A stretch of 64,000 bases of DNA from Candidatus Woesearchaeota archaeon (lineage in GTDB: Archaea > Nanobdellota > Nanobdellia > UBA10117), in NCBI GenBank assembly GCA_964354105.1, contig CAYGXM010000003.1, positions 789-64,788 on the forward strand. The letters are read 5' to 3'. A program made the position numbers and the translations under genes. How positions within the stretch are numbered: the first letter of the stretch is position 1; each line of letters opens with the position of its first letter. The notes below the pieces were generated by a model. The model made no database searches. It was not told where the DNA came from and was given only the letters and a program-made list of their open reading frames with translations. Of the stretch, positions 1-64,000 are shown piece after piece.

Positions 1-2
1 AC

Positions 3-143
3 AGACTGTTGCTTGCAAACGTCCCGCTTCTTGTCGGGAAAGAATTGTTGATATTCCCGATATTCTATGGCTTGGGTGCACTTTTACTTGTAATGGGAAA
101 CATTGAACTAAGAGAAGCAATGCCAGGCAAAAGGAGAAGATAA
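3..143 (+). CDS. 3' end of a membrane-protein gene cut by the window edge
   Basis: Frame 3 is open from the window edge to TAA at 141-143. The translation ...LLLANVPLLVGKELLIFPIFYGLGALLLVMGNIELREAMPGKRRR is hydrophobic with a basic tail. No family recognised. Confidence 0.3.
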   Translation, partial: RLLLANVPLLVGKELLIFPIFYGLGALLLVMGNIELREAMPGKRRR

Positions 144-145
144 TC

Positions 146-283
146 ATGGCTAGACGAAGAACATTGTTAAGAGGATTAACACGAGAACGTGAAGCAGAGA
201 TTGAATACGGTCTAAAAGAATTTCTACAGGGCCTGCTAATTGGCTTTATACTGGGATTCCTGATAGCAACGCAAATCATGTAG
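146..283 (+). CDS. small hypothetical membrane protein (45 aa)
   Basis: ATG at 146 lies 2 nt after the upstream stop, and TAG is at 281-283. The product MARRRTLLRGLTREREAEIEYGLKEFLQGLLIGFILGFLIATQIM has a C-terminal hydrophobic helix. It is below the ORF-track size cutoff. Confidence 0.3.
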   Translation: MARRRTLLRGLTREREAEIEYGLKEFLQGLLIGFILGFLIATQIM

Positions 284-373
284 GTGCAAAATGAACTTAG
301 ACGACTGGACAATCTTTGTTATAGTAGCAGGCCTGATAGCTGGCGCTGCTCTTCTTTAATTTTTTAAATTGTT

Positions 374-385
374 AAGCTTTAAAAA
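374..385 (+). promoter_or_regulatory. BRE/TATA-like box for tRNA-Lys(CUU)
   Basis: AAGCTTTAAAAA, with its core centred about 28 nt upstream of the tRNA 5' end at 410. The same motif and spacing occur upstream of five other tRNA genes in the window. Confidence 0.5.
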
Positions 386-409
386 CCGTCTAGAATTCTT
401 TTTCTTTAC

Positions 410-483
410 GGGCTCGTAGCTCAGTCAGGTAGAGCGCTGACCTCTTAAGTCAGCTGTCAAGGGTTCAAATCCCTTCGGGCCCG
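410..483 (+). tRNA. tRNA-Lys (anticodon CTT), no intron
   Basis: Cloverleaf read by hand: acceptor GGGCTCG/CGGGCCC, anticodon stem CTGAC/GTCAG with loop CTCTTAA, variable CTGTC, T arm AAGGG-TTCAAAT-CCCTT, discriminator G. Confidence 0.9.
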
Positions 484-518
484 CTTAGTTTATAAAACAT
501 TGAGTTATCGTTTTGATT

Positions 519-1007
519 ATGGGATTTTGTTCGGTGTGTCATCGGCTGATGGTGTGGGATAGCGCTTCTGGGGAATTGAAGTGCAAAAATGATAATTGTG
601 GCAGACCAAAACAAATTAGTGATTTAAATAATGAGAGCGTGCAAAATGGAGCAAAAAGAGGCAAACATATTGGTAATAGCTATTCGGGATCGGATGATTT
701 TCTAGAAACAATTATGCAAAATCATCGAAGCGAGGTTTTCTATCAAAACAAGCGTTTCAAGCTCAGTGACCATCCAATCTATGAAGCAGACACTGTAAAC
801 TACTACAACGAAAAAACCGGGTTATATCTGACTGCAACCAGATGGAACCTGCCAAAAGCAAAATACATCGACCTTCCAGGCAGTGCCCTTACAGGCATGG
901 ACAAATATTATAAAAAAATGCTGACATTCTTCCTTGCAGAAACACCGCATGACCAATCAAACTATGAAAGATTCGAGAGGCAATTCAGCCTGCAAAGAGG
1001 GCGTTAA
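519..1007 (+). CDS. hypothetical protein with N-terminal zinc-ribbon-like motif
   Basis: The ORF-track start at 513 is TTG. The first ATG at 519 gives MGFCSVCHRLMVWDSASGELKCKNDNC (CxxC...CxxxxC). The rest is unrecognised, and the 3' end overlaps the possible starts of taw1. Confidence 0.5.
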   Translation: MGFCSVCHRLMVWDSASGELKCKNDNCGRPKQISDLNNESVQNGAKRGKHIGNSYSGSDDFLETIMQNHRSEVFYQNKRFKLSDHPIYEADTVNYYNEKTGLYLTATRWNLPKAKYIDLPGSALTGMDKYYKKMLTFFLAETPHDQSNYERFERQFSLQRGR

Positions 1008-1992
1008 ATTCACTCCTACAAGACTAAAGCAATACAAAAGAGCAGGTTACCGAATTATTGGAAAACATCAGCATTCCGGTGTTGAAGTCTGCAGATGGGC
1101 CAAGTCTGTTCTTCGTGGCGGTCGTAATTGTTACAAGGGAGTTTATGGCGTAGCATCACACAGATGCCTGCAAATGACCCCAACTTTGGATTTCTGCACC
1201 TTCAACTGTAAATTCTGCTGGCGCACATTCGGAAAAGAGAGATTTAAGGCAACAAGAAAATGGGACAATCCAAAAGAAATACTGGATGCTGCAATAGCTG
1301 CACAGAGAGAATTAATGAGCGGCTGGAAAGGCAACAAACTTACAACAATTGAACGATATAATGAAGCTATGAAGCCAATGCATATTGCAATTTCTTTGGA
1401 TGGCGAGCCAACCCTTTATCCAAAAATTGCAGAGCTAATTAGAGAAGTAAAGAAAAGGGGAATGACAGCTTTTCTTGTAACAAATGGCACGATGCCGAAC
1501 CGTTTGAAGGAATTGTTGAAGAAAAAAGCAGAGCCTACCAATTTGTATGTGTCTGTGTATGCTACCAACTATAGAGATTACCAGAAAATCACAAATTCAT
1601 TTTTGCCTGACGCTTTTGAACGGGTTTTGGAATCCCTTATGCTCCTGAAAAAGTTCAAAGAAGCTAGGACCATTATGAGATTAACCCTCGTCAGGGGTTT
1701 AAACTTGAAGGACGCGGAAGAATGGTCAAGACTTATAGACCTAGCACAGCCAAAATTTGTCGAATTCAAAGGATACACCTGGCTTGGCGAGTCTAGAAAA
1801 AGATTGAAGCAGGAAGATATGCCTTCCATGCTCGATTTGGAGAAATTTGCAAAGAAGATTGCAAAGTTGACTAGCTATAAAATAAAGCACAAGGATAAGG
1901 TCTCGAGAGTAATAATTTTCGCAAGGGACGAGGAAACCTGGAAGTGGAGCTTAAGCAAAATTGGAGAAATTGTAATCTCTTTAGGTTTGTAA
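949..1992 (+). CDS. taw1: tRNA 4-demethylwyosine synthase (TYW1/Taw1, radical SAM)
   Basis: Radical-SAM CxxxCxxC (CTFNCKFC) is preceded by the Cys-rich segment CRWAKSVLRGGRNCYKGVYGVASHRCLQMTP, which is typical of TYW1/Taw1. The ORF-track start 934 is TTG; the ATGs at 949 and 964 are equally possible starts. Confidence 0.85.
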   Translation: MTNQTMKDSRGNSACKEGVKFTPTRLKQYKRAGYRIIGKHQHSGVEVCRWAKSVLRGGRNCYKGVYGVASHRCLQMTPTLDFCTFNCKFCWRTFGKERFKATRKWDNPKEILDAAIAAQRELMSGWKGNKLTTIERYNEAMKPMHIAISLDGEPTLYPKIAELIREVKKRGMTAFLVTNGTMPNRLKELLKKKAEPTNLYVSVYATNYRDYQKITNSFLPDAFERVLESLMLLKKFKEARTIMRLTLVRGLNLKDAEEWSRLIDLAQPKFVEFKGYTWLGESRKRLKQEDMPSMLDLEKFAKKIAKLTSYKIKHKDKVSRVIIFARDEETWKWSLSKIGEIVISLGL

Positions 1993-2097
1993 AGCTCAAA
2001 AGCCCACATTTGCAAAAGGAAAGCATTCTGATGTTGAGGGATAACTCTTTAGTCAAGAGTAAGGCTTAAAATCCAAAACTGCAACAAAATAATAGCT

Positions 2098-2343
2098 ATG
2101 GTAAAGAATGTTTACGAAATTGTTGACGATACAAATGACTTGCGTGAAAGAATACACAAGTCAATTAAGACAAAAAGGAACAAGCTTAGAGTAGGCGAAG
2201 TAGCCGGCTGGCATGACAAGTCTCTAGCTTTGCAGGCAGACCTCGCAAAGAAAGTTGATGAGCTTTATGAGCGCTTTGTTAGACTGGAAGATGAGGTCAG
2301 AAAGAAAGTAAGGCCGGAAATGCTGAGAAAGGGAAAGCGGTAA
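2098..2343 (+). CDS. small hypothetical helical protein (81 aa)
   Basis: ATG-started ORF with a TATA-like AAGGCTTAAAATCC about 32 nt upstream. The sequence is charged and helical. No family recognised. Confidence 0.5.
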   Translation: MVKNVYEIVDDTNDLRERIHKSIKTKRNKLRVGEVAGWHDKSLALQADLAKKVDELYERFVRLEDEVRKKVRPEMLRKGKR

Positions 2344-2345
2344 TT

Positions 2346-2603
2346 ATGCCTACAGAAGCCGAACACGTCGTAACTGAAGTACTGTTAGATTACCTAATAT
2401 TATCTGAAATTTCTCGCGGCGCATACAACAAACAAGCAGTGATTGAAAAATTGGGGCTTCCTGCAGGCAAACACTTGGAAGAACTAATAGCACATAATTA
2501 TTTAGTTGCGCGCGGCGAAACTCTCGAAATAACAAAGAAAGGCTACGAAAGATGCGCAGCTTATGATAAATTAGCGGATAATCTTTTTCCAATCAGCAAC
2601 TAA
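2346..2603 (+). CDS. small winged-helix-like DNA-binding protein (85 aa)
   Basis: Starts 2 nt after the previous stop. The segment EKLGLPAGKHLEELIAHNYLVARGETLEITKKGYE resembles a wHTH recognition helix plus wing. Confidence 0.45.
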   Translation: MPTEAEHVVTEVLLDYLILSEISRGAYNKQAVIEKLGLPAGKHLEELIAHNYLVARGETLEITKKGYERCAAYDKLADNLFPISN

Positions 2604-2615
2604 AAGCTTTTAATT
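2603..2615 (+). promoter_or_regulatory. BRE/TATA-like box for the tRNA-Ala/tRNA-Met pair
   Basis: AAAGCTTTTAATT, with its core centred about 26.5 nt upstream of the tRNA 5' end at 2638. Confidence 0.5.
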
Positions 2616-2637
2616 CTAATAAATTTGCTCTTTATTT

Positions 2638-2731
2638 GGGCCGATGGTCTAACGGTTATGACGCACGCATGGCAAGCTCAGAGATGAGCCCACAGTGCGT
2701 GAGGCTCCGGGTTCGAATCCCGGTCGGTCCA
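2638..2731 (+). tRNA. tRNA-Ala (anticodon GGC) with a 21-nt intron at 37/38
   Basis: Acceptor GGGCCGA/TCGGTCC contains the G3:U70 Ala identity pair. Anticodon stem CACGC/GCGTG, loop AT-GGC-A. The predicted intron at 2675-2695 (AGCTCAGAGATGAGCCCACAG) contains the hairpin GCTCA/TGAGC. T arm CCGGG-TTCGAAT-CCCGG. A32 is unusual. Confidence 0.8.
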
Positions 2732-2734
2732 CTT

Positions 2735-2843
2735 GGCGAGGTAGTTTAGCCTGGTGGAACGCCGCTCTCATATAACGCGGCACTGCCGTTGGGCAGTTGT
2801 CTGAGACAGGCGGATGTCGCCGGTTCAAATCCGGCCCTCGCCA
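2735..2843 (+). tRNA. tRNA with anticodon CAT (elongator Met or Ile2) and a 35-nt intron at 37/38
   Basis: Acceptor GGCGAGG/CCTCGCC. Anticodon stem CCGCT/GGCGG, loop CT-CAT-A. The predicted intron at 2773-2807 contains the hairpin ACTGCC/GGCAGT. T arm GCCGG-TTCAAAT-CCGGC. It starts only 3 nt after tRNA-Ala. Confidence 0.8.
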
Positions 2844-2849
2844 TTATGA

Positions 2850-2888
2850 AAAAATCAGGGTTTAAAACCTGGCTTTAGCCTGATTTTT
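2850..2888. terminator. 10-bp stem hairpin flanked by T/A runs (putative bidirectional terminator)
   Basis: AAAAATCAGG (2850-2859) pairs with CCTGATTTTT (2879-2888). It lies between the tRNA-Met 3' end and the 3' end of the convergent minus-strand gene. Confidence 0.4.
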
Positions 2889-2895
2889 CCATTCC

Positions 2896-2949
2896 AAAAA
2901 TTGCCACATTTGACCAGCTAAAATTCCATCAAACCAAGTGGCAATTTTT
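2896..2949. terminator. 12-bp stem inverted repeat flanked by T/A runs
   Basis: AAAAATTGCCAC (2896-2907) pairs with GTGGCAATTTTT (2938-2949), with a 30-nt loop. The stop of the minus-strand gene is at 2962. Confidence 0.35.
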
Positions 2950-2961
2950 TGTTAATTAAAA

Positions 2962-3375
2962 CTAAATACTGTCATAAGGATACATGGTCTGTGGTATTGA
3001 TATGGGCATTCTAAATTCTACATATCTCAATGTCACGCCTTTGCCTTCGTACTTGTCGGAAAAGGTTTGCAAATAAGTTTTAACTTTATCCAGGCGCCAG
3101 TCTGAACTTTGGGGTGTTGCTACAATAATATTTCCCTGCAGTTCAATGTCCATCATTGCTTTTCTGTGCCCTTTTCTTGAAATGCGGGAAGTTCTGTAAA
3201 TTTCCATAACATTGTCATCTGTGCGCAAATGATATTCCTTATTTCCAAGCTTCTCGAGCGAATTCAATCCTTTGTTGAATTTCCCGATAATGTCCTCTAA
3301 GCCCTTCTGCAGCTCATTAAACAGGATAGCTTCCATACCATCAAATAGAAACAAATAGAGATTTAAATCTTCCAT
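2962..3375 (-). CDS. hypothetical protein (137 aa; alternative start at 3336 gives 124 aa)
   Basis: The ORF track gives 2962..3657, but its first 94 aa are low-complexity and antisense to the divergent gene. The plausible part starts at ATG 3375 (MEDLNLY...) or ATG 3336 (MEAILFNEL...). The latter fits the palindromic TATA at 3359-3370. Confidence 0.5.
   Translation of the reverse strand: MEDLNLYLFLFDGMEAILFNELQKGLEDIIGKFNKGLNSLEKLGNKEYHLRTDDNVMEIYRTSRISRKGHRKAMMDIELQGNIIVATPQSSDWRLDKVKTYLQTFSDKYEGKGVTLRYVEFRMPISIPQTMYPYDSI
3359..3370. promoter_or_regulatory. perfectly palindromic TATA-like box AGATTTAAATCT between divergent genes
   Basis: The 12-nt perfect palindrome is centred 24.5 nt from the plus-strand ATG (3389) and 28.5 nt from the minus-strand ATG at 3336. 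Confidence 0.4.
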
Positions 3376-3388
3376 ATCAAAAAATGAT

Positions 3389-4693
3389 ATGGAGGCTGCT
3401 AGGGAGAAGGAAAAAGGAAAGCTTGCCAAGAAAGCCGGCAAGAAAACACTTGCAGGAATGTCTTGGCTTGGAAGAAAAACTGGGAAGCTTTTCAGGGATT
3501 CTATTCTTTTGGCAAGGCCTTTGAACAAAAAAGAAAGCTTTGTATTTTCAAAAGTCCGGCCATACTTAAAAGAAGGCGAGGAATTCAAGCTGCAGAAAGC
3601 GATTAAGCAAGGCAAGGCTAAGATCAAATTAAACAGATACGGCTGGTCTTTTCTCATTTCTGGAAATGACCTGCGGCCAAAAATCTTTTTTGTAAAGCCC
3701 GAGAAAAGAAGATTGAATCCGGATCATGATATAGAGGAAAAGCAGCAATTTTGGATAGAAGAATTGGACAAAAGAATCCGGAGACAATTTTTTGAACATA
3801 ATTTCCGGGAATTTGCAGAAAAAGCATGGACAGCAGCGCCACAATTCATTGGGCCAAATATTATTGGGTTAAAACATGTCAAGGAAGCTGCAGCTTTGCA
3901 GTTGTTTTGCAAAGAGCAGACTCATATTTTATTGCTTGGAGACCCTGGAACAGGAAAAACTGATATTTTGCGGTCAACTGCAGATTTGAATCCAATATCT
4001 GTATTTGGATTGGGCTCAGGAACATCAGGAGTCGGCTTAGCTGTTACAGTAAAAGGAAAATATGTGAGTCCTGGATTGTTGCCGAAAGCAGATTTGGGTT
4101 TGGCATGCATAGACGAATTAAATCTGATGAAGAAGGACGATTACGCGGCCCTGTACAACGCAATGGAAAAAGGCTTCATCACATATGACAAAGGAGGGCA
4201 TCACTACAGGTTTAATGCCCGCATTAAAGTATTGGCTACTGGAAATCCAAAAGGAGATAAATTTACAGCCTATGATTTGGAAACTGTAAAATCACAAATT
4301 CCTTTTGATTCTGCGCTTTTATCGAGATTCCATTTAGTTTTTATTGTAAAGAAGGCGACATTAAATGAATTTTCAGAAATTGCAGAAAAGATAATTTCTG
4401 AAGACAAAGTAAAAATAAATCTTGCAGATATTTTATTCTTGAAGAATTATGTTCGTTTTGTAAACAAATTAGATGCAGAAATCCCACATAATCTTGCTGA
4501 AAAAATCAAGGACTTTGTAACAAATCTGAAGGAAAAGGAAGCAGAACTGCCATTTGAGATAACCCCAAGAACAGTAATCGGAGTTACAAGACTGGCAAAA
4601 GCATCAGCCAGGATGGAACTAAGAAGTATTGTAGAAGGAAAAGATTTGGACAGGGTATTTAATATTATTACAAAAGCATATTTACTCTCATGA
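3389..4693 (+). CDS. MCM-family AAA+ ATPase without a recognisable MCM N-terminal domain
   Basis: Walker A LLLGDPGTGKT, Walker B ACIDELNLM, sensor-1 VLATGNP and an Arg-finger-like SRFHLVF occur in MCM-like order and spacing. Only about 160 Lys-rich aa precede the ATPase core, and no OB-fold or Zn motif was seen. Confidence 0.7.
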   Translation: MEAAREKEKGKLAKKAGKKTLAGMSWLGRKTGKLFRDSILLARPLNKKESFVFSKVRPYLKEGEEFKLQKAIKQGKAKIKLNRYGWSFLISGNDLRPKIFFVKPEKRRLNPDHDIEEKQQFWIEELDKRIRRQFFEHNFREFAEKAWTAAPQFIGPNIIGLKHVKEAAALQLFCKEQTHILLLGDPGTGKTDILRSTADLNPISVFGLGSGTSGVGLAVTVKGKYVSPGLLPKADLGLACIDELNLMKKDDYAALYNAMEKGFITYDKGGHHYRFNARIKVLATGNPKGDKFTAYDLETVKSQIPFDSALLSRFHLVFIVKKATLNEFSEIAEKIISEDKVKINLADILFLKNYVRFVNKLDAEIPHNLAEKIKDFVTNLKEKEAELPFEITPRTVIGVTRLAKASARMELRSIVEGKDLDRVFNIITKAYLLS

Positions 4694-4711
4694 TTTTAGA
4701 GTAATTGTTTA

Positions 4712-7700
4712 CTAGGCATTCTTTAATGCTTCTTCTTGTCTTTTTCTCCATATTTCCTCACGGTAACTATCGATTGCAGCTTCACGGCGCAGAATTCTTG
4801 GCGGCATGCCAAGCCACTTGTAGAACTCATGAGGAAGAGATGTAAATACCACGTTCTTTTTGGCTTTATTAACTTCTTCAATAGATTTAATTATATCTAT
4901 TTTATTTTCTGCGAAATATTTCAAAACTTCTGTTCTCAGGTATATATTTTCCGCTAGCAAACGATTATCGTATCTACCCATTAGTATACCTTCTACATTA
5001 GTAGTGCCGTTTTCGTAAAGACTTTGCTGTGCTTTTGCTTCGATTAATTCTTCTAATAATAGAAAGCCCGCTTCGCGTCTTTCATCTGCCTCACCACGCA
5101 TCTCCTGCCAAAGTGTATTTATTTTGTCTAAATTTATGTGTAAAGCTTCGTCATTAAAGTAAATATTTTGTGAAACATCATCCCTAAATGAATACACAGG
5201 CTTCAAATGTTTAAGGCCAACTATGCTACTAATTTTTCTATCTAGCTCTCCAATAGAATCTAACAATGTTAAATATGCAGTATCATTTGGTTTTATTCTC
5301 GCAACCCTTTTAGTATCCAATATGCCAAAATCCTTTTTGTTTTTATTTCGGATTTTAAACGCTAGTTTTGAAAAATAGTCACCTATGTCTTGGAGTGTAT
5401 AGTCCTGATAGTTTGGAGGCGACTCACTTTTCCACAAATCAGTAAACCGCTCTTTCGCGTTCGCGAATTTGGTTTTTACGGCCTCGATGCGCCGTGCCCA
5501 CCCCTCGCTTCTCTTTTGTTTGGCTTCCTCTTTTTCCTTGAGCTTATTTTCTCTGATTGTAACCCACTCCATCTCTTGCTCCCTTAGCCGGGCCGCTTTT
5601 TTCCGAGCCCTAAATTCTCTTTCTGTAGCCTTTTTCTTCCTATCTTTTAGCCATCGCGTATACCAGGAACTACTGCTATCTACAAGACCTTGCGCAGCTA
5701 GCTTGCCATAAACATAAGGTATTCCAAACAATTGATAAAAGCCATAACCAACATCTCTACAAAAGTCGCCAATTGTGTCGAGATAATCTTCTAAAACTTT
5801 TACATCATATTTTTTATCAACCTTGAGTTTTATTTGGTCTAATCTTGTAACAATTCGATTGACTAGCGGATTACTATGTATGTCAACAAAATAGTCGCCA
5901 TCTTTTAACCAAAAAGCCTCTTTTTCAGTATCATATTTTAGCTTATCTTTAAAGTAAAGTTCTATCAATTTTTCAATGGATATGCGCATAGGTGCTCCGC
6001 GAAGATGTTTTCCGCTAAAAACATATCTTTCGCCGCCAATGATGTCTGACAAATAATTTTGCGCTTTTGGGCCTACAGAGACTGAGTCGCCAGCATATAA
6101 CGCGGCAGGTATTATGTCCTTAGACATTATTTCGCGAAAGAAATCGTCAGCCTTAATTTTCAGTGTATATTTCTTAGCCAATTTCTTACGTAACTTTTCT
6201 CTTTTTAATTCACGTTTTGCTTCAACATCTACATAAATATTTAATTTTTTCTTAAGGTCGTCTTTTATTTCATGCAAGTTATATTTTAGGTCACTCAAGG
6301 TAAATTTGTTTTTCGCATAAACCCCTACATCAAGTGCACCAAGTCCTATTGCAGCAAGTCCTGCAAGCGCTTGAGGCCCGTATGCTTTGTAAAGCGCGTC
6401 TAGACCAATAACAGCACCTATGCCGATGGCTGTTCCTGCGCCTATTACTCCGCCCGCCAGCAAAATTCCTTCTAGCGTAATATTGTGGCTGCTAGAAATT
6501 TTTTTCTTTGAAGATGGTGTTCGCGAGCGCATTTTGTCATAAACACTGCCTAGCCATTCTCTTACAGAACCACCAACTTCTATTATTTTTGCAGCTCCGG
6601 TAATGGCTCCACTATGGAAACGTCGCGAGATTGAATAATTTTGTTTAAATTTATTTGTCAAATCTGATTTATACTCAGATTCAAAAATATCTGCAAGCTC
6701 TTCAAGTAGTGCGCTCGATGGGTGCTTCATAATTCTATCATCACCCAATACGCCGCTAAGGAACAAATCCTCAAATGCTTCATACTCTGCAGTTAAAACT
6801 TCTATTTGATTATCTGCTATTATGCTGTTTCTACCTTTAGTTAATGTTACTGCTCTTGGCAGATTTACCCAAAAATCTACTCCTGTTTGCACTAAGCTAT
6901 TCATTAATTTGTAATGCAATGTTTTCTCGTCAAAAGGAATATTTTCATTTTTAATGAAAAGTCCGCGCTGTGTTAAAATAATTTTGTCGGAGTTAGAGTC
7001 ATCTTGAGATCCTGGACTTGTTAAATTCTGACATGAGTAAGCAATTGTCAACCCTTTGTCGCTGCCCTTGAGGTCAACGTCAACACCTTTTGATTTTGTA
7101 TATGCGCGTTCTGGATTATTGACCCACGCACCGTTAAAATAAACTCTTGCATCATTTGAGCTAACATGGCCAACATACTTAATGGCATTGGCCTTGAGCT
7201 GTTCAGGCTTGGTTATACTTTTTGGAATGTACATCGTAACTGTTGTTCCCTTGCCATTAAGCTCGAGCGGCGCATCTTTTGGCAATAAGTACACATCTGC
7301 AAGCCACTTTCCATCCTTTGTTTTTGATTCATTGTGCACAACTGATAAAATAGTATAATCTAGATTGGAAGTTTTACTCAATGTAGCTACAAATTCAGCC
7401 ATGTCTAGAGTTGAATACCAGCCTATACCATGTTCGCCTATTTTATTTGGGTTGAATTCTTTTGGCGAATTGTACGGAACTAAAAGGTCCCTAATTTGGC
7501 CCTCAAGGTCCATTCCACAGCCCTTGTCTGCTACGGTTAGGACATAGTATCGATCTTGCTCTTCTACACTATAATTTATTTTTCTTTCAGCATCAGATGG
7601 CTCATACGAATCCATCGAGTTCTGGTTAAGCTCGCGCAATGATGCATAACGATTGCCAAATTGTGCCTCTATTGTTTTATTAACAATGCCTTCAAACAAT

Positions 7701-7912
7701 TTTGGCGAAGTCTGCTTTTCGCGTGTTAATTCTATATATTTTACAGCCTGCTCAAAGCTGGCATTTTTAGTAGATTTAGGCAAAGCCTTAATAAAGCCAT
7801 CAAAATCGCCCGCCATTTGCATCATTACTAAATCATTGAGGTAGAATCTCTGATGGGGGTAGCTATTAAGATCCGTTAACAACTCATCAAGACCGTTATA
7901 AGATTCGTACAT
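4712..7912 (-). CDS. 1066-aa GHKL/Hsp90-like ATPase with central glycine-zipper hydrophobic segments and a basic coiled-coil region
   Basis: Bergerat-fold motifs: RELNQNSMDS (N box), VADKGCGMD (G1) and IGEHGIGWYS (G2), at residues about 93-166. Residues about 481-533 read GILLAGGVIGAGTAIGIGAVIGL...ALAGLAAIGLGALDVGVYA. Residues about 753-823 are a K/R/E-rich helix. It is the last gene of the operon. Confidence 0.7.
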   Translation of the reverse strand: MYESYNGLDELLTDLNSYPHQRFYLNDLVMMQMAGDFDGFIKALPKSTKNASFEQAVKYIELTREKQTSPKLFEGIVNKTIEAQFGNRYASLRELNQNSMDSYEPSDAERKINYSVEEQDRYYVLTVADKGCGMDLEGQIRDLLVPYNSPKEFNPNKIGEHGIGWYSTLDMAEFVATLSKTSNLDYTILSVVHNESKTKDGKWLADVYLLPKDAPLELNGKGTTVTMYIPKSITKPEQLKANAIKYVGHVSSNDARVYFNGAWVNNPERAYTKSKGVDVDLKGSDKGLTIAYSCQNLTSPGSQDDSNSDKIILTQRGLFIKNENIPFDEKTLHYKLMNSLVQTGVDFWVNLPRAVTLTKGRNSIIADNQIEVLTAEYEAFEDLFLSGVLGDDRIMKHPSSALLEELADIFESEYKSDLTNKFKQNYSISRRFHSGAITGAAKIIEVGGSVREWLGSVYDKMRSRTPSSKKKISSSHNITLEGILLAGGVIGAGTAIGIGAVIGLDALYKAYGPQALAGLAAIGLGALDVGVYAKNKFTLSDLKYNLHEIKDDLKKKLNIYVDVEAKRELKREKLRKKLAKKYTLKIKADDFFREIMSKDIIPAALYAGDSVSVGPKAQNYLSDIIGGERYVFSGKHLRGAPMRISIEKLIELYFKDKLKYDTEKEAFWLKDGDYFVDIHSNPLVNRIVTRLDQIKLKVDKKYDVKVLEDYLDTIGDFCRDVGYGFYQLFGIPYVYGKLAAQGLVDSSSSWYTRWLKDRKKKATEREFRARKKAARLREQEMEWVTIRENKLKEKEEAKQKRSEGWARRIEAVKTKFANAKERFTDLWKSESPPNYQDYTLQDIGDYFSKLAFKIRNKNKKDFGILDTKRVARIKPNDTAYLTLLDSIGELDRKISSIVGLKHLKPVYSFRDDVSQNIYFNDEALHINLDKINTLWQEMRGEADERREAGFLLLEELIEAKAQQSLYENGTTNVEGILMGRYDNRLLAENIYLRTEVLKYFAENKIDIIKSIEEVNKAKKNVVFTSLPHEFYKWLGMPPRILRREAAIDSYREEIWRKRQEEALKNA

Positions 7913-7914
7913 GT

Positions 7915-9537
7915 TTAAGAACCCCCTGCTTTTGCATTAGAGCGCGATATCATACGAATTACATCGCGCACCACAAGTTTGATCTCCTGCCGTAATTCTT
8001 TCAAGCTGCGCGGTTCTTCAATGTTAATTAAGAAATCGTTGAAAAGTGCATATGCTTTTTTGTAATCAAACTTGTCGCTAGCTACATACGGATGCGCTGC
8101 ATTAACATATACTACTTTATGGCGGTCCGAAAAAGTAAACACGCGAGACCCCACACTTCCAGGATTAACGACCTTCATTGTATAAAATGTATGATCAGGT
8201 TCGTCTAAATGCCTATAAATTAAACACAGATTAGGGTAGATTTGTAAATGTGGCATATCCAAATACTTTGCTCTATCATAGAGAAAGTCATTTTCAAAAT
8301 CTTCAAATTTTCCCCAATTTTTCCAAAATTCATATGTAGACGCTTGGTTCGTCACAAGGGCGATATTATCTAATTCAGGACCTATAAAATCTTCAAAAGT
8401 CGAGAAATCTCCTAACTTTAAAATATATTTTTTATCGTTAAAAATTAACTTTTGTAATGTACTCATATTTTTTGGATGTCCGCTAGTTGCAAATGCAACA
8501 TCCTTAACAAGGTCGGCTAATTTACTTGCATCACTAGGATATTCTAACTTAACATGCCTTAGGTACTCTTCAAGTAAATCGTAGATGCAATCTACGGCTT
8601 TAAAGTAATTATCATTTTGTTTGAATTCGTCTCTTCCTTCAACAGGGTTGACGGCGGACGGGAAGTTTAAAACCGCTCCGAGCGAATCTGCAAAACGCTC
8701 GCGTACGCGCACGCCTTGTGAGACAAGCTTTACTCGCTCGTTATTATCTATAGCAAGAGAAACAAATTGTTTCAATTTTTTGCCTTTGACATCAAATTCA
8801 ACTTCGCGATGTAATCTGTCAGGGGTTTGCGGATTTATCTGCTCGTTATTTACGTAAATAGCCGCCTTTTGAATAGGTATGTCTGCCAGTTGATTAGCTA
8901 AATATTTCTGGAGCCCATCCAGATTGTTTTTTGTTCTAATTGTTACTTTTGTACTGCGTAAACCTGGGTGTAAATTTGTTACTTTTCTATTAAGCTTCAT
9001 TCTCAAGTCCGAAACTTCAGAACCCGTCGAATAAAATGTCATTTTATTGCATTCAAGTCCAGTATTTGTTTCGACGTCAATTGAATTTCGCAAATCTTTC
9101 AAACAATAGTTAAGCGTTGACAAAAATCCAACTCCAAATTTACCTATAGTCTCAATGCCTTCTTTCTGCGTACTAAATGGAACTATTAAATCACTTAATA
9201 CGTCATAAAGAGTCATTGCTTTGCCAGCATCGCATATCGTTACATATTTTGGTCGAGCTTCTACCCAGATATTATACTGTTCGCAGTTCTCAGGCTTTGC
9301 ATCTATTGAATTAAGAATTACCTCAAGCACAGGGCGTTCTTGCTCAGGGAATTGTTTTATGGCCTCTTCACGCATTATTTTTTCTATGAATTTTCTATTT
9401 GTGCTGTACACTTTTATTTCATCAAGAGGCTTATTTTGGTCTATTAAATCAACTATTCTCTGAAGATTGTCTATGTTCAATCCGGACAATATCCAATCGG
9501 TTAGTGGGAGATCATACTCTCGCGCAAATAAGGCCAT
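7915..9537 (-). CDS. 540-aa GHKL/Hsp90-like ATPase
   Basis: Motifs are LEVILNSIDAKPEN (N box), ICDAGKAMT (G1) and IGKFGVGFLS (compare Hsp90 IGQFGVGFYS). The ORF-track start 9546 is GTG. The first ATG at 9537 lies 1 nt after the upstream stop (TAATATG). Confidence 0.7.
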   Translation of the reverse strand: MALFAREYDLPLTDWILSGLNIDNLQRIVDLIDQNKPLDEIKVYSTNRKFIEKIMREEAIKQFPEQERPVLEVILNSIDAKPENCEQYNIWVEARPKYVTICDAGKAMTLYDVLSDLIVPFSTQKEGIETIGKFGVGFLSTLNYCLKDLRNSIDVETNTGLECNKMTFYSTGSEVSDLRMKLNRKVTNLHPGLRSTKVTIRTKNNLDGLQKYLANQLADIPIQKAAIYVNNEQINPQTPDRLHREVEFDVKGKKLKQFVSLAIDNNERVKLVSQGVRVRERFADSLGAVLNFPSAVNPVEGRDEFKQNDNYFKAVDCIYDLLEEYLRHVKLEYPSDASKLADLVKDVAFATSGHPKNMSTLQKLIFNDKKYILKLGDFSTFEDFIGPELDNIALVTNQASTYEFWKNWGKFEDFENDFLYDRAKYLDMPHLQIYPNLCLIYRHLDEPDHTFYTMKVVNPGSVGSRVFTFSDRHKVVYVNAAHPYVASDKFDYKKAYALFNDFLINIEEPRSLKELRQEIKLVVRDVIRMISRSNAKAGGS

Positions 9538-9538
9538 A

Positions 9539-11356
9539 TTAACCACTTCCTCCTAAACCGTCACGCGTAGTTTTAATACTTTTTTTAATAAAATCCGCTG
9601 CAGATTCTATTAAATTAACGTCAGCGCCTATACCTCTCATGGCCGAACTAAAGTTGTCCTCTTCGCCAATCTTAAATAACACAAACTTGTCGCAGCCGTC
9701 TTCAAGCATTGGTGCTATTGTATCAACCACTTGCGTAGAATTTACAAGCCCGCCGTCCGTAAGCATTATAGACATATAATTATCACGCCTCGTATCGTGC
9801 ACTTTTTTAAGGTCATTAATTTCAAGCACAGTATCTGAACCACCAAATTTAAACGCTTTTTGTTTTGCTTCGTCCAAGCCATCAAAGCGCTGCCAGTCAG
9901 AACTTTCTGTTTTATCTGAAAATACAGTAACGTTATAGTTTAGTAAATACTGCAGGCCTAAACTTTCAATTGTGTTAAGCGTTCCGTAAAAGCCAAGTAA
10001 TGCCAAATGATAAGGACTGCTGTTGTCAAATGGAATAAAATTCATACTGCCGCTGCGGTCTAAGATGAAATTCAAATCAGGAATTGCGCCAGTCTTTTTA
10101 TAATTCTGCGCTATCCTCAGCGTAATAGGATATACTTTCTGGAATAGTTCTATGTATGGCTGGCCGTTTGGCTGTTTAGCCAATCTTATTGATGACCAGT
10201 CAACTCTGTTAAAATCAATGTCCTCAAGTGATGTTTCCTCAGAGCCGACATATTTTGAAAATGCAAGGCCTGCGCATTCGACGTCAAGCTCTATCCTTTT
10301 CGCCGCTTCTCTATATTTTCTGTCAAGCTCTTCAAATGAATATACGAAATTGTTTACATCTCTAACTTTACTATATTTCCTTTTTTCAGGTTTTTTAGAA
10401 TCTGGCCTTCTATTATTATTGTTATCTCCCGTAGGAGTGTTTCCTTGGCCGCCATCCTCTTCATCCTGATTTTCCTGCTGGTCATCTTTTTGCTTGACTA
10501 ATTGGTATATATCCAAGGGAGCAAGTATCTTTGCATACTCTCTTGCTTTAGCTTTCCACGCAGGCATCTTTGCCACCTCATCACAAATTTTTCTCGAAGT
10601 TTTATCGTCGATGTTGCAGTCAAGCACAGCATCGCACAAATCTTTGTCCTCGCCCAAAATTACATTCAAGAGTTTTTTGCGCATGCGTTTGTAGCCAAGC
10701 ATATATTTATCGAGAAAGCTTCTGTTTACATATGTGAGATACGATTCGCCGTTCCATAAGTAAAGATTTGTATCCATGAAAAGGTTGAATGATTTCTCGG
10801 TGCGCTCGAAAATACTTTTATCCTTTTTTGAGAACTCAAAATTACTTAAATAAGACCAAAGCATCCCATGTTTAAATCTCTCAGCATCTTTGTCCTCGTA
10901 AGATAAGATAGTATTGGCTATCGTATCCATAAACATATTGCTAATGCGTTGCGTTTTAGCCATAACCATTATAGGTTTCCATTCGTGTAGAATTACACCT
11001 TCGCGTATGCCTTTGAGAATTTCTTGTGCGCCTTTTTCTGTTGCAGGGCAATGTCTTGCATGGCCTTCTTCATGGCTTATAAGTCCGTACAGCGAATCGC
11101 ACGCCAATTCTTTTGTAGAGTCTTTCATGGCATGCTTGTATCTTAAATGATCGAGCACGTCGTAAAATTCAGGCCGAACGCCAATTCTTACCTGGTTTGA
11201 TAGCATATTAATATAAGCAAATGAGAGTGTAGGTATTTCTGGCTGAACTGTAAACTCTAAACTGGAAATTAGGTTTTTTTCTTGTAGCATCGCCTCGCAA
11301 GCTTGCCTTAGTTCTCCAATCTTAACTTCATTTTTGGTTGCCATTTTAATCTTCAT
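9539..11356 (-). CDS. predicted HExxH metallopeptidase-like domain fused to a C-terminal vWA (MIDAS) domain
   Basis: HExxH (SHEEGH, 11060-11074). An acidic/Asn-rich linker follows (QENQDEEDGGQGNTPTGDNNNN). The vWA MIDAS DxSxS motif is ILDRSGSM (10043-10060). An alternative ATG at 11344 lies 1 nt after the upstream stop. Confidence 0.75.
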   Translation of the reverse strand: MKIKMATKNEVKIGELRQACEAMLQEKNLISSLEFTVQPEIPTLSFAYINMLSNQVRIGVRPEFYDVLDHLRYKHAMKDSTKELACDSLYGLISHEEGHARHCPATEKGAQEILKGIREGVILHEWKPIMVMAKTQRISNMFMDTIANTILSYEDKDAERFKHGMLWSYLSNFEFSKKDKSIFERTEKSFNLFMDTNLYLWNGESYLTYVNRSFLDKYMLGYKRMRKKLLNVILGEDKDLCDAVLDCNIDDKTSRKICDEVAKMPAWKAKAREYAKILAPLDIYQLVKQKDDQQENQDEEDGGQGNTPTGDNNNNRRPDSKKPEKRKYSKVRDVNNFVYSFEELDRKYREAAKRIELDVECAGLAFSKYVGSEETSLEDIDFNRVDWSSIRLAKQPNGQPYIELFQKVYPITLRIAQNYKKTGAIPDLNFILDRSGSMNFIPFDNSSPYHLALLGFYGTLNTIESLGLQYLLNYNVTVFSDKTESSDWQRFDGLDEAKQKAFKFGGSDTVLEINDLKKVHDTRRDNYMSIMLTDGGLVNSTQVVDTIAPMLEDGCDKFVLFKIGEEDNFSSAMRGIGADVNLIESAADFIKKSIKTTRDGLGGSG

Positions 11357-12095
11357 TTACAGTCATGTACTGCGAAGGATTTCCAGTAAAGCGTTTTACT
11401 ATGAGTTTGAAAAGAGAATTTAGCTCTTCAAAACAAGGTTCAGGCAATGGATCTTTGTGTATTGTATGTATATTGTATAGCCAGTCATAAGTTTTATTGG
11501 GATTTTTTCTAATGTTGCAGGTGCTAATCATAACTTCACTGTATTCGTCCACGATTCCGCGTCTATACTCAAGTACCAAATGTGTTGCACCATCCAGTAT
11601 TTTTCGGATTCTTTCATCCTTGGTTTCCAGCAAATCGGAAATTGAACTAGGCGCGGAAAGCTGACCCTTTGCTATTCTTATACAATCTTCAATTCCAAAA
11701 ATGTCTAATTTCAACGGGCCTCTGGTGATGTAACCTTGCTCTAGCTCTTTTTTATCATATACCTTTATGTCAAAATTGCGCAGCTCTTGATTATCGAAAT
11801 GAAGCGTGATATTGTGTCTTCGAAGTTTATCCAGAATGCTCTGCCAGCTTTGCGCAGTTCCAACAATGTTTAAATCAACTACATCAACGCGTTCAGGACC
11901 ATATTTGAGGCTGAGCGCAAGTCTTGCACTATCTTTAGTGTAGTCTTTGTTAAATGTTACACTAAGATTATGTTCTCTTGCTTTAGTTTGTTCAATTGCC
12001 AACTGCACAAATGGCCTAATGTCTTTCGCATTAAATTTGTGGTCAAAAACTTCAGGGTAAAATTGCTCTTCAAATTTTTTGGGATCGAGAGGCAT
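11346..12095 (-). CDS. hypothetical protein (249 aa), operon member
   Basis: ATG at 12095 is preceded by GGAGG (minus-strand sequence TTAGGAGGACTCAAAATG). No motif recognised. It is tightly packed between the AAA+ and vWA genes. Confidence 0.6.
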   Translation of the reverse strand: MPLDPKKFEEQFYPEVFDHKFNAKDIRPFVQLAIEQTKAREHNLSVTFNKDYTKDSARLALSLKYGPERVDVVDLNIVGTAQSWQSILDKLRRHNITLHFDNQELRNFDIKVYDKKELEQGYITRGPLKLDIFGIEDCIRIAKGQLSAPSSISDLLETKDERIRKILDGATHLVLEYRRGIVDEYSEVMISTCNIRKNPNKTYDWLYNIHTIHKDPLPEPCFEELNSLFKLIVKRFTGNPSQYMTVNED

Positions 12096-12106
12096 TTTGA
12101 GTCCTC

Positions 12107-13693
12107 CTAATAAAGGTCCGTGCTGCCTTCAGTGATTTTTTTTGCAGGCTTGTTATACGCTTCAAGCACAACATGTAGCCAAGGATTATTCATATCACAA
12201 TCATTCTTAATTTTAGCCAGCGTGTCTTTATCAGCGGTGCCATTTACAACTGCTGCAAGATCTTGCGGGCCAATTTGCTGCAAACCTTCCATAAACTTTT
12301 TTTCCGCCCTATCTAGGAAAAATTCGACAGCAGCTAGTTTGTTTCCACCGAAGTTTTTGGTTACGTATGGTTGTGAAATATTTATTTTAGAGTATGCAAC
12401 AAAGCCGAGTGCAGCTTTAATATCGCCTATCTCTACTTCTAATTGGTTGGCATATTTTTTTACAGCTTGCTTTGCGAGCTGCTCATCAGTAATATTGCTT
12501 CCATTATCGACATAATTTCGTAATGAGTCCTTGAATTTTGTAGGATTTTTTATAGTATATGATAGTGGTATGCTGTTTTGGCCGCCTGTTAGATAGCCGT
12601 GCACAAGTTCTGCAAATTTTGTAGCCCTAATAGCAGCAAGTCCGCGCGCAATCAGAACAGTGTTTTTTGCCACGCCAGGAGTTAAACCACGTACATTTGG
12701 ACACAACTCTTTGCCGTCCTTATCGGTTCCATCAAGAATTTCGAGAAGACCGCAACGTGTGTGCACACTGCGGGCATCTAAGGCATCAGCATCGCCTGAA
12801 CAAAGTTTTCTTACTTGTTCTGGTGAAACCGCGCCTTTGCCTCGCTTCAATTTTTTGCAGTAATCAAATGCGCTAAGATATGAAACAAACATTTCTGCAT
12901 TAGGATTTACTGGAATGTTGCCAAGTTCTTTGTAAATGCAAAGCACATCTTCTAAGTTATCTGCTTTGTTGTTGAGGTCTATTTTTCTAGTTCTGCTTCG
13001 TTGTATTTCCAGCTTGTCGTGTGATGTTGGTGGAAAAGCATCTATTGGAATTTCAATCAAAGCTCGCCTTCGTGCAGCCTTGTCCATACCAAACGTGCCT
13101 GTGTAGTCTTCACCTTCATTTATGGCCATTATTTGAAATTGATAGCGCTGATTATTCCCGATGTCTGCGCCGATCAAGGCTCTCTTGCCATCAGGAAGAC
13201 TAATATCACCATCAAGAACGTGCATCAATTTATTCAGCAAAACAGCATGAGATCTGTTGAATTCATCTATAATCAATCCAGGCTTCAAAAAGAAAGCCCT
13301 CAAACTGTAAAATCCGTCAGATGATTTTTTACCTTCCGTTATAACGGAATAATCAATATCTGTAAAGGCTTCCTTGCCAAAATCAGTGTCGACATCGATT
13401 CTGTGCCAACCATCATTCTCCTGCCCAAAAAGCGCGTTCATTGTCAATTTTGCTAGTGTAGTTTTTCCAGTGTCTGTTCCACCAGTCAGCAAAACGGGAG
13501 AATTTGTTAAAGCACCGCTAAGCAGAATATCTTTAATTCCATAATGGACTGTAAACATGTGTTTTTGCTTTGATTCGTCAAGTATGATTTGGCTGTCTGA
13601 GTTGGCTAGTACAGCAGAATGTTGGTAGGGATTTGTGTTGTTGTAAAGTGCATACCTAAGCTTATGGGCCTTCTCCAAGATACCAATTTCCAT
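12107..13693 (-). CDS. MoxR/AAA_5-type AAA+ ATPase (528 aa)
   Basis: Walker A LLTGGTDTGKTT, Walker B GLIIDEFNRS, sensor-1-like MAINEG and the Arg cluster AARRRAL. A single AAA+ module is followed by about 300 aa of C-terminal extension. It is the first gene of the operon. Confidence 0.8.
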   Translation of the reverse strand: MEIGILEKAHKLRYALYNNTNPYQHSAVLANSDSQIILDESKQKHMFTVHYGIKDILLSGALTNSPVLLTGGTDTGKTTLAKLTMNALFGQENDGWHRIDVDTDFGKEAFTDIDYSVITEGKKSSDGFYSLRAFFLKPGLIIDEFNRSHAVLLNKLMHVLDGDISLPDGKRALIGADIGNNQRYQFQIMAINEGEDYTGTFGMDKAARRRALIEIPIDAFPPTSHDKLEIQRSRTRKIDLNNKADNLEDVLCIYKELGNIPVNPNAEMFVSYLSAFDYCKKLKRGKGAVSPEQVRKLCSGDADALDARSVHTRCGLLEILDGTDKDGKELCPNVRGLTPGVAKNTVLIARGLAAIRATKFAELVHGYLTGGQNSIPLSYTIKNPTKFKDSLRNYVDNGSNITDEQLAKQAVKKYANQLEVEIGDIKAALGFVAYSKINISQPYVTKNFGGNKLAAVEFFLDRAEKKFMEGLQQIGPQDLAAVVNGTADKDTLAKIKNDCDMNNPWLHVVLEAYNKPAKKITEGSTDLY

Positions 13694-13713
13694 ATACCAA
13701 ATAAATAACTTCA

Positions 13714-13727
13714 GTTTATAAGTGTTT
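13714..13727 (-). promoter_or_regulatory. TATA-like box for the five-gene operon
   Basis: The minus strand reads AAACACTTATAAAC, with its core centred about 24.5 nt upstream of the ATG at 13693. That suggests a leaderless or near-leaderless transcript. Confidence 0.4.
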
Positions 13728-13779
13728 CATATAATTTTGATATATTATGCAATTAACGTATGATGCTCAAACCTAACCT

Positions 13780-14112
13780 TTAATCCAGCTCTGGCTTATC
13801 CCACCACCAGTTGTATTCAACAGGTTTTAACTGCACGGTGGCCTCCAGACCATTAATTTTTAACCTGGCAGATACGTCAGCAGCTTCTTTTAATGCTATT
13901 TGTTCGTTTTCATCAGGGCTTTTTTGGGAAGTCAAATCATAGAGGCTGGCTTTTCGTTTCCCTGCAAGAAGCATTATGTTATGATGATATTTGTTGTCTT
14001 TCCAGAGAGAGATTTCTTCATACTTTGCAATAATAACTTCTACTCTTTTGTGGCCCTCTCTTCTTGCAGCTTCAACAAACCTGCCAAAGGTTTTAGTATT
14101 ATAAGCAGTCAT
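13780..14112 (-). CDS. hypothetical protein (110 aa)
   Basis: ATG-started ORF on the same strand, 86 nt upstream of the operon. No motif recognised. Confidence 0.5.
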   Translation of the reverse strand: MTAYNTKTFGRFVEAARREGHKRVEVIIAKYEEISLWKDNKYHHNIMLLAGKRKASLYDLTSQKSPDENEQIALKEAADVSARLKINGLEATVQLKPVEYNWWWDKPELD

Positions 14113-14132
14113 GATAGAATAAGTTACAGAAG

Positions 14133-14141
14133 CCTTTTAAG
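14133..14141. promoter_or_regulatory. single central TATA-like box (CCTTTTAAG) in a 51-bp divergent intergenic region
   Basis: The core TTTTAA (14135-14140) is 25.5 nt from the minus-strand ATG (14112) and 26.5 nt from the plus-strand ATG (14164). Confidence 0.4.
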
Positions 14142-14163
14142 TTTTTCAGAGGTATTATCGCGC

Positions 14164-14514
14164 ATGTTAGAGGTTGTTGTCACAGACGTAGGTCAGAATT
14201 ATAGGGAAAAAGTCGGGAAGCTTACGAAAGAGCTGGGTGAAATAAAGATCAAAGTTACAACAGATTATTTAAGAGAGTATTACAATTTAAAATTCAGTTG
14301 CCCTAATTCGCTGGCGCTTACACAAGAGCAGGAAAAGAAATTTGGCGAGGTTTTGGAGAAAATATTTTATTACGAGAAGAAGTCTGCCCAGCCCAGTAAA
14401 AATAAAGTTGATTATGGCTTGGCAAATAAAGCTCTCAAAAAACAACGGATGTTTTGGGGTTATGGAACAGTTAGGATTTATTTGGAAAACTTGCAAACGT
14501 ATGATTTAAAATAG
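14164..14514 (+). CDS. hypothetical protein (116 aa)
   Basis: The ORF track gives 13900..14514, but its first 88 aa are antisense to 13780..14112. The internal ATG at 14164 (MLEVVVTDVGQNYREK...) fits the TATA spacing. Confidence 0.45.
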   Translation: MLEVVVTDVGQNYREKVGKLTKELGEIKIKVTTDYLREYYNLKFSCPNSLALTQEQEKKFGEVLEKIFYYEKKSAQPSKNKVDYGLANKALKKQRMFWGYGTVRIYLENLQTYDLK

Positions 14515-14562
14515 ATTTTTAATCTTTTTTAATTTCTATGACAATGTCTGGCTTAAAGGATT

Positions 14563-14574
14563 AAGCTTTTTAAC
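14563..14574 (+). promoter_or_regulatory. BRE/TATA-like box for tRNA-Thr
   Basis: AAGCTTTTTAAC, with its core centred 27.5 nt upstream of the tRNA 5' end at 14598. Confidence 0.5.
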
Positions 14575-14597
14575 TATTAACAAATCAGCCATTGCAT

Positions 14598-14741
14598 GCC
14601 TCGGTAGCTCAGCCAGGAAGAGCGTTAGGTTTTCAAAAAAGAGATGGAAATCCGCTAAGCCTTGGTATGCGCAAAGTCCCCTTTGCGGGATTGATTGCAT
14701 CAATAAGGCAAAGGTCGCCGGTTCGATTCCGGCCCGAGGCA
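14598..14741 (+). tRNA. tRNA-Thr (anticodon GGT) with two predicted introns (32 nt at 28/29, 38 nt at 37/38)
   Basis: Acceptor GCCTCGG/CCGAGGC. D arm GCTC-AGCCAGGAA-GAGC. T arm GCCGG-TTCGATT-CCGGC. Removing 14627-14658 and 14668-14705 gives a perfect anticodon arm TTGCC-TTGGTAA-GGCAA and a 74-nt mature tRNA. The isotype depends on this splice model. Confidence 0.7.
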
Positions 14742-14786
14742 GCTTTTCAAAAGGTTTAAATCTCTTTAGCATTAAATTATAGTCCC

Positions 14787-15995
14787 ATGGCTCCAAAAAA
14801 TAAAAAAGAACAAGACAAAGCTGGCGTATTACGAGCGAAAGATGACTTATTAGATGATGTTTCAGAGCCTACAGACACTTTCCAGCGTATAGATTCTTCT
14901 GTGCTCAAAAAAGACTTAGAAGATGTGATATCTGCTATCGGTAATGAGCAAGCCCCAGATGTAGAGCGTTGCGAAAAGGCGTTAAGCCAATTGCAAACAT
15001 TGGGGACCCAGGCTGCCGAGAAAGCCTTTTTCGATGCGAAATTAGCAGTTATAGAAGTCAAAAAAACAGGTAGCGACATAGCTTTCTTGCGAGATTACCT
15101 CAAACTCGCAAAAGACGCACTGGACTCTGGAAAATACGCAGAAGCTTACAAGCAATCCATTCTTGCGAAAAAGGAAGCTGAAAAGCAAGAAGCAGTCTAT
15201 GCTGAAACCTTCGAAGCAATGAGCGTTGCTGCAGGTCTTATCGGAGAAGCAAAAAAGTTTAACGTTGATGCTACAAAAGCAATAGAGAAGCTTCTTGCAG
15301 GAAGGGTGGCATTTGAAAAGTGTGATTATGCAGCGGCCATGCAGTATGCCGTTGAATGCAGGGACGAAGCAAAGAAAATCATGAGTAGGTTCACGTCAGC
15401 AAAGAAAATAATTACAGTCACTGAGCAGGTTGCACTTGCTGATAAATTTGGATACGATGCGAGCAAAGCAAAAGAAACTCTGGAACGCGCAGTAGCCCTA
15501 ATAAAATCAGGAGATTATGTAACTGCCATGGATGTGGCGAACCTTGCCGAAAGCGAGGCGGATAAGATACTAACTGATAATATAGGAGCTTCTATAGCGA
15601 CTACAGCAAGTTTAGTAGATGCCGCAGGTAAAAGCAGCTTTGCTTCTGAACGTGCAACCAAATATATATCCGACGCTAGAGACGCTTTAGTTGGCAAGAG
15701 TTATGAACAAGCTGTAGAATATACAAATTTTGCAAGGGATGTGCTTGACAAAGTTGCTGGAGCAGCTGAGAACATTATGAGTGCATTTTCTGAAAAGTCC
15801 AAAACTTTGGAAATGCAGATCGAAGATGCAGAAAAATTGCAGATTAATATACCCGAGGCAAAGAAAATTTATACATCTGCAACAGAAGCCTTCAAAACAA
15901 AAAATTACCAGCAAGCCACAACACTTCTAGATTTGGCGTCTAAGAAGCTTATATCTGAAATTTTGGAAAATTACAAATTCGGCCAGAAAGCTTAG
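14787..15995 (+). CDS. Ala-rich helical-repeat protein (402 aa)
   Basis: A motif of the type G(D/K)Y-x2-A-x3-A recurs about every 45-50 aa (GKYAEAYKQS, CDYAAAMQYA, GDYVTAMDVA, KSYEQAVEYT, KNYQQATTLL). A TATA-like AAAGGTTTAAATC lies about 29 nt upstream of the ATG. Confidence 0.6.
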   Translation: MAPKNKKEQDKAGVLRAKDDLLDDVSEPTDTFQRIDSSVLKKDLEDVISAIGNEQAPDVERCEKALSQLQTLGTQAAEKAFFDAKLAVIEVKKTGSDIAFLRDYLKLAKDALDSGKYAEAYKQSILAKKEAEKQEAVYAETFEAMSVAAGLIGEAKKFNVDATKAIEKLLAGRVAFEKCDYAAAMQYAVECRDEAKKIMSRFTSAKKIITVTEQVALADKFGYDASKAKETLERAVALIKSGDYVTAMDVANLAESEADKILTDNIGASIATTASLVDAAGKSSFASERATKYISDARDALVGKSYEQAVEYTNFARDVLDKVAGAAENIMSAFSEKSKTLEMQIEDAEKLQINIPEAKKIYTSATEAFKTKNYQQATTLLDLASKKLISEILENYKFGQKA

Positions 15996-16402
15996 CAAGA
16001 AATTCCAGAATTAACTATCAGCCTGCCCAATTCTAAGTCTTCCTTTTCATTGCTTTTTCTCTTGATTGCATCAAGTTTCACATTGCTGCAGGCTTCAGAA
16101 TCTTTCATTATGTCCCTTCTCTTTTGGGAATCAAAATACCCAAGGTAGCTCATTACCTGTCTGTCTTCAGTTTTCGTATAATCATAAAATGCACGCAAAA
16201 CTTTTGCCAGAAGAGGCTGGTATTTTTCAGTATCATTTCTTATGGCTCTGGCCTTGCAGTCCAGCCAGCAGCCAGCTACAATATCATCAAGCTCTTTATT
16301 AGATGCTGTCTTGAAATTTAATGCAAGATTGATAACTTTTAGCTTGCATTTATCTCCATGGCAGTACCCCAATTCAGTTTGTTGAGATTCAGAATTTCCC
16401 AT
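15992..16402 (-). CDS. hypothetical Cys-containing protein (136 aa; longer starts at 16465/16471 possible)
   Basis: The ORF-track start 16471 is TTG and overlaps the upstream gene. ATG 16402 (MGNSESQQTELGYCHGDKCK...) avoids that overlap. Confidence 0.45.
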   Translation of the reverse strand: MGNSESQQTELGYCHGDKCKLKVINLALNFKTASNKELDDIVAGCWLDCKARAIRNDTEKYQPLLAKVLRAFYDYTKTEDRQVMSYLGYFDSQKRRDIMKDSEACSNVKLDAIKRKSNEKEDLELGRLIVNSGISC

Positions 16403-16409
16403 TGTAAAA

Positions 16410-16748
16410 TCAGCCAACTTCTTGTATTTTCTGCAGTGCCCTATAAGCTTTGCCTCTTTCAGCATCACCAATTCTATAAGCTAGCTCTGCAGCAGCTTCA
16501 TAGCAGCCAGCTTTTTCATAATTCAGTATGGCTTCGTCAAAATTACCTGCAAGAAACGCTTTTTCTGCAGCAGCAACATGCTCTACACTGGCGTTCAAAT
16601 CAGCGTCTTCGAAAGTCTGTTCTGTATATTTAGGATCATTAGTATAGCCTTTAGCGACAGCCATAGCTATAGCTTTGGCTTTGCCTTCATCTGTCTGAAG
16701 GTTATTTAGTATTGATTCCAGGTTTTCAACCTTGTCACCGTTTGCCAT
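16410..16748 (-). CDS. small TPR-like helical protein (112 aa)
   Basis: AFLAGNFDEAILNYEKAGCYEAAAELAYRIGDAERGKAY resembles a TPR-type helix pair. The ORF starts with ATG. Confidence 0.5.
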   Translation of the reverse strand: MANGDKVENLESILNNLQTDEGKAKAIAMAVAKGYTNDPKYTEQTFEDADLNASVEHVAAAEKAFLAGNFDEAILNYEKAGCYEAAAELAYRIGDAERGKAYRALQKIQEVG

Positions 16749-16807
16749 ATAGTATTATATTATATAAGGCGTATATAAAGCTTTCCATATAGAAGCCTAA
16801 CCAAAAG

Positions 16808-16820
16808 CTTTATAAATATA
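16808..16820 (+). promoter_or_regulatory. BRE/TATA-like box for the 16856-20208 operon
   Basis: AAAGCTTTATAAATATA-type motif about 43 nt upstream of ATG 16856. The predicted short leader would contain AAAGGAG. Confidence 0.4.
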
Positions 16821-16855
16821 GTCAATATAGAAAGTATATAAACAAAGGAGCAAAG

Positions 16856-17008
16856 ATGGCAATAAAAATCTTTGAAAAGCTGTCGGTAATACCTATAATT
16901 TCAACAATAGTTGTAGCTATTGAAGTTATCAAAGCAATAAGCTATGGCGTTGATGTCAGAAGCATGATAGCAAGGGAGGCTGCAGGATTCTTGCCTGCTT
17001 TGGCCTAA
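16856..17008 (+). CDS. small hydrophobic protein (50 aa)
   Basis: ATG is preceded by AAAGGAG. The product is MAIKIFEKLSVIPIISTIVVAIEVIKAISYGV.... It is below the ORF-track cutoff and lies directly upstream of the next gene. Confidence 0.35.
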   Translation: MAIKIFEKLSVIPIISTIVVAIEVIKAISYGVDVRSMIAREAAGFLPALA

Positions 17009-17021
17009 GGAGATAAATGAA

Positions 17022-17402
17022 ATGAAATTCTTTAAAACAAAGGAAAAGGAAAAACCAGAGCTTACCTTAGATAATTTTATCATTCATGCAACTAAAGGTG
17101 CTGTAGAAACTATTCGTGATTACAACAACATAGTTGAAAGTGAAGTTGGGCAAATTGCTAATTATTCAAGAGAGCAGCTAGAAATCGCCTTGAAGTCCTT
17201 TGAAGATTATGATAACATAAAAAAAGAAAACTTATCTGCTATAGACAAATGCATGCAATATCAATTTGAAAAGCTTACACCAGAACAGCGGAAAGAAGCT
17301 ATAAGCAAAATAACCGCTGCACAAAGTTATGTTTCTGAAATTGAGCGCTACAATTCATTAAGGCAGAAAATACAATCACAGCTCGAGGTAGCTGTTGCGT
17401 GA
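17022..17402 (+). CDS. hypothetical helical protein (126 aa)
   Basis: ATG is preceded by TAAGGAG. No motif recognised. Confidence 0.55.
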   Translation: MKFFKTKEKEKPELTLDNFIIHATKGAVETIRDYNNIVESEVGQIANYSREQLEIALKSFEDYDNIKKENLSAIDKCMQYQFEKLTPEQRKEAISKITAAQSYVSEIERYNSLRQKIQSQLEVAVA

Positions 17403-17410
17403 GGTGAAAA

Positions 17411-18886
17411 ATGAGCATAAATGATCTGCATCTTGTTCAAAGGAAGCGCATAGATAAAAATATGCTGGAAAGGCGTGCACGCAAGCTGGAATCAGGCCTT
17501 GAAAAGGAATGGTTTGTTTTTGCCAACCCTGATTTGCCTGACAAGATAGCTTACAGCAAGGCGGTCAGCCAGTGCCTTAAAAATCCAGATAGCAATGTTT
17601 ACAAAATACTTGATGACAACGAAATTGAAATTCTTAAGATGACCGCAGGCGGTTTGGTCTTTTACAAAAACAACCTTATATGGGCAGTATCAGGCGCGAC
17701 AGGTGCGCGCGAGTACGAGATAGAGGAATACGCAATACCTAAACTTGAAAGCATGCGAATAATAGCGGAGATGGATAACATAGAACAAAATGGAGCAAAG
17801 CCTGTTAGAAAAATAATCATGGGCCGAAGCCCCTGCATAGAATTCCAAGGAATCAAAAACGAACTTAAATTTTCAAGACCATATAACTTTCCAACCGGGG
17901 CTATTTTGGGCTGGACCATAGATGATGCATACATCAATAATCATAATCTTAAATACGGTGAAGGCGTGAAAACGCCTGAGTGTTATGTAAACTACCTAAA
18001 CGCTTGTCTTGATAATTATCTGATAGAACCCGTACAATTGAATTCCGAAGCGAAAGAGGTAGAACTAAAATTAACAGATATTGGAAAATGGTATGTTTGC
18101 AATGTCTCATCCTGCAATTTGCCAGAATACTACGATGCAAAAACGTGGAAGGAACTAATTGCTACTAAAAAGAAATATGAAGCCATTGCTGATGCAGTTC
18201 TAAATCACACGGATTGTGAAAACACAAGGCATGATGCCAGAAAGTTTAAAGCAGATATATGGCAGATACTCGCCAGACCGAAGGATTCCACCAATGAAGC
18301 GATTAAGTATTCTATCGATTATGCATATGGATGCATCGCTGGTGAAAAACTTCTTGAAAGAATAAAAATACTTGAAAAACTTTACGAGCAAGGCAAAATA
18401 GATATTGGGTCACGTTTTACTTCAAAGCAATTACATGACCTTTGCAACGAGCTAGATATGCGCATAGACCTCCGCATGTTATCAGAGCCGCCAGAAATAA
18501 AGGACCTTGAGTGGTTACTAGAAGACTTAGGGTTCCTAGCCAGGCATTTTAATGAAATATACGGCGGCAATAAAGATAAATTTACAAAATATGAAAATAA
18601 ATTAGAACAAGCAAGGTCCGCGCGTTCCAGGGGAGATTTTGGAGAAGCATTAAGCATATACAATGACGTGGGTTGGAATGTGCGTATAGACGCAATTCTC
18701 AGGGAAAAGAAGCTAAACCCTGGAAAGTGCTCTTCTTGTGATGGTGAATCTTACAGCTGGAAGGACGATAATATTCATTATGTAGTTTGTGAGAAGAATT
18801 TAAAGCATAGTCGTTACTCAAAACGTAAAACTCACGTAACAGAAGCTGAAGAGGATTTGCTGGCAAAATTAAAGGTGGGGGCATAA
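17411..18886 (+). CDS. hypothetical protein (491 aa) with C-terminal zinc-ribbon-like CxxC...C motif
   Basis: ATG is preceded by GAGGTGA. The C-terminus reads GKCSSCDGESYSWKDDNIHYVVCEKNLKH. No family recognised. Confidence 0.6.
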   Translation: MSINDLHLVQRKRIDKNMLERRARKLESGLEKEWFVFANPDLPDKIAYSKAVSQCLKNPDSNVYKILDDNEIEILKMTAGGLVFYKNNLIWAVSGATGAREYEIEEYAIPKLESMRIIAEMDNIEQNGAKPVRKIIMGRSPCIEFQGIKNELKFSRPYNFPTGAILGWTIDDAYINNHNLKYGEGVKTPECYVNYLNACLDNYLIEPVQLNSEAKEVELKLTDIGKWYVCNVSSCNLPEYYDAKTWKELIATKKKYEAIADAVLNHTDCENTRHDARKFKADIWQILARPKDSTNEAIKYSIDYAYGCIAGEKLLERIKILEKLYEQGKIDIGSRFTSKQLHDLCNELDMRIDLRMLSEPPEIKDLEWLLEDLGFLARHFNEIYGGNKDKFTKYENKLEQARSARSRGDFGEALSIYNDVGWNVRIDAILREKKLNPGKCSSCDGESYSWKDDNIHYVVCEKNLKHSRYSKRKTHVTEAEEDLLAKLKVGA

Positions 18887-19267
18887 ATGAAATCTGAAGA
18901 GATAGTAAAGTTCAGCCAGCATGTATTCGACCGCTATTCAGAGCGCATGAAAAAAATTCACGGCAGCCGCATCAAAGAATATGGCGTAGTCGACGAGGGA
19001 AAACTAAGAAACGAGATTCTGATGAAAGGTAATTTTTACCACGATGTTAAGTCTGGCGATCCAAATGAGTTTCACTGCATTGTAAATAAACTAACAGTTT
19101 ACGTTGGCAGCACAAATAAAGATGGGAGCCTGTATATTAAAACTACATACCCATACAGTAAAGACTTTCAAGGCTTGGTTACAAGATTTGAAAAAATAAA
19201 TACTCCTCCTGTTGTGCAGAGATGGCGGGAAGATTTAGAAAGTAGGCTAGGTGTAAAGATAAGATGA
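18887..19267 (+). CDS. hypothetical protein (126 aa), possibly a small toxin-like fold
   Basis: Starts 1 nt after the upstream stop. The N-terminal FSQHVFDRYSER and the later FHCIVNKLTVYVG...LYIKTTYPY are reminiscent of DUF4258-type small toxins. This similarity is weak and judged by eye. Confidence 0.5.
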   Translation: MKSEEIVKFSQHVFDRYSERMKKIHGSRIKEYGVVDEGKLRNEILMKGNFYHDVKSGDPNEFHCIVNKLTVYVGSTNKDGSLYIKTTYPYSKDFQGLVTRFEKINTPPVVQRWREDLESRLGVKIR

Positions 19268-19596
19268 CAACTGATTTTGGAGAAAGAAAGATGGTATCAT
19301 GCAGGTTGCCTAAAGGTCAATTAGGATTGCTCTGGACACTTGTCGAATCAGGAAAATTTAACAATCTTACTGCAACAATTGAAAAAGCAGTCCAGGATTT
19401 CATAAAGACCGAGCCGAGCCTTAATCCTGATACTGTTGTAGCAGTTTTGCCAAGGCAGGATTATATAACACTATTAAAAATGCATAAAGGCTATGCTGCT
19501 GAAGGCGCAAAAGAAGCTATTCAGCAGTACATAGAAAACAACGGAAGCGGGTTTCACAAGGATTTTGAAAAGCTTAAAAAATACGAAAATCAATAA
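19264..19596 (+). CDS. tandem ribbon-helix-helix-like protein (110 aa)
   Basis: ATGA overlap with the upstream gene. There are two RHH-like units: KMVSCRLPKGQLGLLWTLVESGKFNNLTATIEKAVQDFI and VVAVLPRQDYITLLKMHKGYAAEGAKEAIQQYI. Confidence 0.5.
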   Translation: MTTDFGERKMVSCRLPKGQLGLLWTLVESGKFNNLTATIEKAVQDFIKTEPSLNPDTVVAVLPRQDYITLLKMHKGYAAEGAKEAIQQYIENNGSGFHKDFEKLKKYENQ

Positions 19597-19608
19597 AAGG
19601 AATTGAAG

Positions 19609-20208
19609 ATGGAGAAAGAAAAGTTCATTAAGTATGTTGTTGGAGATGAAAATTCAGAATTCGTAGCAACAGACTTGCTGGACAAGGAAATTGAAAGGCT
19701 GAAAAGAGGCCAGTTTATGACTCCTTATAATTTTTCCTTATTCAAAGCCTATAAAAACGGCCGAATTAAATTAGGTGAAGTCGCTGAAAAACGTGATTCG
19801 CAGAGAAGTTTTCTCTATGCTTTGGCATTAGGCTTTATCCAAAGAGCAGATGAACCGATACCAAATGAAAATTCTGTTGAAGAACAAAAAGGTGCAAAGA
19901 TACTATACGATCTTGAAGAAAAAATCAGCATACCGTACTTGAGAAAGCCAAAGCCACCTGTACAATACTTGAGAGAGCCAAAGCCAAAGGTGCCGGATGA
20001 AACTCTTTCCAGGGTATTGATTTATGTGCACACGCGCTTGGAAAATAAACCTGATGGGTTTTTATGGGAAAGTTCCATAGAGACTGATTTAGGACTGGAT
20101 TATGTTACTGTTAACGATGCGCTGTCGGAACTGGGCAGGCAGGGTAAGCTTAAAATCCGCAAAGAAGACCCGCACAGGAAAGTACAATTACTCCAAACAT
20201 ACACCTAG
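19609..20208 (+). CDS. hypothetical protein with C-terminal wHTH-like domain (199 aa)
   Basis: The ORF-track start 19603 is TTG; ATG is at 19609. There is an internal tandem YLRKPKPP/YLREPKPK repeat. The C-terminal LGLDYVTVNDALSELGRQGKLKI looks like a wHTH. Confidence 0.55.
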   Translation: MEKEKFIKYVVGDENSEFVATDLLDKEIERLKRGQFMTPYNFSLFKAYKNGRIKLGEVAEKRDSQRSFLYALALGFIQRADEPIPNENSVEEQKGAKILYDLEEKISIPYLRKPKPPVQYLREPKPKVPDETLSRVLIYVHTRLENKPDGFLWESSIETDLGLDYVTVNDALSELGRQGKLKIRKEDPHRKVQLLQTYT

Positions 20209-20244
20209 CAATAAGCTTAAATCTTTCTTTTTTGATTCAAATTA

Positions 20245-20685
20245 ATGGTCACAACTTACAGAAAGTATGTAGCAGCCATAATATTCTATAGAACCAAATC
20301 TGCAGATTTGTTTTTGTTATTGCATCGTAAACAGAATTGGAGAGGCTGGGAATATGTCAAAGGCGGCCTTCTTCCTGGTGAATCTCTTAGGGCAGGCTTG
20401 AGGCGAGAAATAAGAGAGGAAACAGGGGCAAGGAAGTTTAAAGTTATCAAGAAGCTTCCACTAAAAATAAGATACAAGTGGCCGAAATCATATTTGAAGG
20501 ATGAAAAGCGATGGAGGGGTGCAGTACAGCAAGTTTATGTTGCTGAAGTCTTCAGCAAGAAAATCAAGCTTGACAAAAAAGAGCACTCTGGTTATAGATG
20601 GATTTCAGGAAAAACTACAGTTAAGATGCTGACATATAAGGAGCCAAAGGCTGCAATGAGATTCGTTTTGAAGAAATATATTTAG
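20245..20685 (+). CDS. Nudix hydrolase
   Basis: Complete Nudix box GGLLPGESLRAGLRREIREETGA (Gx5Ex7REUxEExGU). A TATA-like AAGCTTAAATC lies about 26 nt upstream of the ATG. Confidence 0.85.
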   Translation: MVTTYRKYVAAIIFYRTKSADLFLLLHRKQNWRGWEYVKGGLLPGESLRAGLRREIREETGARKFKVIKKLPLKIRYKWPKSYLKDEKRWRGAVQQVYVAEVFSKKIKLDKKEHSGYRWISGKTTVKMLTYKEPKAAMRFVLKKYI

Positions 20686-20766
20686 GGTAAGTGTTAAGGT
20701 TTGTGGAGCTTAGCAGAAGTTGCTTTTCCTAGACATAAGAGCTTACATGCGAGCAGGAAGCGAGCA

Positions 20767-21555
20767 TCAGCCATACATTGCATTGTAAGGGTCTGCTTTT
20801 TGCTTCAATGCATCTGAAATGCTTTTTTCATTAGTGATCTTGGAAAGCTCGGTTTGCCCCAACATCACAATATCACTCTTGTCCTTGCCCTTGCAGAATT
20901 TTTCTTTCCTGATTTCATGAGACTGGATATGGTTTATGTAGCCCAAAGCCACAAGCTTTGAATCGACTTCTGCCAAAGCTTCATTGGAAGTCTTGTGTTC
21001 GGCGTAAATCATTAAAGTGAAAAGGGAGTAGGCATTTGCCCGTATGTCGTCACGCTCTTCAGGCGTCTGACCTTCGATTTGCATAGAACCTGGGATGCGC
21101 AGCACTCTTGCCCCAATCACTACGGCTGAAACGAGGTTTGCAAAAGGGTTTCTCGTTATGTTCGCAAAATCCAGGTATTTCTGTTTAGCCTCAAGCAATT
21201 TAGCCATCTGTATCTCGCCATACCTGTTCTTGTAATTTTTTTCCTGGACAGCAAAGCTCTGTTCCAAATAAGCCCTTTCTTTTTCATCTTTCGCTTTTTG
21301 CAGTGCTTTCGCCTTTGCGGCAGCGAGATTTTTTGCAAAATCATCTGGCTCAACAGCAGAGGTTATTACTTTCGTGACATAATTAACCAAAGCTTCCCGC
21401 GCAAGATCGAGACGTGTGTTTAGCTCTTCGTACGTTCTCCTGTCCAGCTTCTGGAATCCATCAACTAAATCTTCCTGGGCTTCCAGGATTAATGTTTCCA
21501 GGCTCTTCGCCTTCGTCATCATCATCACCGCCACAGCTATCACTAACTGCGGCAT
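20767..21555 (-). CDS. hypothetical helical protein (262 aa)
   Basis: ATG-started ORF whose first 95 nt overlap the 3' end of the upstream gene in another frame. No motif recognised. Confidence 0.5.
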   Translation of the reverse strand: MPQLVIAVAVMMMTKAKSLETLILEAQEDLVDGFQKLDRRTYEELNTRLDLAREALVNYVTKVITSAVEPDDFAKNLAAAKAKALQKAKDEKERAYLEQSFAVQEKNYKNRYGEIQMAKLLEAKQKYLDFANITRNPFANLVSAVVIGARVLRIPGSMQIEGQTPEERDDIRANAYSLFTLMIYAEHKTSNEALAEVDSKLVALGYINHIQSHEIRKEKFCKGKDKSDIVMLGQTELSKITNEKSISDALKQKADPYNAMYG

Positions 21556-22399
21556 TTATGAACAATTCAATGTTTGAGGGCCGCTCATCTAACATGTCAT
21601 CAGTTTCGTATAATGCGGCAGAATAGTGGTTTCGGTAATCGAACATAGCCTCTTCATAGCCAATTTTGACAACTTCTGATCCGAGCTTCTCGAATTTTGT
21701 CAGTTTGTCAATAAGTCGGGCTTGCCGCCTTTCCAGACTCCCGAATTTTCTCGCAGCTTTTTCATCTGGAGCAAGCAATTTCCTGTCAAAATTTATGTCG
21801 GTATATGTCATGGTAACTTGCAGGTAAGATATTGCAGCATAAAGCAGCCCATGCACAAGCTTCGTCGTGGTACTTCTCCTGTCAGAATATGTTTTCAATG
21901 CCTCGGAGAGCGAAAGCACAACATCATTTCCACCTTTTAGTTTTGTCAGTCTGCTGTCCAACTGGCCTATCATGCTTTCAAGGTCTTTTTCAGCAGGATA
22001 TTTATTCCCGTAGCGTTTGAGCAATTTCATGCCGCGCTTTTTCATGCGCTCCAGCCTGTGTTGCTTGAAAATATAATGCCTTATGTATGGATTATCGAGC
22101 CAGAGGCGCGGCCTTTCTAAGTGCTCCTTCACGTCTTTGTTCTCCTCTAATTTGGCCATGTCTCTTTTCAAGTTAAAGTAAGCGCGCAAGTCGTGCAGGT
22201 CCCTGTATTCGCGGACATCAGGGTCCGCAACATTTTCTAAGGCACTAATCTGGCTTTCGAGGTTGTTGAGCTCTTTTCTTATAACGCCATCTGGGCCGAA
22301 TTCTACCTCGACAGTTTCGCATAGATATTCAGCATCGTCCAGCAGACCTCCAACCAAATGCTGTGTTTCCCAGAATAGCTCTGTAGTTCTATTAACCAT
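21461..22399 (-). CDS. hypothetical protein (312 aa) with acidic Gly/Asp tail
   Basis: ATG-started ORF with a TATA-like CTTAAAAAG about 26 nt upstream. The C-terminus reads CGGDDDDEGEEPGNINPGSPG. Confidence 0.55.
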   Translation of the reverse strand: MVNRTTELFWETQHLVGGLLDDAEYLCETVEVEFGPDGVIRKELNNLESQISALENVADPDVREYRDLHDLRAYFNLKRDMAKLEENKDVKEHLERPRLWLDNPYIRHYIFKQHRLERMKKRGMKLLKRYGNKYPAEKDLESMIGQLDSRLTKLKGGNDVVLSLSEALKTYSDRRSTTTKLVHGLLYAAISYLQVTMTYTDINFDRKLLAPDEKAARKFGSLERRQARLIDKLTKFEKLGSEVVKIGYEEAMFDYRNHYSAALYETDDMLDERPSNIELFINAAVSDSCGGDDDDEGEEPGNINPGSPGRFS

Positions 22400-22460
22400 T
22401 TCAAGCTAGAATTAGCAAGTCTTAAAAAGCAAGCGCCTAAGTTTACTTTAAAATTTCAGC

Positions 22461-22955
22461 ATGGCAAAAAATGACAAAACAGGAATACATAATTCAAATG
22501 TATTTTACATGTCATCAGGCATGCTGCCGCCAATGACAAAAGTCGATAATCTTTATGGAAAATACAAAAAGCAAATCCAAGAATTAATTACTAATTACGA
22601 AGATCAAGACGGCCAAAAAACTCAGATAGAATATTATATTTCTGAGTTGCCCACTATCGCAACAATGCTAGGCAACAGCGAAGAAATTGTTAAAAAGGTT
22701 CTTAATGCTTTGGAAAAATATTCTGGAAAAGAGCCAGCAAAAGAACCTCTATTGCTAAACCCGCCATTATGGCCAAGACATCTGGCTGCAGCATACTATT
22801 TTGCAACTAAAGACACTGCAGAGCGCAGGAAACAGAAGGACATAGCAGATGCTTTTGGAATAGACCCTAAAACACTAAATAAAGGCATTAAAGATGTAAC
22901 CGGCCTTCTCGACGGCTTCTTTCAAGAAAGTAGCAAGGCGCAGAAAGCTTTATAA
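22461..22955 (+). CDS. hypothetical protein with a single TFB-like cyclin-repeat/HTH segment
   Basis: HLAAAYYFATKDTAERRKQKDIADAFGIDPKTLNKGIKDV aligns by eye with the second cyclin repeat of the window's own TFB ([40 protein letters not shown]). Confidence 0.45.
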   Translation: MAKNDKTGIHNSNVFYMSSGMLPPMTKVDNLYGKYKKQIQELITNYEDQDGQKTQIEYYISELPTIATMLGNSEEIVKKVLNALEKYSGKEPAKEPLLLNPPLWPRHLAAAYYFATKDTAERRKQKDIADAFGIDPKTLNKGIKDVTGLLDGFFQESSKAQKAL

Positions 22956-22991
22956 TATTGAAAATATAGTAAATAATATACCAAAGGTATT

Positions 22992-23417
22992 ATGCAGATG
23001 ACAAGCCAAGATACAATAGCGACGGTCACAGTTCAGAACATTTCAGAACTTGAGAGCCAAATTCGAAAAGCAAAACACGTCAACATAGATTTTTCTTTTG
23101 AGCGCAATAGATTAGGGCCAACACAGCAATACAAGTACGTACCAATGATAATTGCAAAGACAGAGAAAAAAACTGTAATATATGATGGTATTAATGAAGA
23201 AGACCCAGATTTTGGATACTGCAGGATACGAACGTTAAGCGCTGGAATAAACCTTGCTGATAGGCTGGAAGGTGAAGTTTATATTACAATTGATGGTGTG
23301 CCGTACAACAAGGTAAGAAAAGTGCTCAAGACTCATATAGAAGCGTTGCATGAAAAGATGCAGGCAAGGAAAACGAAAGACAGTATACCCACAGCGTATA
23401 ACAGCTTAAATACCTGA
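22992..23417 (+). CDS. hypothetical protein (141 aa)
   Basis: ATG-started ORF with AAAGCTTTATAATATT upstream. No motif recognised. Confidence 0.5.
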   Translation: MQMTSQDTIATVTVQNISELESQIRKAKHVNIDFSFERNRLGPTQQYKYVPMIIAKTEKKTVIYDGINEEDPDFGYCRIRTLSAGINLADRLEGEVYITIDGVPYNKVRKVLKTHIEALHEKMQARKTKDSIPTAYNSLNT

Positions 23418-23478
23418 AGATTTGGACAAAAATACCTAGAGCAAGCTTAAAAACCTAATTTTGCTATTTTGATTTGTT

Positions 23479-23961
23479 ATGCCAGAGAAAACAAACAAAT
23501 TAGAAAAACTGAAAGCAGAATATGACAAATTAAAACAGAAATATAAATTACCACAATTTGATGAGCTGAATAATGAATTTGAAATTTATGATATCAAAAC
23601 AAATTCTTTCATAATAAGGGAAATAAGCAGAAGGATTATCCGCAAGGCAGAAGATTTTCTCAGCATGTTGAATCCGATTCTAAACCCAAATCCAAACAGC
23701 CTGCACAGCATAATTGAAACAAAGATTTTCGAGAAGCAGGATTTGGAGCCGATGTTTGATTTTTACAGGAAATTATTCCAGCTGGCGCATAAAGGCATAA
23801 CTGCCTCTTTCGAATCTGAAGCTGTAGAAGCTGCATGGATAAATGAAGTTTGGAAAGCCTGGCCAGAAATTAAAAAACAAATTGCCGGCTATAGCAAGAA
23901 GATAACTGAAGGCTGGGGCAAAGTAGAAAAAGAAGTTTTTACAGATAAATATTTGGGCTAA
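23479..23961 (+). CDS. hypothetical protein (160 aa)
   Basis: ATG-started ORF with a TATA-like AAGCTTAAAAACC centred about 28 nt upstream, which suggests a leaderless mRNA. No motif recognised. Confidence 0.5.
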   Translation: MPEKTNKLEKLKAEYDKLKQKYKLPQFDELNNEFEIYDIKTNSFIIREISRRIIRKAEDFLSMLNPILNPNPNSLHSIIETKIFEKQDLEPMFDFYRKLFQLAHKGITASFESEAVEAAWINEVWKAWPEIKKQIAGYSKKITEGWGKVEKEVFTDKYLG

Positions 23962-23980
23962 GGGGAAGTCCTTAATGCAA

Positions 23981-24026
23981 GCGAAATTCATATTTCGCTG
24001 CACAACAAAATCTTTAAGATTTTGTT
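23981..24026 (+). terminator. two consecutive hairpins downstream of 23479..23961
   Basis: GCGAAAT-TCAT-ATTTCGC (23981-23998) and AACAAAATCT-TTA-AGATTTTGTT (24004-24026). Confidence 0.35.
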
Positions 24027-24103
24027 TGTGTCAGAGAAAGCTTAACTTGCCGCTAACAATGCTTGTAAACTTTTTGCAGACATTTACAGATTCACCTTTG
24101 GCA

Positions 24104-24117
24104 AACCTCTTAAAAGT
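24104..24117 (+). promoter_or_regulatory. TATA-like box for tRNA-Pro
   Basis: AACCTCTTAAAAGT, with its core centred 27.5 nt upstream of the tRNA 5' end at 24139. Confidence 0.45.
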
Positions 24118-24138
24118 ATGATACTAACTATTGGTTCT

Positions 24139-24382
24139 GGGGCTGTAGTCTAACTTGGTAGGACATATCCTTGGGGTGGTCGTCCACAAGCGCAGCTTGA
24201 TGTGCTTGTTCGATTGAAACAAAATGGGTATAATCTGAGTTCAAACAGCCTGCGGAGCTGTAAGATGCTCCTCAGAAAGCAAAGCCCTAGCTGAATAAAA
24301 TTCAGCGGGGACCAGAAAAAGTGCGATACTTTTTCTTGGTCTTGTCTCTGCTTGTTCGGCTGAGAAAATCTCAGCAGCCCCA
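24139..24382 (+). tRNA. tRNA-Pro (anticodon GGG) with two predicted introns (48 nt at 37/38, 123 nt at 59/60 in the T-loop)
   Basis: Acceptor GGGGCTG/CAGCCCC. D arm GTCT-AACTTGGTA-GGAC. Anticodon arm TATCC-TTGGGG[intron 24177-24224]T-GGGTA. Variable TAAT. T arm CTGAG-TTCAAA[intron 24246-24368]T-CTCAG. Discriminator A. The mature length would be 73 nt, and G37 fits Pro. Confidence 0.75.
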
Positions 24383-24387
24383 TTTTT

Positions 24388-24831
24388 ATGGTGCACATAC
24401 CGAAAGATACGCTCGAGAGAATCCTAGAAGAAGCGAACTCAGTAGTGGGAACTAAATTATACACTGCAATGGAAAAGGCCTGCCTAAAAGTTCTTCATAA
24501 TGGTTCATACGGCTTGCAACTGGTTGAACTTAATTACATCTCATTTTCTGGCGGCAAATTTGTAGCTAAGCGCAAAAAAATACCATCTCCTGCAGAATTG
24601 TCTGCACAATATATAGCCAAAAAACTATTGGACAGAGGCGCAATTTACACCAGATCCAGCCCTCTTGCCGATGAGAACTGCTCCATACAATCTGCAAGGC
24701 AGGCTTTTAGATATCTAAAAACTGTAAGGGCAGTAAAAATTCACCGCACAAGCCGTCAAGGTTCAGTCGTCACATATAAAGTAATAAATAGAAGAAAATT
24801 AAAGGAGATTGCTGAAGGTAATTTTACATAA
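24388..24831 (+). CDS. hypothetical protein, paralog A of a tandem pair (147 aa)
   Basis: The ATG is 5 nt after the tRNA-Pro 3' end. It shares LE+xLExAN near the N-terminus, KFVxxxKxIPSPxxxxAQYxAKK in the middle and an identical C-terminal IAEGNFT with the next gene. Confidence 0.55.
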   Translation: MVHIPKDTLERILEEANSVVGTKLYTAMEKACLKVLHNGSYGLQLVELNYISFSGGKFVAKRKKIPSPAELSAQYIAKKLLDRGAIYTRSSPLADENCSIQSARQAFRYLKTVRAVKIHRTSRQGSVVTYKVINRRKLKEIAEGNFT

Positions 24832-24888
24832 TGACAAAAATTCTACCGCAAGATTAAATAACAAGCAACAACATATTATAACACTGGG

Positions 24889-25344
24889 ATGAGCCAGTTA
24901 AACAGCGAGCTTGAAAAGGTGCTTGAAAAAGCAAATGAATTCTTAAGCGGAAATCCCGATTTAGACCCTGAAGAAGTATTGCACAAGGCAAGCGAACTTG
25001 TATTCTCAAGAAATTCGCACTATGGCAATTTGTTGTTAAACATGAAGTATATTTACTTGAGGAAGAATAAATTTGTAAAAAATGGCAAAGCTATACCTTC
25101 ACCCCATGACGCAATAGCGCAATATGCAGCCAAAAAGATTCTTATGCAGAAGGACAGGAAAATTTTCAAGGCAATATACCTGAGAGACGAGCTCTGCAGC
25201 GCGGTGTCTGCAGGACACGCGCTCGTTCGTCTGGCAGATGATTATGGAGGCTTAAAGATTCAAAGCATACGCCACAAGTATCATTCATACACCATTAATG
25301 ATAAAGAGAAACTAGAGCAAATTGCAGAGGGAAATTTCACTTAG
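24889..25344 (+). CDS. hypothetical protein, paralog B of a tandem pair (151 aa)
   Basis: See paralog A. The C-terminus is KLEQIAEGNFT, against KLKEIAEGNFT in paralog A. Confidence 0.55.
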   Translation: MSQLNSELEKVLEKANEFLSGNPDLDPEEVLHKASELVFSRNSHYGNLLLNMKYIYLRKNKFVKNGKAIPSPHDAIAQYAAKKILMQKDRKIFKAIYLRDELCSAVSAGHALVRLADDYGGLKIQSIRHKYHSYTINDKEKLEQIAEGNFT

Positions 25345-25404
25345 TTATAGTCGCAATTTGGCAAAGAAAAGACTTTTAAATTGCGAATGGCCATTTAAGT
25401 TAAA

Positions 25405-26805
25405 ATGAGGCCACGACATCTAGTTTTAGCACTGCTTTTCCTGTTGTTAATAGGCACTGTAAGAGCCGAGCTTGAAATCAAGGTTAATCCTGTTAAAGAT
25501 GCAATCGACTGGAACGGCACAGCAGTTTATGATGTAACTGTTACAGGCATCGCAGACCCTATACGATTAAGACCAGCAACTTTTGAATGGGGATCTGTTC
25601 GCTTCGACGATCCTATTCTGACATCAGGCTCATCGACAAGAGTTTACGTCCAGCCGCCTCGCGATGTTTTAATTGGAAATTATGCGGTTGAAATTCTAGC
25701 ATTATCATATGTTAATGCAGATATCCGCACATCAGACTTTTTACGACTGACAGTTCTTTCAGAATTGGCGCACATCGAGCCGAATTGGGGCATACCGGCA
25801 GAAATAGAGCCCGGCTCAGTTGATGCCAATTTAATTTTGAAAAACACAGGGACAACTGCAGTTGAAGACATAACTGCAAAATTAAGCTCCCCTCTTCTTA
25901 AAACACCGGTTGAACTTGATGTCGGTGCAATGCCAAAAGGCGAAGCGAGAGAAGTTTGGGATGAAACTTTGGACATTCCGCTGGACACACCTGCACAACC
26001 ATATGACTTTACCCTGTCGGTTTACAAAGGCACGGAATTCGTCAAAGATTATAAATTTACACCTACTGTATTAGAAAAAGAATCAGTTAAAGTGGATGTA
26101 TTTGAAGATCCAAAACTTTTAGGCAAGACTTACATGGTCAGCATTAAAAACATCGGCAACACTGTGGCAGACGATTATTATAAGATAGAAGTGCCGAGCT
26201 GGCAGCGTTTCTTCATTGAGGGAAAAGTAAAGCCCGCGGTAACATTAATCGGAAAAAATGCAGAAGCTGCCTGGCCATACTCCCTGCCGATTGGAGCCAG
26301 CACGACTTTAGTCTATTCCATTTCATTCCTGCCATTGCTTGCAATCCTGATATCTTTGTTGTTGCTGCTGTACATTGGCTTCTGGTATTTCGGCCAAGGG
26401 CTTTCAATCTCAAAAGAGCTAAGCTCTGCAGAACGCGCTTTGAAAGTTAAATTGCATGTAAAGAACAACTCAACAAAGCCGCAAAGAAATGTCATAATTG
26501 AAGATACAATCCCAACACCGTTGACATTATCCAGAGAATTTGCAACTATGCACCCAACCGCAATAAAAAAATCCGATGGTGCTGTAAAAGTGCTCTGGAA
26601 GTTTGATGTCATCTGGCCGCATGAAGAGAAAATACTGACTTACAACATGAAATCTTCATTAGCAATATCTGGAATGATAATGCTGCCTGCCGCAAAGATA
26701 AGAAAAAAGGGCGATGTTGGCGAGACTCCAAAAGTATTCTTGAGCAACAGGGTATCTGTAAAAGGAAGAATCAGGGCAACAGGCTCTGAAGAGACTTACA
26801 AGTAA
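25405..26805 (+). CDS. secreted/membrane protein with Ig-like (CARDB/NEW3-like) repeats and one internal TM helix
   Basis: An N-terminal signal-like MRPRHLVLALLFLLLIGTVRA. The segment LILKNTGTTAVEDITAKLSSP is typical of CARDB/NEW3-type domains. There is a TM segment LLAILISLLLLLYIGFWYF. A TATA-like AAAGACTTTTAAATTG lies about 30 nt upstream. Confidence 0.6.
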   Translation: MRPRHLVLALLFLLLIGTVRAELEIKVNPVKDAIDWNGTAVYDVTVTGIADPIRLRPATFEWGSVRFDDPILTSGSSTRVYVQPPRDVLIGNYAVEILALSYVNADIRTSDFLRLTVLSELAHIEPNWGIPAEIEPGSVDANLILKNTGTTAVEDITAKLSSPLLKTPVELDVGAMPKGEAREVWDETLDIPLDTPAQPYDFTLSVYKGTEFVKDYKFTPTVLEKESVKVDVFEDPKLLGKTYMVSIKNIGNTVADDYYKIEVPSWQRFFIEGKVKPAVTLIGKNAEAAWPYSLPIGASTTLVYSISFLPLLAILISLLLLLYIGFWYFGQGLSISKELSSAERALKVKLHVKNNSTKPQRNVIIEDTIPTPLTLSREFATMHPTAIKKSDGAVKVLWKFDVIWPHEEKILTYNMKSSLAISGMIMLPAAKIRKKGDVGETPKVFLSNRVSVKGRIRATGSEETYK

Positions 26806-26876
26806 GTCTCTAAAGGGTGAAGGAGATTGTAAGCCTGAATTTGTGTTAATGTTTAGATCTGTCTGAATTCAAGAGA

Positions 26877-26890
26877 TAACACTTTTAAAT
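26877..26890 (+). promoter_or_regulatory. TATA-like box for tRNA-Tyr
   Basis: TAACACTTTTAAAT, with its core centred 27.5 nt upstream of the tRNA 5' end at 26913. Confidence 0.5.
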
Positions 26891-26912
26891 TCAAATTTTA
26901 ACTCTAAATCAT

Positions 26913-27073
26913 CCCGCCTTAGCTCAGACTGGTTAGAGCGCCTGGCTGTAGACAGCACTTATCGCTAGATAAGCACTGAATTATAGCGCTCAGAACCCGG
27001 GAGGTCGCTGGTTCAAAGAAAACAGCGAAGCTGTTTAGGCTTTACTGCTTTCGAACAGATCCGGCAGGCGGGA
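26913..27073 (+). tRNA. tRNA-Tyr (anticodon GTA) with two predicted introns (44 nt at 37/38, 42 nt at 59/60)
   Basis: Acceptor CCCGCCT/AGGCGGG carries C1:G72, the archaeal/eukaryal Tyr identity pair. Anticodon arm CCTGG-CTGTAG[intron 26952-26995]C-CCGGG. Variable AGGTC. T arm GCTGG-TTCAAA[intron 27018-27059]T-CCGGC. The mature length would be 75 nt. Confidence 0.8.
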
Positions 27074-27147
27074 TTCCTAGTCAAAAACATTTTAAAAGCC
27101 CAAATTCCAGCAAAAGATTTATATTTAAGATAGGAGAGATAACTGTC

Positions 27148-27780
27148 ATGGCCAAGTTAAAAATGTCTACTAGGTTAGCAGAATTTGTCGGAATTATGCT
27201 GGGCGACGGGTCTATTGTTGCCAACAGCAGAATTAAACAGTATGCTGTTTATGTTTGCGGGAATTCCGAAGATGATGAAAGATATCTTCTAAATTTTATC
27301 AAGCCGTTAATTAAAGATTTGTTTGCTATTGAGATGTCTGTAAAATATCACCAAAAATTCAAGGAAATTTTATTGTACAAGTATAGTAAAGATTTTGTTA
27401 AAATTTTAGAGGGAGTCGGGCTAAAAGCAGGAAATAAAAAAGATAATAATGTTGGCTTCCCCAACTGGATTTTTACCGATAAGAAATTCATTGCGGCTTG
27501 TTTACGCGGATTGTTTAATACAGACGGCACAATCTATAAAAGATGGAAACACAAAGGTTATTTTATAGAGTTTACGTCTAATATATTTAAACTTCAAACA
27601 GACATTATAAAAGCTCTAGATTTATTAGAAATTAATCATAGTATATGGTTTAGGAGCAAAGGTCCTATAGCTAATAGGTGTAGTATTTGTTCTCAGGCTG
27701 CAGTGAAAAGATTTTTAAGCACTGTAGGCTCGAGTAATCCTAAGTACAATAAAATTGTACTGAAAGCCCGGGTAGTCTAG
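27148..27780 (+). CDS. free-standing double-motif LAGLIDADG homing endonuclease (210 aa)
   Basis: Two LAGLIDADG motifs: LAEFVGIMLGDGSI and FIAACLRGLFNTDGTI. The ATG is preceded by TAGGAGAG. The last 15 nt, including the stop, overlap the 5' end of tRNA-Asp. Confidence 0.85.
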   Translation: MAKLKMSTRLAEFVGIMLGDGSIVANSRIKQYAVYVCGNSEDDERYLLNFIKPLIKDLFAIEMSVKYHQKFKEILLYKYSKDFVKILEGVGLKAGNKKDNNVGFPNWIFTDKKFIAACLRGLFNTDGTIYKRWKHKGYFIEFTSNIFKLQTDIIKALDLLEINHSIWFRSKGPIANRCSICSQAAVKRFLSTVGSSNPKYNKIVLKARVV

Positions 27781-27876
27781 CGGTTAGGATAGAAATGCTG
27801 TGAGAAATTATGGCACTATTGCCCTGTCAATTACCGCAGAACGGTTCAGACCCGAGTTCAAATCTCGGCCCGGGCG
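27766..27876 (+). tRNA. tRNA-Asp (anticodon GTC) with two predicted introns (27 nt at 29/30, 12 nt at 37/38)
   Basis: Acceptor GCCCGGG/CCCGGGC with discriminator G. D arm GTCT-AGCGGTTA-GGAT. Removing 27795-27821 and 27830-27841 gives the anticodon arm GAACC-CTGTCAC-GGTTC, with a perfect stem. The variable loop is 4 nt (AGAC). T arm CCGAG-TTCAAAT-CTCGG. Confidence 0.7.
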
Positions 27877-27877
27877 C

Positions 27878-28546
27878 TTATTCTTCTGCGCATCTCATTG
27901 CAAAACTATGCTGCCCTAAAAAATTCTGCACAAACTGTTTTTGAAATGACTGCAGCCTTTTTGCAAGCTCCTTTGCAGTTCTGGTGTGCAACCTCTTTTC
28001 TAGGATATGAATATGCCACTCGATGTTATGAATTGTACAATCTTCATGAGTTCCTTTGGGCTTATACACCATTTTTCCATGTCCATAGCCATAGATTATC
28101 AATCTGGTCAGGCCTATTGCACCCATTGCTTCAAGATTGTCTGCATCTTGTACAACTTTAATTTCATTTTCAACATTCCGCACGTTATTGCCCCAATGCT
28201 TGGTGTCATCGTGCAGCCTTATTCCTTTAAGGACGTCTTCAATTTTAGATTCCGGGAAACCAATTCTCTTTAAAACTGGCTCGATCATTTGAGCACTATA
28301 CTCTGGATGCTTCTCTCCTTTAGGGTCTTCCTTCAGAACAGCAGGATTTGAATATCTAGTCCAGCCGATATCGTGAGGTATAGCAATCGCATAGACTTTA
28401 TCGCCGTCAACCTCCAAAGGTTCATGCGCAATAATGTATTTGGCCAGTCCGTAAGTCCGCATGGGATGAAATGGGTCATGCCCGGATGTATCCTTGCAGG
28501 TAATCTCAGAAACATATTCCCAGAGAGCTTTTCTCCACACACTCAT
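27878..28546 (-). CDS. HD-domain metal-dependent phosphohydrolase
   Basis: The HD motif is IAIPHDIGW, with further His/Asp motifs GIRLHDDTKH and VQDADNLEAMGAIG. The stop is 2 nt from the tRNA-Asp 3' end. There is an ATGA overlap with the upstream gene. Confidence 0.8.
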   Translation of the reverse strand: MSVWRKALWEYVSEITCKDTSGHDPFHPMRTYGLAKYIIAHEPLEVDGDKVYAIAIPHDIGWTRYSNPAVLKEDPKGEKHPEYSAQMIEPVLKRIGFPESKIEDVLKGIRLHDDTKHWGNNVRNVENEIKVVQDADNLEAMGAIGLTRLIIYGYGHGKMVYKPKGTHEDCTIHNIEWHIHILEKRLHTRTAKELAKRLQSFQKQFVQNFLGQHSFAMRCAEE

Positions 28547-29118
28547 ATTTCATACCTCTTCATCTTGGTGCCTTTTCCAATGCTGCCCGCAATCCTGATT
28601 CGCTCGAAATATTGCAAGCCAAAAACCAGATTATTATTTTCAGTTTGCAATCCTATTATATCGCAATTGCCTGCCAGCAGGGTTTTCAAAAACAGGTTTT
28701 TCACCCCACGTTCTATAAATTTTTCTTTGACGAGCTCCCTGAAGCTTGCATTATCAAAAGCCTGCAAGTCACCAGTCTCCTGGACATTAAACTGCTCCTT
28801 TACAAAACTCTTCAATTTTTTAACAGCGGGAAGCTGGTCTACATTTTCACCATAAGTATAAAATGTTGCAGAATCCGGAGATATGTAATAAACTCCTCTT
28901 AAAGCATTCTTGTTGTACACAAACTTGATATCACAATAGTCGGAAAAACCAAGAGCTATTGAATCAACGTCGTCTCGCATTACATTTAAGGAACAGATAG
29001 CCCTGTTTTTAGCAGAATTCAGCAGTTCTTCAAGCTGTTTTTTAAGCATGGTAAGCCTAACGTAATAAAGCAAAAAGTTTAAAAAGCCACCCAAAAAGAC
29101 CCTTACAGCCTTCCCCAT
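28543..29118 (-). CDS. hypothetical protein (191 aa)
   Basis: ATG-started ORF translationally coupled to the HD hydrolase gene. No motif recognised. Confidence 0.5.
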   Translation of the reverse strand: MGKAVRVFLGGFLNFLLYYVRLTMLKKQLEELLNSAKNRAICSLNVMRDDVDSIALGFSDYCDIKFVYNKNALRGVYYISPDSATFYTYGENVDQLPAVKKLKSFVKEQFNVQETGDLQAFDNASFRELVKEKFIERGVKNLFLKTLLAGNCDIIGLQTENNNLVFGLQYFERIRIAGSIGKGTKMKRYEI

Positions 29119-29177
29119 TCCTGTAAACGGATACTGAGGGAAAATCGCATCCTGTAGGCAAGGTGCACACGGTTAGA

Positions 29178-29429
29178 ATGGCTGTTGAAGCTGAAGCTAA
29201 AAAAGTCGTTGATATCCAAAAACATATTCTAGTTCCTAAACAAGCCATCTTGACTGAAGAAGAAGCTGCAAATCTTCTGGAGCAATTAAATGTAACTGCA
29301 ATACAATTACCTGTAATTTTTTTAACAGACCCGATCGTAAAACTCATCGGAGGCAAGCCAGGCCAAATAATTAAGATAGAAAGAGAAAGTCCGACAGGAA
29401 AAAACCCTTATTACAGAAGGATCGTCTAA
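29178..29429 (+). CDS. rpoH: DNA-directed RNA polymerase subunit H (Rpo5)
   Basis: KHILVPKQAILTEEEAANLLEQLNVTAIQLPVIFLTDPIVKLIGGKPGQIIKIERESPTGKNPYYRRIV matches the RpoH/Rpb5 C-domain pattern. The ORF-track start 29163 is GTG; the first ATG is at 29178. Confidence 0.85.
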   Translation: MAVEAEAKKVVDIQKHILVPKQAILTEEEAANLLEQLNVTAIQLPVIFLTDPIVKLIGGKPGQIIKIERESPTGKNPYYRRIV

Positions 29430-30947
29430 ATGCCAAACGCCGAAGTAAAATTGAGCAAAGAAGATAGAACACTATTAGTAAAAAAATATTTTGAAGAGAA
29501 CAATTTTGTGCAGTCAAATATAGAAAGTTTCAATGATTTCATAGAACGCAGACTGCAAAAAATCATAGACGAAGTTGCTGAAGCGACGCCGTCTGTAATC
29601 CCGCCAGAAGCCGAAGAAGTTAAGGTGGTTTTCGGGAAAATCAGGATCGAAAAGCCGACATTGATAGAGGCTGATGGCACAAAGTGGAAAATACTTCCCG
29701 TCGAGTCCAGAATAAGAGATTTAACATATTCCGCGCCTGTTTTCATTGAGGTTAGCTTAGTCATAGATGGAAAGGAGAGGGAAAGATCTGAAGTGCAATT
29801 ATGCGATTTGCCGATAATGCTGAAGTCAAAAAATTGCTACCTGTATAATTCATCAAAAGACGATTTGATTATGGCCGGCGAAGACCCTTATGACACCGGC
29901 GGTTACTTCCTGATAAATGGAACGGAGCGTGTTCTTGTATTATTGGAAGACTTAGCTGCAAATACAATTTTCGTGCAGAAAGAAAAATCAGGCCCGATAA
30001 CACATTCTGCAAATGTATACTCGGCATCTGATTTATACAAGATACCGCACACCGTAGAAAGGACAAAGGAAGGAGTTCTTCTTGTTACATTCGGCTCCAA
30101 CAAAAGGTTGCCTTTAATTCTGATTTTGAAAGCTCTAGGCCTGGTAAAAGATGCAGACATAGCTTCTGCAATAGGAGTTTCAGACGACGATGTTTATATT
30201 AATTTGATAGAAGCAGTCGATATAAGGACAGAAGAAGCTGCACAAGACAAGATTGGGCAGGAAATTGGGATAATGATGCCCAAAGAGCAGCGCGTCGAAC
30301 GCGTACAGCACATTCTTGATAATTTCTTGTTGCCGCACATAGGCACGCCGGCAGAACTTAGAATAGCAAAGGCAAGGTATCTTTGCACGGCAATCAAAAA
30401 ATTATTGTTGCTGAAACAAGGCAAGCTGAAGAAAGACGACAAAGACCACTACCAAAACAAAAGGGTAAGAATGGCTGGCGACTTGTTGGAAGATTTATTC
30501 AGGCAAAATTTCCGCATACTTGTAAATGACATGCTGTATATTTTCCAGCGCGGTGTAAGGAGAGGAAAAGTATTGCCATTAGGCGCAATAATCCGGACAA
30601 AATTCCTTTCTGACAGAATTAAATCTGCACTGGCAACTGGAAACTGGACGGCCAACAGGCAGGGAGTATCGCAAAGACTGGACAGGGAAAATGCCTTAGC
30701 AACATTATCACATTTGCAAAGAGTTGTGTCATTATTGGAAGCACAAAGGGAATCATTTGAAGCCCGACAATTACACAGCACTCACTGGGGCAGACTTTGC
30801 GCATTAGAATCCCCTGAAGGCAAGCACATAGGGCTTAGAAAAAATCTTGCATTGCTCGCCTCTATAACGCCAGAGCTCGGAATAGAAGAGGCAAAGGCGA
30901 ATCTAAACGCACTAACTTCACTTGGATTGAAGTTACAATCTAACTAA
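29430..30947 (+). CDS. rpoB2: DNA-directed RNA polymerase subunit B'' (N-terminal half of split RpoB)
   Basis: 505 aa. Its position after rpoH and its conserved Rpb2 N-terminal segments (GGYFLINGTERVLV, HWGRLCALESPEGKHIGLRKNLA) identify it. The ATG directly follows the rpoH stop. Confidence 0.9.
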   Translation: MPNAEVKLSKEDRTLLVKKYFEENNFVQSNIESFNDFIERRLQKIIDEVAEATPSVIPPEAEEVKVVFGKIRIEKPTLIEADGTKWKILPVESRIRDLTYSAPVFIEVSLVIDGKERERSEVQLCDLPIMLKSKNCYLYNSSKDDLIMAGEDPYDTGGYFLINGTERVLVLLEDLAANTIFVQKEKSGPITHSANVYSASDLYKIPHTVERTKEGVLLVTFGSNKRLPLILILKALGLVKDADIASAIGVSDDDVYINLIEAVDIRTEEAAQDKIGQEIGIMMPKEQRVERVQHILDNFLLPHIGTPAELRIAKARYLCTAIKKLLLLKQGKLKKDDKDHYQNKRVRMAGDLLEDLFRQNFRILVNDMLYIFQRGVRRGKVLPLGAIIRTKFLSDRIKSALATGNWTANRQGVSQRLDRENALATLSHLQRVVSLLEAQRESFEARQLHSTHWGRLCALESPEGKHIGLRKNLALLASITPELGIEEAKANLNALTSLGLKLQSN

Positions 30948-30948
30948 C

Positions 30949-32745
30949 ATGGCAGACGCATTTTTCAATGGGCAGCTCGTCGGAAACGTTGAACAGCCGC
31001 AGGAATTTGTAAAATCTGTAATAGAAGCAAGGAGAGCAGGCAAGCTGTCAAAATATTTGAACATACAATTCAGGAAAGCCCTTGATGCAGTATATGTTGT
31101 AACAGAAAAGGACAGAGTTGTAAGGCCCCTGATTGTTGTGAAGGACGGAAAGTCTCTTCTTACAACAGAGCACGTTGAAAGATTGCGCAGTGGAGAGGTA
31201 AAGTGGTCTGACTTAGTAAGGGAAGGCATCATAGAGTATGTAGACTGTTTAGAAGAGGAAAACACATTCATTGCCTTGAATGAAAATGATATAAAATCGG
31301 AGCACACTCATTTAGAGATAAATCCAATAGCGATTTTCGGAGTCACAACTTCCCTAGTTCCGTATGCAAATTACAATCAGTCATCTAAATTAAATAGGGG
31401 ACAGAAAACCCAGAAGCAAGCAATGGGCTGTTACGCTCTTAATTTCCCAAACAGGACAGATACTGCTTTGAATTTACTGCACTATCCTCAAACACCAATT
31501 GTAAGATCGTTCACGCAATCTTTATTGGGAGACGAAAGGGCTGCAGGCCAGAATGTCGTAATTGCAATCCTAAATATGGATGGCTATAACATGTCCGACG
31601 CTTCTGTTCTTAACAAAGGTTCCATACAAAGAGGCTTAGGCAAAAGTACTTATTTCAGACCGTACCGAACCGAAAAACTGCGGTATCCTGGCGGACAAGT
31701 TGATGAAATTTTAGTTCCACCTAAGGATATACAAGGTTATACTGTTGAAAATGATTATAAATTATTGACAGAAGATGGCATAGTTTATCCCGAGGCAGAA
31801 GTTTCTGGTGGTGATGTTTTAATTGGAAAGACAAGTCCGCCAAGATTTTTAGGAAAATTAGAAGCCTTTAGTACAGCAGCAAATGTCAGAAAAGATTCTT
31901 CAATAAGAGTGCGACATGGTGAAAATGGCGTTGTTAATAAAGTCGTAATCACAGAGAGTGAAGGCGGTTCTATGTTGATTAAAGTTGAAGTAAGAGAAAC
32001 AAGAACGCCAGAAGTTGGCGACAAAATGAGCTCCAGGCACGGGCAGAAAGGAGTCATCGGGTTGTTATTGCCGGAGGCTGATGTTCCATTTACCGCATCT
32101 GGAATAAAGCCAGACATCATATTCTCTCCTAATGGCCTGCCAAAGCGTATGACAGTCGCACATCTTTTGGAAGCGCTAGCAGGAAAAGTCGGTGCATTAT
32201 CAGGAAGGAACATCGATGGAACTGCTTTCGTTAACGAGCCAGTCCAAGATCTTCGCTCTGAACTTTTGAAGTTAGGCTTCAGAGACGACGGCACTGAAAT
32301 CCTTTACGATGGAAGAACCGGAAAACAATTTCCGGCAAGAATTTTTGTCGGTGATATTTATTATCTGAGATTAAAGCATCAAGTTGCAGACAAAGTGCAG
32401 AGTCGTGCAAGAGGACCCATCGCTTTATTGACGCACCAGCCAACAGAAGGCAAAGCAAAGGAAGGCGGCCTGCGACTTGGAGAGATGGAAAAAGAATGCT
32501 TCATCGCACACGGCGCATCCCTGTTGATGAAAGAAAGATTTGATTCTGACAAGGCAATAATCTGGGCTTGCGAGCGTTGCGGCGATATTGCGATACATGA
32601 TGTTTACAAAAATAAAGCCTATTGCTTATGCGGTGAAAAGACAAAAGTCTCGCCAATTGAACTTTCTTATGCATTCAAGCTGTTCCTTGATGAGCTAAAA
32701 TCACTGCATATCAGGCCAAAATTAAAATTGAAGGATAAATACTAA
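30949..32745 (+). CDS. rpoB1: DNA-directed RNA polymerase subunit B' (C-terminal half of split RpoB)
   Basis: 598 aa with Rpb2 C-terminal motifs (SSRHGQKGV, GGLRLGEMEKECFIAHGAS) and a C-terminal Zn ribbon CERCG...CLCG. Confidence 0.9.
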   Translation: MADAFFNGQLVGNVEQPQEFVKSVIEARRAGKLSKYLNIQFRKALDAVYVVTEKDRVVRPLIVVKDGKSLLTTEHVERLRSGEVKWSDLVREGIIEYVDCLEEENTFIALNENDIKSEHTHLEINPIAIFGVTTSLVPYANYNQSSKLNRGQKTQKQAMGCYALNFPNRTDTALNLLHYPQTPIVRSFTQSLLGDERAAGQNVVIAILNMDGYNMSDASVLNKGSIQRGLGKSTYFRPYRTEKLRYPGGQVDEILVPPKDIQGYTVENDYKLLTEDGIVYPEAEVSGGDVLIGKTSPPRFLGKLEAFSTAANVRKDSSIRVRHGENGVVNKVVITESEGGSMLIKVEVRETRTPEVGDKMSSRHGQKGVIGLLLPEADVPFTASGIKPDIIFSPNGLPKRMTVAHLLEALAGKVGALSGRNIDGTAFVNEPVQDLRSELLKLGFRDDGTEILYDGRTGKQFPARIFVGDIYYLRLKHQVADKVQSRARGPIALLTHQPTEGKAKEGGLRLGEMEKECFIAHGASLLMKERFDSDKAIIWACERCGDIAIHDVYKNKAYCLCGEKTKVSPIELSYAFKLFLDELKSLHIRPKLKLKDKY

Positions 32746-32859
32746 ATGGTGAATGTTGATAATGCCGAAATAAGCCGCTCAATAAGAGAAAAGGTGAATG
32801 GTCAGCAAGTACCATGCAAGCTAACAGGAAAATGCAAGATGGAGGCTAACAGATAAAAG

Positions 32860-36568
<3,709 letters not shown>

Positions 36569-36569
36569 A

Positions 36570-36833
36570 ATGTCAGTTGATGCAATAATCAAAGCACAAA
36601 AGGAAAAGAAACTAATAATCGGCATGAACGTGTGCCTCAAGGCACTAAAATTAGGCAAAACCAATGATGTTTTCATAACAAAAACCTGTTCTGATGTAAT
36701 GAAAAGACAATTAAAAGGAGCAGCAGAGCTGGCAAGAGCCAAACTCACAGAACTAACACAAACAAGTGAAGAGCTTTCAGCATTATTAAAGAGGCCGTTT
36801 ACAATTACTGTGGCTGCAATAGCGAACAAATAA
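36570..36833 (+). CDS. rpl30e: ribosomal protein eL30 (L30e/L7Ae-fold family)
   Basis: 87 aa. The pattern KLIIGMNVCLKALKLGKTNDVFI...SEELSALLKRPFTITVAAI fits L30e, as does the canonical position after rpoA''. Confidence 0.75.
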   Translation: MSVDAIIKAQKEKKLIIGMNVCLKALKLGKTNDVFITKTCSDVMKRQLKGAAELARAKLTELTQTSEELSALLKRPFTITVAAIANK

Positions 36834-36871
36834 TTCGCAAGTCTTTTATTCTTAACTAATTGTTAAACATT

Positions 36872-37318
36872 ATGCAATACGAAATTTGGTTGGATTTTGT
36901 AAATTATAGAACTTATACAGGAAATATAGACAAAGAACTAACAAATTTTATATTCAATGCTCGTGTCGATGATAGTTGTCCTGAGATACCAAAAGAATGG
37001 GAAAATAAATTGCTCCCTTTTCCGCACGATGAATACGGTTTAGTCTTGTGCGACATTGGTGGTAAGAAATATAGTTCTGAAGAAGTCCAAAAATACAACC
37101 TCAAAGACAAAAGTCTTAAAGAAGGGCCTTTCCGAATCTTTTGGAAATTTGAATTACCGTCCGATAAAGTGGCAAAGAAGACTGCAGAATTCATGATTAA
37201 AAAGAGCCAGGAATATATGAAAACAGAACCTAAACCGCTAACTAGCAGGAAGAAATTTACTGATAATAAGGAAATACCAATTGAGATTTACAGATTAGAA
37301 AAGATATTGGTACCTTAG
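36872..37318 (+). CDS. hypothetical protein occupying the position where archaeal nusA is normally found (148 aa)
   Basis: The ORF-track start 36860 is TTG; ATG is at 36872. No KH-domain GxxG pattern of the IGKGG type was seen. No motif recognised. Confidence 0.5.
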   Translation: MQYEIWLDFVNYRTYTGNIDKELTNFIFNARVDDSCPEIPKEWENKLLPFPHDEYGLVLCDIGGKKYSSEEVQKYNLKDKSLKEGPFRIFWKFELPSDKVAKKTAEFMIKKSQEYMKTEPKPLTSRKKFTDNKEIPIEIYRLEKILVP

Positions 37319-37361
37319 ATAACCTTTATAAATCATATTCTGGAGGCTAATTCAACTAAAT

Positions 37362-37802
37362 ATGGGTAAAAAAGGAAGAGGATTATTTGCGGGAAAACAA
37401 GTTCGAAATAGAAGAAAGAATGCCCGCTGGCATAACAAGTGGTTTGTCAAGCGAGCTCTGCGGTTAAAAGAGAAGGTTGATCCTTTAGAAGCTGCTCCAC
37501 AAGCAAGAGGAATTGTTCTGGAAAAGAGGCAATTGGAAGCAAAGCAGCCTAATTCTGCTATGAGAAAGGCAGTCCGCGTTCAATTAACAAAGAACAACAA
37601 GCAGATTACAGCATTTTGCCCTGGAAATCACGCAATTACTTTCATCAATGAGCATGACGAAGTTTTAGTTGATGGAATAGGCGGCCGAATGGGCAAATCC
37701 AAAGGCGATATTCCCGAAGTTAAATGGAAAGTCATATCTGTAAACAACCAGCCACTAAAATGGCTGTGCAAAGGCAAGATAGAGAAGACTGCAGGCAGGT
37801 AA
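37362..37802 (+). CDS. rps12: ribosomal protein uS12
   Basis: [28 protein letters not shown] and [17 protein letters not shown] are typical of S12. A TATA-like AACCTTTATAAATC and GGAGG lie upstream. Confidence 0.92.
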
Positions 37803-38560
37803 TGGTAGAAGAAAAAATCGAAGAGGCAAAAGAAGAAATTGAAACTCAACCTAAAGTCATTTCGGAAGAGCAAGCTGAAATTAAAGAAACTCCCATTAAG
37901 CCAAAGAGGGTTAGAAAACCAAAGGAAAAGAAAAAAGAGGAAGTAAGACCTCTTCCAAATTACAGAGCAAACATAAAACTTTTCGGCAAGTGGGCAACAA
38001 ATGTTGAAGTCAGAGATGCCGGCTTAAAGCCGTATTTGAATTTGACTGCAGTTTATGTCCCTTATTCTGCTGGCAGGGCAATTAAAAAACAGTTCTGGAA
38101 ATCGAAGAAATCAATTGTTGAAAGGCTCGCTTTAAAATTAATGGTCACAGGCCACAAAGGAAAGAAACACTATTGGACTTCAAACGTGAACACTGGAAAA
38201 GGTTCAACACAATATAAAGTCATAATAAAAGCCTTTGAAATTATAGAGAAAAAGACAGGCAAAAATCCAATTGAAGTTCTAGTCAAGGCAATCGAAGCAG
38301 GCACGCCAAGGGAAGGCATTGCAACTATTGAATATGGCGGTGTTCGTTATCCAAAAGCAGCTGACCTGGCCCCGCAAAGAAGAATTGATTTAGTTTTAAG
38401 ATGGATTATCCAGGGCGCATTCTTGGCTTCATTAAAAGGGAAAAATCACATTCAAGATACATTAGCAAATGAAATAATCGCAACAGCAGCAGGCGATGCC
38501 AAAGCAACAGCAATGAGCAAGAGAACAGACCTGGAAAGGCAGGCTGCAGCTAGCAGGTAA
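37802..38560 (+). CDS. rps7: ribosomal protein uS7 with a K/E-rich N-terminal extension
   Basis: The ORF track starts at 37724, inside rps12. ATG 37802 overlaps the rps12 stop (TAATG). The conserved S7 core runs from LFGKWATNVEVRDAGLKPYLNL onward, so about 56 charged residues precede it. Confidence 0.88.
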   Translation: MVEEKIEEAKEEIETQPKVISEEQAEIKETPIKPKRVRKPKEKKKEEVRPLPNYRANIKLFGKWATNVEVRDAGLKPYLNLTAVYVPYSAGRAIKKQFWKSKKSIVERLALKLMVTGHKGKKHYWTSNVNTGKGSTQYKVIIKAFEIIEKKTGKNPIEVLVKAIEAGTPREGIATIEYGGVRYPKAADLAPQRRIDLVLRWIIQGAFLASLKGKNHIQDTLANEIIATAAGDAKATAMSKRTDLERQAAASR

Positions 38561-38565
38561 ATGAA

Positions 38566-38790
38566 ATGGAAAACGAAACTGAAGCAAATAAAAAAACGTA
38601 CAAGCCTGGAAATGAGACTTATGAAATTACATATAGTTCTCCACTCTTAAGACCTGGCGTTCAAATTAAAACTCAAGTAAGCGGAAGATATCTTGTTAAG
38701 ACAATGCATTATATGATGCAAGAAGCCAGAAAATTCAATAAAGAACAAGAAGGGCAAGGCGAATTGGAGAAGAAATTGAAAAATGGTTGA
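38566..38790 (+). CDS. small hypothetical protein (74 aa)
   Basis: ATG-started ORF between rps7 and rps6e, overlapping rps6e by 8 nt. No motif recognised. Confidence 0.4.
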   Translation: MENETEANKKTYKPGNETYEITYSSPLLRPGVQIKTQVSGRYLVKTMHYMMQEARKFNKEQEGQGELEKKLKNG

Positions 38791-39223
38791 ATTCAAAATA
38801 GTAATAGGAGATTCAAAAACTAAGAGGGCGTTCAAGTCAGAGCTCAAGAGCCCTGATGCTGAACAATTACTGGGAAAGAAGATAGGGGAAACTTTCCGTG
38901 GAGAACTGATTAATCTGCCCGGCTTTGAATTTACAATAACAGGCGGAAGCGATAAGGCAGGCTTTCCATTGTACCCAGATTTAGAAGGCCAGGGAAAACG
39001 CCGATTACTGCTGGAAAAAGGCGACGTTGGCTTTAATGAGCCAAAGAAATTCAAGGGTGTCCGTGTCAGGAAACTAGTCAGAGGCAACACAATTGCAAAT
39101 GACACTGCGCAAATAAACTGCAAGATAACAAAATGGGCTGAAGGTATTGATTTGATGAAGCACTTCAATGTCATAGAGAAGCCAAAGGCAGAAAAACCAG
39201 CTGAAGCAGTTCCTGCAGCTTAA
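38783..39223 (+). CDS. rps6e: ribosomal protein eS6
   Basis: MVEFKIVIGDSKTKRAFKSEL...FEFTITGGSDKAGFPLYPDLEGQGKRRLLL matches the S6e pattern. Confidence 0.88.
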   Translation: MVEFKIVIGDSKTKRAFKSELKSPDAEQLLGKKIGETFRGELINLPGFEFTITGGSDKAGFPLYPDLEGQGKRRLLLEKGDVGFNEPKKFKGVRVRKLVRGNTIANDTAQINCKITKWAEGIDLMKHFNVIEKPKAEKPAEAVPAA

Positions 39224-39252
39224 TTTTTAAACTCTAATTTATTTCTAAGTCT

Positions 39253-40029
39253 ATGAAACTAATTGTTATTGCCAAGGGGAACACCGCATCAGCCAACATA
39301 GGGAAAATCCTCAAAGAGAAATACCCTAAAATTGCAGGAGCAGAGTATTTTAAAATTGAAGACAATGTTCTTGATTTAGATAAATACGAAAAAGAGCTGC
39401 AAAAGAAAAAGCCAGAGCTGATTATTGTTGCATCTTCGCATAGGTCCGAGGCAGGCGTTCCTATGCTGAATGCTCATGCTACTGGTAATTGGAGTTCTGA
39501 TAATAGTTATGGCGGTAAGCAAAGGACATTATCGATAGCACCTGCTCTTTACATAGCTTCAGCAATTAAGGCATTGAAGGATAAAAAAGAACAATTAAAA
39601 CTGAATTATGAAGTCGGCTTGGAAGTCACGCATCACAGTCCAACAAGTCCTTTTCCAGTGATATTTGTTGAAGTAGGCTCTTCTGAAGAGCAATGGACAG
39701 ATATGAAAGCCTGCGAAGCTGTTGCAGATGTTATCGCAAAGATTGCAACAAGCGAGCCTGAAAAGCTTGATGTCTGCATTGGCTTTGGCGGCCCGCACTA
39801 TGCACCGCAGTTTACAAGGCGCGTTCTGGCTGGGAAATATGCAACAGGCCATATCTGCCCGAAGCATCATATTGATTCGCTAACTGAAGAAATGATATTG
39901 CAGGCATTTGAAAAGACAATTCCAAAGCCATCCTTCGCCGTTATAGAGTGGAAAGGCCTCAAAGGTGGGCAAAGGAACAGAATTATTGAGATCTTAGAGA
40001 AAAATAAGATTAGTTGGGAGAAAATCTAA
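39253..40029 (+). CDS. dtdA: D-aminoacyl-tRNA deacylase, archaeal type (DtdA)
   Basis: IVASSHRSEAG, LEVTHHSPT and IFVEVGSSEEQW match the conserved DtdA (DTD2) motifs. The length is 258 aa. Confidence 0.8.
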   Translation: MKLIVIAKGNTASANIGKILKEKYPKIAGAEYFKIEDNVLDLDKYEKELQKKKPELIIVASSHRSEAGVPMLNAHATGNWSSDNSYGGKQRTLSIAPALYIASAIKALKDKKEQLKLNYEVGLEVTHHSPTSPFPVIFVEVGSSEEQWTDMKACEAVADVIAKIATSEPEKLDVCIGFGGPHYAPQFTRRVLAGKYATGHICPKHHIDSLTEEMILQAFEKTIPKPSFAVIEWKGLKGGQRNRIIEILEKNKISWEKI

Positions 40030-40470
40030 TCAGTCTAAATAATAAACAGTTATTTCTTTCTTTTCAACGCTATCTGCCGCCTTTTCTAAATTTTTGTGTA
40101 AGCTTTCGTCAAATTCTTTTTTGAAGTAAAGAAACATATTGGCGCGCAATACGTTTGTAGAGCTATAGTTGATTGGTTTTGGTACACGCTCTGCCTTTAC
40201 TGCAGAAACGCGACTATCTGAGGGACTATCATAAAGAAATGGTTTAAATAAATCATATAGAAAATTTTGCAATCCATCTGGAGTATGTGGTACTTCTATA
40301 GCTTGATTGTCGCCACTAAACATGGCATCGTAAACCATTAATGTCCAGTCGTGCGCTTTATCGTAAACATATGCTGAATTTAGTGAAGGCCCAGCATCAT
40401 TAAGGGCTTCAAATGCATCGTCTAAGGTCTTTATTTTGGTTATTTTGCCTTCCCTTGCTACAACTTCCAT
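40030..40470 (-). CDS. hypothetical protein (146 aa)
   Basis: ATG-started ORF convergent with dtdA. No motif recognised. Confidence 0.5.
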   Translation of the reverse strand: MEVVAREGKITKIKTLDDAFEALNDAGPSLNSAYVYDKAHDWTLMVYDAMFSGDNQAIEVPHTPDGLQNFLYDLFKPFLYDSPSDSRVSAVKAERVPKPINYSSTNVLRANMFLYFKKEFDESLHKNLEKAADSVEKKEITVYYLD

Positions 40471-40557
40471 AATACAATTAGCATAGTTAGTTTTTTAAAA
40501 TAATCGCTGGAGAAAATTTAAATAAAAGAAAACAAAATAAAAAATAAAAAAGGGAAT

Positions 40558-40725
40558 TTATCTTCCCTTTCCAGTTGTCTTAAAGTAACCGCCTATTATT
40601 GTTAGCAATGCTAGTATTGCTACTGCACCCGCAAGGTTCATTCCGAGTCCTTCCTTCCAGGAGAACCAAAGTGCAACTAGGCCACCGATCACTTTTATCC
40701 ATCCCCAAGTTTTCGTGTCTGCCAT
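40558..40725 (-). CDS. small two-helix membrane protein (55 aa)
   Basis: Hand-translated: MADTKTWGWIKVIGGLVALWFSWKEGLGMNLAGAVAILALLTIIGGYFKTTGKGR, ending in TAA. It is below the ORF-track cutoff. Confidence 0.4.
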   Translation of the reverse strand: MADTKTWGWIKVIGGLVALWFSWKEGLGMNLAGAVAILALLTIIGGYFKTTGKGR

Positions 40726-40793
40726 GTTTCTCACATTAAATAGTCGGAAAAATAATTAATAAAGGCTAGTTACTATTAGTAGATGAAGGAAAC

Positions 40794-41840
40794 ATGCCAA
40801 AAGTAAAAACAGTGCAAATCAATGAAGGTTCGGCCAAATTAAACATACCAGACCCTAAAAAATACAAGCTTGATGCCAAGTCTCCAGCCTTCTACAACCC
40901 TACAATGATATCCAACAGGGATATCTCTATATTACTCCTGAAAGTTTTTTTCGGAAACAAGAAGTTTAATGCTTTGGATCTGTTGTCAGCAACAGGTGCG
41001 CGCGCAATTAGAATCAAAAAAGAGATTCCACAGTCAGTAGTGTGGGCAAATGACGCAAAAGAGTCTGCATTTGCCTTGATTAAAGAAAATGCAAAGCTGA
41101 ACAAACTAAAAATCAAAATTACAAACGAGTTTGCCAATAAACTCTTAGGAAATTCCCCAAAGTTTGACTACATCGATTTAGATCCTTTTGGAACTCCTGT
41201 TCCATTTCTTGATGCAGTTGTGCAGAAATTAAATCCAAATGGCATTCTTGCTGTAACAGCAACAGATACCACAGTATTATGCGGAGCAGAATACAAAGCT
41301 TGCGTGAGAAGATACAAGGCAAAACCTCTGCATAATTATCTTATGCATGAAGTTGGCGTTAGAATCCTGACAAAATATGTTATTGAAACAGGATTAAAGT
41401 ATGGACTATCCCTCAAGCCCGTCTTCTCGCAGTCAACGAGGCATTACATGCGGATCTATTTCAAGGCAGTGAAAGACAAACCAATCAAGAGAGATATCAA
41501 AGTGTGGAAATCGGCAGGGCCTATGTGGCTTGGCTCTCTTTGGGATGTTGATTTAGTGGAAAAGATGTTGAATCTGTCAAGGTCTTTATCGCCAAAAACC
41601 ATCTCGCGGGAAACTGTAAACTTACTTTACAAGATATCTGAAGAAGCAAAGGTTCCAATAGTTGGCTTTTTTGATTTGGCTGAAATGAAGCTAAAGCAGG
41701 TCCCAAAACTATTTGATGTTATCTCAAAACTGCAGGAAAAAGGCTATTTTGCAGCAAGAACACATTTCAGCCCAACTGGAATTAAAACAAATGCAAAACA
41801 AACAGAATTTTTAAAAATTTTAAGAAGCCTGACCGGCTAA
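40794..41840 (+). CDS. trm1: tRNA (guanine26-N2)-dimethyltransferase Trm1
   Basis: FYNPTMISNRDISILLL and ALDLLSATGARAIRIKKE (SAM-binding region), with the length, fit the TRM1 family. Confidence 0.85.
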   Translation: MPKVKTVQINEGSAKLNIPDPKKYKLDAKSPAFYNPTMISNRDISILLLKVFFGNKKFNALDLLSATGARAIRIKKEIPQSVVWANDAKESAFALIKENAKLNKLKIKITNEFANKLLGNSPKFDYIDLDPFGTPVPFLDAVVQKLNPNGILAVTATDTTVLCGAEYKACVRRYKAKPLHNYLMHEVGVRILTKYVIETGLKYGLSLKPVFSQSTRHYMRIYFKAVKDKPIKRDIKVWKSAGPMWLGSLWDVDLVEKMLNLSRSLSPKTISRETVNLLYKISEEAKVPIVGFFDLAEMKLKQVPKLFDVISKLQEKGYFAARTHFSPTGIKTNAKQTEFLKILRSLTG

Positions 41841-42122
41841 GCGTTTTTCTAAGCCGAATTCTATTTCAAATCTCTTTACAAGATTATCAACCTTCATCTG
41901 AGCTTTGTAAAAATCTGATGTCTGGGCTTCGTAATCAATCTTTTTGACATCATCTATTAATTGTAAAGCTCTTTTCTTGTAGGCAGGAGTCATTTTTGAA
42001 AGATAAACGTTGTAATATAATCCTATTTTTTTGAGTTCAGTTTCTTCTTCAGGAGCAAAGCTGACTAACTTTGTCAGGTGCAGTGTTCTTCCCAAGTATG
42101 CGAAAATATGTGGTAATGCCAT
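41820..42122 (-). CDS. hypothetical protein (100 aa; longer starts 42143/42179 possible)
   Basis: The ORF-track start 42179 is TTG. ATG 42122 lies 1 nt after the upstream stop (TAAAATG junction, as at several other gene pairs). The 3' end overlaps the trm1 3' end by 21 nt. Confidence 0.45.
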   Translation of the reverse strand: MALPHIFAYLGRTLHLTKLVSFAPEEETELKKIGLYYNVYLSKMTPAYKKRALQLIDDVKKIDYEAQTSDFYKAQMKVDNLVKRFEIEFGLEKRLAGQAS

Positions 42123-42123
42123 T

Positions 42124-42375
42124 TTAACAATTAGCTTCTTCATAGTTATTAATATTATTGTAAGATTGTTTCTTGCCAATCTGGTGTATCACGATAAACA
42201 CAGAGTAATCTTCATTTGGCATTCTTTGCAAGTTTACGGAAGTTTCCTTTAGAGCTTCTCGTGTTGCCTCATCAAATGTGAAAGCTTCACCCGATTCAAT
42301 CATTTCCCTTAGGCCAGGCCGTTCTCTAAAAGATTTTTCAACATTTTTTGTTTTTAATACGCATTGCCAAACCAT
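42124..42375 (-). CDS. hypothetical protein (83 aa)
   Basis: ATG-started ORF downstream of tfb on the same strand. No motif recognised. Confidence 0.45.
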   Translation of the reverse strand: MVWQCVLKTKNVEKSFRERPGLREMIESGEAFTFDEATREALKETSVNLQRMPNEDYSVFIVIHQIGKKQSYNNINNYEEANC

Positions 42376-42385
42376 TTTAGAATCC

Positions 42386-43288
42386 TTAATCGTCTTCAGG
42401 CATCTTTAAGCCTAATTTCTCTATGATTTCCTTGTATCTGTTTCTGATTGTAACTTCTGTGACGCCAACAGCATCAGCTATTTCTCTTTGTGTCCTTTTC
42501 TCTCCTGTTAATAGTGATGCTACATACAAAGCTGCAGCACTTAATCCGATTGGACCCCTTCCAGATGTCAGCTCCAGGTTTTGTGCTTTCTTCAGGATTT
42601 CAACTGCTTTTGTCTGTGTAGCTCCGCTAAAGTTTAATTTGTTTGCAAATTTAGGTATGTAGTCAACAGGACCAGATGGCAATAGCTTTATGCCTAATGA
42701 TCTTGCTATGAATCTGTATGTCTTGCCAACGTCTCTTTTATTAGCACCTGTAATCTTGCAGATTTCACTTAAACTTCTTGGCAAATTAAAACGTCTTGAA
42801 GCTATGTAAATAGCTCCAACAACTACTGATTCCATGCTTCTGCCTCGTACAAGGGTCTTTCTGACAGCCAGATTGTAAATTCTTGCAGATTCCTCTTCAA
42901 TTGAAGGTGGAAGGTTCAGCATAGATGCTACTCTTTTCAGCTCGACTAATGCATATCTCAAATTTCGCTCAAGAGAAGTTGATGCTCTGTTTTGCCATTC
43001 TCTCAATCTCAAAAATCGTCTTCGCTGCGCACCAGGTAAATTATAAATCTCAGAACCACTTCCTATAGTTGTTCCTGTACCCATATCTGCTTTTGTGAAT
43101 GTAGCAGGAGCACCAGCCCTTCGATGGTCTTCACCATCTTCTGAAAACTCGCGCCATTCAGGACTTGTATCAACAATATTTTCGTCAATAACAGTTCCAC
43201 AGCTTCGGCAATGGATTTCGCCGTGCTTCTCATCAATTGTCAAGTTAATTGAATTGCATTCCGGACATCTTTTAACAAATTCAGGCAT
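42386..43288 (-). CDS. tfb: transcription initiation factor IIB (TFB)
   Basis: It has an N-terminal Zn ribbon CPECNS...CRSCG, a B-finger region and two cyclin repeats (SVVVGAIYIASRRFNLPRSLSEI and LSAAALYVASLLTGEKRTQREIADAVGVTEVTIRNRYKEI). Confidence 0.92.
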   Translation of the reverse strand: MPEFVKRCPECNSINLTIDEKHGEIHCRSCGTVIDENIVDTSPEWREFSEDGEDHRRAGAPATFTKADMGTGTTIGSGSEIYNLPGAQRRRFLRLREWQNRASTSLERNLRYALVELKRVASMLNLPPSIEEESARIYNLAVRKTLVRGRSMESVVVGAIYIASRRFNLPRSLSEICKITGANKRDVGKTYRFIARSLGIKLLPSGPVDYIPKFANKLNFSGATQTKAVEILKKAQNLELTSGRGPIGLSAAALYVASLLTGEKRTQREIADAVGVTEVTIRNRYKEIIEKLGLKMPEDD

Positions 43289-43289
43289 T

Positions 43290-43814
43290 TTACAAACTCT
43301 CCTTACCTAATTTTGAACCGGGAGGTAAAGGTAATTCACTCTCACCTAAATGAGAACCTGCACGTTTAGGCAGCTCAGATTTACCGAGATACGAAGTTTG
43401 GGCTTCAGATTTTTGGATTACGTATGGTTTAAGGATGCCATACAGTTTTCGTATTTGTTCTTCTGTGCATATGCTAGCATTGACACCAATGATTTTCGAG
43501 TCATCTAATGCAAAATAAATGCCAAAATCATCTTCACGAGGCTCGAATGATATAACAGTGCTCTCAGGAACGTATTTCATATCATGGCTTCGCAAAGCTT
43601 GCATGTCTTCCAGTAAAGATTGATAATGAATATGTGTGGAGTCTGTTTGAATTCGGCCTTCACCAGTAGATAGGCATTCATCGTATATTCTGCCTGGCAG
43701 AATTACCTTAAGGCCTTCCCTAACGTCTTTTGCAAGATTAACCAAGTTGGCATCTTGCTTTAGAACATAATCTTCCAAATTAACAGGTTCAGTTTTAGTT
43801 TTGTTTTTGGGCAT
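43290..43814 (-). CDS. hypothetical protein (174 aa)
   Basis: The ORF-track start 43826 is GTG; ATG is at 43814. The stop lies 1 nt before the tfb ATG (TAAAATG). No motif recognised. Confidence 0.5.
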   Translation of the reverse strand: MPKNKTKTEPVNLEDYVLKQDANLVNLAKDVREGLKVILPGRIYDECLSTGEGRIQTDSTHIHYQSLLEDMQALRSHDMKYVPESTVISFEPREDDFGIYFALDDSKIIGVNASICTEEQIRKLYGILKPYVIQKSEAQTSYLGKSELPKRAGSHLGESELPLPPGSKLGKESL

Positions 43815-43935
43815 TTTCACAAGCACCTCGCTCGCATGTGATTTTCACTATTCAGTCCCATTTATTGCCTTTATAAGCATTGCGCTGTATTTATATATAA
43901 AACCTATAATTGCTTTAAAAGACTTTCGATTAGGC

Positions 43936-44319
43936 TTATTTTGCTTTAATCAAAACAGCATTTACCATGCCGTCTCTTGATGGCCTCGATGTTACTTTAG
44001 CCATGCCATCTTCTGTTTCAATTATTGCTCCTTTTGTCATGACGTTCATTCTAGCAAAATTCCTGTTTGCAGGGTTCTCCTTTACCAGTTTGATTTTGGA
44101 TTTTTTGAAAGTAGTTCCTATCTGCAAATTAGCAATATCTGCAGTGATTATTTTTGTGGCTGTATGGCCACCCCTGATTCGTCTTTCCCTTTTTACAAGC
44201 TTGCCAACTTTAGTTAAGGTCGCATCTGAGCCCATTTCAGAAAGTCTTTTCTTTCTAGCAGGCCAGAACTTTCCGCCAGTTGGCTTTTGTCCGTGCTTTG
44301 CAGATTTCCAGTTTGTCAT
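43936..44319 (-). CDS. rps8e: ribosomal protein eS8
   Basis: WKSAKHGQKPTGGKFWPARKKRLSEMG... matches the S8e N-terminal pattern. The ORF-track start 44379 is TTG; ATG 44319 gives the typical length of about 127 aa. Confidence 0.8.
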   Translation of the reverse strand: MTNWKSAKHGQKPTGGKFWPARKKRLSEMGSDATLTKVGKLVKRERRIRGGHTATKIITADIANLQIGTTFKKSKIKLVKENPANRNFARMNVMTKGAIIETEDGMAKVTSRPSRDGMVNAVLIKAK

Positions 44320-44485
44320 TCTGAAGTTGAGTTCCTGAAGTTGATTTTTAAACCTTCCGTAGACAGTGGAAGCTCTCAAGGTCCGTAAAACTTTCTCAAG
44401 AGCAGCGAAGCCTGGTGTTTGCAGATTCCCCTCGTTTACTTTTAACTGAAAAAGCTTTTATATGTCAAATCTAAGCTATTTTGCA

Positions 44486-44722
44486 ATGGAAAATAGCTTT
44501 GAAAGACCTCTGGATTTGCTTAATGAAGCCCGGGGCAAAAGAGTTTTAGTGGAAACTAAAGCAAAAAAACAGATTATGGGCATCTTGAAGGCATTCGATA
44601 TACACATAAACATAGTGCTTGCAGATGCTGAAGAGCGTGATGAACAAGGCCAAGTTGCAAGGAAGATAGGGAATGTCTTCATCCGCGGAGACATGATCGT
44701 TTTGGTAGCTCCTTCTCCGTGA
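44486..44722 (+). CDS. Sm-like archaeal protein (SmAP/LSm)
   Basis: The Sm1/Sm2 pattern reads PLDLLNEARGKRVLVETKAKKQIMGILKAFDIHINIVLADAEE...IGNVFIRGDMIVLV. ATG 44486 lies about 27 nt downstream of AAAGCTTTTATATG, which suggests a leaderless mRNA. The ORF-track ATG 44462 lies inside that TATA-like box. Confidence 0.8.
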   Translation: MENSFERPLDLLNEARGKRVLVETKAKKQIMGILKAFDIHINIVLADAEERDEQGQVARKIGNVFIRGDMIVLVAPSP

Positions 44723-44805
44723 TCTTTTGGCTTGAGAATCTGCTTGGAAATCTGAGATTGCAGCCTAGTGTAAAGGCTTAAAAACCTAGTTTAAAGGAGC
44801 GAATT

Positions 44806-45066
44806 ATGGTAGTGATAGAAGCTCAATATGGCATTTGTGCAGTACCAGGAAAAGACTTCGAAGTTTATACATCTTTAAAGCATAAAGTGGATGCTGGAAT
44901 CAAATATGTTGTTCCATATTCAGCAGGCTTTACCATACTCGTAGCAGTAAGCGCTTTGGACCAAGTTGGTATTGATATGTTAGAAAAAAAGTTAAAAGAG
45001 GACGCGCGAATTGCAGTAGTGAAAAGGCTTGATTGCACACCCCAAGAAACAACTAAGGGTAAATAA
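44806..45066 (+). CDS. small protein, possibly a stand-alone Lrp/AsnC-type ligand-binding (RAM-like) domain
   Basis: 86 aa. A beta-alpha-beta-like pattern resembles that of the next gene. The ATG is preceded by AAAGGAG. Confidence 0.4.
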   Translation: MVVIEAQYGICAVPGKDFEVYTSLKHKVDAGIKYVVPYSAGFTILVAVSALDQVGIDMLEKKLKEDARIAVVKRLDCTPQETTKGK

Positions 45067-45067
45067 A

Positions 45068-45325
45068 ATGGAACAAAGATACTTTTTGATACAAACAGCA
45101 CCGAAAAAAGAAGGCGAAGTATATAGTGCATTAATTGCAAAGCCTTGCATTTTAGAAGCCCATCTGATAAAGGGTGAATATGACATTATTGCTAAAGGCC
45201 AAGCAGAAAATAATCCTATCGCCATGCACGATTTAGAGATTAGTATAAGAAGTGTACCTGGCGTTATCGGTACAAAAGATTTAGGTGAGATAGTGAAGTC
45301 ATCTGTTAAAGCTGGAGGTAACTAA
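45068..45325 (+). CDS. stand-alone Lrp/AsnC-type ligand-binding (RAM-like) domain protein
   Basis: MEQRYFLIQTAPKKEGEVYSALIAKPCILEAHLIKGEYDIIAKGQAEN...IRSVPGVIGTKDL fits the AsnC C-terminal domain pattern. The ORF-track start 45029 lies inside the previous gene. Confidence 0.5.
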   Translation: MEQRYFLIQTAPKKEGEVYSALIAKPCILEAHLIKGEYDIIAKGQAENNPIAMHDLEISIRSVPGVIGTKDLGEIVKSSVKAGGN

Positions 45326-45327
45326 AA

Positions 45328-45510
45328 ATGGCAAAAGGAACACCTGCGCACGGAAGGAAAACTGGAAAGAAAACACATCTCAGATGCAGGAGATGCGGCA
45401 AACACACCTATCACTATCAAAAGAAAAGATGCAGTTCTTGCGGCTTTCCTGACAAAAAACTGCGAAAGTATCATTGGGCAGTTAGATGGTTTGGGAAAAG
45501 AAGAAAGTAA
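45328..45510 (+). CDS. rpl37e: ribosomal protein eL37
   Basis: MAKGTPAHGRKTGKKTHLRCRRCGKHTYHYQKKRCSSCGFP contains the L37e Zn-ribbon pattern. Confidence 0.9.
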   Translation: MAKGTPAHGRKTGKKTHLRCRRCGKHTYHYQKKRCSSCGFPDKKLRKYHWAVRWFGKRRK

Positions 45511-45891
45511 TTATATTTTTCTTTCTTCACCTAATTTGTGTACTATTGTCCAATCATATTTGTTTGCAATTTCTTGCACTTGTTCTTCAAGATCTTTAGG
45601 CATATCTTCACACAGAATTTTTTTAGTTATGACATTTAACTTTAGCTTATGACCCTCAAGAGTCCCATAAATTTCTCTTGGCGTTATGGTTAGGTCTACT
45701 GAACCATCCTTTGCTAATTTATCAAGAGCAGTAAAATTCACCAAGAACAATTCCGGGTTTTTTAATTGAACGCCATTATTAACGAGTTCATAATTATCGC
45801 TTTCATCACTTGTGAAAGCATCACCCAAACAAGTAACATCTAATCTTAAATATCTTATTATTTCAATTGCGCTTTCGTATGGTTGTACCAT
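45511..45891 (-). CDS. hypothetical protein (126 aa)
   Basis: ATG-started ORF whose stop abuts the rpl37e stop. No motif recognised. Confidence 0.5.
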   Translation of the reverse strand: MVQPYESAIEIIRYLRLDVTCLGDAFTSDESDNYELVNNGVQLKNPELFLVNFTALDKLAKDGSVDLTITPREIYGTLEGHKLKLNVITKKILCEDMPKDLEEQVQEIANKYDWTIVHKLGEERKI

Positions 45892-45935
45892 ATCTGGAGA
45901 TTGAAAGCATAGTTATTTAACTTTTGCCTGAGCGA

Positions 45936-45948
45936 CATCTTTTTAATG
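45936..45948 (+). promoter_or_regulatory. TATA-like box for tRNA-Lys(UUU)
   Basis: CATCTTTTTAATG, with its core centred 27.5 nt upstream of the tRNA 5' end at 45971. Confidence 0.5.
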
Positions 45949-45970
45949 CGATTTTTAATCTGTTTTATGT

Positions 45971-46045
45971 GGGCCCGTAGCTCAGCCAGGTCAGAGCATT
46001 GGCCTTTTAAGCCAGTGGTCGCGGGTTCAAATCCCGTCGGGCCCG
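45971..46045 (+). tRNA. tRNA-Lys (anticodon TTT), no intron
   Basis: Acceptor GGGCCCG/CGGGCCC, anticodon arm TTGGC-CTTTTAA-GCCAG, variable TGGTC, T arm GCGGG-TTCAAAT-CCCGT, discriminator G. Confidence 0.9.
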
Positions 46046-46050
46046 CTCCC

Positions 46051-46401
46051 ATGAAATTATGTGAAATCCTGCCGGAAACAAAAGAATTAGAACGGTTTTT
46101 CAAAGAAAGCGATTTAGGTGGCTTTGGCGGCGAACTCCCATTACTTTTAGCAGACATAATCGTTGGCGTAAGAACTGGTGTTTATTCTTTAGGCGATGAG
46201 ATTAGTCTGCTGCAACAATCAAAATTGGCTAAAATGGGGCTTACCGCAGAACAGGCTAGAGACTATATGTCTGATACTAGTTTTCCAGAATATGTTGTGA
46301 AAGTATGTCAAAAAATGTATCCTTCAGATGTTCATGCGCCAGCTTTTATTCAAATTGCGCTAAATGATTTTGTAAAAGACAAGAAGTGTATTCTGAAGTA
46401 G
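46051..46401 (+). CDS. hypothetical protein (116 aa)
   Basis: The ORF track starts at 45946, inside the tRNA. The internal ATG 46051 (MKLCEILPETKELERFF...) lies 5 nt after the tRNA 3' end. Confidence 0.45.
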   Translation: MKLCEILPETKELERFFKESDLGGFGGELPLLLADIIVGVRTGVYSLGDEISLLQQSKLAKMGLTAEQARDYMSDTSFPEYVVKVCQKMYPSDVHAPAFIQIALNDFVKDKKCILK

Positions 46402-46444
46402 AGAATTCTTTTTAAACTTAAATTATATCACACAAGAGTTGTAC

Positions 46445-47857
46445 ATGGCTGGCCTATTCGGAGTAGCTGATAAAACTGACTGTTCGAAAGAGCTTTTCTA
46501 TGGCACAGATTATCATTCACATTTGTCTGCAGATTGGGCAGGTGTCGCTTTGTATACGGGCCCGGCAGAGAAGATTTTCAAAAAAAGCCATCAACTTCAA
46601 AATGTGCCATTTAAAATAGAATTTGACAACATCAAGGATAAGACTGGAAAATATGGCATTGGCGCATTATCCAATGAAAGACAGCCGCTTGGCAAGACAT
46701 CTAAGCTAGGGGATTTTGCAATAGCTACAAATTCTACAATTTTTAATCTCGAAGACATTCTAAAAGGAATTTTTGATAAAGGCGGCTCACTTTCAGAAGC
46801 AACTGCAGGGCAGATAAATAATACTGAGGTTATAGCACAATTAATTTGCCAGAAGGATAACATTCCAGACGGAATCGAATATGCGATGAACAACATTGAC
46901 GGCTTTTGTTCTGTGCTTTTGATGAATGAACAAGGCATTTACGCCGCAAGGGATAAGCGTGGCATAGACTCTCTAGTTTTAGGCAAGCGAGATGGCGCAA
47001 TTGCTGTAACTTCAGAAACATCAGCCTTTGCGAACTTAGGATTTAAAACTGAAAAATATCTTGCTCCTGGCGAAATTGTAATATTTAATGAAGATAGCCA
47101 CGGTACAATAAAAATCATAGATGATTCAAAGCTGAAACTTTGCATATTCTACTTTACTTATTTTAGCGATCCTGGAGCAATGCACGAAGAAGTTAATGTT
47201 GAGTATACTAGAAATAATTGCGGCGCAGCTTTAGCGGATAAAGATATTGAACGCGGCATAAAAGCAGATTTAGTCTGCCCCGTTGCAGATTCAGGAACTG
47301 GCCACGCAATCGGTTACGCAAATAAATCAGGCATCCCTTTTGGAAGAGCTTTGACAAAATTTACTGCTGGCTGGAGTAGAAGTTATATGCCTCCAAACCA
47401 AAAAACTAGGGACGAAATAGCATATTTTAAACAAATCCCAAATGTAACTTTTATTAAAGACAAAAAAATTGTAATAGTTGACGATTCAATCAGGCGCGGC
47501 ACTCAATTAAGGAATTTACTTAAGCAAAAGCTTTGGCCCCTTGAGCCTGCAGAAATTCACGTCAGGATTGCCTCTCCACCCCAGCTTTATCCTTGCATAA
47601 GAGATCCTAAGGATGCCAGCAGGCTTGCTGCAAGACGCGCCATAAGAGCTGTAGAGAACACGGAAAACCTCGATGGTTTTGATTTTAGTGAATATTTGGT
47701 GTACGATTCAGAAAAATACAATAAAATGGTAGATCTTATGGCTAAAGAGCTTACCGCAACGACTTTAGATTTCATATCATTAGAGAATGCGGTAAAAGCT
47801 ACTGGCTTGCCGAAAGAAAGCTTTGATTTGTATTGTTGGGATGGCAAGAAGTTTTAA
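46445..47857 (+). CDS. amidophosphoribosyltransferase (PurF)-like protein lacking the N-terminal catalytic Cys
   Basis: The type I PRTase motif KIVIVDDSIRRGTQL is present, with PurF-like overall length and order. The N-terminus is MAGLFGV instead of MCGI(V/F)G, and the ORF-track start 46439 is TTG. Confidence 0.65.
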   Translation: MAGLFGVADKTDCSKELFYGTDYHSHLSADWAGVALYTGPAEKIFKKSHQLQNVPFKIEFDNIKDKTGKYGIGALSNERQPLGKTSKLGDFAIATNSTIFNLEDILKGIFDKGGSLSEATAGQINNTEVIAQLICQKDNIPDGIEYAMNNIDGFCSVLLMNEQGIYAARDKRGIDSLVLGKRDGAIAVTSETSAFANLGFKTEKYLAPGEIVIFNEDSHGTIKIIDDSKLKLCIFYFTYFSDPGAMHEEVNVEYTRNNCGAALADKDIERGIKADLVCPVADSGTGHAIGYANKSGIPFGRALTKFTAGWSRSYMPPNQKTRDEIAYFKQIPNVTFIKDKKIVIVDDSIRRGTQLRNLLKQKLWPLEPAEIHVRIASPPQLYPCIRDPKDASRLAARRAIRAVENTENLDGFDFSEYLVYDSEKYNKMVDLMAKELTATTLDFISLENAVKATGLPKESFDLYCWDGKKF

Positions 47858-47881
47858 AAACAGCCTTTTGTTTTGTTGATT

Positions 47882-49381
47882 ATGGTCGATTCAGACAGGC
47901 TGGAGAAGCTTAACCAGATTAAAAAATTGGGGATAAATCCTTACCCAGGCAAAGCTTTCGAGCGAACACACACTACAAATCAAATTCGTGCAGATTTTGC
48001 TAAGTTAGAAGGCAAGAAAGTTGCGATAGCCGGCCGTTTGATGTCTATAAGAGAACATGGCAAGCTAACTTTCGGGGATTTGGAAGATTTTTCCGGCAAA
48101 GTCCAGCTCTGGCTGTCTGAAGATTCTCTAGGTAAGTCTTATGATTTGCTGAGATTGATAGAACGCGGAGATTTTCTCGGCATTAATGGAATTGTAGCAA
48201 AAACTAAACGCGGCGAGGTTTCGGTTAAGGTGGATAAATTTATAATTTTGTCAAAAGCCCTTAGGCACTTGCCAGTAGAATGGTTTGGCTTGAAAAATGT
48301 CGAAGAGCGTTATCGGCAGAGGTATGTTGATCTGATTCTAAATAAAAATGTCCGGGAAATTTTCCTCAAAAGAACACAAATTTTAAGAGAAATTAGAAAT
48401 TTCCTGGATGAGCGGGGCTTTATCGAAGTTGAAACTCCTGTAATCCAATCAGTTTACGGCGGAGCAGCTGCAAAACCATTCAAAACATACATAAATGATT
48501 TGAAAATGGATGCTTTCTTGAGGATTTCAGATGAATTGCACCTGAAAAGACTGATTGTCGGCGGATTTGAAAAAGTCTATGAGGTTTCAAAGGACTTCAG
48601 AAATGAATCCATAGACACGCAGCATAATCCTGAATTCACACAAATAGAATTTTATGAGGCTTATGCGGATTACAACAAATTGATGAAAATGACTGAAGAA
48701 ATGCTGACAAGAGTTATCAAGAAAGTTAATGGAAGCTTGAAAGTAAAATACGGCGATATAGAATTGGACTTTACACCTCCTCTGCCAAGAGTAAAATTCA
48801 GAGATATTGTTTTGAAAGAGACAGGAATAGATTTGGATAAGCAAAATACTGAAGAAAAACTGAAGAAGGCTATCAAAGACAAAAAACTAAACTTAGACAT
48901 GAAGGGCGTCATAGGTTTTGGAGCATTGGCAGACAAGCTTTACAAAGAATATATCCGGGTGAAGTTGATTCAGCCGGCTTTCCTGATAGATTACCCTACT
49001 GAGATGATTCCACTGGCAAAAAGAAAAGATGACGACCCAACAAAAATCGCCACAGTACAACTGCTGGCAAATGGTTCCGAGATTCTGAAAGCTTACAATG
49101 AGCTGAATGACCCCCTAGACCAAAAAGCAAGGTTTGAAGAGCAAGCTGAGCTGGGGGAGAAGGGCTTTGAAGAAGCTCATATGCTTGATGAAGATTTTGT
49201 AAGAGCTTTGGAATGCGGAATGCCCCCAACTGCTGGCTGGGGCATGGGTATTGAACGACTAGCTATGTTGCTTACAAACAACCAATCCATGAAAGAAGTA
49301 ATTTTGTTCCCGTTCATGGCGCTTAGCGAAGAAGAAAAACACAAGCACAAGAAAATTACAAAGGCAAAGAAGGGAAAGTAA
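47882..49381 (+). CDS. lysS: lysyl-tRNA synthetase, class II
   Basis: There is an OB-fold N-domain. The class II LysRS signature is VEERYRQRYVDLI. Motif 2 is VYEVSKDFRNES, and motif 3 is GMGIERLAMLLT. The ORF-track start 47873 is TTG; ATG is at 47882. Confidence 0.88.
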   Translation: MVDSDRLEKLNQIKKLGINPYPGKAFERTHTTNQIRADFAKLEGKKVAIAGRLMSIREHGKLTFGDLEDFSGKVQLWLSEDSLGKSYDLLRLIERGDFLGINGIVAKTKRGEVSVKVDKFIILSKALRHLPVEWFGLKNVEERYRQRYVDLILNKNVREIFLKRTQILREIRNFLDERGFIEVETPVIQSVYGGAAAKPFKTYINDLKMDAFLRISDELHLKRLIVGGFEKVYEVSKDFRNESIDTQHNPEFTQIEFYEAYADYNKLMKMTEEMLTRVIKKVNGSLKVKYGDIELDFTPPLPRVKFRDIVLKETGIDLDKQNTEEKLKKAIKDKKLNLDMKGVIGFGALADKLYKEYIRVKLIQPAFLIDYPTEMIPLAKRKDDDPTKIATVQLLANGSEILKAYNELNDPLDQKARFEEQAELGEKGFEEAHMLDEDFVRALECGMPPTAGWGMGIERLAMLLTNNQSMKEVILFPFMALSEEEKHKHKKITKAKKGK

Positions 49382-49941
49382 TGAAGCTTCTAAACCTAAC
49401 TTTGCTTGTTTTGCCAACAGTTTATGCGCCTAGAGAAGACAGTTTTTTGCTGATTAAAGCATTAAAAGTAAAACCTAAAGAGAAAATCCTTGAGATTGGC
49501 ACAGGCTCAGGTATTATTGCCATACATTGCGCCAAAGCAGGAGCAGATGTCGCAGCTACGGACATAAACGCGCATGCTGTAAATTCTGCAAAATTCAATG
49601 CAGAAATGAATAAAGTTAGGCTGAAAGTGTTAATGTCTGATTTGTTTTCAAATGTTAAAGGCAAGTTTGACAAGATAATTTTCAATCCGCCATATCTTCC
49701 GTCAGATAAAAAAGATAGATTCTATGATATTTCTTATAGCGGAGGTAAGTCCGGCATTGAAATTACAAATAAGTTCCTAAAGCAAGCTCCAAAATTCCTA
49801 AAGAAAGGCGGAGAAGTTTACTTTATACTTTCATCCTTGGCAACAGGAAAGATAGTCCTGCCATACAACATAACAGAAAAGAAAAAAATGGGAAAAGAAA
49901 CTATTTTTGTCTGCACAAGCACGAGAAAGGTTAAAAGCTAA
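49381..49941 (+). CDS. HemK/Mtq2-family SAM-dependent (N5-glutamine-type) methyltransferase
   Basis: The SAM motif is ILEIGTGSGIIAI and the catalytic motif is NPPY (IIFNPPYLP). The length of 186 aa is typical of the archaeal Mtq2-like family. The ATG overlaps the lysS stop. Confidence 0.7.
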   Translation: MKLLNLTLLVLPTVYAPREDSFLLIKALKVKPKEKILEIGTGSGIIAIHCAKAGADVAATDINAHAVNSAKFNAEMNKVRLKVLMSDLFSNVKGKFDKIIFNPPYLPSDKKDRFYDISYSGGKSGIEITNKFLKQAPKFLKKGGEVYFILSSLATGKIVLPYNITEKKKMGKETIFVCTSTRKVKS

Positions 49942-49972
49942 AAGTAGAAGAAAAAAAGAAAGTTAAATAAAA

Positions 49973-50209
49973 TTATTTAAAGTTTATGCGATAGTCTTTG
50001 CCATTAATGCTTGTTAGTTGGCTGCTCAATTTGTAATCTAAGTCACCACTCGAAATGGACTCCACACTTAAACTTTGGTCTAACAGCGCAGATCCTAATG
50101 GACGATGGTCGTCAGGATCGAGAACAGTCACTTCGTTTCTTTCGCGGATTACACCGTTTCGATCTATCGCACTAACTTTCGCTTCTAAATATTCATAATC
50201 TTGTACCAT
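49973..50209 (-). CDS. hypothetical protein (78 aa)
   Basis: ATG-started ORF. No motif recognised. Confidence 0.4.
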   Translation of the reverse strand: MVQDYEYLEAKVSAIDRNGVIRERNEVTVLDPDDHRPLGSALLDQSLSVESISSGDLDYKLSSQLTSINGKDYRINFK

Positions 50210-50345
50210 TTTTTCACTTCTAATAGCATTAACCTATTTACCCCATAAATATCGTTCGGCTTAACGTTAATGAATAATATTAATTAATTATATAATTATT
50301 TATATAGACCAATAAGTTTATATATTAATTATAAGCCACATCATC

Positions 50346-51128
50346 ATGACGGGGGAGTTAGTGCAAATAACGTTTATCGGTGACCACGACACACATGTAG
50401 AACGATATAAATATCTTTTCAGAAAATTCATACCGCATAAGGTTTATTTTATCCATTATTCCGAAGGCACTGCGGAAAGTTCTGAAAGAACAGCCGCCAA
50501 GAATTTAGAGAAAGAGCTTAGGGCTGAATTGCCTAGATGGGCTAATCAACAGTCTGTAAGTTTGTCCCTGCCGCTTTTTGATTATAAAACGAGTTTTCCG
50601 CAGCTCCTTAAAATTATGTTGAATGAAAAAAAGAACGGAAATGAGGTTATAATAAATTTGCATGATATTCCGCATTCTTTGATCCCATTTGCAACTACTG
50701 CTGCAACGCTAACTGGCACAAAAATATATTTTGTAAAGGCAAAAGAGTATAAGCATTTTAGGGGAAAAATCGCAAATAAGGAGCATGTTTTTTGTGTGCC
50801 TATCGGCGCAGTCGGTTTAGAGGAAATTAAATTTCCATTATTACCCCGACTGCCAGAGCACCCAGAAAGTGATGTTTTACGATTTATATTTAAAAATAAG
50901 GGGAAAATAGAGGGAAAGTTAGTTACTTTCGCACAAAGAATTGGGCTTGAGAATTTAGGAAAAATAAAGGAGAAAAGTAGTGGTGCTGTAAAATTGTCGA
51001 AAATAATAGCATCGTTAAGAGAAAAAGGATTTGTAGAAACTCATAGAATTAGTCGAAAGGCGTTTGAGGTTTTACTTACATCTGAAGGTCATTTTATATC
51101 TGAAGTTTTGAATATTTTGGAATATTAA
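50346..51128 (+). CDS. predicted regulator: Rossmann/CARF-like N-domain plus C-terminal wHTH (Csa3/HFX_2341-like architecture)
   Basis: The N-terminus VQITFIGDHDTHVERYKYLFRKFIPHKVYFIHYSEG resembles the first strand-loop of CARF-like domains. The C-terminus LSKIIASLREKGFVETHRISRKAFEVLLTSEG looks like a wHTH. The assignment was made by eye only. Confidence 0.4.
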   Translation: MTGELVQITFIGDHDTHVERYKYLFRKFIPHKVYFIHYSEGTAESSERTAAKNLEKELRAELPRWANQQSVSLSLPLFDYKTSFPQLLKIMLNEKKNGNEVIINLHDIPHSLIPFATTAATLTGTKIYFVKAKEYKHFRGKIANKEHVFCVPIGAVGLEEIKFPLLPRLPEHPESDVLRFIFKNKGKIEGKLVTFAQRIGLENLGKIKEKSSGAVKLSKIIASLREKGFVETHRISRKAFEVLLTSEGHFISEVLNILEY

Positions 51129-51129
51129 T

Positions 51130-52443
51130 TTAAGGCGTAAGCCTTTCTGTATCCCTCGGGAAGAGTACTGCTTCGCGGATGTTTTCCAGATTTAGAATAT
51201 TTTTTACCAAGCGGTCTATTCCAAGGCCAAAACCACCGTGTGGAGGACAGCCGTATTTGAAAGCACTCAAATAGAATTCAAAGTCTTTGGGCTTCAAACC
51301 TTTTTCTTTCATTTGCTGCACTATAACATCATATCTGTGCTCTCTTTGTCCGCCTGATGCCATTTCTTCGCCTTTGTATTCAAAATCAAATCCTTTGCTT
51401 GCTTTTTTGCCATCTTTCATTATATAAAATGGCTTGATATCGTATGGATATTTCGTAATGAAATAGGCATCAGTTTTGTATTTCGCCCTTACAATCTCAC
51501 CAAGCTTTCTCTCGTCATCTGTGCCAATATCTTCGCCTGCTTTTATCTTAACTCCGGATTTTTTCAATAATTCAACCGCTTCTTCATATGTTATTCTCGG
51601 AAATGGAAGTTTTGGAACCTCAATGGTAATATTAAGCAAATCTAAGTCTGCTTTGTTTTTTTCTTTAAGATTTTTTAGAACATCCACAAAACAGTTTTCC
51701 AGGACTTTCAAAACATCATCTTCATCTTCAATCCAGGCCATTTCAAAATCAAAATGTGTAAATTCTGCAAGATGTCTTGTGGTATGTGAGACTTCTGCCC
51801 TGAAAGTAGGTGCGATTTCAAACACTTTATCAAGTCCTGTTGCAAGAAGCATCTGTTTGTATAACTGCTGAGATTGGCTAAGGTATGCTTTCTTGCCATA
51901 ATAAGAAACAGGGAATAAAGTTGCTCCACCTTCTGCTCCAGCTCCAACTATTTTAGGGCTTTGCATTTCGATAGAGCCATTTTTAATCAGAAATTCGCGA
52001 ATGTAGTGATTTATTGCTGACCTTAGCTTAAAAATAGCCAGATGTTTTGGATTTCTCAAATCCAAAACTCTCCAATCCAATCTTTTGGATAAATCAGTAG
52101 TTATTTTTCCAGTCATATCAATTGGCAAATGTGAGTCTGCTGCAGAAAGAACCTCAAAATCTTCTAACTGCAGCTCTTTCCCGCCAGCTTTAGCTTTGGA
52201 TGGCTTGACTTTTCCCCTAACTACTATAACCGACTCTAAAGATAATTTGGATAAATTCTTGAAGCCCTTAAAGTCTTCAGTTGCAACAAGCTGCAGAATG
52301 CCTGTTCTATCCCGGAGCTTGAGAAAAGCTAATTTACCTAACAGCTTAACATCAGCAACCCAGCCAGCTACAACAACTTCAGAGCCGTCCTTCTTGTGCT
52401 GGACTGCTGAATTGTAAATTCTGCTGTGGAGTGGAATAGCCAT
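51130..52443 (-). CDS. aspS: aspartyl-tRNA synthetase, archaeal type
   Basis: It carries class IIb motifs: LSQSQQLYKQ, VFEIAPTFRAEVSHTTRHLAEF, GGQREHRYD and GGFGLGIDRLV...LFPRDTERLTP. At 437 aa it closely resembles the archaeal AspRS pattern. Confidence 0.8.
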   Translation of the reverse strand: MAIPLHSRIYNSAVQHKKDGSEVVVAGWVADVKLLGKLAFLKLRDRTGILQLVATEDFKGFKNLSKLSLESVIVVRGKVKPSKAKAGGKELQLEDFEVLSAADSHLPIDMTGKITTDLSKRLDWRVLDLRNPKHLAIFKLRSAINHYIREFLIKNGSIEMQSPKIVGAGAEGGATLFPVSYYGKKAYLSQSQQLYKQMLLATGLDKVFEIAPTFRAEVSHTTRHLAEFTHFDFEMAWIEDEDDVLKVLENCFVDVLKNLKEKNKADLDLLNITIEVPKLPFPRITYEEAVELLKKSGVKIKAGEDIGTDDERKLGEIVRAKYKTDAYFITKYPYDIKPFYIMKDGKKASKGFDFEYKGEEMASGGQREHRYDVIVQQMKEKGLKPKDFEFYLSAFKYGCPPHGGFGLGIDRLVKNILNLENIREAVLFPRDTERLTP

Positions 52444-52481
52444 ATATTAGTTCAGAAAAGGGTATTTATTAAGTTTACTCG

Positions 52482-52566
52482 CAATGTTTGGCTTGCGCAA
52501 AGCTACTGTTATTATGACAATATCGGCGCAAGCCCCCTATTCTAAGATGGGGGTTCCCAAACATTG
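52482..52566. other. structured intergenic element (nested inverted repeats)
   Basis: CAATGTTTGG (52482-52491) pairs with CCAAACATTG (52557-52566). GGCTTGCGC (52490-52498) pairs with GCGCAAGCC (52526-52534). CCCCC (52533-52537) pairs with GGGGG (52549-52553). It lies between the protease stop and the aspS start. Confidence 0.35.
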
Positions 52567-52577
52567 TGACCCAATTG

Positions 52578-55500
52578 CTAATCTTCGTCAATTAACTCCC
52601 AGCCCTTTTTTCGCTTCCTTGCCTTGGTAAACTGATTAATGGCAACCCAAGTAATCACAGCAGTCACTATTAATATTGAGATCAGGAATACTTTATTGCG
52701 CTCCATTGCAGGCTGCGCCTCAGGAGCTGCCCTAGCTGATGGTGCTGCCAAATTAGCCTCTGCAGTCTCATTGGCTGTTTCAGCTTCTGCAACAGGTGCA
52801 ATGGTCTCGGCCAGTAGTTTTAGCCTCAGTTTTACTGAATTTCCAATTAATGATAATAATGTCAGCTCCAGGTCATTTTGCCCGTTATCATTTACATCAA
52901 CAGCTTTTGTTTCGCCAACTTTCAGCAAAACTTTGATAGGGCTTGAAGTGATTGTAAGCTCTGCAGAATCGCCAATTACGCCCGATAGCTTAATTGTGTG
53001 AGTTTCACTATCAGTGTTGTATGCAATTGAGCCGCCGCCAACTGAAAGCTCGATAACTTTAGATTCCCCAGGAGAGATGTCATATGTTTCTATAATAGTT
53101 GTGCCATCTCCACCCCCTCCACCACCATTATTGCTTGAAGACGCCTTCTTTACGCTAAAGGTTAGATAATATGAACTTGTCATGGTGTTGCCGCTGGAAT
53201 CATTGCATCTGAAATAGTAATCATAAGTGTGTTCATCTTGCAGGCCTGTAACAGCTACAGTATGTGTTATAGAATTTGTAGTATCCATAGCATCCATGCT
53301 TGCATAACTTTCATCAGATGTGCTGTATCTGCAAATTGCCTGCTCGTCTGTTGTTATAGTGATTGTTGTTGATGTTGTTCCAGAAGAAAGCTGCGTGCCA
53401 TTTGCAGGCGTACTGCCTGTTATGTAAGGCATATCTGTTACATAAAACATAACATCATCTGCATCAGCATAAGCACCGCTGCCGCAAGTCTCGCTTATGT
53501 CATCTCCTATCAGCAAATTTTGCATTGTTCCTCTGATGCTGTGGTTTCCCTCTTTGTTATCAAGTGTAAATGTAGCTGAAAAATTCTGGAAAACTCCACC
53601 AACAGTGCAATTGCCGCCCGAAATAATTCTCCAGTTTAATTCGTCAGGGTCTGAGGAATTTGAATAAATTATTTTCATATAATCAGTTATTATGGCGCCA
53701 AGTATGACCCCATCATAGCAATAACCCCATATGTTAACAGTTACATTGGAGCCTGGCTTGAATTTGCCGATATCCGATGTTACTGTAATGTTTTCCAGCG
53801 ATTCATCATGCAAATAGCCACCTGTTTCCTGTCCAGTACCATCAAGACAGGCATCTATTGTATTCGGCTGGTTTGGCTCAACTGTTCCGGCAATGGAATC
53901 TCTCGATTTAATTAAATTAGAACTTGCAATGCAAGGTGAAGTGGTGCAATAAATCGCCGCGTCTGTTATGCTGAAAGATTTAGTCAAAGTTTTTGTCATT
54001 GAGCTGTCAATGACCTCAAGCTTCAAATCATAATTTCCTCTTGTCAGGCCTGTTGTATTGAGAGTTGCTAACTTGCTGTTAGAAACAACAGTTGTCTCGT
54101 TTCCCATTAAAGTCCACGTGCTTCCGCTTGATGGTTTTATTGAAACAGTGTAGTTTGTGAATGATGCACCTTCTGCATTATATGCAGTTCCATTGACATC
54201 ATATGAGCTGTCCCTTGCTATTATTGCATCTGCTAGTGGAGTTGTTATCTGTGCTATTGTTTCTGTTGTAAAGCCCGCACAGTAATTGCTGAAGATGCCG
54301 TGATTATTTGCAAACGCATCACAGATTTCTGAGATTTCCGGTGTTCCATCAGTTAGATTTGTGTTATTGTCGTTTAATGATATTATAGCATCTAAAAATG
54401 CAGTGAGATTTTGTGTTTCCGCCTTGATGCCTCTCATTACAAGAGTGTCTGTAAATGTTGCATTAGTATAACCGCGCAAATCCCACATCGCTCCGCTAAA
54501 GATTCTGCTATCATCGTGGCATTCATTTACCCAGCTATCAGGATAAATGTAAGTATTGTTCAGCTGCCTCAAACAATCCTGGCCCGCAAACTCTTCAGCA
54601 GCACAGGAATTATTGTTTATTGTAGCCGCAAAATAGTCCGCAAAGCCTTCATGCATCGCGCTGCTTTCCGCAGTGGCGACATCGCAATTATACGCCAAAT
54701 CGTAAATATGGTCTACAACACCGTGTGTATATTCGTGATAAATAACATCAGACATCAATGCAAGATTGCCGCAAGTGCTTGAATTTCCAAAACGAGTGCT
54801 GTTATCAGTCATACTGTAAAATGCATTGCAGTAATTATTGTCATATTCAACAGTTGCAATCATTTGATAATTCATTGCGGTTATGTTGAACGGATCTCCT
54901 GCCGTGAAGAAATCATGAACTTTGTTTATGTGATAAAAGACATTTGATTCTTCATAATCTGCTGAAGTATCATTATCCTGCCAATTCCAGGAGTGTTCAG
55001 TCGGCGATGTTACATCAACAACATGATTTGCAGGAGCCTGGTCAGCATTTACGACTTTAACATAAGGGCCTGCCAGCGATGAATTGACAGTAACAGTCCC
55101 GCTTATGCTGACATTGTAAAATCCTGTGGCGTTTGTAGTTGTCTCCAAAGAAATAGTCCCATTGTTAAAAGTTATGTTCAAATTCTTGAGCTGCATGCTG
55201 ACTTTTACATCAGACGGCTTTTCAGGTGTAATTAGGCCGCTTACATTTCCATAAACATCATCATAGATAATATTGCTTAACTCATATAAGACTCCGCCTT
55301 TTACAGCATCTACAAAAATAGTTTTTTCAGGATAAACCACTTCATAAGCCAGATAATAATACCTGCCATGCGGCAAGATAACTAATGAAGCCTGCAGCTC
55401 AGTATTATCTTTAACTTGCATGCCGGCGATCTTTTTAGCGGATTTTTCCATTACAAGAGGCTTCGTATTGACATTAATGTCTTTGTAGAAATTATCATTC

Positions 55501-55787
55501 TCATAAATCAGCTCATTATTTTTGTAAATAAAGCCGATCTTGCCGCCGTAAACTGGAATCCCATTGTAATATTGGTCATAAAACTGGTATCTGAACTCGG
55601 CATCTTTGTCAGCACGCCTTAGTTCCAAGTTACTTGCAGGGATGCCTTTTTCAGCCAGCTTTATAGAAATATCGTTATTTATTACAGACGCACCAGTAAT
55701 GCCATTGCCTTCTTGTATTGCTAATAAAAAGGTCAGGGAAATGGCGAAAATTACTGCCAATACGCCTGCAGCCAGCCTCATGTTCAT
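52578..55787 (-). CDS. large secreted, C-terminally membrane-anchored zinc metalloprotease (thermolysin/fungalysin-like HExxH)
   Basis: The signal-like N-terminus is MNMRLAAGVLAVIFAISLTFLLA. The zinc site is VIYHEYTHGVV plus a downstream MHEGFADYFA (third ligand Glu). There are long Thr/Ser/Asn-rich beta-type domains and a Gly run NNGGGGGDG. The C-terminal TM is VFLISILIVTAVITWVAINQF, followed by KARKRKKG. Confidence 0.75.
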   Translation of the reverse strand: MNMRLAAGVLAVIFAISLTFLLAIQEGNGITGASVINNDISIKLAEKGIPASNLELRRADKDAEFRYQFYDQYYNGIPVYGGKIGFIYKNNELIYENDNFYKDINVNTKPLVMEKSAKKIAGMQVKDNTELQASLVILPHGRYYYLAYEVVYPEKTIFVDAVKGGVLYELSNIIYDDVYGNVSGLITPEKPSDVKVSMQLKNLNITFNNGTISLETTTNATGFYNVSISGTVTVNSSLAGPYVKVVNADQAPANHVVDVTSPTEHSWNWQDNDTSADYEESNVFYHINKVHDFFTAGDPFNITAMNYQMIATVEYDNNYCNAFYSMTDNSTRFGNSSTCGNLALMSDVIYHEYTHGVVDHIYDLAYNCDVATAESSAMHEGFADYFAATINNNSCAAEEFAGQDCLRQLNNTYIYPDSWVNECHDDSRIFSGAMWDLRGYTNATFTDTLVMRGIKAETQNLTAFLDAIISLNDNNTNLTDGTPEISEICDAFANNHGIFSNYCAGFTTETIAQITTPLADAIIARDSSYDVNGTAYNAEGASFTNYTVSIKPSSGSTWTLMGNETTVVSNSKLATLNTTGLTRGNYDLKLEVIDSSMTKTLTKSFSITDAAIYCTTSPCIASSNLIKSRDSIAGTVEPNQPNTIDACLDGTGQETGGYLHDESLENITVTSDIGKFKPGSNVTVNIWGYCYDGVILGAIITDYMKIIYSNSSDPDELNWRIISGGNCTVGGVFQNFSATFTLDNKEGNHSIRGTMQNLLIGDDISETCGSGAYADADDVMFYVTDMPYITGSTPANGTQLSSGTTSTTITITTDEQAICRYSTSDESYASMDAMDTTNSITHTVAVTGLQDEHTYDYYFRCNDSSGNTMTSSYYLTFSVKKASSSNNGGGGGGDGTTIIETYDISPGESKVIELSVGGGSIAYNTDSETHTIKLSGVIGDSAELTITSSPIKVLLKVGETKAVDVNDNGQNDLELTLLSLIGNSVKLRLKLLAETIAPVAEAETANETAEANLAAPSARAAPEAQPAMERNKVFLISILIVTAVITWVAINQFTKARKRKKGWELIDED

Positions 55788-55788
55788 C

Positions 55789-56124
55789 TCAACTCACAAA
55801 CAACTGCTCCTTTTTAATTATTTGTTCGCCAGACTCATCAAAATAAATATCCCAAGCCAAACTTTCGCCAATGTGCGCTTTCCAAACTGTATTATTGTTG
55901 AGGGTTGTTTTTTCTATGCTCTTGATGTCATTAGCAGTTATTGTAAAGGTCAATGGCTGGCCTGCTATATTGGAATAAGTCAGCTCCATTCCAATCAGCT
56001 GCTCTCTTATTTTTTCTTTAGGCGTTTTCTCAACAGCAGTTGTCAGTTTGCCGCCAAAATAAGCTCCTGCAAGCAAAAGCAATAGAGCTATCACTGCAGC
56101 AGCAATGTACAATGATTTGGCCAT
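55789..56124 (-). CDS. small N-terminally anchored protein (111 aa), possibly PepSY-like
   Basis: The TM anchor is LYIAAAVIALLLLLAGAYFGG, followed by a small beta-rich domain. The stop lies 1 nt before the protease ATG. Confidence 0.5.
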   Translation of the reverse strand: MAKSLYIAAAVIALLLLLAGAYFGGKLTTAVEKTPKEKIREQLIGMELTYSNIAGQPLTFTITANDIKSIEKTTLNNNTVWKAHIGESLAWDIYFDESGEQIIKKEQLFVS

Positions 56125-56154
56125 ATTAATATTTGAAGAAAGTGAAATTTAAGC

Positions 56155-56571
56155 TTATTGCCCCGATTTTTTCCTGTAATTTACAATCGCTTCCCTCAAA
56201 GCTGCTATTGGTAAGGCAGAACAATGTATCTTGTATTCCGGCAGGGCCTTCAGCTCTTTCAAAATGTCCTTTTGTGTAATCTTTAGTGCTTTAGCGATTG
56301 GCTTCCCTTTTACCATAACAGTCAGGACAGAGCTTGAAGCAACAGATGCTGGGCAGCCCCCTGTTACAAACTTGATGTCTTTGATTTTCTTGCCGTCTTT
56401 GGAGACTTTAATCCAAATTGTCACGCGATCAAAGCAAATCTGGTCAACAGTTGTAGCCATCCCGTCAGCACTTTTCATCTGCCCCCAGTTCTTTGGATGT
56501 TTTGAGTGCTTGAGAACTTGTTTTGAATATGAGCTTTGCGCATAACTAGAAGGGTTATCTCTTGATTTCAT
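56155..56571 (-). CDS. IscU/NifU-N-type Fe-S cluster scaffold protein
   Basis: The three conserved Cys contexts are QICFD (compare ACGD), FVTGGCPASVASSS and LPEYKIHCSALPIAALREAI. Confidence 0.8.
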   Translation of the reverse strand: MKSRDNPSSYAQSSYSKQVLKHSKHPKNWGQMKSADGMATTVDQICFDRVTIWIKVSKDGKKIKDIKFVTGGCPASVASSSVLTVMVKGKPIAKALKITQKDILKELKALPEYKIHCSALPIAALREAIVNYRKKSGQ

Positions 56572-56643
56572 TTTGCTTTTCCTCCCTGCTAACTTTGTCG
56601 GTAAGCTCTTTTTCTAACCATGAGACATTCCACGCAGTAAACA

Positions 56644-56886
56644 TCATTTAAACTGGCACATTCCGCATAGTCTGCAGACTTCAGGAATAGTTCTAGATTT
56701 TTCTTCTGCAGCCTTTTTCTTGTTTTTAGCTCTTTTTCCGGATAAATACTGGGAAACAGCGGCTTCTGTAACATCAAGAAGTGCGGCAATCTCTTTTTGG
56801 CTCAGGCCTTTTTCTTTCAGCTCTTTGGCCAATTTTGCCTTTATTGCAGGAACTTTATGCTTTGCAGCAGATTCGCAACGCAACAT
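56644..56886 (-). CDS. XRE-type HTH transcriptional regulator with C-terminal Cys cluster (80 aa)
   Basis: The HTH is KEKGLSQKEIAALLDVTEAAVSQYLSGKR. The C-terminus is CRLCGMCQFK. A TATA-like TATATATAAAAA lies about 24.5 nt upstream. Confidence 0.7.
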   Translation of the reverse strand: MLRCESAAKHKVPAIKAKLAKELKEKGLSQKEIAALLDVTEAAVSQYLSGKRAKNKKKAAEEKSRTIPEVCRLCGMCQFK

Positions 56887-56972
56887 TTTAATTAACAGTG
56901 TTAGTATATATAAAAACTTAACGGTGTTAACTCATTGACAAACTTTAAATCACTTATGCTTTAATGTTAGAC

Positions 56973-57323
56973 ATGGCAGATGAACAAGATTATGACGTCC
57001 TTAAGGAAAAAGCCAAGAAGTACGACGGACTTGCTGCAAAGCTAAGACAGGAGTTTGATGAAGCTCTCCAGAAAAATAATATGGGCAAAATTATGAAAAT
57101 CTACTCGCGTGCAGAAACAACAATAGGCGATATTCTTCTCCTGAGCAGGAAGTTTAGCGGGGAAGATGCTGATGGGACTATCAGGCACAAGCTCGGGGAA
57201 AATGCAAAATCCGTTGCCGATGTAGTGACATACATACAGGACAAAGCAAAAGAAGCAGACATATCTTTAGAAAAAACAAAATCCGAAAAGGATCCAGGTT
57301 TTTGCCATGCAAGAGCCGAATAG
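56973..57323 (+). CDS. hypothetical helical protein (116 aa)
   Basis: The ORF-track ATG is 56964. ATG 56973 (MADEQDYDVLKEK...) fits better, at 26.5 nt downstream of CTTTAAAT. Confidence 0.45.
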   Translation: MADEQDYDVLKEKAKKYDGLAAKLRQEFDEALQKNNMGKIMKIYSRAETTIGDILLLSRKFSGEDADGTIRHKLGENAKSVADVVTYIQDKAKEADISLEKTKSEKDPGFCHARAE

Positions 57324-57378
57324 AAATTGTATACTTTGGTATAGCAAGTTTTAATACGCTTTAATTTGCCCAAATAGC

Positions 57379-58662
57379 ATGGGGATGTTCGATTCCTTGA
57401 AAAACATCTTTGGCAGCAAGAAGGAAGAGGTCAAAGTTGTAGAAGCTCCTAAAGAAGAGAGCGTTCTAATTCCAAATCTAGAAAGCTGGTTTGCGGCCAA
57501 AGAAGCCGGAATAATCAAATCTGCAGAGATGATTATTAAAGAGAAGAGCCCGAAGGTTCAGGAACAGATCAAGATGTGCGAAGCTGCCCTTTCTGCGCTC
57601 AAAACCGCAGTGCCGAGATACCCGCAGCTCTACAACCAGGCGAAAAATATTGCTGATGGTAACAGGCTGGCTTTTGTGAACTCAACAGAGAACTTTTTGA
57701 GGTCAATAAAACTGCCAAATTCTCCAAGCCTGCTGCACGACTTTGTTGTGGCGTCTGAACTAAATATGACTAATTTTATGGCGGATAGCAATAGGAGCTT
57801 CATAATATCAAATGAATTCTTTACAGAGCAGGCAGTTTCTGTTAAAACAAGTATCCAGGAGTTGGATAAAATGCTGCAGGAAGTAAGGAATTTTTGCCAG
57901 CAGAACAAGCTGGCTGAATTGAAGAAGGCCAAGGAAGACATTACGAAACTGATAAAGAAAATTCAGCAGGGCCAGCAGTTGAAGGATGAGCTGAGGGAAG
58001 TTGATGCTAAATTAACAGAACTGCTGAAACAAAAAGATGGCATAAAACTGGAGCAGTCTGCGTTCTTGCAAAGTGCAGAATTCCTGGAGAAACAAAATCT
58101 TGAAAAGGAGCTGAAAGAGGTTCAGATTCAAATAAGGGCTAAAGAAGATGAAATTTACAGCGTTTTTGGAACATTGGACACTCCTTTAAGGAAGCTGGCC
58201 TGGGAAAATCCAAAGCTGAAGAAGCACATCAATAACTATCTGAATAACTTAGTGGCTGCGGTCTCGGATGATAAAGATTTCACTTTCAAAGAAACCCTAA
58301 TCAAATTAAGGCTGGCAATAGAAGCTGGCGAGGTTGATTTGAAAGACAAGAAAAGAGCGCAGGCAATCAAGGAAATAAACCAGCTTACAGACAGTTTTGT
58401 CCAAATTTGGCGGAGCATTCACAAAGGGCTAAAGGAAAAAGAAGCTGAATTGCGGGGAAAACTGGAAAGTTCAACTGTACTTAAAAGAGAGCAGGGGCTG
58501 AAAGCGCAATTGCAGCTACTGGAAACTGAGCAAGAAGCTCTGAATAAGCAGAAAGGGATTCTTGTCACCAAAATAAACAAAGCCAATCTTGATAAAGATG
58601 TAGAAGAAATCAGCCAAAAGCTAAGCTTGTTAGTAAATAATAAGATTAAGATTTCTGTTTGA
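57379..58662 (+). CDS. long coiled-coil protein (427 aa) with N-terminal amphipathic MGMFDSLKNIFG motif
   Basis: K/E/L/Q-rich heptad-like sequence runs throughout. The N-terminus resembles the membrane-binding helix of PspA/Vipp1/ESCRT-III-type proteins (MGxFDRL...), judged by eye only. Confidence 0.55.
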   Translation: MGMFDSLKNIFGSKKEEVKVVEAPKEESVLIPNLESWFAAKEAGIIKSAEMIIKEKSPKVQEQIKMCEAALSALKTAVPRYPQLYNQAKNIADGNRLAFVNSTENFLRSIKLPNSPSLLHDFVVASELNMTNFMADSNRSFIISNEFFTEQAVSVKTSIQELDKMLQEVRNFCQQNKLAELKKAKEDITKLIKKIQQGQQLKDELREVDAKLTELLKQKDGIKLEQSAFLQSAEFLEKQNLEKELKEVQIQIRAKEDEIYSVFGTLDTPLRKLAWENPKLKKHINNYLNNLVAAVSDDKDFTFKETLIKLRLAIEAGEVDLKDKKRAQAIKEINQLTDSFVQIWRSIHKGLKEKEAELRGKLESSTVLKREQGLKAQLQLLETEQEALNKQKGILVTKINKANLDKDVEEISQKLSLLVNNKIKISV

Positions 58663-59035
58663 GCTTTTGTCTGTAGAAATAATAATTTATCCCTGTATAG
58701 ATTATGCCGCCTATGAGGAATGTAGTGACATCATATAATGCATCAACAGGGCCGCCTGTTTGAAGTATCCAATAGGGAGTACATTGCAGGATCTCGCTTA
58801 CTGTTCCTGTATTGAGCGCGGACATAACGCCAAATGAATCCACACATGCAGAGTCTTGAGTTTTCTTCATTTTTGTAATCTTGCGGAGGAAACCCCTGCC
58901 GAGCCAGGCAAACAAAAGACCCCCACCAATATGCGCAGGCTCATGTATTGGAGTGAAGCTGCTCAGCAGGCTTATTGCAGATGCGCCTACAGCAGTTGCT
59001 TTTACCTTGTTTTCAAGAGTGTTTAGCTTAAACAT
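58646..59035 (-). CDS. hypothetical membrane protein (129 aa)
   Basis: Several hydrophobic segments (AVGASAISLLSSF, GGGLLFAWLG, TTFLIGGIIYTGINYYFY). Convergent 17-nt overlap with the previous gene. Confidence 0.5.
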   Translation of the reverse strand: MFKLNTLENKVKATAVGASAISLLSSFTPIHEPAHIGGGLLFAWLGRGFLRKITKMKKTQDSACVDSFGVMSALNTGTVSEILQCTPYWILQTGGPVDALYDVTTFLIGGIIYTGINYYFYRQKLKQKS

Positions 59036-59125
59036 CGTATGCTCGAGTATACAATTAACCTTTAAAGTGTTTCCAAAAATGGGGAAATTATTGTTTTCTC
59101 AGGCATAGAAAGGTTTATATAATAG

Positions 59126-59166
59126 TAGTGTATTAATTACACTAACATAGTGTATAAAAAACACTA
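59126..59166 (+). promoter_or_regulatory. two tandem palindromic operator-like sites downstream of a TATA box
   Basis: TAGTGTA-TTAAT-TACACTA (59126-59144) and TAGTGT-ATAAAAA-ACACTA (59148-59166) lie between GGTTTATATAAT (about 59112-59123) and the ATG at 59181. Confidence 0.5.
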
Positions 59167-59180
59167 ATGAACAGGCGAAA

Positions 59181-59564
59181 ATGGAAAAGCTAATGAATCG
59201 TGAGGAAATGGAAAAAGAGGTTAAGGAATATCTCAGCAGTGCGTATAAAACTAAGTATCCTTTAGAACGATATGGTATTTGGGATGTTCATGGGGATGAT
59301 CCCAATTGTGATTTAGGAGGTTCGCACATACAGCCATTTCTTGGAAGATTTGAAGGTCGTTTTATTGATGTTTTAAGATATGCAGTAACGATGCCTAGAT
59401 GGCGGTGCTGGGGGCAAGGAAGTGTTGGGTTATCCGCACCAGTTAAAAAACTAACTCCTGCTGATGTTATTGATAAAGAGGACCTCGTGGTTAAAATTAA
59501 AGAAAAACAAGCGGAGGTTGACGTTTTGAAAAAGGAATTAGCTTCCCTAGAGGAGGCCCTATGA
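59181..59564 (+). CDS. hypothetical protein (127 aa), first gene of the NAD-salvage operon
   Basis: ATG-started ORF with an ATGA overlap onto pncB. The C-terminus is coiled-coil. No motif recognised. Confidence 0.55.
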   Translation: MEKLMNREEMEKEVKEYLSSAYKTKYPLERYGIWDVHGDDPNCDLGGSHIQPFLGRFEGRFIDVLRYAVTMPRWRCWGQGSVGLSAPVKKLTPADVIDKEDLVVKIKEKQAEVDVLKKELASLEEAL

Positions 59565-60934
59565 GCAACAAACCGCAATCCGGTTTGATTCCCGACGATA
59601 AGCTTGGAATAGCTACTGATTTATATCAATTAACAATGGCGAATGGCTATTCTGCTTTGAAAAAGAAAGATGAGGTTGCAATTTTTGACTTGTTTGTAAG
59701 AAAGTTACCAAACAATCGTTCTTATTTAATGGTTGCCGGCTTAGAGCAGGCACTTCATTACCTTTTAAATATTCACTTCACAGAAAAGGATATAGATTTG
59801 CTTCGCAGCAAATCAACTTTTAAGAATGCAGATGAAAAATTTTGGCAACTTTTGCGAGAGTTTAAATTTACAGGCGATGTTTGGGCGATGCCTGAAGGTA
59901 CGATAGCTTTTGGAAATGAACCATTGATGATTGTTGAAGCTCCAATAATAGAAGCGCAGATTGCAGAAACTTATCTCTTAACATGCTATAATCACCAGGC
60001 AAAAATTGCTTCTAAAGCAGCACGATGTGTTGAAGCTGCGAAAGGCAGGCCGATTATTGAATTTGGCATGCGAAGAACAGACATAGGTGCTGCATTAAGA
60101 GGCGCGAGAGCTGCATATGTTGGCGGTGCAATGGGCACGTCAAATGTGATGGCTGAGGCCCTTTTTGGCATCCCTTCATTTGGCACACACGCACATTCTT
60201 GGGTGATGAGCTTTGATTCTGAGGAAGAGGCGTTTGCAGCATACTTCCAAGTCTATGGAGAAGATACGTTAGCGTTAATTGATACTTATGATACGATTCA
60301 AGGCGCTGAAAAGGCGGTAAAACTTCCAGGTAAGATAAAAGGTATAAGATTAGACTCTGGTGATATAGCCAGTTTAAGTAAAAGCGTAAGACAAATTCTT
60401 GATGCCGCTGGAAAGAAAGATGGCAAAATCTTTGTAACAAATGACTTGAACGAATATAAAATTACAGATTTATTGAACAACGATGCAAAAGTTGATATTT
60501 TTGGAGTTGGAACTGAACTTGTGTTGTCTGCTGACGCACCAGCACTTGGAGGAGTGTATAAGCTTGCTGAATTGATTAAAGATGGAAAAGCTACTCCTAA
60601 ATTAAAATTAAGCAAGGATAAATGCACTTATCCTGGCAGAAAACAGGTTTATAGAGTTTCTAATAATAGCTTACCAGATCACGACATACTTGCCTTACGA
60701 GGAGAATTTGATGATAAATATGAAGCACTTCTTATTCCAATGATTAAAAAGGGTGAACTTGTGTACGAAGTTCCTAAGCTTTCTAATGTTCGCGCATATG
60801 GAATCAAAAACAGGGAAAAACTTCCAATGCAATACAGGAAAAATATTGCTGACCAGAGCTACCAGGTGTTGATTTCTCCAAATCTTGGCGCTTTAACTAA
60901 GGAAACAGCTGCAAAATACGGAGGCGCAAGATGA
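59561..60934 (+). CDS. pncB: nicotinate phosphoribosyltransferase
   Basis: DLYQLTMANGY at the N-terminus, FGMRR and GTSN segments, GIRLDSGD and FGVGT match the NAPRTase family pattern. Confidence 0.85.
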   Translation: MSNKPQSGLIPDDKLGIATDLYQLTMANGYSALKKKDEVAIFDLFVRKLPNNRSYLMVAGLEQALHYLLNIHFTEKDIDLLRSKSTFKNADEKFWQLLREFKFTGDVWAMPEGTIAFGNEPLMIVEAPIIEAQIAETYLLTCYNHQAKIASKAARCVEAAKGRPIIEFGMRRTDIGAALRGARAAYVGGAMGTSNVMAEALFGIPSFGTHAHSWVMSFDSEEEAFAAYFQVYGEDTLALIDTYDTIQGAEKAVKLPGKIKGIRLDSGDIASLSKSVRQILDAAGKKDGKIFVTNDLNEYKITDLLNNDAKVDIFGVGTELVLSADAPALGGVYKLAELIKDGKATPKLKLSKDKCTYPGRKQVYRVSNNSLPDHDILALRGEFDDKYEALLIPMIKKGELVYEVPKLSNVRAYGIKNREKLPMQYRKNIADQSYQVLISPNLGALTKETAAKYGGAR

Positions 60935-61686
60935 AAGCAATTTATGAAACAGATGTGCAAAATGACTTTTCATTAAAGACTGGAGCATTATTTGTACATG
61001 GCTTTGAACCGAAAAGCACGTACAAGTCATATGGTGCAGAAGCCAGATTGCCAAATATACTGCAGATGCATAATTATGCAAAAGAAAAAGGAATGTTAGT
61101 GCTAGGCTCTGTTGACAGGCATTTCTATGAAGATGCAGAGCTTGTTAGAAATGAAGGTGGGGCTTTTGATGACCATTGCATGAATGGCACTCATGGCCAG
61201 CTTAGAGTTGGCGGATTAGAAAGGCAGATTGATATCTACATACAAAGCAAAGAGGGCCCTGGCCTGCCCGTTAGAATTTTGAATGCGCAAGAGATTGCTG
61301 ATCGCGTAAATATCTGTTTAGAAAAGAATTATCACTTGATTTTTGAAAAACAGAGCTATGATGTTGGCACAAATCCAAACTTTGAACCAATTATGAAGGG
61401 CTTGATAGCAAAAGGTCAGCTCGATTCAATTATTATAAACGGATTTGCAACAGATTATTGTGTAAAAACAGCAGCTTTGAAAATTGCAGACATTGCAGAG
61501 AAAGCAGGCCATATTATTGGTAAAACTTTTGGCTTGTATGTTGTAACCGATGCCATAACTGCAGTAAATATAGATTTCTCAGGCAAAAAAGATATGGAAT
61601 TTGGCAAGAAAGCCCTTGAAGAAATGTTTGTTCGTGGCGTCAAGCCGATTACAACAAAAGAAGTTCTGGAGGGAACATTGGTATGA
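60931..61686 (+). CDS. pncA: nicotinamidase/isochorismatase-family hydrolase
   Basis: The pattern includes DVQNDF, an Asp/His metal-site region (SVDRHF...DHCMNGTHG) and the catalytic Cys context GFATDYCV. Confidence 0.75.
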   Translation: MKAIYETDVQNDFSLKTGALFVHGFEPKSTYKSYGAEARLPNILQMHNYAKEKGMLVLGSVDRHFYEDAELVRNEGGAFDDHCMNGTHGQLRVGGLERQIDIYIQSKEGPGLPVRILNAQEIADRVNICLEKNYHLIFEKQSYDVGTNPNFEPIMKGLIAKGQLDSIIINGFATDYCVKTAALKIADIAEKAGHIIGKTFGLYVVTDAITAVNIDFSGKKDMEFGKKALEEMFVRGVKPITTKEVLEGTLV

Positions 61687-62498
61687 AAATCAACGAAGCC
61701 GCTTCGCTATATATACAAAGTCCGGATAAGCTGCTTGAGCAGTCTTGCCCAAGTGTTGAGTCCTTAGTTGAATTTATTAAAAAAGAAAAACGCGGCGTTA
61801 TTGGCTTGAGCGGTGGGGTAGATTCTGCATTAGTTTTGGAATTAGCAGTTCGTGCCATGGGAAAAGATAATGTGTATGGGTTAATGATGCCTGCTAACAG
61901 CCAGAATATAGATGTTGATTATGCAAGAAACCATGCGGAAAAGTTAGGTATAAAATATCGCGTGGTGGATAAATTAAGTGCAGTCATTAAAGCGTGTAAA
62001 TTTAATATTGGTTTTTTTGATAACCCTCTCGATGAAGGAAATCTTAAGGCTAGATTGCGGATGGCGCATTTATACGCTGCAGCTAGGCAGTATCATGGTA
62101 TTGTTTTGGGGACTGGAAATAAATCTGAATTGATGCTTGGCTATTTTACAAAATATGGCGATGGCGGAGTCGATATGCTACCGATTGGCCAGCTTTACAA
62201 GACACAAGTATGGAAACTTGCTAAAGAAGTTGGCGTTCCTGGCGAAATTATAAAAAGAACTCCAACAGCAGGCTTGTGGCCAGGGCAGACAGATGAAGGA
62301 GAAATTGGCGTAAAATATTCTGATTTGGATAAAATTTTGCTCGGATTTGAGCTTGAGTTTGACACAGATGACATAGTTAAGTATGCTGAGGTTCCAGATG
62401 ACGTGGTAGAAAACTTAGGACTCAAATACATTTTTAGTACACATAAGCGCCAAATGCCGCCAATGCCTCCATCAAAGTTTGAAGGAGACCAAAAATGA
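61683..62498 (+). CDS. nadE: NH3-dependent NAD+ synthetase
   Basis: The PP-loop is GLSGGVDSA. GTGNKSELMLGYFTKYGDGG and RTPTAGLWPGQTDE are typical of NadE. Confidence 0.88.
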   Translation: MKINEAASLYIQSPDKLLEQSCPSVESLVEFIKKEKRGVIGLSGGVDSALVLELAVRAMGKDNVYGLMMPANSQNIDVDYARNHAEKLGIKYRVVDKLSAVIKACKFNIGFFDNPLDEGNLKARLRMAHLYAAARQYHGIVLGTGNKSELMLGYFTKYGDGGVDMLPIGQLYKTQVWKLAKEVGVPGEIIKRTPTAGLWPGQTDEGEIGVKYSDLDKILLGFELEFDTDDIVKYAEVPDDVVENLGLKYIFSTHKRQMPPMPPSKFEGDQK

Positions 62499-63370
62499 AA
62501 ATCCAAACCTTTAGCATTTTGGCAGGAAGTACAGCATGCAATGCAAAATGTCCTTTTTGCATATCCAAAATGACTCCAAAGGAAGGTGTTACGCTAAAAG
62601 AACCTGAAGTGAACTGGAGAAATTTTAGTAAAGCCTGCCTTTTAGCTAAGCAGGGCGGCGTAAATGCTGCAATGATAACAGGAAAGGGCGAGCCTACGCT
62701 TTATCCTAAACAAATTACAAAGTATTTGACGAATATGGAGCCATTTGAATTTCCAATAATAGAACTGCAGACTAATGGCATATTAATCGCAGAGAACAAA
62801 AAAGAATATGATAGGCATTTGCGCGACTGGTATGCAAAAGGCCTGACAACAATTGCAATATCTATAGTTCATTATGAACCAAAGAAGAACAAAGAAATCT
62901 ATCTGCCACATAAGAAATCTTACATCAACTTACCAGATCTAATAAAACAACTACATGACAAGAATATTTCCGTGAGGCTTTCGTGTATCATGGCTGATGG
63001 CTATATTTGCGATTCAAAAAGTTTGGAGGAATTAATTTTGTTTTCGAAGGAGAATAAAGTCGAACAGCTGACAGTAAGGCCAGTTAACAAGCCACAGAAC
63101 AGTGGAGATTTTGTTGCAGAGAAGTGGGTTTTGGAGCATTATATTAAACCAGAACAGAAGGAGGCTTTGCAAAATTATGTGACCAAAAACGGCCACCAGT
63201 TGATGAAGTTGCAGCATGGCGCGGCAATTTATGACATGCATGGCCAAAATATTTGCCTGACGAGTTCTCTCACCCTAGAGCCTAATTCTGAGGACATCCG
63301 CCAGCTGATATTTTTCCCGGATGGCCATCTAAGATATGACTGGCAATATGAGGGGGCAATATTGTTATGA
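62495..63370 (+). CDS. radical SAM protein of unknown specificity
   Basis: CxxxCxxC (CNAKCPFC) lies near the N-terminus, with GKGEPTLYP downstream. There is an ATGA overlap with nadE. Confidence 0.75.
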   Translation: MKIQTFSILAGSTACNAKCPFCISKMTPKEGVTLKEPEVNWRNFSKACLLAKQGGVNAAMITGKGEPTLYPKQITKYLTNMEPFEFPIIELQTNGILIAENKKEYDRHLRDWYAKGLTTIAISIVHYEPKKNKEIYLPHKKSYINLPDLIKQLHDKNISVRLSCIMADGYICDSKSLEELILFSKENKVEQLTVRPVNKPQNSGDFVAEKWVLEHYIKPEQKEALQNYVTKNGHQLMKLQHGAAIYDMHGQNICLTSSLTLEPNSEDIRQLIFFPDGHLRYDWQYEGAILL

Positions 63371-64000
63371 AACAGCTTGAAGCAATGAAGGCTGTTTATA
63401 CTTACTTTTTCCCTGAAGTAAGGTCACTAGTGCACTTCGGAGAAAAAATTCCTGATGAACTATACTTAACTTCAACTTCAGCAGAAACGGCACAATGCGC
63501 GCTTGATGGAATGTTCAAAAGTAGATTTGAAGTTCCCGCTACTTTAGAAGGCAAAGTTGATTTGGATAGCATACACATACCAATTATCGACAAAATAGTT
63601 GAAGCTTACGCAGAACATGCGTATGCACTAAGAGATTTTCCAAACAGATATCCTATGGCAGGCTCCAGCCAAGGCATTTTCCACTTGCTAGCCGAGTTAA
63701 AGGCAAAAGGGACAAATGAAATTTATGTTCTGAAAGGGGAATATGAAGGATATGCTGAATACGGAAAGACACTAGGAATAAATACACACGAAATTCCTCC
63801 GGAAGAAATTGAAAATGTTAAGCCAGGCACATGGTTTATATCGAATCCATCTGCCAGGGATGGAAATATAATCCCAAATGAATTTATAACTAAACTTTGT
63901 GAAAACGGACATAAAATTATATTAGACTTAGCTTATGTCGGCTCAACAAAACCATATGAATTTGATATCAGCAACGAAAATATTCCTGCAGTGCTGCTGT
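63367..64000 (+). CDS. PLP-dependent aminotransferase-fold protein (5' part; runs off the window end)
   Basis: Hand-translated, this frame is open to the window end. The ATG overlaps the upstream stop (ATGA). FISNPSARDGNIIP (compare NPxNPTG) and IILDLAYVG fit fold type I aminotransferase-like enzymes. It is absent from the ORF track because no stop lies within the window. Confidence 0.55.
   Translation, partial: MKQLEAMKAVYTYFFPEVRSLVHFGEKIPDELYLTSTSAETAQCALDGMFKSRFEVPATLEGKVDLDSIHIPIIDKIVEAYAEHAYALRDFPNRYPMAGSSQGIFHLLAELKAKGTNEIYVLKGEYEGYAEYGKTLGINTHEIPPEEIENVKPGTWFISNPSARDGNIIPNEFITKLCENGHKIILDLAYVGSTKPYEFDISNENIPAVLL

What the first reader, a model, noticed from the sequence alone, without database searches (positions are those of the whole stretch)
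24139..24382. tRNA-Pro(GGG) with a 123-nt highly structured intron in the T-loop (59/60)
The gene spans 244 nt for a 73-nt mature tRNA. Intron 2 (24246-24368) is closed by CAGCC/GGCTG (24246-24250 with 24358-24362). It contains three strong hairpins: GGAGC/GCTCC (24254-24271), GCTGAAT/ATTCAGC (24290-24306) and AGAAAAAGT/ACTTTTTCT (24314-24336). That is a four-way-junction-like fold of its own. It is far longer than typical archaeal tRNA introns. I found no C/D-box motifs (no RUGAUGA), so if it has a function it is not an obvious guide sRNA. tRNA-Tyr has a 42-nt intron at the same 59/60 site.
Basis: seen in the sequence. Interest (0 to 1): 0.6.

Follow-up and report, generated by a model that had tools for sequence, protein, structure and literature searches.

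The report
Long mosaic intron in archaeal tRNA-Pro
This is a real proline tRNA gene of a tiny DPANN archaeon, interrupted by two introns; the unusually long 123-base one is an ordinary protein-spliced archaeal intron that grew by picking up a copy of a neighbouring intron and a small hairpin insert, and close relatives carry shorter versions or lack it.

Summary
Removing 24177-24224 (48 nt, position 37/38) and 24246-24368 (123 nt, position 59/60) leaves a 73-nt tRNA-Pro(GGG).

Relatives define the boundaries independently. One allele with an identical exon 1, intron 1 and exon 2 joins 24245 directly to 24369. Syntenic orthologues without introns score as normal tRNAs.

Both junctions sit in a relaxed bulge-helix-bulge register (T stem, 3-bp TTC/GAA helix, 3-nt bulges).

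The 123-nt intron is not one conserved structured RNA. It is a mosaic:
- A 23-nt 5' piece.
- A 39-nt copy, 90% identical, of the intron family that relatives carry at 37/38 and in the D-loop.
- A 56-nt double-hairpin insert (24285-24340), absent from the 67-nt version in a relative and homologous to an intergenic hairpin array in another relative.

Across syntenic orthologues the three intron sites occur in 7 of 8 possible combinations while the exons stay conserved. No C/D box, Rfam match or RNA data support a separate function.

Verdict: this is a new, unusually long member of the known non-canonical archaeal tRNA introns. Its value is as a snapshot of intron turnover in DPANN.

The parts
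24110..24119 (+). TATA-like box (TTAAAAGTAT), about 25 nt upstream of the tRNA 5' end; presumed archaeal promoter
   Evidence: Read directly from the sequence. Relatives have CTTAAAAC/ATTAAAAAC at the same distance. This is an inference; it was not tested.
24139..24176 (+). Exon 1 of tRNA-Pro(GGG): acceptor 5' strand, D arm, anticodon stem 5' strand and loop up to G37
   Evidence: It is identical in L136, L138 and L154.
24177..24224 (+). Intron 1, 48 nt, canonical position 37/38; member of the TCCTCAGC...TGCTTG intron family
   Evidence: Splicing-motif register: outer helix 5 bp, central helix 3 of 4 pairs, 3' bulge AA|T. It is 88% identical to the 37/38 intron of L138. Intronless orthologues exist.
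24225..24245 (+). Exon 2: position 38, anticodon stem 3' strand, 4-nt variable loop, T stem 5' strand, T-loop T54-A59
24246..24368 (+). Intron 2, 123 nt, position 59/60 in the T-loop
   Evidence: The exact empty site 24245|24369 occurs in alleles from runs X1 and X4 and in L151, L154, L142, L179 and L181. The constrained fold gives T stem + UUC/GAA + bulges AAA and AAU + CAGCC/GGCUG.
24246..24268 (+). 5' piece of intron 2: closing-helix strand CAGCC and most of hairpin GGAGC/GCTCC, which runs to 24271
   Evidence: It is identical in L136. X4 has 24247 A>G, which keeps a G.U pair.
24269..24284 (+). First half of the embedded intron-family copy (TCCTCAGAAAGCAAAG)
   Evidence: With 24341-24363 it matches the 37/38 intron of L178 at 35 of 39 positions. 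Alignment score 58 against 14.9 +/- 2.7 for shuffles, 0 of 2000 as high.
24285..24340 (+). 56-nt double-hairpin insert (hairpins 24290-24306 and 24311-24341)
   Evidence: It is absent from the 67-nt version of the intron in L136. It is homologous to the intergenic hairpin array downstream of tRNA-Pro in L138-L140, with a compensatory change in the first stem. Its 5' junction is seen independently in run X4. It is not in a bulge-helix-bulge register.
24341..24368 (+). Second half of the intron-family copy, then GGCTG (closing helix), AGAA (central-helix strand) and AA (3' bulge)
   Evidence: Positions 24341-24363 match the 37/38 intron of L178 at 23 of 23. GAA at -5..-3 is present in all five distinct T-loop intron types.
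24369..24382 (+). Exon 3: T60, T stem 3' strand, acceptor 3' strand, discriminator A; no encoded CCA
24383..24387 (+). TTTTT run directly after the tRNA; likely archaeal terminator. It abuts the ATG of the next ORF (24388).
   Evidence: Read from the sequence; inference
23978..24031 (+). 54-nt double-hairpin module in the upstream spacer. Not part of the gene, but the same kind of small insert as 24285-24340.
   Evidence: It is absent at this site in L142 and L141. A 92-94% identical copy lies downstream of tRNA-Tyr in L142, and that site is empty in L146 and L147.

Best explanation
The feature is a functional tRNA-Pro(GGG) gene of a Woesearchaeota-like DPANN archaeon, carrying two protein-spliced (EndA-type) introns.

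How splicing most likely works (inferred):
- In the precursor, the T stem (49-53/61-65) stacks on a 3-bp helix formed by T54-T55-C56 and the intron bases GAA at -5..-3.
- That helix is flanked by a 5' bulge (A57-A59) and a 3' bulge (A, A, U60).
- The intron helix CAGCC/GGCUG closes the motif.
- This is a relaxed bulge-helix-bulge. The splicing endonuclease cuts it at 59/60 on both sides, RtcB-type ligase joins the exons, and the intron is released, probably as a circle, and degraded.

Why the intron is long (shown by comparison): it is not one designed fold. It reached 123 nt in steps, from three pieces:
- A short 59/60 intron.
- A nearly full-length copy of the intron family that relatives carry at 37/38 and in the D-loop.
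- A 56-nt double-hairpin module that landed in the apical part of the family hairpin.

The intron is dispensable. It behaves as selfish or neutral DNA that is gained, lost and reshuffled between alleles.
For: The spliced product is tRNA-Pro(ggg).

Syntenic intronless orthologues score 55.5 and 51.6 bits against Rfam tRNA, and ARAGORN calls them tRNA-Pro(ggg).

The empty site 24245|24369 occurs in an allele identical over 107 nt, intron 1 included.

The exons are 73/73 identical in four different intron configurations. In other alleles most changes fall in stems: 6:67, 7:66 and 51:63 change on both sides and keep the pair, 50:64 becomes a U.G wobble and 3:71 a G.U wobble.

The splicing-motif register fits. 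Only 30 of 18,749 possible excisions fit it, and both introns are among them. The constrained fold shows T stem, a 3-bp helix and two 3-nt bulges. GAA at -5..-3 is kept in five T-loop intron types with unrelated interiors.

Mosaic origin is shown in four ways:
- The embedded copy matches the L178 37/38 intron at 35 of 39 positions, with 0 of 2000 shuffles scoring as high.
- The intron-family alignment has compensatory changes in 5 of 7 hairpin pairs.
- The 56-nt piece is missing in L136.
- That piece is homologous to the L138 intergenic array.

Precedent: a 59/60 relaxed hBH intron is cleaved in vitro by the ARMAN-2 endonuclease, and ARMAN-2 tRNA-Pro(GGG) has a 59/60 intron (PMC3239211). Disrupted tRNA genes are known in DPANN, including Woesearchaeota (PMC5829648).
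Against: There is no RNA evidence: no RNA run holds the stretch, so splicing is inferred.

The central helix has 3 pairs plus an A.A mismatch rather than 4 pairs. One A sits opposite the 5' bulge, so the motif is relaxed and needs a broad-specificity endonuclease.

The 67-nt core is 97% identical between WIN and L136 while flanking genes are 76-87% identical. That could also mean selection on the intron sequence.
Confidence: 0.72

Rival explanations
1. The long intron hosts a functional stable RNA, for example a circular intron-derived sRNA. Its hairpins would then be selected for a job of their own, as with the C/D-box guide in the Haloferax tRNA-Trp intron.
For: The fold is strong (z = -4.3). 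The 67-nt core is 97% identical to L136 while flanking coding DNA is 76-87% identical. The X4 variant 24282 A>G would restore a pair with CTCTGC. The first hairpin of the insert shows a compensatory change relative to L138.
Against: The intron is absent in the closest relatives by flanking gene (L151, L154) and in an allele with an identical intron 1.

The other T-loop introns at this site have unrelated interiors.

The insert breaks the conserved family hairpin.

There is no RUGAUGA/CUGA pair and no Rfam match at any threshold.

The hairpin module also lives in an intergenic spacer in a relative.
Confidence: 0.1
2. The 123-nt stretch is not spliced. This copy would be a tRNA gene disrupted by insertions and on its way to being a pseudogene.
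For: There are no RNA data. The standard finders miss the gene. The splicing motif is relaxed. Small insertion modules are active around this locus.
Against: The exons are 73/73 identical to alleles with other intron configurations, and one intronless allele differs at a single position. A pseudogene would have drifted.

The insert boundaries coincide with a bulge-helix-bulge register that only 0.16% of possible excisions satisfy.

The promoter-like box and T-run are intact.

The 67-nt and 99-nt versions keep the same termini.
Confidence: 0.08
3. The intron is kept because it protects the tRNA gene. It would interrupt the recognition site of tRNA-targeting homing endonucleases or integrases present in this genome, so intron-bearing alleles spread by selection or homing.
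For: L149 carries a LAGLIDADG/HNH-like gene about 1.5 kb from tRNA-Pro. The intron distribution is patchy and disagrees with the flanking-gene tree. Randau and Soll proposed protection against integration, as cited in PMC4033280.
Against: I did not test any link between an endonuclease and the tRNA-Pro T-loop. Intronless alleles persist in several lineages. The hypothesis does not need a 123-nt intron.
Confidence: 0.1

Closest known systems
[quoted passage not shown]
   Same: The superphylum, intron position and even isoacceptor are the same. The bulge-helix-bulge is relaxed and built on the T stem. Excision by a broad-specificity EndA is presumed.
   Different: This intron is about ten times longer (123 against 13 nt), mosaic in origin and polymorphic among close relatives. 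Cleavage has not been tested here.
Transposed intron families of Thermoproteales (Fujishima et al. 2010, as summarised in PMC4090602 and bioRxiv 10.64898/2026.10.13.758758)
   Same: [quoted passage not shown] Here one family occurs in the D-loop, at 37/38 and inside the 59/60 intron, and probably in tRNA-Tyr at 59/60.
   Different: The copies lie within one gene and across alleles of one orthologous locus in DPANN, not across many tRNA types in Crenarchaeota. One copy is embedded inside another intron rather than forming the whole intron.
Haloferax volcanii tRNA-Trp intron (about 105 nt) that encodes a C/D-box guide sRNA (from my own knowledge)
   Same: It is a long archaeal tRNA intron of about 100 nt or more, excised through a bulge-helix-bulge.
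   Different: That intron is at 37/38, is conserved and has C/D boxes with known targets. This one has no boxes, no Rfam hit and no conservation of its interior.
Small palindromic insertion elements (MITE- or REP-like)
   Same: The 56-nt insert and the 54-nt upstream module are double hairpins. They appear or are missing at precise sites, and near-identical copies occur at other loci in relatives.
   Different: I could not define clear terminal inverted repeats or target-site duplications for these two modules. Copy number in the genome is unknown.

Membership tests
Archaeal EndA-spliced (bulge-helix-bulge) tRNA intron | Removal restores a canonical cloverleaf tRNA | tested here: met
   The 73-nt product is called tRNA-Pro(ggg). 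It differs at only 1-4 positions from some intronless orthologues, which pass the Rfam tRNA threshold.
Archaeal EndA-spliced (bulge-helix-bulge) tRNA intron | Bulge-helix-bulge or relaxed variant at the exon-intron junctions, with cuts in the two bulges | tested here: met
   It is met in relaxed form: a 5-bp outer helix (the T stem), a 3-bp central helix plus an A.A mismatch, bulges AAA and AAU, and inner helix CAGCC/GGCUG. Only 30 of 18,749 possible excisions fit the register.
Archaeal EndA-spliced (bulge-helix-bulge) tRNA intron | Orthologous genes without the insert join the exons exactly | tested here: met
Archaeal EndA-spliced (bulge-helix-bulge) tRNA intron | The genome encodes a splicing endonuclease able to cut relaxed motifs (specific-loop insert) | not testable with these tools
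The literature reports L3-loop EndAs in several DPANN lineages (PMC5829648).
Archaeal EndA-spliced (bulge-helix-bulge) tRNA intron | Spliced RNA and/or excised intron observed | not testable with these tools
   No RNA run holds the stretch.
Intron-hosted C/D-box guide sRNA | C box RUGAUGA and D box CUGA forming a k-turn, plus a guide complementary to rRNA or tRNA | tested here: not met
   The intron has no RUGAUGA. CUGA occurs only inside hairpin stems. No snoRNA or sRNA family matches even at E up to 10.
Self-splicing group I / group II intron | Match to the ribozyme core | tested here: not met
   Rfam gives nothing at gathering score or by E-value. At 123 nt the intron is too short.
Transposed or duplicated tRNA intron family (Thermoproteales type) | Significantly similar intron sequences at different positions or in different tRNA genes | tested here: met
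   The T-loop intron against the L178 37/38 intron: 35 of 39 identical. The D-loop intron against 37/38 introns: alignment scores 30-37. All gave 0 of 2000 shuffles as high. The tRNA-Tyr 59/60 intron against the L151 37/38 intron: 0 of 1000 (weaker). The family alignment shows compensatory pairs.
MITE-like mobile mini-element (for the 56-nt insert only) | Copies at unrelated sites, precise presence/absence, terminal inverted repeats and target-site duplication | tested here: inconclusive
   Presence/absence and a second context are shown. No other copy lies in the 64-kb window. Inverted repeats and target duplications are not evident. A genome-wide count was impossible.

The most novel reading that the evidence does not exclude
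tRNA introns in this Woesearchaeota-like lineage may be actively mobile DNA.
- One intron family has copies in the D-loop, at 37/38 and inside the 59/60 intron of the same tRNA-Pro gene, and probably in tRNA-Tyr.
- It appears to move between diverged lineages: 97% intron identity against 76-87% in flanking genes, and a distribution that disagrees with the flanking-gene tree.
- The three sites reassort almost freely (7 of 8 combinations).
- The introns act as landing pads for double-hairpin mini-elements of about 55 nt.

If so, this locus is a natural time series for the unsolved question of how archaeal tRNA introns arrive.
Probability: 0.4. Interest if true: 0.7.

Novelty: new member of a known kind. 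Interest (0 to 1): 0.42.

Why it matters
As a gene feature it is ordinary. It is a non-canonical archaeal tRNA intron at a known site, and standard tRNA finders miss it, so this tRNA-Pro would be reported as missing from the genome.

What is useful is the population picture. Nearly identical alleles exist with and without each of three introns. One intron is copied into another, and a hairpin module is inserted in a third step.

A 2026 survey of Asgard archaea concluded that the route by which tRNA introns arrive remains open (bioRxiv 10.64898/2026.10.13.758758). Intron copying has so far been argued mainly for Thermoproteales. This DPANN locus offers dated intermediate states on which recombination, homing or transposition models could be tested.

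Tried and rejected
- Rfam, at gathering score and at E up to 10 over 23900-24600, gave only chance hits.
- ARAGORN on the raw window does not see the gene.
That scan was wasted.
- The viral-contig scan for the start of the insert (GCAAAGCCCWAGCTGAA) gave 23 hits, none extending beyond the 17-mer. This gives no sign of a viral origin.
- I tested whether the 56-nt insert is a nested bulge-helix-bulge intron. It has only 1-3 of 4 central pairs and an outer helix of 1-2 bp, so I rejected this.
- C/D and H/ACA readings were rejected on sequence.
- No other copy of the intron, the insert or the upstream module lies in the 64-kb window.
- An RNA-seq search found no run.
- Earlier-notes look-ups by sequence found no look-alike stretch outside this window.
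There was therefore no EndA search, no genome-wide repeat count and no check for a second tRNA-Pro(GGG).

Full report
**1. The observation**

The sequence at 24139-24382 reads as follows:
- Exon 1: GGGGCTG TA GTCT AACTTGGTA GGAC A TATCC TTGGGG
- Intron 1: 48 nt
- Exon 2: T GGGTA TAAT CTGAG TTCAAA
- Intron 2: 123 nt
- Exon 3: T CTCAG CAGCCCC A

Removing 24177-24224 and 24246-24368 gives 73 nt that ARAGORN calls tRNA-Pro(ggg). ARAGORN and Rfam do not find the interrupted gene.

The third stem is longer than stated (24311-24341). The intron alone folds to -46.4 kcal/mol, z = -4.3, with 0 of 200 shuffles as good. The fold is a closing helix with three branches.

**2. Independent definition of the boundaries**

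Contigs from sediment metagenomes, laid on the window, include three informative alleles:
- One is identical over 24139-24245, intron 1 included, and continues directly with TCTCAGCAGCCCCATT. This is the exact empty site 24245|24369.
- Others have no intron at all.
- One 2399-nt contig has intron 2 without 24285-24340.

The 160-aa gene upstream of the tRNA has 30 homologues, and the contigs that encode them gave syntenic loci. Intron lengths in the orthologous tRNA-Pro(GGG) are listed below:

| Locus | D-loop | 37/38 | 59/60 |
|---|---|---|---|
| WIN (this window) | 0 | 48 | 123 |
| L136 | 0 | 13 | 67 |
| L178 | 41 | 41 | 99 |
| L138-140 | 41 | 49 | 42 |
| L149 | 0 | 40 | 44 |
| L142-148 | 40 | 45 | 0 |
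| L154 | 41 | 40 | 0 |
| L141 | 40 | 0 | 0 |
| L151 | 0 | 42 | 0 |
| L179-181 | 0 | 0 | 0 |
| L007 (genome collection) | 0 | 0 | 41 |

That is 7 of the 8 possible combinations of three intron sites.

The intronless orthologues score 55.5 and 51.6 bits on Rfam tRNA, and ARAGORN calls them tRNA-Pro(ggg).

The exons are 73/73 identical among WIN, L136, L138 and L154. Elsewhere most changes fall in stems: 6:67, 7:66 and 51:63 change on both sides and keep the pair, and 50:64 becomes a U.G wobble. The gene is therefore under selection as a tRNA in every configuration, which implies that the inserts are removed from the RNA.

**3. Splicing motif**

In the standard register, four exon bases are followed by a two-base bulge before each cut. 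Both introns then have:
- the adjacent tRNA stem as a 5-bp outer helix;
- 3 of 4 central pairs (TTGG/ACAA at 37/38; TTCA/AGAA at 59/60);
- a 3' bulge AA|T.

No slid boundary does as well. With the T stem enforced, the T-arm precursor folds as T stem + UUC/GAA + 5' bulge AAA + CAGCC/GGCUG, with one A opposite the bulge, + 3' bulge AAU.

Only 30 of 18,749 possible excisions in the gene meet the criterion, and both introns are among them.

GAA at -5..-3 of the intron recurs in all five distinct T-loop intron types, although their interiors are unrelated. The inner helix co-varies: GCC/GGC in WIN, GCAC/GTGC in L178 and GCGC/GCGC in L007.

This is a relaxed bulge-helix-bulge. A 13-nt 59/60 intron of that kind is cut in vitro by the ARMAN-2 enzyme, and ARMAN-2 tRNA-Pro(GGG) also has a 59/60 intron (PMC3239211). 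Increased tRNA gene disruption in DPANN lineages with loop-bearing EndAs is described in PMC5829648.

Splicing here remains inferred, because no RNA run holds the stretch.

**4. What the 123 nt are made of**

(a) An embedded intron copy. Positions 24269-24284 plus 24341-24363 (TCCTCAGAAAGCAAAG + CTTGTCTCTGCTTGTTCGGCTGA) match the 37/38 intron of L178 at 35 of 39 positions, and the last 23 of 23. The alignment score is 58, against 14.9 +/- 2.7 for dinucleotide shuffles, with 0 of 2000 as high.
- The D-loop introns of relatives belong to the same family (scores 30-37, 0 of 2000).
- An alignment of 12 family members has a conserved hairpin with compensatory changes in 5 of 7 pairs.
- The tRNA-Tyr 59/60 intron of the window is a weaker match (0 of 1000).

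(b) A 56-nt insert. Positions 24285-24340 are absent from L136, whose 67-nt intron is otherwise 65/67 identical.
- The insert lies in the apical part of the family hairpin.
- It is not in a bulge-helix-bulge register, so it is not a nested intron.
- It is homologous to a multi-hairpin array 35 nt downstream of tRNA-Pro in L138-140: GCAAAGCCC[T/A]AGCTGAA..TTCAGCGGGG, then CCAGAAAA..TTTTCTTGG.
- The first stem shows a compensatory change, T.A to C.G.
- Both junctions share short identities with the intron (GCAAAG, CTTG), which suggests recombination.
- A read-length contig from another sample confirms the 5' junction of the insert.

(c) L178 carries a 99-nt intron with the same start (CAGC) and the same end (GAGAAAA) but different hairpins inside.

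Long, hairpin-rich 59/60 introns are therefore recurrent in this lineage, but their interiors are interchangeable.

**5. Evolutionary behaviour**

On a tree of the upstream protein, WIN groups with L151, L153, L154 and L138 (support 82/87), and L136 is the most distant. Yet only WIN and L136 share this T-loop intron, at 97% identity, while their flanking genes are 76-87% identical.

L141 and L142 have identical upstream proteins but differ by a whole 37/38 intron.

The pattern fits reshuffling of intron-bearing alleles by recombination through the conserved exons, or lateral spread of the introns. It does not fit a vertically inherited functional RNA.

Similar small inserts are active nearby:
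- A 54-nt double hairpin (23978-24031) is present upstream of tRNA-Pro only in the window. A 92-94% identical copy lies downstream of tRNA-Tyr in L142, at a site that is empty in L146 and L147.
- L179 and L180 have an insert of about 85 nt with inverted ends downstream of tRNA-Pro.

**6. Comparison with what is known, and verdict**

Position, motif and host group match known non-canonical DPANN tRNA introns. The copied intron family matches the Thermoproteales "intron transposition" picture (PMC4090602). [quoted passage not shown]

There are no C/D boxes, no H/ACA features and no Rfam match.

I file the feature as a new, unusually long member of a known kind. The suggestion of an autonomous structured RNA is not supported.

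The locus deserves moderate interest for what it shows about intron turnover, not for the intron's fold.

Noticed in passing
window 23978-24031; L142 4123-4176: A 54-nt double-hairpin module lies between CCTTAATG and TCAGAG upstream of tRNA-Pro and is absent there in relatives. A 92-94% identical copy sits downstream of tRNA-Tyr in L142, where L146 and L147 have an empty site. It looks like a tiny mobile element that lands next to tRNA genes.
   Followed up: partly
window 26913-27073; L142 about 3950-4070: The 42-nt 59/60 intron of tRNA-Tyr is also polymorphic. L142, L146 and L147 have the same gene with an identical 37/38 intron but TTCAAATCCGGC uninterrupted. The Tyr T-loop intron resembles the tRNA-Pro intron family (score 29, 0 of 1000 shuffles).
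   Followed up: partly
L138 3596-3720 (also L139, L140): An array of four hairpins, three built on TGAAC..GTTCA-like cores, lies between tRNA-Pro and the promoter of the next gene. It is absent in L142, L149 and L154. It is the source or a sibling of the 56-nt insert in the window's intron.
   Followed up: partly
L179 about 2150-2235 (also L180): An insert of about 85 nt lies downstream of an intronless tRNA-Pro. It has inverted ends CACAATGTTTGG / CCAAACGTTGTG and a possible ACT duplication, which is MITE-like.
   Followed up: no
window 23962-24138 and 24383-24388; L151, L179, L181: In several relatives the tRNA starts 5-6 nt after the stop codon of the upstream gene, with no room for a promoter. 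The window has a 177-nt spacer with a TATA-like box. The next ORF's ATG (24388) follows the tRNA by 5 nt, all T. Together these suggest tRNA-mRNA co-transcription.
   Followed up: no
window 23479-23961: The 160-aa protein upstream of tRNA-Pro has no Pfam hit, but one source labels a homologue 'RNA processing factor Prp31'. It is syntenic with tRNA-Pro in every relative I examined.
   Followed up: no
L141 vs L142: These two contigs have identical upstream proteins, but one has a 45-nt 37/38 intron and the other none. This marks a very recent gain or loss.
   Followed up: partly
L151 tRNA-Pro, positions 12 and 24: Both partners of a D-stem pair changed (C:G to A:A), leaving a mismatch in an otherwise conserved tRNA.
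   Followed up: no

What the first reader, a model, noticed from the sequence alone, without database searches (positions are those of the whole stretch)
26913..27876. Free-standing LAGLIDADG homing endonuclease gene wedged between two double-intron tRNA genes and overlapping one of them
A 210-aa double-motif LAGLIDADG ORF (27148-27780) lies 74 nt after tRNA-Tyr. Its last 15 nt (27766-27780) are the first 15 nt of tRNA-Asp. In archaea, LAGLIDADG endonucleases are normally encoded inside rRNA or tRNA introns or inteins. Here the ORF lies outside any predicted intron, between genes that each carry two introns. tRNA-Asp is the only independently placed tRNA in the window without the conserved TATA-like box at about -27. 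It is therefore probably transcribed with the endonuclease mRNA (inference). The arrangement could be a relic of intron or endonuclease mobility, or a domesticated enzyme.
Basis: partly seen in the sequence, partly recalled or inferred. Interest (0 to 1): 0.65.

Follow-up and report, generated by a model that had tools for sequence, protein, structure and literature searches.

The report
Endonuclease gene family docked onto tRNA genes
The small gene that runs into the start of tRNA-Asp is an intact LAGLIDADG homing endonuclease, and it belongs to a large family, not described in the papers I could search, whose members nearly always sit directly against the 5' end of one particular tRNA gene in DPANN and other archaea and in some bacteria, which points to a selfish element that targets tRNA genes without disabling them.

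Summary
ORF 27148-27780 encodes a 210-aa double-motif LAGLIDADG protein with both catalytic Asp residues. It starts 74 nt after tRNA-Tyr. Its stop codon is U13-A14-G15 of tRNA-Asp(GTC), 27766-27876. Both tRNAs carry two introns.

tRNA-Tyr is incidental; the conserved unit is ORF plus tRNA-Asp. In about 70 of 78 related loci a same-strand tRNA gene starts 15 or 10 nt before the ORF's end, or just after it. These loci come from DPANN, Bathyarchaeia, Hadarchaeota, Methanosarcinales, CPR bacteria and Omnitrophota. Protein subfamilies follow tRNA identity (Glu, Gln or Asp in archaea, Ser in bacteria), not host taxonomy.

A related contig has the identical tRNA-Asp and intron but no ORF. The clade shows dN/dS of 0.05-0.12. 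The ORF has the lowest GC content in the window.

Longer family members keep a decaying copy of the tRNA 5' segment just upstream of their own TATA box. The functional tRNA usually carries a non-canonical intron 5' of the anticodon.

Best reading (about 0.62, mechanism inferred): a tRNA-gene-targeting, free-standing homing endonuclease cassette. Whether tRNA-Asp is co-transcribed with it is unresolved, because a conserved TATA-like box lies inside the ORF at -56.

The parts
26913..27073 (+). tRNA-Tyr(GTA) with two introns: an anticodon-loop intron at about 26952-26996 and a T-loop intron at 27018-27059. It is a neighbour of the endonuclease/tRNA-Asp unit, not a conserved part of it.
   Evidence: Read by hand and folded. 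Orthologues L005-L008 lack the T-loop intron, and L005/L006 carry an extra D-loop intron. tRNA-Tyr is absent upstream of the ORF in L001; L097 and L098 keep only a stub of its 3' end.
27074..27147 (+). Upstream region of the ORF. It holds TATA-like box 1 (27091-27098, TTTAAAAG), TATA-like box 2 (27118-27125, TTTATATT, 30 nt before the ATG) and a conserved stretch, TAGGAGAGATAACTGTC (27131-27147), that runs into the ATG. 27074-27090 (TTCCTAGTCAAAAACAT) is only a weak candidate for a decayed tRNA 5' remnant.
   Evidence: The distance from box 2 to the ATG equals the distance from TATA box to tRNA +1 in this window. The conserved stretch is shared by the window, L097, L005 and L098, and nearly so by L001. 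No significant remnant was detected in the window.
27148..27780 (+). Free-standing LAGLIDADG endonuclease gene, 210 aa. This is the short form, lacking the roughly 95-aa N-terminal helix-turn-helix-like domain seen in most relatives.
   Evidence: Pfam PF14528, E 2.3e-10. AlphaFold2 model with pLDDT 92.8. Foldseek matches to WhiA, PI-PfuI, I-Tsp061I and I-DmoI. dN/dS 0.05-0.12. GC 33.5%, the lowest of 45 ORFs of at least 150 aa in the window.
27175..27210 (+). LAGLIDADG motif 1 (LAEFVGIMLGDG), with catalytic Asp20.
   Evidence: D20 is conserved in 75 of 77 family members and is invariant in alignment A1.
27493..27528 (+). LAGLIDADG motif 2 (AACLRGLFNTDG), with catalytic Asp126.
   Evidence: D126 is conserved in 76 of 77 members, and K97 in 75 of 77.
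27710..27720 (+). TATA-like box GATTTTTAAGC inside the ORF (codons K-R-F-L-S), 56-46 nt before tRNA-Asp. It is a candidate internal promoter for tRNA-Asp.
   Evidence: It matches the window's tRNA promoter consensus. The core TTTTTAA is invariant in all seven clade members even though synonymous sites are saturated. The chance of this is about 0.02 for four independent lineages.
27743..27761 (+). Hairpin AGTACAAT-AAA-ATTGTACT in the ORF tail, ending 4 nt before tRNA +1. Its function is unknown.
   Evidence: Folding energy is -6.6 kcal/mol. Four different stem sequences occupy the same position in the six clade members (-4.9 to -13.1 kcal/mol). The hairpin is absent from the wider family.
27766..27876 (+). 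tRNA-Asp(GTC). The 5' exon is 27766-27794, and it contains the ORF's last four sense codons and its stop codon. Intron 1 is 27795-27821 (non-canonical position 29/30, full bulge-helix-bulge). Intron 2 is 27830-27841 (position 37/38, 12 nt, bulge-helix-loop).
   Evidence: Rfam 42 bits. Brute-force intron removal recovers a two-intron Asp(GTC) solution among several equally scored alternatives, including Tyr and Ser; GTC is fixed by the one-intron orthologues L011, L001 and L099, in which the same position reads CTGTCAC. Bulge-helix-bulge geometry and compensatory changes across five orthologues. The same tRNA with the same intron occurs without the ORF in L093.

Best explanation
The ORF is a member of a family of free-standing LAGLIDADG homing endonuclease genes that live at the 5' edge of specific tRNA genes. 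The proposed mechanism is inferred from anatomy.

Proposed mechanism:
1. The enzyme cuts an unoccupied, intron-less tRNA-Asp, tRNA-Glu or tRNA-Gln gene in the D-arm / anticodon-stem 5' region.
2. Break repair copies in a cassette. The cassette consists of its own promoter, the ORF, and a fresh copy of the tRNA 5' segment. The ORF has no stop codon of its own and reads into that segment, ending at the tRNA's conserved U8-A9-G10 or U13-A14-G15.
3. The old 5' segment is left upstream as a decaying remnant. Such a remnant is seen in the long-form relatives but is no longer recognisable in this window.
4. A short non-canonical bulge-helix-bulge intron, at position 29/30 here, separates the new 5' segment from the rest of the tRNA. 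The target sequence is therefore not re-created, and splicing restores the tRNA.
5. The tRNA stays functional because it is transcribed either from the cassette promoter as an ORF-tRNA co-transcript or from a promoter embedded in the ORF's 3' end.

Shown: gene integrity, the junction, the family-wide architecture, the match between subfamily and tRNA type, and a related contig with the tRNA but no ORF.

Inferred: DNA cleavage, the target site, the immunity role of the intron, and the transcription unit.
For: - The protein is an intact enzyme by sequence and model. Pfam LAGLIDADG_3. D20, D126 and K97 are conserved in at least 75 of 77 relatives. The model is confident and has a LAGLIDADG fold.
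- The junction is family-wide. A same-strand tRNA starts at -14 or -9, or within about 30 nt, of the ORF stop in 62 of 78 loci by my acceptor-plus-T-arm scan, and eight more are visible by eye. Rfam independently confirms 13 of 20 loci tested. Among 35 distant viral LAGLIDADG relatives the count is 0 of 35.
- Every unambiguous archaeal case is tRNA-Glu, Gln or Asp. Bacterial members sit on tRNA-Ser.
- Protein clusters follow tRNA identity across host phyla.
- An unoccupied site exists. L093 has a tRNA-Asp 100% identical over 101 nt, intron included, to that of L095, which carries the ORF. The flanks are only 79-87% identical. A 47-nt native promoter segment in L093 stands in place of the 671-nt cassette in L095.
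- L097 and L098 carry a stub of the tRNA-Tyr 3' end upstream of the cassette without a complete tRNA-Tyr.
- Between L005 and L001 the endonuclease is 73% identical, while RpoB is 65% and RpoH 50%.
- The ORF's GC content is the lowest in the window.
- Long forms have a fixed layout. A D-arm remnant lies at -57..-48 from the ATG in 16 loci (19 of 65 loci overall, against 26 of 1319 control windows, p = 4e-15). A TATA box lies at -32..-25 from the ATG. L017's remnant is 24/24 identical to the functional copy and L063's is 24/26.
- Wherever the linked tRNA has an intron, the first one lies 5' of the anticodon and not at the canonical 37/38 position.
- The window's 29/30 intron is a conserved bulge-helix-bulge.
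Against: - No cleavage assay exists, so the target site is a guess.
- The window's clade lacks a recognisable 5' remnant and the N-terminal domain. It may no longer be mobile.
- dN/dS of 0.05-0.12 over saturated synonymous sites, together with conserved gene order next to RpoH-RpoB, fits long vertical inheritance and could equally indicate a host function.
- About 14 linked tRNAs have no intron. Bacterial tRNA-Ser genes cannot use bulge-helix-bulge splicing. An intron therefore cannot be the general way of avoiding self-cleavage.
- The unoccupied contig L093 already carries the intron, so it is not the predicted naive target.
- The exact intron positions are constrained by my solver, which only allows introns after position 26. 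Hand reading places several in the D-loop, at about 20/21.
- How the 5' end of tRNA-Asp is produced is unknown. All other tRNA genes in the window have promoters spaced as if for leaderless transcription.
Confidence: 0.62

Rival explanations
1. Domesticated LAGLIDADG protein. The endonuclease fold has been recruited for a host function tied to the adjacent tRNA. It might act as a maturase-like factor that helps the non-canonical D-arm / anticodon-stem intron fold for splicing. Alternatively it might be a DNA-binding regulator of the tRNA gene, as WhiA is for other genes.
For: dN/dS is 0.05-0.12 over saturated synonymous divergence. The gene keeps the same position next to RpoH-RpoB in several lineages. 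The best structural match is WhiA, and the bI3 and I-AniI maturases are also among the hits. The gene is tightly linked to an intron-bearing tRNA.
Against: - Both catalytic Asp residues and the active-site Lys are kept in at least 75 of 77 members. WhiA and pure maturases have lost them (from established knowledge).
- The same tRNA with the same intron exists without the ORF in L093.
- About 14 linked tRNAs have no intron, and bacterial members sit on intron-less tRNA-Ser.
- The family is found in only 338 of 185,579 species genomes.
- GC content is atypically low.
- tRNA 5' remnants upstream of long forms are insertion scars.
Confidence: 0.2
2. Fixed, immobile remnant. A once-mobile endonuclease gene became trapped because it displaced the native promoter of an essential tRNA, so deleting it would silence that tRNA. 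It is now inherited vertically, whether or not it is still active.
For: The window's clade lacks a recognisable 5' remnant that could serve as a left homology arm, and it lacks the N-terminal domain. tRNA-Asp has no promoter box at the usual distance. The endonuclease has diverged to about the same degree as its neighbours between the window and L005: 82% identity, against 69-90% for neighbours.
Against: Promoter capture alone would not hold dN/dS at about 0.08 or preserve the catalytic residues. L093 shows that the tRNA can regain or keep a normal promoter without the ORF. In the more distant pair the endonuclease is more conserved than RpoB.
Confidence: 0.13
3. Intron-encoded endonuclease that has been mis-read as free-standing. 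On this reading the ORF lies inside a very long bulge-helix-bulge or group I intron of a tRNA whose true 5' exon lies upstream.
For: ARAGORN calls a tRNA with a 970-nt intron around the ORF in L017. In L017 and L063 the upstream copy of the 5' segment is intact or nearly so.
Against: In the window a complete tRNA-Asp with a paired acceptor stem lies wholly downstream of position 27766. No upstream 5' exon copy is detectable in the window. In most loci the upstream copy is degenerate and could not form an acceptor stem. No group I intron match was found. Archaeal group I introns have been reported only in rRNA genes (PMC6125680).
Confidence: 0.03

Closest known systems
Archaeal intron-encoded and intein-encoded LAGLIDADG homing endonucleases (I-DmoI, I-Tsp061I, PI-PfuI; Pfam PF14528)
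   Same: Monomeric two-motif LAGLIDADG fold with one catalytic acidic residue per motif. Foldseek TM-scores are 0.6-0.73. By sequence, the nearest named profiles are the endonuclease domains of inteins.
   Different: The gene lies in no intron or intein. It resides at the 5' edge of a tRNA gene rather than in an rRNA or protein-coding gene. It has no stop codon of its own. Most members carry an extra N-terminal helix-turn-helix-like domain. Sequence identity to solved structures is only 13-22%, and a sequence search of the PDB finds nothing.
Free-standing phage homing endonucleases and 'collaborative homing' (F-CphI next to the ORF-less psbA intron; T4 mobE with I-TevIII; T4 SegB in the tRNA gene cluster)
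   Same: The endonuclease gene sits beside its host gene rather than inside it. An ORF-less intron in the neighbouring gene lies where the target is presumed to be. SegB also acts in a tRNA gene region (PMC6083498, PMC2790892, PMC2330249).
   Different: The enzyme family differs: LAGLIDADG here, against Endo VII-like, HNH or GIY-YIG. The hosts are cellular rather than phage. The intron is an archaeal bulge-helix-bulge intron, not a group I intron. The ORF physically overlaps the tRNA. Long forms duplicate the tRNA 5' segment, which phage cases do not.
Mobile endonuclease ORFs in fungal mitochondria that bring a replacement copy of the gene end they displace (for example Allomyces atp6), and integrative elements that carry part of a tRNA gene at their attachment site (both recalled from memory, not checked here)
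   Same: The insertion restores the interrupted host gene by supplying its own copy of the displaced segment, and the original copy is left to decay.
   Different: Here the duplicated piece is the 5' part of a tRNA and the cassette also supplies a promoter. No integrase is involved. The mitochondrial cases concern 3' ends of protein-coding genes.
WhiA and LAGLIDADG maturases (bI3, I-AniI)
   Same: WhiA is the best structural match (8dy9_I, E 2e-10). There is also a Pfam LAGLIDADG_WhiA hit at E 1.4e-6.
   Different: The catalytic Asp residues are retained here. There is no C-terminal helix-turn-helix domain as in WhiA. There is no group I intron partner.

Membership tests
LAGLIDADG homing endonuclease (enzyme family) | Two LAGLIDADG motifs, each ending in a catalytic Asp or Glu followed by Gly | tested here: met
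   The motifs are LAEFVGIMLGDG (D20) and AACLRGLFNTDG (D126). Both Asp residues are invariant in A1 and conserved in at least 75 of 77 relatives.
LAGLIDADG homing endonuclease (enzyme family) | Pseudo-symmetric alpha-beta-beta-alpha-beta-beta-alpha double-domain fold | tested here: met
   The AlphaFold2 model has pLDDT 92.8 and pTM 0.90, with the expected order of secondary-structure elements. Foldseek hits to I-DmoI, I-Tsp061I and PI-PfuI have probability 1.00.
LAGLIDADG homing endonuclease (enzyme family) | Site-specific double-strand cleavage of a long DNA target, leaving 4-nt 3' overhangs | not testable with these tools
   This needs a biochemical assay.
Homing endonuclease gene as a mobile element | Presence/absence polymorphism at the same site in related genomes | tested here: met
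   L093 lacks the ORF and L095 has it. Their tRNA-Asp genes are identical and their flanks are 79-87% identical. This is one pair only.
Homing endonuclease gene as a mobile element | Element lineages follow the target site rather than the host phylogeny | tested here: met
   UPGMA clusters correspond to Glu, Gln, Asp and Ser tRNAs, and each cluster spans several phyla. This is distance clustering only. No formal reconciliation with host trees was done.
Classical intron- or intein-encoded homing endonuclease | The ORF is embedded in a self-splicing or bulge-helix-bulge intron, or in an intein | tested here: not met
   The ORF lies upstream of a complete tRNA-Asp and outside both of its introns. 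There is no group I intron hit. The protein has no flanking intein sequence; the match covers the whole protein.
Collaborative homing (free-standing endonuclease gene plus ORF-less intron) | The endonuclease gene is adjacent to a gene that carries an ORF-less intron | tested here: met
   The 29/30 intron begins 15 nt after the ORF stop codon. In 35 related loci the linked tRNA has an intron 5' of the anticodon. About 14 loci have no intron.
Collaborative homing (free-standing endonuclease gene plus ORF-less intron) | The enzyme cleaves the intron-less allele at the intron insertion site, and the intron confers immunity | not testable with these tools
   This needs cleavage assays on intron-less and intron-containing tRNA-Asp DNA.
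Archaeal bulge-helix-bulge tRNA intron (tRNA-Asp intron 1) | Two 3-nt bulges separated by a 4-bp helix, with splice sites that restore the mature tRNA | tested here: met
   H2 is ATAG/CTAT and the bulges are AAA and TGC. H3 is an 8-bp helix with compensatory changes in five orthologues. The spliced stem GAACC pairs with GGTTC.
WhiA-like domesticated LAGLIDADG regulator | Loss of the catalytic acidic residues, plus a C-terminal helix-turn-helix domain | tested here: not met
   The catalytic Asp residues are retained. The protein ends 13 residues after the conserved SNPK motif near the end of the LAGLIDADG core, and its last four residues are encoded by tRNA sequence.

The most novel reading that the evidence does not exclude
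This family could be a previously unrecognised way for a homing endonuclease to occupy an essential gene harmlessly. It is not spliced out. Instead it brings a promoter and a replacement tRNA 5' segment, borrows the tRNA's own bases as its stop codon, and relies on tRNA processing to release the tRNA. Its activity could also be what spreads short non-canonical bulge-helix-bulge introns among archaeal tRNA-Asp, Glu and Gln genes. If a recipient's 5' segment pairs with the cassette's proximal copy, only the intron would be copied in. That would give a DNA-level mechanism for tRNA intron gain in archaea.
Probability: 0.35. Interest if true: 0.88.

Novelty: new variant of a known kind. Interest (0 to 1): 0.74.

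Why it matters
- Homing endonucleases are thought to persist in essential genes only inside self-splicing introns or inteins. A family that persists at tRNA genes by other means would add a third strategy.
- It would link a protein-coding selfish element to the unexplained abundance and mobility of non-canonical tRNA introns in archaea. That question has so far had no candidate enzyme.
- It explains a recurrent annotation conflict in DPANN and CPR metagenome-assembled genomes, where a protein gene overlaps a tRNA gene.
- It offers hundreds of compact LAGLIDADG scaffolds whose targets should be predictable, namely tRNA genes.
- It raises a concrete question about how a tRNA 5' end is made downstream of a 0.6-0.9 kb ORF in organisms whose other tRNA promoters are spaced as if for leaderless transcription.

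Tried and rejected
- ARAGORN with default settings and the 64-kb Rfam scan both missed the two multi-intron tRNAs. A local Rfam search recovered tRNA-Asp.
- A sequence search of the PDB found nothing.
- My first metagenome DNA pattern contained a typing error and returned no hits. The corrected pattern gave six loci.
- Exact-protein look-ups for the window's own protein (P0001) and for the downstream HD-domain protein were not on record. The cluster look-up gave no names. The organism is therefore inferred only from the closest genome, a Candidatus Woesearchaeota MAG with 82% protein identity and the same gene order.
- ARAGORN's intron-mode anticodon calls were often wrong; for example it called the Asp gene of L011 as Tyr. 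I replaced them with brute-force intron removal.
- I tested whether the hairpin before the tRNA is a family feature. It is not. It is specific to the window's clade, and elsewhere the last 32 nt are unusually unstructured.
- I considered a giant-intron reading (ARAGORN call for L017). I rejected it for the window and for most loci because the upstream copy is degenerate or absent.
- I considered a group I intron. There are no Rfam hits.
- I considered a viral source. Only distant relatives (25-33% identity) occur in viral contigs, and none is next to a tRNA.
- I looked for a 5' remnant of tRNA-Asp in the window and found none that is significant.
- Seven literature searches found no description of this arrangement. 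The library does not cover most subscription journals.
Full report
**1. What is at the locus**

ORF 27148-27780 (+) encodes 210 aa. It matches Pfam LAGLIDADG_3 at E 2.3e-10, with weaker matches to LAGLIDADG_WhiA and LAGLIDADG_2. Both motifs keep their catalytic Asp: LAEFVGIMLGDG (D20) and AACLRGLFNTDG (D126). An AlphaFold2 model built from 13 sequences is confident (pLDDT 92.8, pTM 0.90) and shows the two-domain LAGLIDADG topology. The best Foldseek matches in the PDB are WhiA, PI-PfuI, I-Tsp061I, the bI3 maturase and I-DmoI. A sequence-only PDB search finds nothing. The nearest NCBIfam profiles are the endonuclease domains of inteins.

tRNA-Asp(GTC) lies at 27766-27876. Rfam recovers it at 42 bits when the region is searched alone. 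ARAGORN and the whole-window Rfam scan both miss it. The ORF's stop codon TAG (27778-27780) is U13-A14-G15 of the tRNA, so the 15-nt overlap is real.

tRNA-Tyr(GTA) lies at 26913-27073 and ends 74 nt before the ATG.

Each tRNA has two introns:
- tRNA-Asp intron 1 (27795-27821) sits at the non-canonical position 29/30. It forms a complete bulge-helix-bulge: H1 GG/CC, H2 ATAG/CTAT, 3-nt bulges AAA and TGC, and an 8-bp inner helix.
- Cutting after the second base of each bulge gives the anticodon stem GAACC, which pairs with GGTTC.
- The same geometry holds in four orthologues through compensatory changes, including changes across the splice junction (GAGCC/GGCTC and GGACC/GGTCC).
- tRNA-Asp intron 2 (27830-27841, 12 nt, position 37/38) is an exact insertion relative to the orthologues in L001, L005 and L099.
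- The T-loop intron of tRNA-Tyr (27018-27059) is likewise an exact insertion relative to L005-L008.

**2. The conserved unit is ORF plus tRNA-Asp, not the tRNA pair**

Six metagenomic relatives at 73-84% identity, and one at 50%, all end inside the 5' end of a tRNA. The closer relatives end ...ARVV*; this tail is encoded by the tRNA's first 12 bases.

In the L001/L095 lineage the upstream neighbour is a protein gene, not tRNA-Tyr. L097 and L098 keep only a stub of the tRNA-Tyr 3' end (GGCAGGCGGGA and GCAGGA). In those lineages the block has therefore either moved with some flanking DNA or the duplicated tRNA-Tyr has decayed.

**3. The arrangement is a family hallmark**

A scan of one genome per species (185,579 species) found 338 relatives. 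I examined the best 80. They come from:
- Woese-, Pace-, Nano-, Aenigm-, Iain- and Micrarchaeota;
- Bathyarchaeia, Hadarchaeota, Methanosarcinales and Asgard archaea;
- CPR bacteria and Omnitrophota.

In 62 of the 78 loci where the ORF's stop lies within the fetched sequence, my scan for a paired acceptor stem plus T-arm finds a same-strand tRNA. It most often starts at -14 or -9 relative to the ORF's last base, less often a little deeper inside the ORF or within about 30 nt downstream. At -14 or -9 the stop codon is tRNA positions 13-15 or 8-10. Eight further loci show a tRNA 5' end by eye, usually with introns in unusual places. Rfam at its curated threshold independently confirms the tRNA start in 13 of 20 loci tested.

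As a control, none of 35 distant viral LAGLIDADG relatives has a nearby tRNA. The expected number of chance adjacencies is far below one, assuming roughly 45 tRNA genes per Mb.

Because both overlap frames occur, and some ORFs stop just before the tRNA, the overlap itself appears to be a by-product. The ORF lacks its own stop codon and abuts the tRNA.

An exhaustive profile search gives 815 clusters at 50% identity with E at most 1e-30, and 3067 with E at most 1e-10.

**4. Which tRNAs**

After brute-force intron removal, every unambiguous archaeal case is tRNA-Glu(TTC/CTC), tRNA-Gln(TTG/CTG) or tRNA-Asp(GTC). Bacterial members sit on tRNA-Ser.

Distance clustering of 77 proteins separates a Glu group, a Gln group, two Asp groups and the bacterial Ser groups. 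The window falls in one Asp group with L011, L019 and L032. Each archaeal group mixes several phyla; the Gln group, for example, holds DPANN lineages, Hadarchaeota and Methanosarcinales. Lineages that follow the target site rather than the host are what one expects of site-specific homing endonucleases.

The 5' 21 nt of a tRNA-Glu gene without the ORF (L091) are identical to those of the tRNA-Asp in L093. That similarity offers an easy route for switching between these tRNAs.

**5. Evidence for mobility and for selection**

- L093 carries a tRNA-Asp 100% identical over 101 nt, including the 27-nt intron, to that of L095, which encodes P0005. L093 has no ORF.
- The upstream flanks of L093 and L095 align at 86.6% and the downstream flanks at 78.8%.
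- A 47-nt segment with a normally placed TATA box (-31..-25) in L093 occupies the place of the 671-nt cassette in L095.
- Among the six close clade members dN/dS is 0.05-0.12, with dS from 0.9 to saturation.
- Across the family, D20, D126 and K97 are each kept in at least 75 of 77 sequences.
- Between the window and L005 the endonuclease (82% identity) has diverged about as much as its neighbours (69-90%).
- Between L005 and L001 the endonuclease is more conserved (73%) than RpoB (65%), RpoH (50%) or the VTT-domain protein (47%). This suggests either transfer after the hosts diverged or unusually strong constraint.
- The ORF has the lowest GC content of 45 ORFs of at least 150 aa in the window: 33.5% against 39.6 +/- 2.3%.

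**6. Architecture of the long forms**

Most relatives are about 300 aa in archaea and about 330 aa in bacteria. They carry an N-terminal helix-turn-helix-like domain that the window's protein lacks.

Upstream of their ATG there is a TATA box at -32..-25. This is the same spacing as between TATA box and tRNA +1, which implies a leaderless or very short-leader mRNA.

Directly 5' of that box lies a second copy of the tRNA's 5' segment, consisting of the acceptor strand plus the D-arm up to about position 26:
- It is 24/24 identical to the functional copy in L017 and 24/26 in L063.
- It is clearly recognisable in L012, L041, L058, L065, L067, L074 and L076, and degenerate in many others.
- A D-arm-like motif occurs upstream of the ATG in 19 of 65 loci, and in 16 of them at -57..-48. 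The control rate is 26 of 1319 windows (Fisher p = 4e-15).
- The distance from the start of the remnant to the ATG is 55-64 nt in 17 loci. Six remnants still have a TATA box at the canonical distance upstream.

In the functional downstream tRNA, whenever an intron is present the first one lies 5' of the anticodon and not at 37/38. My solver cannot place introns before position 27. Hand reading of L012, L017, L019, L033 and L063 puts them in the D-loop at about 20/21. Those introns share the ending GGCTA(T/G), which pairs with the exon sequence GGCC.

The layout is therefore: old 5' segment | TATA, ORF, new 5' segment, short intron | rest of the tRNA. About 14 linked tRNAs have no intron. Two bacterial loci also show remnants of a tRNA-Ser 5' segment upstream of the ORF (L059, L075).

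**7. Most likely mechanism (inferred)**

The enzyme targets intron-less tRNA genes near the junction of the D-arm and the anticodon stem. The cassette behaves like an intron for the purpose of homing, because tRNA sequence flanks it on both sides and can serve as portable homology arms. It is not removed by splicing. Instead it rescues the tRNA by providing a promoter and a new 5' segment.

The short intron would prevent the target from being re-formed. If a recipient's 5' segment pairs with the cassette's proximal copy, only the intron would be transferred. That would produce an allele like L093.

The window's copy is a derived short form. It has lost the N-terminal domain and has no recognisable remnant, but it has an intact active site and is under strong purifying selection. 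I put 0.62 on a homing-cassette origin and nature, 0.20 on domestication, 0.13 on a trapped immobile copy, and 0.03 on a mis-read intron.

**8. Transcription of tRNA-Asp is unresolved**

Five tRNA genes in the window have a CTTTTWAA box at -36..-24. A sixth (2735) starts 4 nt after another tRNA. tRNA-Asp has no box at that distance.

The ORF has TATA-like boxes at 27091-27098 and 27118-27125, and a conserved stretch, TAGGAGAGATAACTGTC, running into the ATG. It therefore has its own start signals.

However, GATTTTTAAGC at 27710-27720 matches the local tRNA promoter consensus. Its TTTTTAA core is invariant in all seven clade members, although synonymous sites elsewhere are saturated. The chance of this is about 0.02 for four independent lineages. 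A start about 25 nt downstream of that box would give a leader consisting of the covarying hairpin (27743-27761) plus GAAA.

Some relatives (L012, L033, L035, L039, L061) instead have a TATA box inside the ORF at the canonical -35.

How the 5' end of the tRNA is produced, and whether cleavage there leaves the ORF mRNA without its stop codon, cannot be decided from sequence.

**9. Comparison with what is known**

The protein is a LAGLIDADG enzyme by motif and by fold. It fails the classical criterion of being intron- or intein-encoded.

The closest known behaviour is that of free-standing phage endonucleases. These include 'collaborative homing' with an ORF-less intron (PMC6083498, PMC2790892) and SegB acting in the T4 tRNA gene region (PMC2330249).

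The duplication of a host-gene segment recalls mitochondrial endonuclease ORFs that bring a replacement gene end, and tRNA-targeting integrative elements. Both of these comparisons are from memory.

Seven full-text searches found no description of a LAGLIDADG family docked on tRNA 5' ends. Archaeal group I introns with LAGLIDADG ORFs have been reported only in rRNA genes (PMC6125680). The searched library does not cover most subscription journals, so earlier work cannot be excluded.

**10. Verdict**

The finding is the visible tip of a widespread, structurally stereotyped association between an endonuclease gene and a tRNA gene. I rate it a new variant of a known kind, with interest 0.74.

Noticed in passing
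window 26913-27073; L005:about 2800-2990, L006, L007, L008: tRNA-Tyr intron content differs between close strains. The T-loop intron (27018-27059) occurs only in the window. A 30-nt D-loop intron occurs only in L005 and L006. The anticodon-loop intron is present in all. These are recent intron gains or losses at three positions of one tRNA.
   Followed up: partly
window 27743-27761: A hairpin in the last codons of the ORF ends 4 nt before tRNA +1. Four unrelated stem sequences occupy the same place in the six clade members, while the encoded amino acids vary freely. Selection seems to act on the structure. Its function is unknown; it might serve as a processing signal, as a protected mRNA 3' end, or to insulate tRNA folding. 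It is absent from the wider family.
   Followed up: partly
window 374-409, 2602-2637, 14562-14597, 26880-26912, 45935-45970: All independently placed tRNA genes have a (G)CTTTTWAA box at a fixed -36..-24 from the mature 5' end. Spacing this strict suggests transcription starts at or very near +1, as reported for Nanoarchaeum equitans, which lacks RNase P (from memory). If so, maturation of the ORF-linked tRNA-Asp needs explaining.
   Followed up: no
L097:about 1040-1134; L098:about 350-465: A stub of the tRNA-Tyr 3' end, possibly a decayed pseudo-tRNA-Tyr, lies upstream of the endonuclease cassette in two relatives whose upstream genes are unrelated to the window's. This suggests the Tyr-ORF-Asp block was transferred or rearranged as a unit.
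   Followed up: partly
L093 versus L095 (reverse-complement coordinates 9743-9849 versus 7575-9037): A second indel lies immediately downstream of tRNA-Asp. L095 has about 1.46 kb at the position where the orthologous locus L001 carries a VTT-domain gene and a glycosyltransferase gene, while L093 has 107 nt. The tRNA is flanked by variable DNA on both sides.
   Followed up: no
L059, L075, L082, L084, L085, L086, L089: Bacterial family members (CPR, Omnitrophota; about 330 aa) sit directly upstream of tRNA-Ser genes, at offsets from -39 to +18. L059 and L075 show remnants of a tRNA-Ser 5' segment just before the ATG. The same architecture therefore occurs in bacteria, which lack bulge-helix-bulge splicing.
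   Followed up: partly
L038:about 2370-2460; L050: In two family members the ORF has no tRNA after it. In L038 a tRNA-Gln 3' end lies about 60 nt upstream of the ATG instead; L050 shares the adjacent upstream sequence, but its tRNA end was not seen in the stretch I read. This is an exception to the rule and may reflect rearrangement.
   Followed up: no
window 2638-2731, 2735-2843, 14598-14741: Two intron-bearing tRNA genes lie only 3 nt apart. Another tRNA has an 83-nt interruption in its anticodon arm. The genome is unusually rich in tRNA introns.
   Followed up: no
L019:3080-3260; L032; L048; L078; L072: Several endonuclease-linked tRNAs also carry T-loop or T-stem introns in addition to the D-arm intron. 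This is why standard tRNA finders miss them, and why annotation pipelines report an unexplained ORF with no tRNA next to it.
   Followed up: no
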